A stretch of DNA of 63,993 nucleotides, filler included, from Dugesia japonica (Eukaryota): the NCBI GenBank assembly GCA_001938525.1. It is 6 parts of 6 records of this genome, joined end to end, with 100 filler letters (N's around TTAATTAATTAA, not from the genome) between each part and the next. Parts side by side here need not be neighbours in the genome. Positions count along the whole stretch, not along the records: positions 15,392 to 24,099 come from MQRL01613681.1; 5 more parts are not named here. The stretch is one strand, 5' to 3'. Of the stretch, positions 1-63,993 are shown one piece after another (position 1 is the first letter of the stretch; each line of letters opens with the position of its first letter). Position numbers and translations under genes: made by a program. The notes below the pieces were generated by a model. It made no database searches. It saw nothing but the letters and a program-made list of their open reading frames with translations, and had not been told where the DNA came from.

Positions 1-416
1 TTTAACTTCAGTTATTATTATTTTATAATCATTTCCTGATCATTTCATAGATTAATATTTCTTTTATTTCTTATCATTTTCCTATTCTTTTTTTTTAACC
101 TTTAATTTATTTCTTTTACTGTTTGTTTTTTATTATCACAAAATGCTGTTTCAGCCCAACACCTTAAATAAATTTATTTTTGATGTATAGAAATATAGTG
201 ACAGTCTTACACCTTATTAGCAATATTTTAGAAACAAGCTAAAGATGCCTTACCAGAAAGGTCGGATTCTAGCTGAATCAAAAGTTACTGAAAAATAGCT
301 AAAACTGTTCAGTATTTATACTGATTTTACATACGTAGGCTAAACACACATCAATGAATTGATCAAAATATAATTGTTGTTTTTATAATAAAATAATCAA
401 TATTTACAAACCATTC

Positions 417-641
417 AATAAAATTAATTGTTCAAATAAAATAGAATTATTATTTACAATAAAAATGTTCAAGAAATGAAATATATGTTCAGAATAAAAA
501 TTAATCACAAATAAAATTAATTGTTCAAATGTTCCAGAAATGAAATAAATGTTCAGAATAAAAATTAAATAAAAATTAATCACAAATAAAATTAATTGTT
601 CAAAATAACATAGAATTGTTATTCACATAAATATTCAAGAA
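417..641. repeat. Degenerate AT-rich tandem duplication
   Basis: AATAAAATTAATTGTTCAAA occurs three times. AGAAATGAAATA.ATGTTCAGAATAAAAATTAA occurs twice. Confidence 0.6.
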
Positions 642-1164
642 CTATCATAGACAAAGTTAAAACAATCACATATTATTGACTTTCCAGTTTATCGATCGGA
701 TCTTGAATTGGGTTGCATCGAATGTTGAAACAGAATTGATGTCCTTTTGACTCTCTTAGGTGTTGATTCGAATCTCATGTCCAAATTGATGTTTATGTCA
801 TGGTTTTTGCTGTGTTGTATTATGTAGATCTCAGATCTCAACATATATGTTAAACCACTCAGATGCTTCTTTTGATAAAATTATTGATTCTATTTATTCA
901 GATTAACAAACACTTTTGAATAAATAAAAGTATTTACTTTTAAACAAAAATAAAAATTAGCTCTTTCATACCTGCAAGCATTTTCAGTTCAACTATTCAA
1001 TCAAGTGAATTTGATTTAGAAGATGTAATTAAACATACTAAGCTAAAATAGTTAAATATTAAGAACACAAGTTAAATAATAAAATTACTAGTGAGATAAA
1101 TATTTCTAATGAATAATTTAAAACAACAATAAATAATCTTGATAACGTTTATGTAAATAAATCG

Positions 1165-1407
1165 TGTGAGAATTATATTTGAATTGTTTGATTACAAATT
1201 TATATGCACAATTAAAATATTTATAAAGTTGTTGGAATTTAAAATATTTCAAAAAAATAATTAAAATAATTATTGCGTATAATTTTTTGAATATTAAAAC
1301 TATTCTAATTCAATTTTTCAATTTATAAAAACTTTGTCATAAATAAATGTTTGATGAGAGTAGCGTTTTTCTTGCTAATATCGAAATCACGCTCAAACTT
1401 AGTAACA
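1165..1407 (+). repeat. 5' LTR of Gypsy element 1 (matched part 1165-1336; possible end ...GTAACA at 1407)
   Basis: Direct repeat of 4188-4359 with a TG start. The right boundary is inferred. Confidence 0.75.
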
Positions 1408-2099
1408 TATTTGTTACGCCCGAGGCCTTTCAATTTAAGCGGCAATCTTCCCAGATTCTTGAGATACGTCGGTCGATTCTTCAAAGTGGCTAAAATTACC
1501 AAAGATTTACAAGAGATTGTAATCGGTAAGATGATTGACTCAAAGCTTTAAGAAAGATATGAAGCATCAGAGAACAAAGTAAAGAGATATGAAGCTAGGC
1601 TACAACTACTGGTAGAAAGACCAAGAGACGTTTTTGAAGACCTAGAAAAATTCATTCGTTACAGACAGGGTGATACCGATAATGAGGTATTCTCCCACAA
1701 CGTAGAAAAAACTTTCCGATAAACTGCTTAGCCATAATCTGTCAAAATAGTCGTTAATATCAGCACTCCTGATAAACGCAACGGAACAGAAAAGGCAAAA
1801 AAAAGAGATTCTGATGAAAAAAGTTTCCAAACCGAAAGAAATAAAAGAAATAATCAGAGACGTTTCAAGAATCGCGAAAAAGACAGAAGTAATAATCGTG
1901 ATACGTAGCTACAAGAAAGCATTATACACGGAACCAAAATGAATGGCACCAAGGATGCAGGAACCAACCTACAAAAGGTCAAATACCACAAAATAATTCA
2001 GAACAAAGAATGTAAAATGTTGATATGTATCTAGAAAAAAGAACGCTACGGAAAGACAAAAATTTCCAATGCCAAATGTAGAAGAAATTCTAGATAGAT

Positions 2100-4180
2100 T
2101 ACGCGAGTCTAAATTCTTCAGCTCATTAGATTCAAGTTAAGCTAGAAGAAGAGTAAAAAAATAAAACAGCCTTTTCAAAAAGTTCAGGTCAATACTGCTT
2201 AAATAGAATGTCGTTTGAAATAGCTGCGGCGCCTAAGACATTCCAGGAACTCATGGCAAAGGTTTTAGATACAACAAAACGAACAACGGTGTATTTAGAT
2301 GATATTCTAATATAATCAAAAAACTTGGAAGAACATTATAAAACACTGAATGAAGTATTTAGTTATATACATCTAGCAGGACTACTTTTGACTCCGTCAA
2401 AATGTCAATTGCTAAGAAAATAGATCAAATTTTTGTGACACATCATAAGTGATAAAAAGTTTCTTGGAAATATGTTGCTATTACAGAGGATTCATAAAAA
2501 ATTACGCAGAGAAGGCTAGAGTACTAGAAAAACCGTGCAGTGTAAATAACAAGAAGTTAATATGGACGGAGAACTGTGAGCAATCATTCAGAGATATGAA
2601 AGAAGCGTTAACGAAGCTACCAATTTTAGTATTTCCGGATGTCAGAAGAGAATTCATACTGGATACAAATGCAAGCTACAATACAATTGGTTCCGTATTA
2701 TCACAAATTGACAATATTGGACAAGAAAAAGTCATAGAATATGGATCACACGCAATAAACAACCATGAATTGGGGTGTTGTATAACAAGAAAGAAGATGC
2801 TGGCGATATTCTATTTTTGTAACCATTTCAATCACTACTTATATGGGTGAAGATTCATTCTATGAACAGACCATAAAGCGATTACGTTTATGTTAACTAC
2901 GAAAAAACCTATAATGGCACAGTTTCAAAATTGGATCAATTACTTAAGTGGATTAGACATTGAATTACAGTATCTGTAAGGCGACAAACATTGCAATGCG
3001 GATTTTCTCTCAAGGCAGGCATGTGGCACATATGTACAATGATGTCACAGAAAGATCCTATAGGGAGCAAATTAAAAACGAGACGATTGAATACAATAAC
3101 AGAGACATCAAAATGGCAAAAATATAATGACGAGATATGAATAGTACGAGAACAGAACAAAGATGGTAAGGAAGAGAAATTCCAATGGATAGATGGTCTG
3201 ATATTAACACAAAACGAAAAGATTTGGATACCAACAGATAGAAAATCGGATATAATCAGAAAAATGCATCAGTTGCTAGCATACGCAGAAACCGAAAAAG
3301 TTGCCAAATATATTAGAGAACATTATGACATGAATAGGTTGTGGCGAAGTGTAAAGGAAATCGTGGACGGATGCAAAGCATATCAGCGTGTGAAGGTGGT
3401 AATAATTAAAACTAAAGAAGAAACTAAAAAATTCGAGTTGGCGAGGCTGTTTGAGAGAATATATATTAATATAGCAAGACCATGGCCAGAAACTTTCCAA
3501 AAAAAAAATATATCATGGTTATTATCGATCAGAATAGTAAATATATATATAATTGACAGCAACAGTAAAACAAGATGAAGAGTCAATAACTCGTGTATTA
3601 AAGGATAACTGGATATTAAAGTTAGGAGTTCCGAGAAATATTCATAAAGATTGTGGTAAAGTATTTGAATCTCAAAAAATGAAGAAATTTGCCGATGAGA
3701 TGAATATTAAACTATGTTTCTGAAGTCATTATCACCATAATACAAATAGACAGGTAGTAAGGCAATTTTGGACTATCATAGACTGGATTGAGGCATCAAT
3801 AGCAGACAGAAACGCAAGGAATTGGAAAAGAATTCTACCAAAAATTGAATTTGCGATGACTGCAACAGTTCAGAAAACCACAGGTAAAAGCCCGACAGAA
3901 ACGGTGTTTGGTAGAAAAATCAACAGAGAAAGATGGTTTTTACCTAGACTAGTTTTCCAACTAGAGTTCAAGAAGGTAGACAATATACCGATGGTTACGT
4001 ACCCAACCAGGAGAACATTGGCTATTAGAGATGCAGTGCTTATCAAGAAGGAAACAAGAAATAAGGATGAGGATCGTTTTGTAGGTCCATTCTGAGTAGC
4101 AAAAAAAATACATGACCGAAGATATCTGATTCGAGATGATCTGGGTTGGACAAATGAAAAGATCAGAAGATTTCTTAAAG
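2100..4180 (+). pseudogene. Gypsy pol remnant (RT-RNase H-integrase)
   Basis: Motifs YLDD, TDHKA, CITRK.MLAIFYFCNHF.HYLYG and integrase zinc-finger/core/GPF, spread over several frames. Confidence 0.88.
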
Positions 4181-4187
4181 AAGGTAA

Positions 4188-4359
4188 TGTGAGAATGATT
4201 TTTGAATTATTTGATTTCAAATTTATATGCGCAATTAAAATATTTATAAAGTTTTTGAAATTTAAAATATTTCAAGAAAATAATTAAAATAATTATTCAG
4301 TATATTTGTTTGAATATTAAAACTATTCTAATTCAGTTTTTCAATGTATAGAAACTTTG
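4188..4359 (+). repeat. 3' LTR (truncated) of Gypsy element 1
   Basis: Colinear match to 1165-1336. It follows the integrase end and a PPT-like AAAGAAGGTAA. Confidence 0.85.
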
Positions 4360-4489
4360 AAATGATAATTTTGTTGTAAATAATGAAAACTTTAAGAAAT
4401 ATGCTGATAAAATTAAAAAGGATCTTCTTCATTATAGAGATCACAGAACAAATTTTAAAATAGATTCATTAATTAGTAAAGTAAATATA

Positions 4490-4753
4490 ATGATCGAATC
4501 TAAAATATCAAAATTTAAAACTAAATTAGATAAAGAAATTAAAGATGAAATAGATAAAGAAATTAAATCTTTTAAAGATACAGTAAAACAAATTGAGTTA
4601 AAATCAAATGATAATGTTAATCAAGGTACATCTAATTCTTTTAAACAGAAGCAAGAAGCGACTCTAAAGAGCCTGCAAACAGAGTTTAGTGATAAATTTA
4701 ATAATATTAATTCACGATTACCTTCCTTTAATTATTTATATATGAACTTTTAA
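4490..4753 (+). pseudogene. Coiled-coil ORF fragment, probably a P1 gene
   Basis: K/E-rich heptad-like ORF. Its position upstream of the TM ORF mirrors the P2 coiled-coil ORF at 28272. Confidence 0.35.
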
Positions 4754-4961
4754 TAAAGATTTTTTAAGAAGAATTAATTTAATAAAGCAACTTGTAAAAT
4801 TTTATAATTTTAAAATAAAATTTTGGTTATCAACTAAGTTTCCTTTTGGTGAAGATTTAAGATGAAGATTTAAGTGGTATAACTATAAAAGTTAAACCTG
4901 AATTAAGATTAAGAAATAAGATAGTTGGATTTAAAGCAGATGCAAGTGCCCCTTTAATCCA

Positions 4962-5166
4962 TGTTAGTTACTGATAAACTTTCTGAAAAGTCTATTAAAT
5001 TCAATAAATTTTTATTTATAACATCAAATTTTAAATCTTCAAAAAACTATGTTTTTAAAAGCTGAATATTTAAACAAACATTTTAAATATTTTAAAAACT
5101 TCTTGAAATCTTTTATAACGTTTTCTTTAAACTTTAAATTGCAATTTTCAACTTTTAATCCTTACA
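4962..5166 (-). repeat. 3' LTR of Gypsy element 2
   Basis: TG...CA ends with short imperfect terminal inverted repeats. It adjoins the PPT and the integrase stop. Confidence 0.7.
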
Positions 5167-7281
5167 TACCCCTCAATTAAAAGAATTTGTAAGCTTTTAC
5201 GTTCCTTTCTAGCTTTAATCCATTTGTATTTCGTATACGATATCTTCTCTCATGTACCTTATCCGTGATCCTGTATGGACCAGCATATATTTCATTGTCT
5301 TTTGTTTTAGTTTCTAGTTTTATCAATACTTCGTCTCCCACTTGAAATTGCCTTATTGTAGATGTTTCTTCGTTCGACTCTTTGTCATCTATTTGGCTGT
5401 TGAACCATTGTTCTCTGTGAATTCTCCTCCAGAATACTAATTCTGCTAGTGATATCCCCAATATCCTTTGCCTTGTCACATTCATCATGCATTCAATATC
5501 AGGTATTGTGTTACTCCAATCCTTTCTTCTATCTTCCTCTGCGGCTGCGTTAATTCAGTCTCTAATAATGCGGAATTGTCCCTCTATAATTTTGTTTGTA
5601 TTATGATGGTACGTACTTGAAAAGTGTATTTTTATTTTCATCAATTACATCAGATTCTTGAAGTTTTTCAATTCAAATGTCTTGCCACTGTCTACGTGAA
5701 CTTCTCTTGGTGCTCCAAGTTTCAGGATATATTTTTCCCTTATCACTGTTTTAATTGTCTCATCATCTTGCATGCTGATTGCTGTTAGGCTTAGGTATCG
5801 ACTGTATTGGTCTATTATTCCACATATATATCTTTGTATGTTTACAGTCTCTTGAAAAGGCCATATATATGTCCATATATGTACATATATATCTTTTAAA
5901 ATATCTTTTGTTGCCACCGTATTAACTTTATTCTTTTGACACGCTTCACACGGTTTTATCACTTCTTTGATTATCTTCTTCAGTTCTTTCATGTCGTATT
6001 TATTGATTATATAGATGATCATTTTCTCTGTCATTGCATGTATTAACAATGTATGCTTCTCTTTGATCATTGATATTCTTTTCTCATTTGAAATCCAAAT
6101 TTTTGCATCATTTGTTTTCACTGTATTACTTTCGACTCTATACTTTGAATCCTTTTCCTTTTGAATATCTCGTTTGATTAGTTTAATTTCCTCTATTTCT
6201 TCATGCCATTTACATATCTCTATCTTTATAATCTGATTTATCTGTCTTGTTTTCATCTTACCCATCTTTGAATCTTCATGTTGCATTTGACATTGAGTGC
6301 ACGTTCCACCTTTCATTCTTGAGAGCATATCTGCGTTTGCGTGTTTTTCGCTTTGTCTATAAATTAGTTCCATGTCTAAGCTGCTAAGGTAATTCATCCA
6401 TGTCTGGAATTGAGGTGTTATCGGTTTTTTCGTCTTTTTCATGAATACGATGGCTTTGTGATCTGTTCTCGTTATAAATTATTTTCATACAATGTTTAAA
6501 GTGGTTGCAGAAGTAGTAAATTGCTAGCAATTCCTTCCGTGTGGTACAGTAACCCTTCTCATGTGATGCCATACATGTAAGCTGTAAGCAATCACTCTTT
6601 CTCTTCCGTCATCATCATTTTGTGATAGNNNNNNNNNNNNNNNNNNNNNNNNNNNNNNNNNNNNNNNNNNNNNNNNNNNNNNNNNNNNNNNNNNNNNNNN
6701 NNNNNNNNNNNNNNNNNNNNNNNNNNNNNNNNNNNNNNNNNNNNNNNNNNNNNNNNNNNNNNNNNNNNNNNNNNNNNNNNNNNNNNNNNNNNNNNNNNNN
6801 NNNNNNNNTTGATTTCTTTGAATAATTCTTGATGAATCTTCTGTAATAATTGCATATTCCGAGGAAGCTTCTCAGGTTCTTTACGCATTAGAGTTTCTCA
6901 AAATGTTTGATAGCTTTGATTTTCATTGGATCTGTTCGAATTCCTTCTTTATTTATTATGCGACCAAGAAATTTCACTTCTTTGCGTAATAGGTGACATT
7001 TTTCTGGATTCGCTCGCAACCCTGCCGTTTGGATCTGCTCTAATACCTGATTCAGAGTTATATAATATTTTTTAGTCCTTCTGAGAATATCATTCTGTCA
7101 TCCATATACACAATTGCTCCATCTAGACCGTCCAATACTTTTGTTATTAGTTCTTGAAATGTTCCTTAGGCTGCTGCTATGCCAAATGACATTCTTGTGA
7201 AGCAATATTGACCATTTTTGTCGAAAAGGTTGTTTTCTCTTGTGACTCTTTTTCTAACGGTACTTGGTAATACGCGTTTCC
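4962..7281 (-). mobile_element. Ty3/Gypsy retrotransposon 2, 5'-truncated within RT
   Basis: The 3' LTR (4962-5166) reads TGTAAG...CTAACA on the minus strand and is preceded by PPT GAGGGGTA. Integrase is in ORFs 5177-5488 and 5645-6442, and RNase H in 6384-6572. RT motifs VYMDD (~7100) and GNAYYQVPL (~7255-7281) are present. Confidence 0.9.
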
Positions 7282-7677
7282 CTCGTCAACCCCATCCTAA
7301 TTTAGTATTCATAGAAAAGAAAAGAAATCAAATTATTCTTAACCAACGTAAAGCAGCACTTGTGCAATTCATTGCTATAAAAAAGGATTTTGAATTTGAT
7401 AAACTAGTTATAGGAGATAAATATACAAGTGGTTTCATTTATGAATGTTTTTCTTATGAACTTGATAACGATAAATTAACTAATAACTCATTATATCAAA
7501 ATTTATTTTTCAATAGTATAGAAACAAGAGGTACTCGTAATATTAATAATAATAAAAATGAAACAAAAGACAAATATAGCGAGTCTAGCTCTATGAAGGA
7601 AGTCAGGTCTAAGGCTTAGCCTGAAACAATTAGAAAATCAAAATATTATTAAATAATTAAAAAATATTATTTTAAAA

Positions 7678-8352
7678 ATGGAGTGAGAATATAATCATAT
7701 TTATCCTGATATAAATGAAGTAGATAATATTGGTAAAGATTTAGATCAACTAATAAGATCTTTATAATCTTTAGCGGATTATAAGACCAAACATAAAACA
7801 TTAAGAATTAAAGATTTTGAAAATGATTTAACATTCTTAACTGATAAAATAAATCATTATAATAAGTTTTATAGAAGAAGGAAAATATTTTATACATGTG
7901 TAAGTTATATTGATATTTTAATAGGAACTTTATTTGGTGCAGCAGGTATAACATTAACCGTTTTGGCTACAAGTGGTATAATTATTTTAACTTTACCTAC
8001 TATTTTAATTAGTACATTTCCTGTAACAAATTCAATAATTCATGGTGTATTAAGNNNNNNNNNNNNATCGGTTTATTTAAAAGAAGAAATATAATGATTT
8101 AATTAAAGAATTAGTAAAAATAAATTATTTCTATATCATCAGAAATGTTAACATGATAATATTTTAACTGATAAAGAAATAAATACTAGTAAAACAATTN
8201 NNNNNNNNNNNNNNNNNNNNNNNNNNNNNNNNNNNNNNNNNNNNNNNNNNNNNNATAATAAAGAAAAAGACAATACTTTTTTATTAACAAAGCTAAAAGA
8301 AATGGAAACTTTATTGAATCAACTGACACCAAAAGTACGAAAGAAACTATTA
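7678..8352 (+). pseudogene. Polinton hydrophobic (TM) protein remnant, paralogue of 29527-30090
   Basis: IYPD...LRIKDFENDLTFLTDKINHYNK plus a hydrophobic G/I/T-rich segment matches LYPD...LRIKDLENDLYFINDKIKHYKK of P2. In-frame stops are present. Confidence 0.8.
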
Positions 8353-8651
8353 TAGAAATAGATTATGATTGTTTTTGTTAGGTAATTTTAAAAATTCGTA
8401 AATATTTTTAAAATTTAATGCAATGAGGTTTTTCATTAAAATCAATGTTTAATTAGTTTAAATTTTTTAATGTAAATTTCATATTTAACTGTAAAGCTTT
8501 ATAAAAATATTTATTTACAAAAGTTTTAAATGTAAATATTTAGTGAAAAGTTTAATAATTGGATTTTATCGTTTGAACTGAAGAAAACAAATAAACCTAA
8601 CAGTTTTTATTGTAAAAATTTAAAAATCAATTATAAAAATTAATTATAAAA

Positions 8652-8894
8652 ATGGATGAGTTTATTGAAGAAATAACTAATACAGATGAGTTTAAAAATA
8701 AAATAAAAGATCAATTTGATAAAGTTCATCAGCTATATATAATTAATAACGCTGAATTATATTTAGATCTTTTTATTAAAAGCAAACAATACATACATTG
8801 TATTGAAATAATTGGCAATACTATTTATGAGTTAGGTAAAGAAAATAATAAATTAATAGAAGAAAATACAATATTAACTGATCAACTAAATTAA
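8652..8894 (+). CDS. Small hypothetical Polinton accessory protein (80 aa)
   Basis: Open ATG ORF with an AAAATG start context, between the TM ORF and pPolB. No motif recognised. Confidence 0.4.
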   Translation: MDEFIEEITNTDEFKNKIKDQFDKVHQLYIINNAELYLDLFIKSKQYIHCIEIIGNTIYELGKENNKLIEENTILTDQLN

Positions 8895-8976
8895 AATATA
8901 CAATAACTATCTAATAATTTTTTTATCATTTCTATTGTCTGAAAAATAATTCAATCTACTTTCATTATCAATATAT

Positions 8977-9324
8977 TTAATTAACATATTCATTCGCGAA
9001 ATATTCCCTGCAGAATTTTACTATTAACCATAATAATTCTTTATTGTTTTTATACTTGTTTATATATTCTTTTAATTTTTTATTCTTGAATATCATAAAA
9101 TTAAATACAACATTATCATAATCAATAATAGATTTAAATTCTTCAATATTATTTATTAAGTAAAATAAGTCTTCACAATTATCTTTATACTTTGAAAATA
9201 TATTCATTACTTTTTCATCATCTTTGTAGTTAATAATGAAATTTATTAACATATTTATGCTTTTTTCTATGTTAAAAAAACTTGGAATTTGAGTCCGCCT
9301 GTCCGCCTGAGTCTGTCTGACCAT
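8977..9324 (-). CDS. Small hypothetical Polinton accessory protein
   Basis: Open ORF convergent with 8652-8894. The true start is probably an internal Met. No motif recognised. Confidence 0.35.
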   Translation of the reverse strand: MVRQTQADRRTQIPSFFNIEKSINMLINFIINYKDDEKVMNIFSKYKDNCEDLFYLINNIEEFKSIIDYDNVVFNFMIFKNKKLKEYINKYKNNKELLWLIVKFCREYFANEYVN

Positions 9325-9964
9325 CTTAGTCTGTGTTAAGAAACTCAGAGCCTGACTAGAGTTTATCGGAGTTTGTTCAGAGTTGTTTAGACTCTGAACA
9401 CACTAGTTCAGAATCTGAACAGAGTTGCTTGGAGACTGTTTTCCTAAATCTTTAAAATAAGCAGAGTTGTATTGACTCGGATCTAAGTTATTAGAAAGAT
9501 TTACTTGTTCATTTAGAATTTAACTATATGTTTCTGTTGAATATTCATTTTTTTTAAAGATGGATTATTAATAATTAAATCAAAATTATTTGTCAATTGT
9601 GATTGAAACGAAGCACGACTATTTAAACAATTAAGTTCTTCATCAGTAAATCAAATTATTTTTGATTCTTCAATATCAATTAATTGTGTTTTATTATTTT
9701 CTAGATATTAAATAAAAGGTTGAATTCCTTTTTGAAAATATAATGTTTTTAATAATATAATACTTGATTTTAAAAATGCAATATATAAATGCTATGTTGC
9801 TTTCTTCATTTGTACTCCTGATTGTTGTGAATAGATTTCTAAGAATTGAGGAATAGTGGGATGAACACTTGGATAAAAAAATTTAAAAATCTTTTATTTT
9901 ATTATGTATTTGTTTAAAAGTATATTTTACTTGAGGCATTTTTATAAATTAAATTTTATAAATA

Positions 9965-11505
9965 ATTTCCATAGCAATATGGGCTGTTCATTATATTATT
10001 TTAATAAAATCTTTTATCATCATATGAATTTAAAAATTTTTTATTTTGTTTTATTGTATAAACATTATGTTATTTTGATCTAATATTATAATTAACATTA
10101 TATTGTAAATTACCGTTCTTTATTGCATCTTTGTAATTACTCATATGTTTTTCTTTATCAACAACAATTTTACTTGTTCTTTTATTTTTTTTTCTCACTA
10201 TTATTTTCATTTACAAAACAATAAGATTTGGATTTTAAAGCACAAACTTCTTTCATTGATTTACCTCCTAATTCACCTGTAAAATTACTTTTTATGCTTA
10301 TTTAAATCTTCAGGAGTTAATTGTAATTCTTTTGCAGCAGTACTATTTATATTATAATTACTAAAATCGAATATTTCTTTTAAATTCTTTTCTCTTATAT
10401 AAATCACTTGATTTAATTTTAAACACCCAAGATTCCGTATCTGAATATATTGGCGTGATATCAAATTTAGGATTTTATTCTTCATAAAAAGTTTTATACA
10501 TATATAACTTTGTTAATTCTAATATAACAAATCTAATGTAAATTGGTATATTCATTTGTATTTATTTCTTTGTAAAATGAGAAGCACATAGATTTTCATC
10601 AAATTGTTTTAAACTTTTAAATGTTTTCCTTAAAATAAAGAAAATGTTTTGATCAAAATAAAATGCATTTGTAAAAATGTTCAAATTTTCGACAATAGTC
10701 TTCTTCAGGAACATTTGACATGTTGGTTTAGAAGTTCTTGTTATAAATTGTTCTGGTGTATTAACTAAGTCTATGTTTTTTATTAATCTTATATTCTCCA
10801 TTATTTTACCTAAGAAACGGTTATTCATTAATTTCCACAAATCATTCTCAAAGTCAGTTGTAGCTACAGTTTATTTCTTGTATTATACTCTATGTAATGT
10901 TTTAACTATGGTTTTTTTCTAAACGAAACTACTTTGTGTGTCTTTGTTACAACCATTCCTCTTTGAATATAATATTCTAGATTTTTCCAATATACAAAGT
11001 ATTTTTTTGGATTTAAATCTAAAACTAATTTTTCTGTCTCAATAAACTTTTGTCTTGATTGATTTAATAAAATATTTTGATAATCAGATAATTCATTTAT
11101 TTTTATCTTTCTTTTTTTCTGGAGCTAATAGATATTTCCTATTGGCTAATTTTGCTGCATCATCTTTATATTGTATATTCACTTTAAAAGCATAACCTAC
11201 ATTAAACTCGTTATTATGTATTTCTTTAGCTTTATTAACCATAAATTGTAATGTTTGTACTGTATTTCGATTCATACAAGCTTCTCTCCTGGCTAGTTCT
11301 AAATTATTCTAAGGTAAAGGTTGACTCAATGAATGACCGTATAAATTATTTGCATCAATATATAATAGAAAAATTGATTCTAAACACTCTTGTATATTTT
11401 CCACACATTTTAAAATCATTTAATATATTTTAAAATTCTATTTCATCTGGATAACTATAATATTCAAAATCTCTATTAGTATATTTATTATTTGCTTTAA
11501 CATAT
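9965..11505 (-). pseudogene. Protein-primed family B DNA polymerase (P1), C-terminal part, frameshifted
   Basis: Motif A IDANNLYGHSLSQPLP (~11310-11357), motif B KLMNN.FLGK.MENIR (10562-10840), motif C YSDTES (~10430-10450), and MKEVCALKSKSY. Confidence 0.9.
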
Positions 11506-12107
11506 CTATCTCCTAGTACCATATAGATTACTTCTCTTACAAATACGCTTAGCAAAATCCGTTATTCTTTCTCCTCGATACTGCATTAATTCAAGTATCG
11601 GCATAGCTTGGTTAATTTTTGATGTTTTAATATCCAGTAAATTGATAAAATGCTTTTCCAAGTAATTGATATCTACCTTTGTACTCTCAAAGCTTGGATC
11701 ACATTTTATTTCCTTCATCAAGTTGTCGTCAAAATATTTACTAAATATAGTAATTCTCTCTTCTGCGGTGATGCTTCAAGCATCAAATAAATTTATAAAT
11801 TCCATGACGTTTTTTAGATGTTCTCAAATATTGACTATGCTTTCATTGTTCTTTCTGAACTTGAACAACTTAGCTTCCTTTTCTCAAACATAAATTTCTG
11901 CAGGAAAAGTTTCTGCTCATTTGACGCCATGTTATACAAATGTAGATATTAAATAATAAGATATTTAACAAGTTAAAATTATATTTCATAAAATAGCAAT
12001 ATTAAAACAAATCAAATTCTCTTAAATACTTTGAATATTTAATTTTAAATATTCAATAATTTGAATTTAGATATATTTAAATATTATCATAATTTAAATA
12101 TGTCACA
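11506..12107 (-). mobile_element. Gypsy 5' fragment (LTR, PBS and gag start) inserted in the P1 pPolB
   Basis: An LTR-like segment 12107-11930 (TGTGACA...TAACA) is followed directly by a PBS-like TGGCGTCAAATGAGCAG, then a gag-like ORF remnant. Confidence 0.65.
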
Positions 12108-12500
12108 TAAAGAATGCGACTGGATTAATACATCCTGTTCTAAAGTATTTCTATTTTCTAATTCTACATTAATCAATAGATAATTTCTTTTCATGTAAAT
12201 GGTGCAAAAGATTATAAATTTGAATTTTTTGTAAGGACAGTGTTCTATTTTATCCCTCATTGTATTTTCAAAATTGGATAAATTGGTATTTATATTATTA
12301 GTTAAAAATAAAACATAAGCTATACTTTCTTTAAAATAANNNGGGTGAACATTTATTGTGTTTAATCTATTAATCTCCCGTTCTTCTCGATAACATCTAT
12401 GCAGTTCTTGTCAATTTAGACGAGGGTTGAATCTATTAATTCTATTTTTCTGAATAATTGGAGGTAAATTAGGATTATTATTTCTTCCTAGCGCTGGCAT
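12108..12500 (-). pseudogene. Probable N-terminal remnant of the P1 pPolB
   Basis: Lies between the LTR insertion and the terminus. There is an ATG at ~12500 (MPALGRNNNPNLPP). The sequence is decayed. Confidence 0.4.
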
Positions 12501-12579
12501 GTCTTTTGTTATTATTTAAAGAAATTTTTTATTATTATTTTCATTATTTTTTTAAAATAATGTAATTTTACTGAAGCGT

Positions 12580-12807
12580 AGTAGTCTCAAAATGGATGGA
12601 ATTGGCCTTGTGGCGGGCTTTTTTTATTTTGAGCCGCTCTTAAATGATTATTGTTAAATTTAATTTTTTAAAATTTTTTGAAATTCTTTTTTTAATTCAA
12701 ATTCTCAATCTTTGTGGGGCGAAAAACCTTAAAATGTGATCATTTTGAGTGAGGCAAAACATGAACAAAAATCGAATAGGGTTGATTCCACCAATTTTGA
12801 GACTACT
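12580..12807. repeat. Polinton terminus with an internal inverted copy
   Basis: 12580-12602 reads AGTAGTCTCAAAATGGATGGAAT. The reverse complement of 12785-12807 reads AGTAGTCTCAAAATTGGTGGAAT. AGTAGT is a typical Polinton end. Confidence 0.8.
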
Positions 12808-14000
12808 CATAAACTAAAATGTCATCTAAGTAAACAATTACACCTTAATACAGCATTCCTTTAAAAATCTAATTCATTAAACTCTGAAAGGTTGCTGGTG
12901 CTGTGCATAAACCAAAGCGCAACCAATTAAAGCAGAATTGCCCAACCTTTGTACTAAAGGCTGTTTTCATTTGTCAATCTTTGTCTAACACAACTTAATA
13001 ATAAGCTTGTGCTAAGTCTATAGATGAAAAAATAGTCGATCCGTTTAAGATATCCAAAGGCGTGTTTATATCGGGTACCGGAAGAGAATTTCTTTAGCTA
13101 CTTCACTTAATCGTCGAAAATTCAAACACATCCGGATAGTATCATCTTTCTTTGGTATTATCACTAAAGGAGAATTCCACGTGCTTTTATATGAACTTAT
13201 AATTTTTGATTCTAAGCAATCTTCAATTAATTGATCTATTGCTTCTTCTATATGCAATAGTTATTTTCTTGGATTTTGAGAAATCAGAGGTCCTTTTGAA
13301 TTCTTATAGGGCTTAATCAATGTAGTGATTCCTAAATAAAAATTAGTTGCCAAAAACATCGATCCATATTTTTTAATAAGGTTTTCAATACATGGAGTTC
13401 TGTTAGCAGCGTAATTTAATGCCGTCTTAACACAATCAAAATCCATATACGTTGTATTTACTTCATAATAATCAAGTTTACTTCTTCCACATAATTTCAT
13501 CATATCGATTCCATCAATAAAACCAGGTAAACTACTTTTAACAAACAAAATTTCTTTTATTATCTTACCAAGACATGATTCATATTTTGAAGAAAAAACT
13601 TGAAAATCTAATGTTTGACTATATTATATTAGGGTCACCAATTCAGATCCAATGTTTTTCACTCATCACTGTTATTGATGCTTCAGAATCCCACAAAATT
13701 TCGATATCACAGCCATTGCAATTCATAATACTCCATTGCCGTCTATTTAACTTCTGAAACATTCAAAATTCTTCATCATTCATCTCATCTTCTTTTTTTC
13801 TATCTCCATTTATTGACACAACTCCATCAACGAGATAGCTACAGGGAGTTGGTACGAATTATTTTCCATTTTGCTATCAACAATATCATGGATTTCAACT
13901 AAATTATTCATCTCGTTCACCTTCCTCATTAACAAATTTCTTCTCCGAGAAAAGATTTAATTCAGCACTAACTTTTTCAATACTGGCTCCCTTAAAACTA
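12808..14000 (-). mobile_element. Ty3/Gypsy protease-RT remnant, cut at YLDDILVY by the P1 terminus
   Basis: VYLDDILV lies at 12810-12835. WNSPLVIIPKKDDTIRMCLNFRRL is in ORF 13066-13257. A protease-like LWDSEAS lies at ~13680-13700. Confidence 0.85.
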
Positions 14001-15335
14001 CCAGTTAAAGCTTTACCAAACTTATCTCTTGGAATATATTATACCATTTATATCCATTTGAATTATTACCTATAATTACCTGTTCTTAAGGTTATTTTAT
14101 GTTTAATAGATTTTTTAAAATTTTTATCCATTTCATAAGATCCAGATCAATTTGTTGAGGTTGATTGTTTATTAAATATTCATTATTATTTTCTGTTACA
14201 TTATAAATTGTATTATGACAACAAAACCAAAGTGTGAAATGCAAATTATCTTAATAATATTAACTAGTTAATACCTGCAAATTATTCTAATAATACTGTT
14301 GTGTAAAGTTTGAATAATCAAAATAAACAAATGCACAATCAAATTTTTAATCAAATTCAAAACATACTCAAAATAAAAGTAATATTCAAACAACATTCAA
14401 ATCCAAATATTTAAATATAACACAAAGTAATCAAAAGTCCTTTAATTATCCAAATTATTATTTCATGCTTTTTTAGCTGCTAATAGTTTTGCTAATTCTG
14501 AAAATAAAAATATACCGTTGAGCAACACTCATTTAAATTAAAAACCTTTACCAATTTTGGATCTTTCTAAAAGAGCTAATGTTAAACGTGGTATGCCTGT
14601 ATATTTAATATTTGNNNNNNNNNNNNNNNNNNNNNNNNNNNNNNNNNNNNNNNNNNNNNNNNNNNNNNNNNNNNNNNNNNNNNNNNNNNNNNGTATAATT
14701 TCATGTACTCCTATTGTAAAAATATTTTATCTACTTGATTTTTATTTATTTAATATTTATATAAATGATCATCAATAGGAAAACAATTGTTTACAACTTT
14801 TGCATTTCATACAATTAAGAGGATGCAAGTTCTATTTAGATTGATTTATTAGGCATTCACTCATACTGACACTCAAACTGATTTCAAAATAAATTGAAAA
14901 ATACAATAATAAATGGGAATATTGATATTAATAACATACACATTAAATTATTCATAGTCAACATTAATTGTAAACTTAACAAAGAATTTATTCTTGATCC
15001 AAGCGGTTGGAATTCATAAAAATATTTACACTGTTTTCTTTTAGATTAGTGTTGTAATTGTTATAATTTATTCGTAGTGTGTCCATTAAATTGCTTTGTT
15101 TTAATTGTGTTCTGAGCTGTCAGAGGAAATGTATTTATTGAATGAGGTTATTAAACATTTATTGATTGCCGTTTAGAAAAACTGTATTTAAAGTTTGTCC
15201 GACTTGTTTTTTAATCCATATTTATGAAAATAATTCAATCATTAAATTATTTATTAAAACTACTATTGATTACGCAATATTATTAATTTGANNNNNNNNN
15301 NNNNNNNNNNNNNNNNNNNNNNNNNNNNNNNNNNN

Positions 15336-15347
15336 TTAATTAATTAA
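15336..15347. other. Artificial scaffold spacer TTAATTAATTAA between N runs
   Basis: An identical 12-mer with stops in all six frames, flanked by N runs. It recurs at 24144, 33743, 44934 and 55258. Confidence 0.95.
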
Positions 15348-15907
15348 NNNNNNNNNNNNNNNNNNNNNNNNNNNNNNNNNNNNNNNNNNNNATTATCGTC
15401 GGCAACATTCTTAGCCTTGAAGTTTTCTTGTTACTATTTTTCTTCTAGTTGAAATTGCACTCTATTAGCTTCTATATCATTACTTTTAATTAGCGATTAG
15501 TTCCTGTATATATATTTCTCTTTTCTGTATTTTTCATTTCTCTTTAACTTATCAATGTGAATTTTATACCACTGAAGCCANNNNNATTCAAAGAGATTTT
15601 GTTTCATAAGACGGGATACCGCATAGTCCCGCTGAATTCGGGAATGGGGGATCGTGATGCAAGAGAAGGCATCACACAAATTCTTGCGGCTACTAGGTAT
15701 TATCCCCCAGACGTAAATTTCAATCAGAAATATGAAAAATCGATTAGTAGATAAGAAAAGAAAATAACATCTAAAGCCTAAAAGCCCAACACAATGATAT
15801 TTTAAATTTACAAATAAAATTAACACATTAAAAAATTTACTCTTTTAAAAATACTTAATAGTATTCAAGAATATTTAATTAAACCATCAAAACCTTGAAG
15901 CCCAAGA

Positions 15908-16100
15908 AAAATTATAATTTTTTAAAATTTTTTTGTATTATTAAAAATAACCAAATGTAATTACCAAATTATTAAAATGATGAATAATATTTATATTTTT
16001 AAGGAATTTCAAGCAAAGAATGAAAGAAAATTTTGTGAAAACAATTGGGAAGTCGAAACTTTGATTTTGAAAAGAAAACCAAAAATTTATAAAAAGTCAA
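15908..16100 (+). pseudogene. Diverged duplicate of the 5' flank and first ~40 codons of the 601-aa gene
   Basis: ATTATTAAAATGATGAATAATATT...CAAGC.AAGAATGAA.GAAAA.TTTGTG...GAAACTTTGATTTTGAAAAGAAAA matches 16269-16459. Confidence 0.85.
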
Positions 16101-16337
16101 ATTATTTTAGAAAGGTGTAAAATTTTTGAAAGAATCAATTGTTTTAATGAATAAAGTTGGATTGGAAATTATCTTAATTATATTGTTTCACTAATATAAT
16201 TTATATTATTTATTTATTTATTTAATATTAGTAATTATTTTAAGAAATTTTATCCAATAAAATTAATTAAAATTATAATTTATTTAAATTTTTTTCTATT
16301 TTTAAAACAAATCAGGTTTAATTAACAATTTATTAAA

Positions 16338-18143
16338 ATGATGAATAATATTAATATTTATAAAGAAATTCAAGCGAAGAATGAAGGAAAAATTTGTGTG
16401 ACAAATTTAGAAAATGAAACTTTGATTTTGAAAAGAAAATCACTTTTACAAAAGTCGAAAGCAAAAGAACAAAATGAAAATGAAATAACAATTGAAACAT
16501 TTCATTATGAATTAGATGTGAAACCTTCGACGTGTTGTAGTTTGGAAAATGATAAAGATCAACTTATTCTTGAAATCTCTAAAAATTCAATTGGTGAAGA
16601 AATAATTATAAACAGAAATAAAGGTTCACCCAAAAAAATAATTGATAAAAGTATTGAAAAAAAGCAGAACAAAGAATTTAAAAGAAATTTATCAACTTTA
16701 GAGAAGTTAAAAGCAATTAAAAGATATGATAAAGGGGAAACATTGAAAAGTATTAGTTGTGATATCAAAGCAAGCACATCAGCTATTTTACTTTGGTATA
16801 AAAATAAAGAAAACATACAAAATATCTATTTAAAGTCTTCTGATAAAATAGAAGAAGAAATAATTGAAGAAAATATTTTCATCAGAAAGCAAAGACAACT
16901 AAAACCTAGTATATCATTTTTAGACAAATTAAAAGCAATTAAAAGATATGAAAAAGGAGAAACATTGAAAAGTATTAGTTGTGATATCAACGTATGCAAA
17001 TCATCTATTTTAAATTGGTATAATAATAAAGAAAACTTACAAAATATCTATTTAAAGTCTTCTGATAATATAGAAGAAGAAATAATTGAAGAAAATATTT
17101 CCATTAGAAAGAACAGACGACCAAAATCAAAAATATCAATTTTAAATAAATTAAAAGCAATAAAAAGATTTGAAAAAGGTGAAACATTGAAAAGTGTTAG
17201 TTCTGCTTTCAAAGTAAGTAAATCAACTATTGTACTTTGGTATAATAATAAAGAAAAACTACTAAAGATATATTCCAAATCTTCTGATAATTCAATTTAT
17301 GAAGTAAATGAAAATAAAGATTTATTTGATGTCAATGATAAAACAGAAGAAGAAATCATTGGAGAAAATATTTGTATCAGAAAAAAAAGACGTCCAAACA
17401 TTAAAATATCAATTTTGGAGAAATTAAAAGCAATTAAAAGATTTGAAAAAGGTGAAACATTGAAAAGTGTTAGTTCTGCTTTCAAAGTATGCAATCCAAC
17501 TATTTTATATTGGTATAAAAATAAAGAAAAATTGCAAAATATTTATTCAAAAACCTTTAACAATTCGATTAATAAGAATTTTCAAGTAAATGAAAATAAA
17601 GATTTATTTGATTTCAATGAAGAAATAATTGAAGAAAATATTTTCACTAGAAGAAAACGAAGGCCAAAATCAAAATTATCAATTTTAAATAAATTAAAAG
17701 CAATAAAAAGATTTGAAAAAGGTGAAACATTGAAAAGTGTTAGTTCTTCTTTCAAAGTAAGTAAATCAACTATTTTACTTTGGTATAATAATAAAGAAAA
17801 ACTACAAAAGATATATTCCAAATCTTCTGATGAAGGTTTATTTGATTTCAATGAAGAAATAATTAAAGAAAATATTTTCACTAGAAGAAAACGACGGCTA
17901 AAATCAAAAATATCAATTTTAGAAAAGTTAAAAGGAATAGAGAAATATGAAAATGGAGACTCAATAACCAAAATTGCTGGTAATTTAAATACTTCACCAG
18001 CAACGATCTGCAATTGGATTAAAAATAAAGAGAAATTATTATCAAATAGATCAAATAATAAAGAATACCAAACGGTTTCATTAAAACGGTCAAATTCAAC
18101 AGAAACAAATTTAAATAATTGTAAAAGAATAAAATTAGAATGA
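16338..18143 (+). CDS. Intact 601-aa protein with six tandem pipsqueak/CENP-B N-terminal HTH repeats and no DDE domain
   Basis: Six repeats of (I/L)S.L.KLK.I.(R/K)(Y/F)(E/D).G..(L/I)..(I/V)...F.V..STI..W..NKE.(L/I), each preceded by a basic tract. The C-terminus KRIKLE is NLS-like. AATAAA lies at 18145. Confidence 0.88.
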   Translation: MMNNINIYKEIQAKNEGKICVTNLENETLILKRKSLLQKSKAKEQNENEITIETFHYELDVKPSTCCSLENDKDQLILEISKNSIGEEIIINRNKGSPKKIIDKSIEKKQNKEFKRNLSTLEKLKAIKRYDKGETLKSISCDIKASTSAILLWYKNKENIQNIYLKSSDKIEEEIIEENIFIRKQRQLKPSISFLDKLKAIKRYEKGETLKSISCDINVCKSSILNWYNNKENLQNIYLKSSDNIEEEIIEENISIRKNRRPKSKISILNKLKAIKRFEKGETLKSVSSAFKVSKSTIVLWYNNKEKLLKIYSKSSDNSIYEVNENKDLFDVNDKTEEEIIGENICIRKKRRPNIKISILEKLKAIKRFEKGETLKSVSSAFKVCNPTILYWYKNKEKLQNIYSKTFNNSINKNFQVNENKDLFDFNEEIIEENIFTRRKRRPKSKLSILNKLKAIKRFEKGETLKSVSSSFKVSKSTILLWYNNKEKLQKIYSKSSDEGLFDFNEEIIKENIFTRRKRRLKSKISILEKLKGIEKYENGDSITKIAGNLNTSPATICNWIKNKEKLLSNRSNNKEYQTVSLKRSNSTETNLNNCKRIKLE

Positions 18144-18591
18144 AAATAAATTTTTATTTTTTTTATTTTGCAATTTAATTTTTATTTTTAAAACCATTTT
18201 AACCATTTAAATATTTTTGTACTTAAATAAATTTCAAATCAAGTTGAATGATTTTTCCAATTTTCGCTCTATTTTACCCAAATATTAATAAATCTCCTAA
18301 AACACTTTAGACACGTCACAAAATGCACTAGATAGATCCGCACTTACTTCTGAAATTAAATTTTGTTTATTTCTTTTATTTTAATTTTTTAGCAATTATG
18401 TTGGCCATTGATTTTCTTTTGATTTTGCATTTTTCGATTTACTTATTTTCATTAAACGTCACTTTATCCACGTCATTGCTGATATTTTTGTTTCTTTGTA
18501 TAATTTGTTGATATAATTTCTTTATATCAAAAGGCTGAAATTAAATATAACAGACGTTGAAAATCCTGAGCAAGAATATAATATAGTAATT

Positions 18592-19189
18592 TGATAAAGC
18601 AATAATATTTGTTTATTTATTGTTTTAATTAATTAATTATTGTTTTTAGAAATTGTTAAAGATATTTTGAAATAAGAATTCTCAGATTACCGATGCGATT
18701 CAGTATATTGCGCTCCTGAAATATAATGGTACTGTAATAAAATATTGATGAAGAATCAATATTATCAATGATTATGTGATTATGATTATAAATCTACCAG
18801 TTGTTTATTTTACCAGTTACACATAATTAAAAGTTTAAAAATTTAAATATAAAGCAATAAATTTTNNNNNNNNNNNNNNNNNNNNNNNNNNNNNNNNNNN
18901 NNNNNNNNNNNNNNNTGATAAAGCAATAATATTTGTTTATTTATTGTTTTAATTAATTAATTATTGTTTTTAGAAATTGTTAAAGATATTTTGAAATAAG
19001 AATTCTCAGATTACCGATGCGATTCAGTATATTGCGCTCCTGAAATATAATGGTACTGTAATAAAATATTGATGAAGAATCAATATTATCAATGATTATG
19101 TGATTATGATTATAAATCTACCAGTTGTTTATTTTACCAGTTACACATAATTAAAAGTTTAAAAATTTAAATATAAAGCAATAAATTTT
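18592..19189. repeat. Exact 274-bp duplication on either side of an N gap (probable assembly artefact)
   Basis: 18592-18865 appears identical to 18916-19189. Confidence 0.85.
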
Positions 19190-19389
19190 CGAATACAGTT
19201 GATAGCGAAAGAATCATCTTTGATGCTATCTTTGCAACACTTTGCTTTGGATCTTCTTTGACTATTTGTTTTAAAACAGTTATCAACAGCAGAAGGTCGC
19301 CGAGTTTTGTCTTCATCATTCCATATAATCATGTAGTATAGAAATTTTCAAATGTTTCCAGATTCAAAACAATTGGTATTTCTTTATTT

Positions 19390-19710
19390 GAACTATTATG
19401 AGTTGCTTAAGAGAAACAAGACAATAACATCTGATATTTATTGCGAACAAACGGTTCACAACAAATGTCAGCAATTTGTGGAAAATGACCTGACAATCGA
19501 CATCACTTGATTTTGCTACATGACAATGTCCGGCTGCATACTTCTAAGCAGATAAAAAATTAGTCATTGAAAAACTCAATTTGGAGATTCTACCTCATCC
19601 GACGTATTTACCAGACCCAGCTGGATTTTTATCTGTTCTTATCTCTATCAAAAGTATGCGTGAAATTTCTTTGAAAATAAGTTTAACCTGCAAAGTTGGT
19701 TCCGGGGCGA
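19390..19710 (+). mobile_element. mariner transposase C-terminal remnant
   Basis: YYELLKRNKTITSDIYCEQ, LILLHDNVRLHTS and LEILPHPTYLPDPA resemble mariner HDNARPH and HPPYSPDLAP. Frameshifted. Confidence 0.8.
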
Positions 19711-20329
19711 TATTCTTGATGAGATCGTCTAGTGTGAACAAGATCTGGATTTTTTAGTGTGCTAGATAAAATAGTTATAAATAGATTCTTTAGAGAAAAA
19801 AATTTAAAGAACTAAATTAAAAATGAAGGCATGTAAAATTTCCGCTTAGAATAAATCAGTAGAAAATTGAACAGAAAAATAATACTAGAAGAATAGAATT
19901 CTTTACCGAGTACTTTTGGTGTGATGAAAAAAATTAGCAACTACACTAGTAACTATNNNNNNNNNNNNNNNNNNNNNNNNNNNNNNNNNNNNNNNNNNNN
20001 NNNNNNNNNNNNNNNNNNNNNNNNNNNNNNNNNNNNNNNNNNNNNNNNNNNNNNNNNNNNNNNNNNNNNNNNNNNNNNNNNNNNNNNNNNNNNNNNNNNN
20101 NNNNNNNNNNNNNNNNNNNNNNNNNNNNNTGTTTATGTTGCTAAGAATTTTACGTTCGTCTTTTAAGTTAAGACCATTGACGTCCCTGAAGAAAGTACTA
20201 TTCTTCAATTGGCAAATTTATAATTCTCCGTTTTTCACATTACGAAGCGATAAGTCAATTATGCCTAATTATTATAAATAAGCATTTTTTAGTTTGCTAT
20301 TTAAATTTTATTATTTTTTAAATCCATAC

Positions 20330-20663
20330 TAAGATGAAAATAACGAGAAATAGCGGTGCTGCTTTAAGAAAAAAAGAGAAATGCGAAGGAAGAAGAAACA
20401 GAAAAAGGTAAAGGACCACTGATTAAACATTTTTAATTGTGAACAAACAAGTAATACTGCAAGTAAAGAAACTAATATTGCTGCACATGAAGTAAATCCT
20501 GCCTCTGAAGAAATCATAATAACTACGTCAAGTTCACGTTCTTTAATAACGAGGAATGAAGTGTCTGAATTTTTGAAGGAAAGTAAGATTTTGTCTTAAA
20601 CAATGTACCAAAGCGGCAATATTTAGATCTTCTGGGGTGACAAATACCTTAGCTACGCCACGG
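20330..20663 (+). mobile_element. Possible hAT-like non-autonomous remnant
   Basis: An SGAA..K basic N-terminal-like fragment. The end ...CTTAGCTACGCCAC resembles CAGTGGCGTAGC-type hAT TIRs. Confidence 0.35.
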
Positions 20664-21194
20664 ATTTTGATTAAATAAGTAATAATAAGTAATAATTCTA
20701 ATTTTAATAATTTTTGACTTCATAATAAACACCAGAACCTTTCAATTATTTAAAATGTATCATTATTATCTGTAAAATATATCGCATAATATTTTAATAC
20801 TAAAACAACAAAATGAGTATTTCTTTACTTACGTATAGTCAGTAAAGAAAACTTCACCTATCCTATGTGATCAAAAATGAATATAAATTTATTTAACAAG
20901 ATTTATGACCAAATATTTCATCACACATTCAACTTTGTTTATTTTATTACCGATTTTATGTTACATAATTTCTAAAAACATAATGTTGGTATTAATATTT
21001 ACCTCTTTCTGGGATTCTCTCGTATCTCATGTAACAAATTCAATTTCAGCAGGTAACTTGAATTTTCAAAATGCAAAAACGATACAAGTTTTATGTTCGA
21101 CTTATATTTTGGTTTTTTTCGCTAACAAATAAATTTTTAGAAAACATTGAAAATTAAAACCAACTGAAAGAGAATGATGAAAATAAAAAAAGAA

Positions 21195-21195
<1 letters not shown>

Positions 21196-21260
<65 letters not shown>

Positions 21261-21340
21261 NNNNNNNNNNNNNNNNNNNNNNNNNNNNNNNNNNNNNNNN
21301 NNNNNNNNNNAATAATAATAATAATAATAATAATAATAAT
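21196..21340. repeat. (AAT)n microsatellite spanning a gap
   Basis: Pure AAT run. Confidence 0.95.
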
Positions 21341-21949
21341 TGTGAGATATGACTAAGAATAATATAATATTTTCATATTGACCTGTATATATTGACTGTA
21401 CATATTGACTGTTTGCATGTGTGTCTGATTTTAGTGTTCAGACATTATTACATAACCGATTCCTCAAAAGCTATACATAATAAATAATAATAATAAAGCT
21501 ATATAATAATAACGATAATAATAATAAATATAATACTTTATTTATTTTGAAATAGAGTAAATTTTAATATAACATTATAGTTGTAAATAAAATTAAAATT
21601 ATTGATAAACTAGATTAAATATTTAAATCAACATGAACAAGTGTATAGATTATAAATGGAAGTGTATGTATGGATCTGCGTTTTGAATTTTATATATACG
21701 GGTGCTAAAAATTAAGCAAACCCGGTAGTAAGATTATCGACGAATAATAATAGCAATTATGAACTTGACAAGCTGTTATCAGTAATGATAATGAGCAATT
21801 ATAAATTTTTAACGAAATCGGCAAATTACGGTAACAGACGTTGTCCCTAAAGATGGGTAAGGTAGGACTTATTAATATGCTACGTAATATCTATTTTTGT
21901 GAAGTAGAATATGCTCTTAAGATATTGCATAAAGATGTTGGTTTTAATA

Positions 21950-23400
21950 GTATAAAATTAAATTTGAAATTGAATTTGAGTATAGAAAACCATTTTCAGT
22001 GCCACTCAGAAGAGCACATGTTTATCAAAAGGCTGTATAAAGCACAACACCATTGTATGTACTATCTTTGAGGAGAAATCCAGGAACTCCTCTCATGAAT
22101 ACATCTAGACTTTCAAATGCTTTTGACTGAAAACCATGCTGTTTCTTATCTATGGTTCTGCTAAATACTAGACTACTCTTGATGGATTCAATCTCATCAA
22201 CTTTGCTGATACTTGTATCTACTGCATATTTACGTTAAGTGACAACATGAATTGGACTAACTTTCAGTCTTACATAATTCAAATACTAATATTCGCACCA
22301 TATTGAAGACATGAAGATCCTCATCAACAACTGCTAAATACTGCACATTCTATTCCTTGACATCTACTAATACTTTAGTGTTACCATTGGAAAAGAAATC
22401 GAACTAACAATAATCAGATTATTCAGACCAATAGTTACATATATAGAAAAAATTCATCACTTCATACTGACATATTGGAAAACTTTCATTACCAACCGAA
22501 TCTTTCTGTTCACTCGTTCAAATTTAAAAATCTACAACATTTCAAATGGAAAATTAACAAACCACCACACTCATGAAATTAATAACCGTCTTTTGTCTAG
22601 GCAGACATCAGAAAACGAATTAAATCCATTTACAGTCTCACATCTTCTGTTTCAAGTGCTTATCTTTACGTTCCCGTGAATTTATGCGGACTTATTGATT
22701 TAAGTGCCATCAAAATATACAATTTAATCCATTTTACCCACATTCCTAAGTTCTAACTGCGACAATATGGAGACTTCAGGCATTATTAACTATACAGCAC
22801 AAACAGGAAAGAAGTGAATTGTACACTCAAACCTGGAATACACACTCGATCTGCTTAATACAAGATGAGAAGGGGAAAGAATTTCAAACAGCACATCTCA
22901 TCTCATGAAAGATCACAAGAAATAACATCAAGTTTATTCTCAATGAACAAAGAATATGTATAAATGTAAATTTCAAACTAGTCAACAATATCATTACAAA
23001 ACTGCACGAAAAGTTTTTATCTACACAACTTGTATCATTTGGATGACATTTTTAATTCGGAAGAAATTAGAGCAGATCACTACGCAACAGCAGTAGCTAA
23101 AGAGAATTTTTCCTCAAATAACAATTTCTTTACGGGTAAATAACATCTCAGAATGGTATTCAATACATCTGACACGAACAGACACTCTACTTGTCAGAAG
23201 TGGATCTCAGAATAAAATCACCTATAAAAGCTGTTGTAAAACACATGTTACTTAGAAACACAAAATTATATCTTGTGCCACTCCCTAAGCAACAAAACTT
23301 TAATTATAAACAGACACAATAGAATTCTATAATTCCTGTTCAAAGCCATTAGCTCTCAGTATCCAATATATCCATAATAAAAGATAAATGATGTCTCTTA
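21950..23400 (+). mobile_element. Highly decayed non-LTR retrotransposon remnant
   Basis: RT-like DF(S)NAFD at ~22108-22128, FAD(D)L-like at ~22200, and a possible Cys/His knuckle remnant near 23230-23280. Boundaries are uncertain. Confidence 0.4.
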
Positions 23401-23700
23401 TCTGCTGAAAATTGTGAGTTGATATATGAATAGAAAAACTAAAAATAAGTTGCATCACTGTCAAATCGTGCTTAAAATCTTAATACTTGGTTGTCAGAAA
23501 AGTTAGTGACTCAAAAATGATAAAAATGATTTAAAAAAATGAGAAAAATTGTCATAAACAACAAAACCTTTCCTTTATTGAAAACAGTGCATCAAGTCAA
23601 ATATCAAATAAAAACAAATTAACATAAATGTTGTAGAACACTTTTATTACTGCAGATTGTCATCAAAGTCGCGCCGATCTACTCCTAATTAATGATGAGC

Positions 23701-24099
23701 AGTAGACAGATAGTAGCGGTCATAGCCAGCACACATTCAGCAAGCGCCCCGCCCCCTTTACGTAATCAAATTTAATAGGATTAAGTGGCTCTACATTTTC
23801 CTGTGTATGTAGTTGGGAAAATTTTTTATGCTTTTTAAGCGGTAATGTGGTGTTACTTTTTTCCCTGTGAGAATTTTTTCACTAGGAATTTATTCGGTGA
23901 GGTCGAATGAGGTCAAATGTTTTCCTCGGCATTGATGATTTTGGGTGATATAGGTGAAATTGGTCCAAAATTTCCTCCGTAAGGTCGAATAAGGTTGATT
24001 TTTGGATGGTTCAGGTGAATTTGGTCAATTATTTCCTCGGGATTGGGTGGTTTGGGTAATTTTTGGGCGTTTTGGTCAAATTTTTTCTTCGGCATTGAT
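23701..24099 (+). repeat. Polinton left terminus/TIR with G/T-skewed subterminal repeats
   Basis: AGTAGACAGATAGTAG...ATAGCCAGCACACATTCAGC is shared with 44772. Degenerate TTTCCTCGG.ATTG / GGTGAA.TTGGTC repeats lie at 23915-24099. Confidence 0.8.
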
Positions 24100-24255
24100 N
24101 NNNNNNNNNNNNNNNNNNNNNNNNNNNNNNNNNNNNNNNNNNNTTAATTAATTAANNNNNNNNNNNNNNNNNNNNNNNNNNNNNNNNNNNNNNNNNNNNA
24201 AATCGTAAATCCTACCTGGGGAGAATGGTTTCAGGGGCACCTTGTAAAATTAATA

Positions 24256-25122
24256 ATGAAGGCAAAATTAATGACTGGACAATCATTAACTAAAATGAAG
24301 CAAATAAGAAAATTAGAATCGAACGAAGATGAAAACTATCCCGAGGCACCCGAGCTTCATCGCAATTATTGTAAACCAAGAGAAATTTTAAAAGTAACAG
24401 TAAGTGAACCCGATGAAACTTGGTCTGCAGATTTAACATTTCATAATAAGCGAGTAATATTAACAGTAATTGATCTTTATACCAGATTTGCATTTGTGGG
24501 ACTTTGTGAAAATAAAACTGGTCCAGTGGTTACTGAAGCATTTAAAGAAATTCTAGAAAATAATAATAGTCGAGCTCCAAATAATTTATGGGTTGATAAT
24601 GGAAAAGAATTTTACAAATCAGCATTTACTAATTTTTGTAAAGAAAATAATATTAACCGTTATTCTACTTATAATGAAGGAAAGGCAATTGTCATTGAAA
24701 GATTAAATCTTACATTTAAAAACAAACTCTTTAAACATTTTACTGTCGCTGGGAATCAACAAATTACTATTAGGTTATTACAAGAAATAGTAGATAACTA
24801 CGACAACACAATTCATTCTTCAATCAATACAACTCCTGCAGAAGCATACAAAACTGGAGAGACAAAAGAACAAGTTCAAAATGAAATANNNNNNNNNNNN
24901 NNNNNNNNNNNNNNNNNNNNNNNNNNNNNNNNNNNNNNNNNNNNNNNNNNNNNNNNNNNNNNNNNNNNNNNNNNNNNNNNNNNNNNNNNNNNNNNNNNNN
25001 NNNNNNNNNNNNNNNNNNNNNNNNNNNNNNNNNNNAAATTAAGGATGAGAATGGTAAAAAAATTCTTGGAAGATTTTATGAGAGTGAGTTACAAAAAACT
25101 TCCTTTTAAAAAGGATGAGTAA
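24256..25122 (+). CDS. Polinton retroviral-like (rve) DDE integrase
   Basis: WSADL, LTVIDLYTRFAF, LWVDNGKEF and KAIVIERLNLTFK form the DDE triad. The C-terminal GRFYESELQK appears in another frame after the N gap. Confidence 0.93.
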   Translation: MKAKLMTGQSLTKMKQIRKLESNEDENYPEAPELHRNYCKPREILKVTVSEPDETWSADLTFHNKRVILTVIDLYTRFAFVGLCENKTGPVVTEAFKEILENNNSRAPNNLWVDNGKEFYKSAFTNFCKENNINRYSTYNEGKAIVIERLNLTFKNKLFKHFTVAGNQQITIRLLQEIVDNYDNTIHSSINTTPAEAYKTGETKEQVQNEIXXXXXXXXXXXXXXXXXXXXXXXXXXXXXXXXXXXXXXXXXXXXXXXXXKLRMRMVKKFLEDFMRVSYKKLPFKKDE

Positions 25123-25867
25123 TTTAGTTTGGAATAAAAACAAGATTGTTCTTAATAATAAACTTTTCCCTAGCAATTTTCGATTGTTGATAATTGGATC
25201 TTCTGGTTCAGGAAAAAATGTTCTCTTAACTCAAATGTTACTTACACCAGGATTTCTTGATTATGATAGTCTCATAATTTATTCAACTACAATTATTCAA
25301 TTTGAAATGCAATTATTAAAACATGGATTTTTAAATGGATTAACAAAAGAAGAAATTATATTAATGTTTGATAAACAAAGAATTGTACCAGATTTTTGCG
25401 TCATCCCACAAGAGGTTATAAATTTTTTCATACAAAAGAAATTTGTAATAAGAAAACCGCAAACAATATATATAATTTTAAGTGATGATTCATATGAGAT
25501 TACGCGGTGGGATAAATTAAAAAAGGACAGAAAAAATCTTGTAATTTTTGATGATGTAGTAAATGAAAAACAAGAAACTCAAAAAAGTTATTTCACTCAA
25601 ATCCGACATTCAAATTGTAATGTGATTTATATTTCTCAAACATATTTTTACCTTGATAAAAATTCAATACAAAATAACACTAATTGTTTTATATTTTTTA
25701 AATTAAATAAAAGAGATCGCGATAGTGTTTATAGTGATTTATTTTCTTGTGTATTTCCTGATAAAAATAAATATGATTATGAATTACATCATCATTGGAA
25801 AGAGCCCTATACATATTATTATTTAAACCATTTAACAAATGAAATGACAACAGATATTTTTACTTAG
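25115..25867 (+). CDS. A32/FtsK-HerA-like DNA packaging ATPase
   Basis: Walker A GSSGSGKN, Walker B LVIFDD, RHSN, and ISQ sensor motif. Confidence 0.92.
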   Translation: MSNLVWNKNKIVLNNKLFPSNFRLLIIGSSGSGKNVLLTQMLLTPGFLDYDSLIIYSTTIIQFEMQLLKHGFLNGLTKEEIILMFDKQRIVPDFCVIPQEVINFFIQKKFVIRKPQTIYIILSDDSYEITRWDKLKKDRKNLVIFDDVVNEKQETQKSYFTQIRHSNCNVIYISQTYFYLDKNSIQNNTNCFIFFKLNKRDRDSVYSDLFSCVFPDKNKYDYELHHHWKEPYTYYYLNHLTNEMTTDIFT

Positions 25868-26447
25868 AAAAATAGGCGAAGCACGACAACAAGGAAATAT
25901 TACAGAAGAAAAATTAAAAAAATTAATAAATTCAAATATTAGTGGAACAATAAAAATTAATGGTAAAAATTATTGGATCGGCAAACGAGAAAAAGAAGAA
26001 ATTAAAAAACATCAAGAAAAGGAGGGTGGGGTTTTTCCATTATTAGCAGCAATACCCGCAATAATTTCTTTTCTTGCTGGCGTTGGCAAAGTAGCGGACG
26101 CAGTTGGCGCAGTTGTGGGTGCTGCAGGCGGAATTGCAGGGCTTGTTTCTAAATCGCGAGATGCGCATAACAAAGGACTTGTAAATGAAAAGTTGGAAAG
26201 AGAAAAACAACTTTCAAATATTCCTATTCCAACTCAAACTCCAACAACAAATATTCCCACTACTACTAATACTAATAAAGATGAAGTACAATATATANGT
26301 GAAATACAAGGGTCTGCAATTTATAAATATTTAAAAAATCAAAATTTAAATTTAACAAAAAAATTAAAAAAAGTAGGAGGATTATATTTAAGACATTATG
26401 GCGATGGAGATGGAATTTATTTTAAACCTTATAAAAATGGCCAGTGA
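25839..26447 (+). pseudogene. Putative virion core/membrane-lytic precursor with GG motifs (TGA at codon 3)
   Basis: The frame of ORF 26115 extends upstream: MK*QQIFLLRK...KEGGVFPLLAAIPAIISFLAGVGK..., then GSAIY, GGLYL and GDGIYFKPY. Confidence 0.7.
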
Positions 26448-27258
26448 AATGATGAATACTTATATTTTATTAGAACCTAGAATTGCTGAATTAAAACTAA
26501 TAATTAAAAAAGCTGGAAAATATAATGAATATTTTTCTAGTAAAGTTCTTGCATCTAAAAATCTTCTTTCTTCTCTTGCTTCTCAAACTCCAATAATTTC
26601 TGATTTACAACAAACTGTTTAACAACAAATACAACCACTTACAGTAGGACAACCTGTAAAAAAGGACAAAAAAATACAACCAATATTAGAACCAAAATTG
26701 GAAGATGTTTTAAAAGATATAACCCCACATAAAATCGAAGTTGAAAAAATTATAATTAATACTGATAACTTAACAGAAACAACAAAACCAAATTTTGAAT
26801 ATTAAACTATTAATAATAGGGAATATTTATCAATTAAAATTAATAAAAGTATAATATATTTAATTGAAGAAAATACCAAACCATTTTTTTATATATTTCC
26901 TAATAAATTTCTTCCTTATTCGGAGGGAGTAATAAAATCAATTCTTGGTAATGTGGAAAAATATGATGATACAGCTCGTGAAGATATTCATACATATTTA
27001 TATGAATTAAATATTAAACACCCATCTACAAGTAAATATAAAAAAATGTTGGAAGAAAAAATGAAACCACGAATAGAAGAACTTCCAATCACAGTGGGAA
27101 ATGGAATAGAATTATTTGAAAAATTAATTATTTTACTTTCTGTTAGAAAAGCAGGCCATGAAAATGTTGGCCCAGAAATAAAATTGATTTGTAAAAAATT
27201 AAAAAATAAAAAATTAATTTCAAAAGAGAAATATAATAAATATCTAAAATATTTCTAA
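26437..27258 (+). pseudogene. Polinton conserved ORF with C-terminal L..L.LL....AG.....EI motif; two in-frame stops
   Basis: ORFs 26398-26622 and 26953-27258 are in the same frame. LFEKLIILLSVRKAGHENVGPEIKLICKKL resembles a helical domain common in invertebrate Polintons. Confidence 0.6.
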
Positions 27259-27263
27259 TAAAA

Positions 27264-27900
27264 ATGTGTCATCAGTTTTAAGTTACTGGTAAAGGATCAA
27301 AATTAGAAGTTAATTTAAAAAGAACGTTAGATTTAAAAGATAAATTTGAAATTGCATTAATTTGTTTTTCTGTTTATAATAATATTTTCAATGTAGAACG
27401 AGAAGATGTTAATTTTACATTTAATGGCAAACAAGAAAAAATTCATCCTGGTGCTTATGAGGTTGAAGAAATTTCTGAAAAAGTAAAAGACCTAGGAATG
27501 GAAATAACTTTAGATACATCAACCGCAAAAGCTTTACTTGTAATTTCAGAAAATAAAATTTTAAAATTTGATGAGAAATCTTTCTTTTAAAAAAACTTTT
27601 AGGTTTTAAGCCAAAAGAGTACACTGCAGGAAAATATTATTCCGATGAAAAAATAAATATTTCTGATATTAATAAGTAAAGGGAAATTATGTAAATAATA
27701 AACAAACAAATTTATTATATTCATTTCCAACAAACACTGTAAGCTTTNNNNNNNNNATTATTGAAAGACCATCACCACCTATTTACTCAAGAATATCTTC
27801 TAGTTACATTGATGCTTTAAGATTTGAAATTGTAGATGAAAATTTAGACCCGATTGATTTTAATAATGAAACAATTGCTTTAATTGTTCATTTAAGAAAA
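27264..27900 (+). pseudogene. Minor capsid (penton, single jelly-roll) protein, frameshifted
   Basis: LDLKDKFEIALICFSVYNNIFNV, GAYEVEEI, LGFKP and IIERPSPPIY...IVDENLDPIDFNNETIALIVHLRK. Confidence 0.82.
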
Positions 27901-27929
27901 TATCTCATCCAACCAGCAGCCCTAAAGTC

Positions 27930-28272
27930 TTAGATTTTTTAAAAACATTTGGAATTACAACAACTACAAATTTTGATCTTTATTCTATTGCAAAGATTTT
28001 AAAAATACCATTAGAAATTTATATGAAAAATGAGTTGCCAAAGATTTTTAAAAATAATATGAATTATATTTTAATTATCAAAATACTTATCAGAAAGGAT
28101 CTCATTGGGTCGCTTTAAAAAATAAACATTATTTTGACTCTTTTGGTTTAAAACCTTTTCATAATGAAAAACAAGTTCAACCTTTTGAAACAAGAATTTG
28201 TGGTGTACTTTGTATTTATTTTCTCTATTGTTTTCCTGAAAAATCTTTTGATGAAATTATTACTGAAATAAA
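27930..28272 (+). pseudogene. Adenain-like maturation cysteine protease, frameshifted
   Basis: TTNFDL, GSHWVAL (His, 28103), YFDSFG (Asp) and QVQ...ICGVLC (Gln/Cys). Confidence 0.88.
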
Positions 28273-28960
28273 TGAACGCGTATGGACACCGATCACAGGC
28301 GAGGAATGAGAAAAAAATTATTAATGCTCTTTATGTTAAATTAAGAATTCAGAATGCAAGTAATGAAAAAAGATTTGTAAATGAAACTGGAGACTCTGTA
28401 AAATTTCTTAAAATTTTCGACCCGCCTAAAAATGACCTGGATGCAGTAAATTTAAAATTTTTAATAAATGAACAAAAAAATATTATCATTCTTTATGATG
28501 CTTTAAAAAAAGAAGTTAAAAAAAAATTTATAAATGAACCTGAAGATGAACTTGATCCAATAAATTATAAATTTCTCAATAAAATTTTTTCCAAGCGTGT
28601 TTCTGAAATAAAAAATGAAATTGAAATTTTTAAAAAACAAGTTATAAAAAGAGAAGAAATTGAGCTTATAAAAAAACAAATTTATATTTAAAAAAAAGAA
28701 AACGAAGTTCAACTTTTTAAAAAATTAAAACAAGAAAATGATGAGTAAAAAAAAGAACTTGACCTTATAAAAAAAGAAATTTCTTTTTTAAAACAAAATG
28801 ATCCTTTATTTGTTTTGTTGGGGGAATTTGAAAAGATAAAAAATCTTCTTAGTGTAAAATATAAAAGTAAAATTAATGAAAATTTAAATATATATAATAA
28901 AGAGAAATCTCCATCAGTATTTGAAAAAATAAAAGAATTACTTAATAATTATTTACCTTG
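28272..28960 (+). pseudogene. Coiled-coil, fibre-like structural ORF with PxxxxDAVN-type repeats
   Basis: FVNETGD...PKNDLDAVNLKFL and PEDELDPINYKFL. EI(E/D)L.KK repeats continue past a stop at 28691. Confidence 0.5.
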
Positions 28961-29526
28961 AAACGGTGTTTACTTAAAAGAAAATATTGTTTTTAAAATG
29001 CATTTTTTCGTAAAAATGAAAAAAGATTTCCATATTATACAAAAACTTCTTTTAAATCAAGTTTAGAAAAAGTAATAATAAATGGTCGTTGGGAATATCT
29101 TAATGAAAAACTTTATTTTTTTCTTATGTCTCCTTTAAAACTTTATTTTACAACACCCGATCGAACTGTTGGTCCATTATGTATTTTTATTTTTGGATAT
29201 ATTAAATTATTAAAAATTAGTTTTATTATTAATATTGGTGGTTCTGATGAGATTGTAGATTTTCGTTTTAAAGAAGTTGTAAAATTTAAAATAGAAATAA
29301 ACACCCTTAAATTAAAGGGGGGTAAAAAAAATATGGAATTGATGCTTCGATGTTGACAGGAAAAGATGAAGCTGTAAATAATATGGTGTTAAGTATAGAC
29401 ATAAAAAATTTTCATTTAATTTTACCGGAAAATATTTATATTAATAACCTTATTATTCTTACTACTTGTGTTAAAGATGAAAGAAGAAAAATTTACCATG
29501 AACTATGAAAATTTTTCTATGAAAAA

Positions 29527-30090
29527 ATGGCAGACGAAACATTATATCCAGATTTAAAAAACTATCAGCAAGAAATAAGTAATTATACATTAGAAGATTT
29601 AAAATCAAAATTGTCATCCTTAAGAATTAAAGATTTGGAAAATGACCTTTACTTTATAAATGATAAAATAAAACATTACAAAAAACTTTATGCAAAATGG
29701 GCCGCCGCCGATGACGGAATAAAAGTTGCACAAATTATAACTGGAACCGGCGTGGCCATTGTTGGAGTAATTTTTGCAACTCCTATTGAAATAGGAATTA
29801 CTACAATTGGCCTTCCTATAATAACTGGAATAGGTTCTACAATTCCAATTACTGGTGCATTAAATTCATCTTTAATTCAAAAGAAGAAAAAGAAATATTT
29901 TAATTTAATTGTTAAATTAGAGGCGGTTAAAAATAAACTTCTTCTCTTTCAACAAAAGGCCTTGAATGATAATATTTTTAGTGATGAGGAAATTTCTAGA
30001 AGTAAATCTATGATCCGAGAAGTTCACGAAATAATTTTAAAATCTAAAGTTGAAAATATAAAATTTGATAAAAGTAAATTTACAATTTAA
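29527..30090 (+). CDS. Polinton hydrophobic (two-TM-like) protein, 187 aa
   Basis: LYPDL start, a long G/I/T-rich hydrophobic hairpin, KKKKKY and ALNDNIFSDEEI. The ORF is intact and has a paralogue at 7678. Confidence 0.75.
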   Translation: MADETLYPDLKNYQQEISNYTLEDLKSKLSSLRIKDLENDLYFINDKIKHYKKLYAKWAAADDGIKVAQIITGTGVAIVGVIFATPIEIGITTIGLPIITGIGSTIPITGALNSSLIQKKKKKYFNLIVKLEAVKNKLLLFQQKALNDNIFSDEEISRSKSMIREVHEIILKSKVENIKFDKSKFTI

Positions 30091-33000
30091 ATTATTTAAT
30101 ATTTTTTCTAATCTTAAATGCCATGCTTCACAACTTTCACAATAAAATTTAGTTTCATGTGAGAATTCTTCAATTCCATTATCCGCTATTAAATGTTTAT
30201 CATTGTAAGCTGTCATTGCTATTTTATATTGAGAAACTAATTCTATTTCATGTTTGCGTGATTGTAATGTATAATTTGTTCCAGTAATTGTGATGTGCTT
30301 CCTTTAAAATTTTAATATATTCATCCATTAGATTTACTTAAACTTTTTAGTTTTGTGACAGTATCTTCAATTTCATTTTTAGTATATCTAAACGCATATC
30401 CTTTTGATTTTACAAAACAGGCTTCTGTAATTTCTGCATCTGGCATTTCATCTTTCATTTGAAAAAGATTGTTGCTAATATACTTTCCAATTTTTCTAAA
30501 TTTTCTTGCCCCCTGATTTCAACAAATAAAGAATCAGTATCAGAATAATGTATTTTATAATTTTCTATTCCAACTAATGGGGTTGATTCATTATCCACAA
30601 AATTATACATAATCACTTTTGCTATTTCTAAAATTGCAAACCCAATGACTGGAAATTTATTATATTTTATATTTGTTTTTCTCATGTACATGGCGCATAT
30701 ATTATCAGAAGGTTTTTTTAGAATATATATAAGTGGATTTGGCTACACAAATACGAAGATCTTCATCTGTGGCAACAATTTCTACATTACAACGATTTCT
30801 TACATTTTCTAAAGTTTTACCATAAAATGAATTATTTNAAAGTTTGAAAAAATAATCTCCAAATTCATCTTTATTTCTTTTCGCCTCATTTCTTTTTTCA
30901 ATGTTAAAAAGAATATATGATCTTAATCATGGGCTTGTTGGTAATTTACATTTCCAATGAATTTTTTTCAACTTTATTCCTTGTGATAAATAAAAGTCTA
31001 GTGCGACACCATAAACAATGTAATTTTTTTTATTACTGTGGCTAGGTATTAATTTTGTATTATTTTTAGAAATCTTCTTATTAAACCCTTTTGATAATTT
31101 CCCAACATGTGTGGTTGAATATTTACATTTTCTGGGAGAAATGGATAATATCTTGTTTTCCTATGTAATTCTGGTGGGTAATCTAAATCCACCTCATAAA
31201 CATAACTATAATCATCTGTTGATGGTTCATATTCTAAATCCTCACATTCTATAAACTCACCCGTTGGAAGGGATCTTGTCATGCACGCTGAGTATAAACT
31301 GTTTTGATCTAAATATTTTATAAATGTCTCTTGGAAAAATTCCTTTGGGATATTTTTTTTATTTTTTAATAAATTAAGGAGATCTTCTCTTTGTGCTTCA
31401 TTTATTCTCCAAAAAGGTTTTTTCTTTGGATCATAATTGTAAACATGCCGCTCACCACATCCTCCAAAATAACCCCCCCCCGAATTCCTCGTTCAATTTT
31501 TAAACATGACGCATATGTTTTTGGTTTTGCATATGTTAAATTTACTTTTGAAAATTTCAACCCCGCCTGCCATATTAACCCTGGTGCAGAGTAACAATAA
31601 CATGGATCAATTTGATAATCCCCTAAACAATCTTTTCTAAAATTTTCGAAAAAGTTTGTTAAAATTAAAACATCAAGATTCATATAGTGGAGCATGTATT
31701 CCCACAGGTTTTCAAATTTACAAAGATCTTCAAGAAATTTCGCATAATCTTTTTTAGATAATTTTTTCTGTTTTAAAACATTATAACATTCTTTTCTTGT
31801 TGAAATTCTTGGTGATTTTAATAACTCTTCTACTTCTTGTTGAGTTTTTCCTTTTATATATTCATATGGGAAAATACTTTTTCTGGTGTCAAGTTTTTGC
31901 TTTTTAACGTTGGACATTTCCCAGTTCTTTTTAACATCTCCCTCATTTTTTCTACTGATGTGAGTAGACACATTTTTGCCGAATCAAGAAATCTAATACT
32001 TTTCAATTCAAATGAAATATATGCTTGATCATTATGTGGAATTATATTTATTACATCATCTGGGTATCTTTTTTTTATTTCTCTAAAGAAAAGATGATTG
32101 TCATAACCGGTGCCGTTATGAAAATAAAATGGAACAAATAATTTTCTATTCGCTTTTTAAATACATATCTCATGAACATAACCACGGAAATCACCAGATA
32201 ATTTATCAAAATCTTCTCCCCGATCTACATCTAAATATTTTTCACAATATCTATATTTATTTTGTCTAACATCTGGGATCTCTTTTTCTTCCGCAGGATT
32301 TTGATTACTTATTTTTATTTTTCTATTTATAGTTTCTAAATAATCCATAAAATCCCAGAAATGTTTTTGAATGTGTAGGAATTACTTCTGGATAATACTT
32401 TACAAAACGAACTTTTAAACTTATCGGTTTTTGTTTATTATCTACTGTGTATGCGTATGTCTCAAAGTCTCCATATATTACAAATGGAATTGGATTTTTC
32501 TGGTAGAAATATTTATAATAAGCTTTATCAACATTGCAAAATTTCATTTGTAATGGTTTATGTTGAATGCATTCTTCTTGATGTTTATCAAATAAACTTT
32601 TACTATAATATTTATTCATACAACCGAGACATGTGAAGATTTTATTCGTGTTAGATAGATAGGAATCTATATCTCTACAAATTACCTAGTGTCTTTCATA
32701 TAATAATAAATTACATTTAGTTTCTTCTTGACTTGGTTTATTAACAAAATGGGAAATGTAAAGTGGTCTAAGCCTTTTATTATCAATCACTTCAAAAACA
32801 TTTATTTTCNAATTATTTTTCTTACCAAATTTATGAACATCTTCCACATCCATTGGAAATTTAAAATCTTTATAATTAAACTCGTGAAGAAATTCTTCGT
32901 ATGCTGTTTGTCTTGGATTTTCTGATCTCTGCTTATGATCGATGAGGCAATATAGAAAACATAAATTATCATCATTTTGTATATTTATTACTNCCTTCTT

Positions 33001-33690
33001 TTTAAATGGTAATTTAACATATGAGGTTTCTCTTGATATAAAATTAAAACCTTCTAATAAAATTGTAAAATCAATTATGTGATCTAGATTCCAATTACTT
33101 TCATGGCGATCTTTATCTTCTTTATATGATTCTAGTTCAAGTAATCGTGTAATGAAAACTCTTTTAATTTTTATTGGGAATAATATTTTTTTTAAATTCA
33201 CATAAGATTCAAAAATTCTTCTTTCCATTATTCCCCCAACAGGTTTTGAATATTGGGCTGTTGCTGATATTCTAAGACTTGCCACTCCTTCATATTTTAA
33301 AAACTTTTTTAAAATTTCCATTATTTCTTCTCTATAGTGAAAAACTAATTTTTCCTTTTTTTCAGAAATATCTCGAACCATTTCAATTCTACTATTTTTA
33401 AAATGATCAACTTTATATTGTGGATATTTGTGTGTAAATATTCTAGTAAGTCTTCTTTCGATAGAACTAATTGAGTAGGCACCGGTTAACACATCAAATC
33501 CTCTTAAAATACTAAATTGGGAATATGGATGTTCTTGAATCATGTGGTTTGTAAAATCTCCAAGACTGAGTAAAGATAATTCACACACTGGACTTTGAAT
33601 TCTCGCTCACATTTTTAAATGGGTTCCTAATCCCTGAGCACTTCTAAATTCTCTTCTACAAATGTGACATATATGATTTGTTAGAGCCAT
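30091..33690 (-). pseudogene. Protein-primed family B DNA polymerase of P2, with many stops and frameshifts
   Basis: N-terminal C2H2-like CHIC...H; INIQNDDNLCFLYC; exonuclease YGDFET and FHNGTGYD; motif A DQNSLY; motif B KL.NNSFYGKTLEN; motif C YSDTDS. Confidence 0.94.
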
Positions 33691-33798
33691 TTTATAAANN
33701 NNNNNNNNNNNNNNNNNNNNNNNNNNNNNNNNNNNNNNNNNNTTAATTAATTAANNNNNNNNNNNNNNNNNNNNNNNNNNNNNNNNNNNNNNNNNNNN

Positions 33799-34440
33799 TT
33801 AATGAAGATATTACGAATAATGATTTGATAGAATTAGATTTTAAATAGGCATATAAAGAAAGTTCAATTGAAAATTTAATAGAAAATGAGCCAAAAATAC
33901 TTACTTCGGAACAAATTATCAAAGCTTTGGNNNNNNNNNNNNNNNNNNNNNNNNNNNNNNNNNNNNNNNNNNNNNNNNNNNAAAGAAGTCCAAACGTTGC
34001 AAGATCATTAAATTGTTATAAAGAGATTTATTTGAAACAAAAAATGAAAATGATCAAGCAAACTTTGCAAAAATATCTATAGCCTTCAACATCCACAAAT
34101 CGAACAAATGTTGCATCTTCCAATCAAAAATTTCCAATAATGCTAGATTCTGATTTTTCATAAATATATGATTTTTATTTAATTTGAGGAAAATAAAATT
34201 TAATTGTTACGTCTCATTTTAATTTTAATGATTTCTTAACTTTAATATTAGATAAAGGATAAATAAATTCATTAGAAACTATAAATAGTTGTTTATAGAA
34301 AAAACCGTTTTAATTTAACATTGGAACGGATCATTAATGTTTTAGTATATTTTCATATAAAAGTTATTTTGAGTTGCGACGTTTTGCTTGCGACGATTTT
34401 TTTGGAACCAATTATCATAGCAAAGTGAGGTATTGGTGTA
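33799..34440 (+). mobile_element. pogo/Tigger-like transposon 3' remnant
   Basis: EDITNNDLIEL...EPKILT and CYKEIYLKQK...KQTL resemble a Tigger C-terminus. The end ...GGAACCAATT...GTGAGGTATTGGTGTA resembles a Tigger TIR plus TA. Confidence 0.5.
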
Positions 34441-37400
34441 GTTAGAAAAAAAGATATTATTATTAATTTTATATAAATTTTATTANNNNNNNNNNNNNNN
34501 NNNNNNNNNNNNNNNNNNNNNNNNNNNNNNNNNNNNNNNNNNNNNNNNNNNNNNNNNNNNNNNNNNNNNNNNNNNNNNNNNNNNNNNNNNNNNNNNNNNN
34601 NNNNNNNNNNNNNNNNNNNNNNNNNNNNNNNNNNNNNNNNNNNNNNNNNNNNNNNNNNNNNNNNNNNNNNNNNNNNNNNNNNNNNNNNNNNNNNNNNNNN
34701 NNNNNNNNNNNNNNNNNNNNNNNNNNNNNNNNNNNNNNNNNNNNNNNTACTGTTATTGCTATGATTTGTACGCACTGTACTACCATATTCTTTGAGGGTA
34801 TAATAATGATTTGGCAAAAATTACATAAATCGATAGGCAATCAAATTTACCGATGCAAATTATTACATAAAATTGGCTAGTATTTTTTATGTGCTTAGTT
34901 CAAATTATTTTATTCTTAATTTAACTATTTTTCTTACATTATTTTATATTAAATCAGATTTTATTTTTGTTTTATTACTTCAATTTTGTTTACATTTTAA
35001 AGCACTTTTTCTTAAAATTTGAAATTTCGTATTATTTTTCAATGAAATTAAATTATTTAAGTTACACTAATGAATTTCCACGAACAAATAATTGAAAATA
35101 CAAAATAACAAACGTGTTTAAATATAAAATATTTTAAAACTATTTACAATGATAAAATTGAAAATATTTGCAAAAATAAAAACATGAATTAAATTAATAA
35201 TTTATACATATTCAGTGTATTTGGTTTGATGAGAAGAATATAAAAGAAAGTTTTAGTTGTTTCACAATTNNNNNNTTTTTTAAGCTGAACGAATTTGATG
35301 CATATTGAATGAATTGTTAGATTTATAGAGTATATTTTATGAATGTCTGTATTTATTTGATTGAATAAATCGAGTGAGTTTATATGTTGTATTAAGTAAA
35401 CTGGCGGTAATGAGCAGGTTAAATGAACTGTAAAGATTAAATGAATCGATTAAGTTATTATTCATGGGTATTGATTTATTATTAGATTTAAATGATTTAA
35501 TGTGTTTAACTTGAAAAATATAATTAATGATTTAATTAAGTGTATTAAATAGACTAAATAAGTGAATTATGTGTATTTAGTTGATAGAGAATAGTTAGTG
35601 TACTTAAGTATTTGNNNNNNNNNNNNNNNNNNNNNNNNNNNNNNNNNNNNNNNNNNNNNNNNNNNNNNNNNNNNNNNNNNNNNNNNNNNNNNNNNNNNNN
35701 NNNNNNNNNNNNNNNNNNNNNNNNNNNNNNNNNNNNNNNNNNNNNNNNNNNNNNNNNNNNNNNNNNNNNNNNNNNNNNNNNNNNNNNNATTCAATATATA
35801 GAGTGATCAGATTTGATGTATTGTTTGACTTGAGTAATTGGATTAAGTGTATGATATTATTGGATTAGATTGAAACAAAGGTATTTTAAGGGATAGAATG
35901 AAATAAATGGATTGAGCGAATCGAATAGATTTAATGAATGAAATATATTATAATGGAATCCAGCTTCGCTCCATGGAGACTTTAGAATTAGAAATTTCTG
36001 ACGGTTAAAATGATTAAGTATGGATCTAGTAACTGTATTGATAGACTTCAATTATTATACAAACTGCATGTTTTAGGTGAATTAATTCTATTAAGTAGAT
36101 TAACTATAAGCATTTTATATTCTGTAGTTATTAATTATATTCAATGATTTAATAGTTGATTGAATAATGACTTAATGGAATTTAAAAAAGCATTAGGAAA
36201 ACTTACATATGACGTCATATTATTTACCACTAGTCTATGAATTATTAAACTTAAGGTATATTTTATATATCTAAGTGAATACCTAATGTTAATTAGATGG
36301 ATTTGATGATTCGTTTGATCCGATGTTTTTTAAAAAAAGAGTAAAATTTTAAATATTTCAAAACATTTCATAATTTTAATTGTAGAAATTTTCAAATTAA
36401 AATATTTAATTACAAAGCTTTTTAAGCCTTTCATTCCAGGCATATTCAATTGAATATACTTGAATTTCCGGATAAACAGTAATGAGAATGTTGTCATGTT
36501 ACTCATATCATTTATAAAGGGTTTAATGAGGCCAATATTATGCATAAGTTGTTTTGATTACAAATTGTTCACACAAAACGTTATAAGTGTTTTTGTTTTT
36601 TCTTTTTTTTCCTTTTTGTTTTCCTGAGTACTTTAAAAAAACAGACGATTTCAAAGGTCAATTTCAGAAGCAAACGATCAGATAAAATCAGTATAGCTTG
36701 AAAGGACTAATCTATAATATTTAATAAAGTTTTGATTAAAACTTTGATAAAATAATGAAAACTAATAAATTTGAAAAACCAAATACACTTAAACACACAA
36801 TACACTACATAATAAATATAATACGTCTAATAAATATGATTTAATTACTCAACCTATTTAATTCATTAAATTCATTCATCACAATTCTCTCGGACAGCAT
36901 TAGATAAAATTCGGTAGACAGATAGCCTCACTAATGCTTTAATTTACTGTAACACTTTGTGATACTGTAAATCATACTATTAGTAATATTATTACTAATT
37001 AAATGTATTATATTATAGTTTTATCATTTTAATTCATTTCTATTGGTTAAAATTCTCTATAATCATTTCCTTATAGTATTCATCTTATATGTTTCGTACA
37101 TTTAGTAGACTGATTATTGCAAACCATAGAAATATTATTCTTAAATCAATTATTTCAATTAGAAGCTATAATTATTTACCATCAAAGTAAAGCTGTATTT
37201 ATTGACAAGTAATTTTTGTTAGTCCCAGTTAAGTATTGTATGCCAAAATTAAACCCCTTATGGATAGCGTGTTTGAAACGTCTGGTTTAGAGATTTGAGC
37301 GCATATAATTATATTGATTTTTAATGATTTTATCCGTTTATATTACATTCATTCAATTAATCTAAACACACATATTTCACACACACTCAATGAATTCATT

Positions 37401-37730
37401 AATTATTACTTCAACAACAAAAAAATACTAATATAATTTTCATTTTATAACTGACTTCGTAATTCATTTCTGATATTTGTATTCCTAATTGGTTTTGGCA
37501 TGGTTTGTTCAGCTAGAATAGAATTTAAGTAGAATACTAATGTTGAATGATAACAACTAATGTTATTTTGATTGAATTTCCTATCAAAATAAATCAGGTG
37601 AGCCCAGAATACATCAATGTCATTTAGATTCATCGGTTTATAGAAAAATATAAATCACTGTTTATAATGGTAATGTTTCTATTTAATAAATTTTTATTAA
37701 AATTGAAAATTAAATTATAATTAAAAAAAT

Positions 37731-63165: not shown

Positions 63166-63577
63166 TAATCATTCTTGTTTTTTCGCAAAATAATACCATT
63201 CAAATAATACCATACCAAATAAATATCACATTTAAATATCACATTTCCTAAAATTTTTTTTAAAAAAACTTTGGCTGTCTACCCGGATTCCATAAAAAGT
63301 TCGATTGAAAAAATTTTAAATTTTCATATAAATTAAACAGCATGAACTTTTTCCTCAAATGTCTGTGAAAAATGTTTTGCGCCTAAAAAGCTTGAAAAAC
63401 AATGTTTAAAAACATATAAAAAATTGAACACCACTTTTAAAAGTTTTTTCAAAAAATAGCACCATTTTTTTACAAAATTCACAGAAATTTACACAATTTA
63501 TAAAACTTTATCGCCACTTTTAAAAGATCTCCCCAAATAAGAGGGAATGTGTTACTTTGCATTACTATCTACCTACT
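63166..63577 (-). repeat. Second orphan Polinton-like terminus ending ...ACTATCTACCTACT
   Basis: The minus strand begins AGTAGGTAGATAGTAATGCAAAGTAACACATTCC. The terminal 14 nt are identical to the 62031 end. Confidence 0.65.
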
Positions 63578-63993
63578 AAAGAAACTATTTTCCTCAGTTT
63601 CTGAGGAAGGCTATGCCGAAATATGGAAAATAGAAGAACAACAACTTTGATCTTTGGTTGTTAAAAACTTTTTTATAATAAACCTATATATTTATTGACA
63701 GATCAAGGGTTAAGAAATAATTTTTAAAGTTTTAAAAAAATTTTAAAAATAGATTTATAATAAATACCAAATTCATTAAAACTAAATTTCATTGTTTCTC
63801 ATAGTATCTATTAAGACATACACTAATTGCATTAAAACGTAGAGTGATTTCATTTAATTTTCAGGTTCTAAAGTTTAAATTCAACAAGAAGCAATTTACT
63901 TTTAATATATTTTATCCAATATATTTAATCCAATTTATCAAATCATTGAAACATACAAATTCTACTAAAATATACATCAATTTTATTAATTAT

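What the first reader, a model, noticed from the sequence alone, without database searches (positions are those of the whole stretch)
16338..18143. Intact single-ORF protein made of six tandem psq/CENP-B HTH modules with variable recognition helices
Seen: this is the longest undisrupted ORF in a window where most transposon genes are broken. It holds six ~60-90-aa units (acidic linker, basic tract, HTH). The first helices are almost invariant, while the predicted recognition helix varies: ASTSAILLW, VCKSSILNW, VSKSTIVLW, VCNPTILYW, VSKSTILLW, TSPATICNW. Known: this HTH is the TIR-binding N-terminus of pogo/Tigger transposases and of CENP-B/pipsqueak proteins. Here the second HTH and the DDE domain are absent. 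Inference: a domesticated modular DNA reader that expands by internal duplication. It could be a transposon- or satellite-binding factor analogous to tandem zinc-finger arrays. This is my best candidate for an undescribed system.
Basis: partly seen in the sequence, partly recalled or inferred. Interest (0 to 1): 0.75.

Follow-up and report, generated by a model that had tools for sequence, protein, structure and literature searches.

The report
Gene with six tandem psq-type HTH modules
An intact gene in a very AT-rich eukaryote-like genome encodes a protein built as a string of six transposase-derived helix-turn-helix DNA-binding modules. The array grew from two modules to six by internal duplication and differs between modules mainly in the DNA-reading helix; this layout resembles Drosophila Pipsqueak but comes from a family with no name in the databases searched.

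Summary
ORF 16338-18143 (+) encodes 601 aa with six CENP-B_N/psq-type three-helix HTH modules (Pfam E 3.4e-32). Each module follows a basic arm, and acidic linkers separate them. The ORF and its flanks hold no Tc5-type HTH and no DDE domain, and no terminal inverted repeats flank it.

It is a constrained coding gene. Its one close relative, P0002 (57% identical), has the same leader and tail and is also intact. Of 5000 simulations placing the 192 observed differences at random, none stayed free of stops. ML dN/dS is about 0.35.

P0002 has only two modules, so four were gained here by in-frame duplication of 222-273 nt units. Among modules 1-5, the end of helix 2 through the start of helix 3 took 18 nonsynonymous and 1 synonymous change. 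The rest of the HTH took 13 and 7. This suggests diversification of the reading surface but does not prove it.

Most likely it is a nuclear multivalent DNA reader for long or repeated AT-rich targets. Whether it serves the host or a selfish unit is open: distant relatives sit on small circular or tandem single-gene contigs and share a CCAAT motif about 90 nt upstream of the start codon. Drosophila Psq (four tandem HTH) is a precedent, so this is a new variant of a known kind. Expression, targets and source organism are untested.

The parts
16248..16264 (+). Conserved upstream motif TTTTATCCAATAAAATT (CCAAT box), 87 nt before the ATG
   Evidence: TATCCAATA lies 87 nt before the ATG here and also in L005. 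It lies 95 nt before in L001 and 89 nt in L007. Variants TACCCAATG (L006) and TTATCCAAT (L008) lie about 92 nt before. The chance expectation is 0.2 matches per 24 kb on both strands.
16338..18143 (+). Complete single-exon CDS of 601 aa, with its TGA stop
   Evidence: The start and stop align with those of homologue P0002. An in-frame stop lies 4 codons upstream of the ATG.
16338..16646 (+). N-terminal leader, aa 1-103; no known domain and predicted disordered
   Evidence: No Pfam family. pLDDT is below 35. It is 49% identical to the P0002 leader, with ML omega 0.27.
16647..16850 (+). Module 1 (aa 104-171): basic arm plus three-helix HTH
   Evidence: (module HMM E 3.7e-30).
16869..17072 (+). 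Module 2 (aa 178-245)
   Evidence: (E 7.8e-32).
17091..17294 (+). Module 3 (aa 252-319); this is the module that was modelled
   Evidence: AlphaFold model pLDDT 81.5 with helices at 17-29, 33-40 and 44-52. Best structural match 2ELH.
17364..17567 (+). Module 4 (aa 343-410)
   Evidence: (E 5.8e-32).
17634..17837 (+). Module 5 (aa 433-500)
   Evidence: (E 5.5e-31).
17868..18071 (+). Module 6 (aa 511-578): the divergent terminal module, counterpart of module 2 of P0002
   Evidence: E 3.2e-27. It is 61% identical to the second module of P0002.
18072..18140 (+). Conserved C-terminal tail (aa 579-601, ...TVSLKRSNSTETNLNNCKRIKLE)
   Evidence: It is 78% identical to the P0002 tail and has the lowest dN/dS in the gene (0.03-0.37 depending on method).
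18145..18150 (+). AATAAA directly after the stop codon; a possible polyadenylation signal, though weak evidence in AT-rich DNA
   Evidence: Read from the sequence.
15908..16081 (+). Truncated upstream copy of the proximal promoter and first 35 codons; 83% identical, lacks the CCAAT motif, ends in a stop after 47 codons
   Evidence: (D5).

Best explanation
This is a functional, single-exon chromosomal gene for a nuclear DNA-binding protein built as beads on a string. It has a disordered leader of about 110 aa, six CENP-B_N/psq-type three-helix HTH modules, and a conserved 23-aa tail. Each module is preceded by a basic arm (RK.RRPKSK), which by inference acts as an NLS and/or a minor-groove arm. 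Flexible acidic linkers separate the modules.

The HTH type derives ultimately from the N-terminal DNA-binding domain of pogo/Tigger-like transposases, but nothing else of a transposase remains. The array grew from a two-module ancestor state, still seen in homologue P0002, to six modules by in-frame tandem duplication of 222-273 nt units of the first-module type. The copies kept the helix 1-2 scaffold and diverged in the residues from the end of helix 2 through the exposed face of helix 3.

Inferred mechanism: each module reads a short site, and the array reads a long composite or repeated AT-rich target with high avidity. Drosophila Pipsqueak does this with four psq HTH on (GA)n, and Bab does it with psq plus an AT-hook on A/T-rich DNA. 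The conserved tail would then recruit a partner.

Shown: the architecture, the fold, coding constraint, the gain in module number, and the excess of amino-acid changes in the recognition region. Inferred: DNA binding itself, the kind of target, nuclear localisation, and a host rather than selfish role.
For: - Six CENP-B_N stretches, E 3.4e-32.
- Confident three-helix module model. The best sequence and fold matches are the Dan psq domain 2ELH and CENP-B 1HLV.
- The full-length model shows six confident bundles (pLDDT 78-89) joined by low-confidence linkers.
- No Tc5 HTH or DDE in the ORF or flanks and no TIRs.
- Homologue P0002 (276 aa) has the same start, leader, tail and stop but only two modules.
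- There are 192 differences over 768 aligned nt. Random placement gives a mean of 12.9 stops, and 0 of 5000 simulations had none.
- ML omega is 0.35 overall and lowest in the tail (0.03 by ML; 0.21-0.37 by the counting methods).
- Within the array, 101 accepted changes occurred with no stop, P 4e-4 to 5e-6.
- The recognition region has 18 nonsynonymous to 1 synonymous change, against 13:7 in the rest of the HTH (Fisher p 0.044) and 54:28 elsewhere (p 0.011).
- The variable columns 38-39, 43-45 and 48-49 are also among the most variable across 35 modules of other proteins.
- The CCAAT motif at a fixed distance from the ATG is conserved in relatives.
- Precedents: Psq with four HTH domains (PMC10379775) and Bab with psq plus AT-hook (PMC5752203).
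Against:
- Copy number in the source genome and the organism itself are unknown.
- Counting methods give omega 0.6-0.7, and about 1 for single modules, so constraint on the amino-acid sequence is moderate at best.
- I defined the recognition region after seeing the alignment. The p-values are marginal, and 18:1 is not significantly above the neutral ratio on its own (my estimate p about 0.07).
- Gene conversion between modules could distort the counts.
- Distant relatives on circular or tandem single-gene contigs fit a selfish unit as well as a host gene.
- A truncated 5' copy lies just upstream.
- The basic arm lacks the RGR core of a true AT-hook.
Confidence: 0.55

Rival explanations
1. The gene is the single cargo of a small selfish or amplified unit, either a circular episome or a tandemly amplified 1.8-3 kb cassette of promoter plus poly-HTH gene. 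The window copy would be a chromosomal, perhaps integrated, copy. The HTH array would bind repeats of its own unit for maintenance, segregation or autoregulation, rather than serve the host.
For: - L007 (P0004, six modules) is a 3085-nt k141 contig with an exact 141-nt terminal overlap. That indicates a 2944-nt circle or tandem unit with only one ORF.
- L006 (P0003, four modules) has ends that repeat at 98% identity with a 4-nt indel, giving a unit of about 1.83 kb with one ORF.
- All units share the CCAAT motif at -87 to -95 despite only 25-40% protein identity.
- The window has a truncated 5' copy 361 nt upstream.
- Omega is moderately high.
Against: - The window gene lies in ordinary scaffold context, with a mariner-like relic and microsatellites, and the unit is not repeated there.
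- The flanks of L005 and the window share only about 100 nt of proximal promoter.
- No replication, integration or transposition gene is present.
- No relatives were found in plasmid, phage or IMG/VR collections.
- An exact k-mer overlap also arises from plain tandem gene arrays.
Confidence: 0.2
2. The ORF is the interior of a multicopy non-autonomous pogo/Tigger element that retains only the duplicated N-terminal HTH of its transposase.
For: The HTH type is that of pogo/Tigger transposases. In L009, a distant relative, psq modules are followed by Tc5-type HTH sequence. The piece carries another transposon relic.
Against: - No inverted repeats better than 70-86% AT-rich chance matches flank the ORF here or in L005.
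- No Tc5 or DDE remnant is found in the ORF or flanks.
- Only one close homologue exists among about 15 billion proteins, and no long paralogue has the tail.
- Both homologues are intact, where about 13 stops are expected under neutrality.
- The start, stop and promoter motif are conserved, but the outer flanks are not.
Confidence: 0.05
3. The open frame is a non-functional by-product of recent minisatellite-like expansion of a 222-273 nt unit and is evolving neutrally.
For: It is a tandem DNA repeat with 76-86% unit identity. Counting-method dN/dS is near 1 for some module pairs.
Against: - Modules differ by 8-44% at the nucleotide level, yet no stop or frameshift has arisen (P 4e-4 to 5e-6).
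- The homologue in another organism is intact across 25% nucleotide divergence (0 of 5000 simulations).
- All unit lengths are multiples of three.
- ML omega is 0.35.
Confidence: 0.03

Closest known systems
Drosophila Pipsqueak (Psq)
   Same: Both use a tandem array of psq/CENP-B-type HTH modules as the DNA-binding part of a non-transposase nuclear protein. Psq has four HTH domains and reads (GA)n repeats (PMC10379775).
   Different: This protein has six modules rather than four, placed centrally rather than at the C-terminus, and no BTB/POZ domain. Every module has its own basic arm, and the linkers are acidic. It matches the Pfam CENP-B_N model rather than HTH_psq. Psq did not appear among the hits of the exhaustive search, so there is no detectable orthology.
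Drosophila Distal antenna (Dan, CG11849) psq domain, PDB 2ELH
   Same: This is the best solved-structure match to the module by sequence profile (E 9e-15) and by fold (TM 0.61, 35% identity).
   Different: By my recollection Dan has a single psq domain followed by a long disordered region; this protein has six.
CENP-B and pogo/Tigger transposases (TIGD, JRK, Abp1/Cbh)
   Same: The first HTH is of the same type (PF04218; 1HLV TM 0.66).
   Different: The second (Tc5) HTH, the DDE_1-derived domain and the dimerisation domain are all absent, and there are no TIRs.
Drosophila Bric-a-brac composite psq + AT-hook DNA-binding domain
   Same: A psq HTH is paired with an adjacent basic motif, and both are needed to bind DNA (PMC5752203, citing Lours et al. 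2003). Here a basic arm precedes each HTH.
   Different: The arm here (RK.RRPKSK) lacks the RGR core and lies N-terminal to the HTH. Bab has one psq module and a BTB domain.
Tandem C2H2 zinc-finger arrays (KRAB-ZNF type)
   Same: The resemblance is functional only: a modular array that changes module number by internal duplication, with changes concentrated at DNA-contact positions.
   Different: The fold is unrelated and there is no repressor domain. Evidence for diversifying selection here is marginal, and no target is known.
Unnamed poly-HTH array proteins in public assemblies (P0001, P0003, P0004, P0009, P0010 and others)
   Same: They carry 3-6 tandem modules of the same consensus, are AT-rich single-exon genes, and (for P0001, P0003, P0004 and P0009, whose loci were read) have the same upstream CCAAT motif.
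   Different: They are only 25-40% identical and lack the leader and tail of the window protein. Two lie on circular or tandem single-gene contigs.

Membership tests
Pfam CENP-B_N (PF04218) HTH domain | A match to the family model above its gathering score | tested here: met
   110.3 bits against a cutoff of 21.2, E 3.4e-32, six stretches.
Pfam CENP-B_N (PF04218) HTH domain | Three-helix homeodomain-like fold | tested here: met
   Model pLDDT 81.5 with helices at 17-29, 33-40 and 44-52. Best fold matches are 2ELH and 1HLV.
Pipsqueak-type proteins (BTB + tandem psq array) | Tandem repeats of the psq-type HTH | tested here: met
   Six modules.
Pipsqueak-type proteins (BTB + tandem psq array) | N-terminal BTB/POZ domain | tested here: not met
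   No BTB hit at E up to 1. The leader (aa 1-103) matches no family.
Pipsqueak-type proteins (BTB + tandem psq array) | Sequence-specific binding to a simple repeat such as (GA)n | not testable with these tools
   This needs SELEX, EMSA or ChIP.
pogo/Tigger transposase or autonomous element | Second HTH (HTH_Tnp_Tc5) and a DDE_1 catalytic domain | tested here: not met
   Absent from the ORF and from flanking open frames.
pogo/Tigger element (autonomous or non-autonomous) | Terminal inverted repeats with a TA target duplication | tested here: not met
   Only AT-rich pairs of 70-86% complementarity turned up, and none is shared with L005.
pogo/Tigger element (autonomous or non-autonomous) | Multiple copies in the genome | not testable with these tools
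   Only this piece of the genome is available. Public protein sets hold one close homologue.
CENP-B-like domesticated proteins | A retained transposase-derived core and a C-terminal dimerisation domain | tested here: not met
   No such domains found.
Domesticated (host) gene in general | Purifying selection on the coding sequence | tested here: met
   0 of 5000 simulations stayed stop-free, and ML omega is 0.35.
Domesticated (host) gene in general | Single-copy syntenic orthologues across species, and expression | not tested

The most novel reading that the evidence does not exclude
This is a lineage-specific, fast-evolving family of poly-HTH array readers. It would be a helix-turn-helix counterpart of KRAB zinc-finger arrays. 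Module number changes quickly (2, 4, 6) and the recognition helices are under diversifying selection, in an arms race with repeats or transposons. Alternatively, the family defines minimal selfish units that consist only of a CCAAT promoter and a poly-HTH gene, persisting as small circles or tandem arrays.
Probability: 0.15. Interest if true: 0.75.

Novelty: new variant of a known kind. Interest (0 to 1): 0.45.

Why it matters
Tandem zinc-finger arrays are the textbook case of a DNA reader that evolves by adding modules and changing contact residues. For helix-turn-helix domains, the main described example of such an array is Drosophila Pipsqueak.

This gene has several features of an evolvable HTH array:
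- Two homologues differ three-fold in module number.
- The scaffold is conserved, and the changes concentrate on the reading helix.
- The gene has clearly been kept open by selection.

If the modules prove to have distinct short specificities, the family would show that transposase-derived HTH domains can be built into programmable readers. It could also point to the repeats or mobile elements they police in very AT-rich genomes. As it stands, it is a well-supported annotation of an unnamed gene family, not a new mechanism.

Tried and rejected
- **Earlier findings and sequencing runs.** I therefore have no expression data and did not lay reads.
- **Word-index protein searches.** The whole protein, P0002, and module 6 plus tail gave only P0001, P0003 or nothing. 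The exhaustive HMMER search was the informative one.
- **Exact look-up of the window protein.** It is not on record.
- **Other collections.** Plasmids, phages, IMG/VR, JGI metagenome contigs and GTDB genomes gave no relatives. The first alignment (A2) was too diverse for that tool.
- **A seventh, degenerate module in the leader.** The module HMM gave E 0.08 at aa 31-79. I rejected this as not significant.
- **TIR search**, **Rfam** and the **bacterial promoter/terminator scan** found nothing meaningful.
- **Organism identity.** A search for the run accession in papers found nothing. I considered dictyostelids, anaerobic fungi, Hydra and others on composition alone and could not decide.
- **Module phylogeny.** It was too poorly resolved to date the duplications. 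Only nearest-neighbour identities are used.
- **Counting-method dN/dS.** It is unreliable at GC3 of 14.5%, so I preferred the ML estimate and the stop-avoidance tests.

Full report
**What is there.** The piece (window 15392-24099) is very AT-rich, with 14-33% GC in 500-nt windows. It carries N gaps, (AAT)n microsatellites and a decayed mariner-like transposase fragment, so it looks like eukaryotic nuclear DNA. ORF 16338-18143 (+) is 601 codons from ATG to TGA. The next longest stop-free stretch that does not overlap it is 115 codons. The chance of 601 open codons at this composition is about 3e-25.

Pfam gives CENP-B_N (PF04218) at E 3.4e-32 with six stretches, plus weaker generic HTH models. 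There is no HTH_Tnp_Tc5, DDE_1 or BTB. The DNA contains six copies of a roughly 237-nt unit spaced 222, 222, 273, 270 and 234 nt.

**Anatomy.**
- The leader (aa 1-103) matches no family and is modelled with pLDDT below 35.
- Each module has an acidic linker end (EEIIEENI), a basic arm (RK.RRPKSK), and then three helices.
- A module model built from an alignment of 41 modules has pLDDT 81.5, with helices at module positions 17-29, 33-40 and 44-52.
- The best solved relatives are the psq-type domain of Drosophila Distal antenna (2ELH; profile E 9e-15, TM 0.61) and CENP-B (1HLV; TM 0.66).
- The single-sequence full-length model shows six confident bundles (pLDDT 78-89) joined by low-confidence linkers, like beads on a string.
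- A 23-aa tail closes the protein.

**Relatives.** An exhaustive HMMER search of 1.84 billion representative proteins gave only 40 hits at E up to 1e-3.

The one close relative, P0002, is 276 aa, 57% identical over its best aligned stretch, and comes from a 1406-nt Logan contig (L005). It has the same start, a 49% identical leader, a 78% identical tail and the same stop position, but only two modules. These correspond to window modules 1 and 6. Window modules 1-5 are each other's nearest neighbours, with P0002 module 1 next. So four modules of the first type were gained here, in frame.

More distant hits (25-40% identity) are nearly all arrays of 2-10 HTH modules themselves. None carries a name in any source. 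No relatives were found in plasmids, phages, IMG/VR, JGI metagenome contigs or 185,579 prokaryotic species genomes. No long paralogue with the tail was found.

**Is it a constrained gene?**
- The window and L005 CDSs differ at 192 of 768 aligned nucleotides. Placing that many changes at random with the observed spectrum creates a mean of 12.9 stop codons, and 0 of 5000 simulations had none.
- Within the array, 101 inferred changes among modules 1-5 produced no stop, where 8-12 are expected (P 4e-4 to 5e-6).
- Counting methods give dN/dS of 0.6-0.7. GC3 is 14.5%, which depresses apparent dS. The ML estimate with codon frequencies is 0.35 overall, 0.27 for the leader, about 0.5 for the modules and lowest in the tail (0.03 by ML on 23 codons; 0.21-0.37 by the counting methods).
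- The protein is therefore kept by selection but evolves fast.

**Recognition helix.** In modules 1-5, columns 20-37 (KLKAIKR[YF][DE]KGETLKS[IV]S) are nearly invariant, while columns 38-49 vary. On a parsimony reconstruction over the module tree, the counts are as follows.

| Region | Nonsynonymous | Synonymous | Fisher p vs recognition region |
|---|---|---|---|
| End of helix 2, turn, start of helix 3 | 18 | 1 | - |
| Rest of the HTH | 13 | 7 | 0.044 |
| Everything else | 54 | 28 | 0.011 |

The invariant I47 and W50 are core positions. The variable positions 44-46 and 48-49 lie on the exposed face of helix 3. The same columns are among the most variable across 35 modules of other proteins.

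This fits diversification of the DNA-reading surface, with caveats:
- I set the region boundaries after looking at the alignment.
- The sample is six modules.
- Gene conversion was not excluded.
- 18:1 alone is not significantly above the neutral ratio (my estimate p about 0.07).

**Transposon interior?** No inverted repeats better than AT-rich chance pairs flank the ORF here or in L005. No transposase remnants lie in the flanks. Beyond about 100 nt of proximal promoter, the flanks of the two homologues are unrelated. That rival is unlikely.

**Things that complicate a simple host-gene reading.**
1. A truncated copy of the proximal promoter and first 35 codons lies 361 nt upstream, at 15908-16081 (83% identity).
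2. A CCAAT-containing motif (TATCCAATA or a close variant) sits 87-95 nt before the ATG in the window, L005, L001-L004, L007, L006 and L008, although the proteins are only 25-57% identical. The chance expectation is about 0.2 matches per 24 kb.
3. L007 has an exact 141-nt terminal overlap equal to the assembler's k, giving a 2944-nt unit. L006 has imperfect terminal repeats, giving a unit of about 1.83 kb. Each unit holds only the poly-HTH ORF.

These relatives are thus circular or tandemly repeated single-gene units, which leaves room for a selfish-unit reading. I rate that at about 0.2.

**Mechanism.** Most likely this is a nuclear multivalent DNA reader. Six HTH modules with basic arms on flexible linkers bind a long composite or repeated AT-rich target, and the conserved tail engages a partner. 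The analogies are Psq, with four HTH domains that read (GA)n (PMC10379775), and Bab, where a psq motif and an adjacent AT-hook together bind DNA (PMC5752203). Lineage-specific expansions of HTH-Psq transcription factors are documented in animals, for example 43 in Hydra (PMC10027918). DNA binding, the targets and localisation are inferred here, not shown.

**Verdict.** The finding is real and the domain call is correct. The gene is intact and constrained, and it expanded internally. It is a new variant of a known kind (psq/CENP-B-type HTH arrays) in an unnamed, very sparsely sampled family, not a categorically new system.

Noticed in passing
window 18592-18865 and 18916-19189: Two 274-nt stretches, 100% identical, flank a 50-N gap. 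This is most likely a gap-closing or assembly artefact rather than a biological duplication.
   Followed up: no
window about 19400-19800 (+), and 19170-19330 (-): A decayed mariner-like transposase fragment with several stops. Pfam gives a weak Transposase_1 hit (E 5e-4), and HDNVRLHTSKQ and LPHPTYLPDP motifs can be read in the translation. A possible N-terminal HTH piece lies on the opposite strand.
   Followed up: partly
window 23911-24099: Short G/T-rich direct repeats (GGTCAAAT.TTTTC.TCGGCATTGAT) spaced 163 nt apart at the piece's edge. The neighbouring 22100-23700 region is C-skewed at about 32% GC and has no recognisable ORF.
   Followed up: no
L007:1-141 = 2945-3085; L006:1-198 ~ 1836-2030: Contigs carrying the distant relatives P0004 and P0003 close on themselves, in units of 2944 nt and about 1832 nt. 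Each contains only the poly-HTH ORF plus 1-1.8 kb of non-coding DNA. They are either small circles or tandem arrays.
   Followed up: partly
window 16248-16264; L005:386-395; L001:927-936; L007:1399-1407; L006:297-305; L008:175-183: A conserved CCAAT-box motif sits 87-95 nt upstream of the ATG in all family members examined, despite low protein identity. It could be an NF-Y-type promoter element or the protein's own operator.
   Followed up: partly
L010:6001-7398 (P0008): A bacterial protein (on a 2.66-Mb contig) has eight near-identical HTH_Tnp_1-type modules and a hydrophobic N-terminus. It lies next to AbiEi/AbiEii, ParE and HTH_3 genes, so tandem HTH arrays also occur in a prokaryotic toxin-antitoxin or defence neighbourhood.
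   Followed up: no
L009:1583-4162: Three consecutive ORFs (220, 250 and 373 aa) together carry at least seven psq-type modules, followed by Tc5-type HTH sequence. This looks like a split or intron-containing gene of a less AT-rich eukaryote, a second architecture for poly-psq arrays.
   Followed up: partly
L001: about 2250-2316: The contig ends in an (ATT)n run followed by Illumina TruSeq adapter sequence (AGATCGGAAGAGCACACGTCTGAACTCCAGTCAC...). This is adapter contamination in a public metagenome assembly.
   Followed up: no
window 16559-18181 (-): Long antisense open frames (up to 199 codons) run opposite the CDS. They are a by-product of its AAR/GAA-rich codon usage, not evidence of a second gene.
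   Followed up: no
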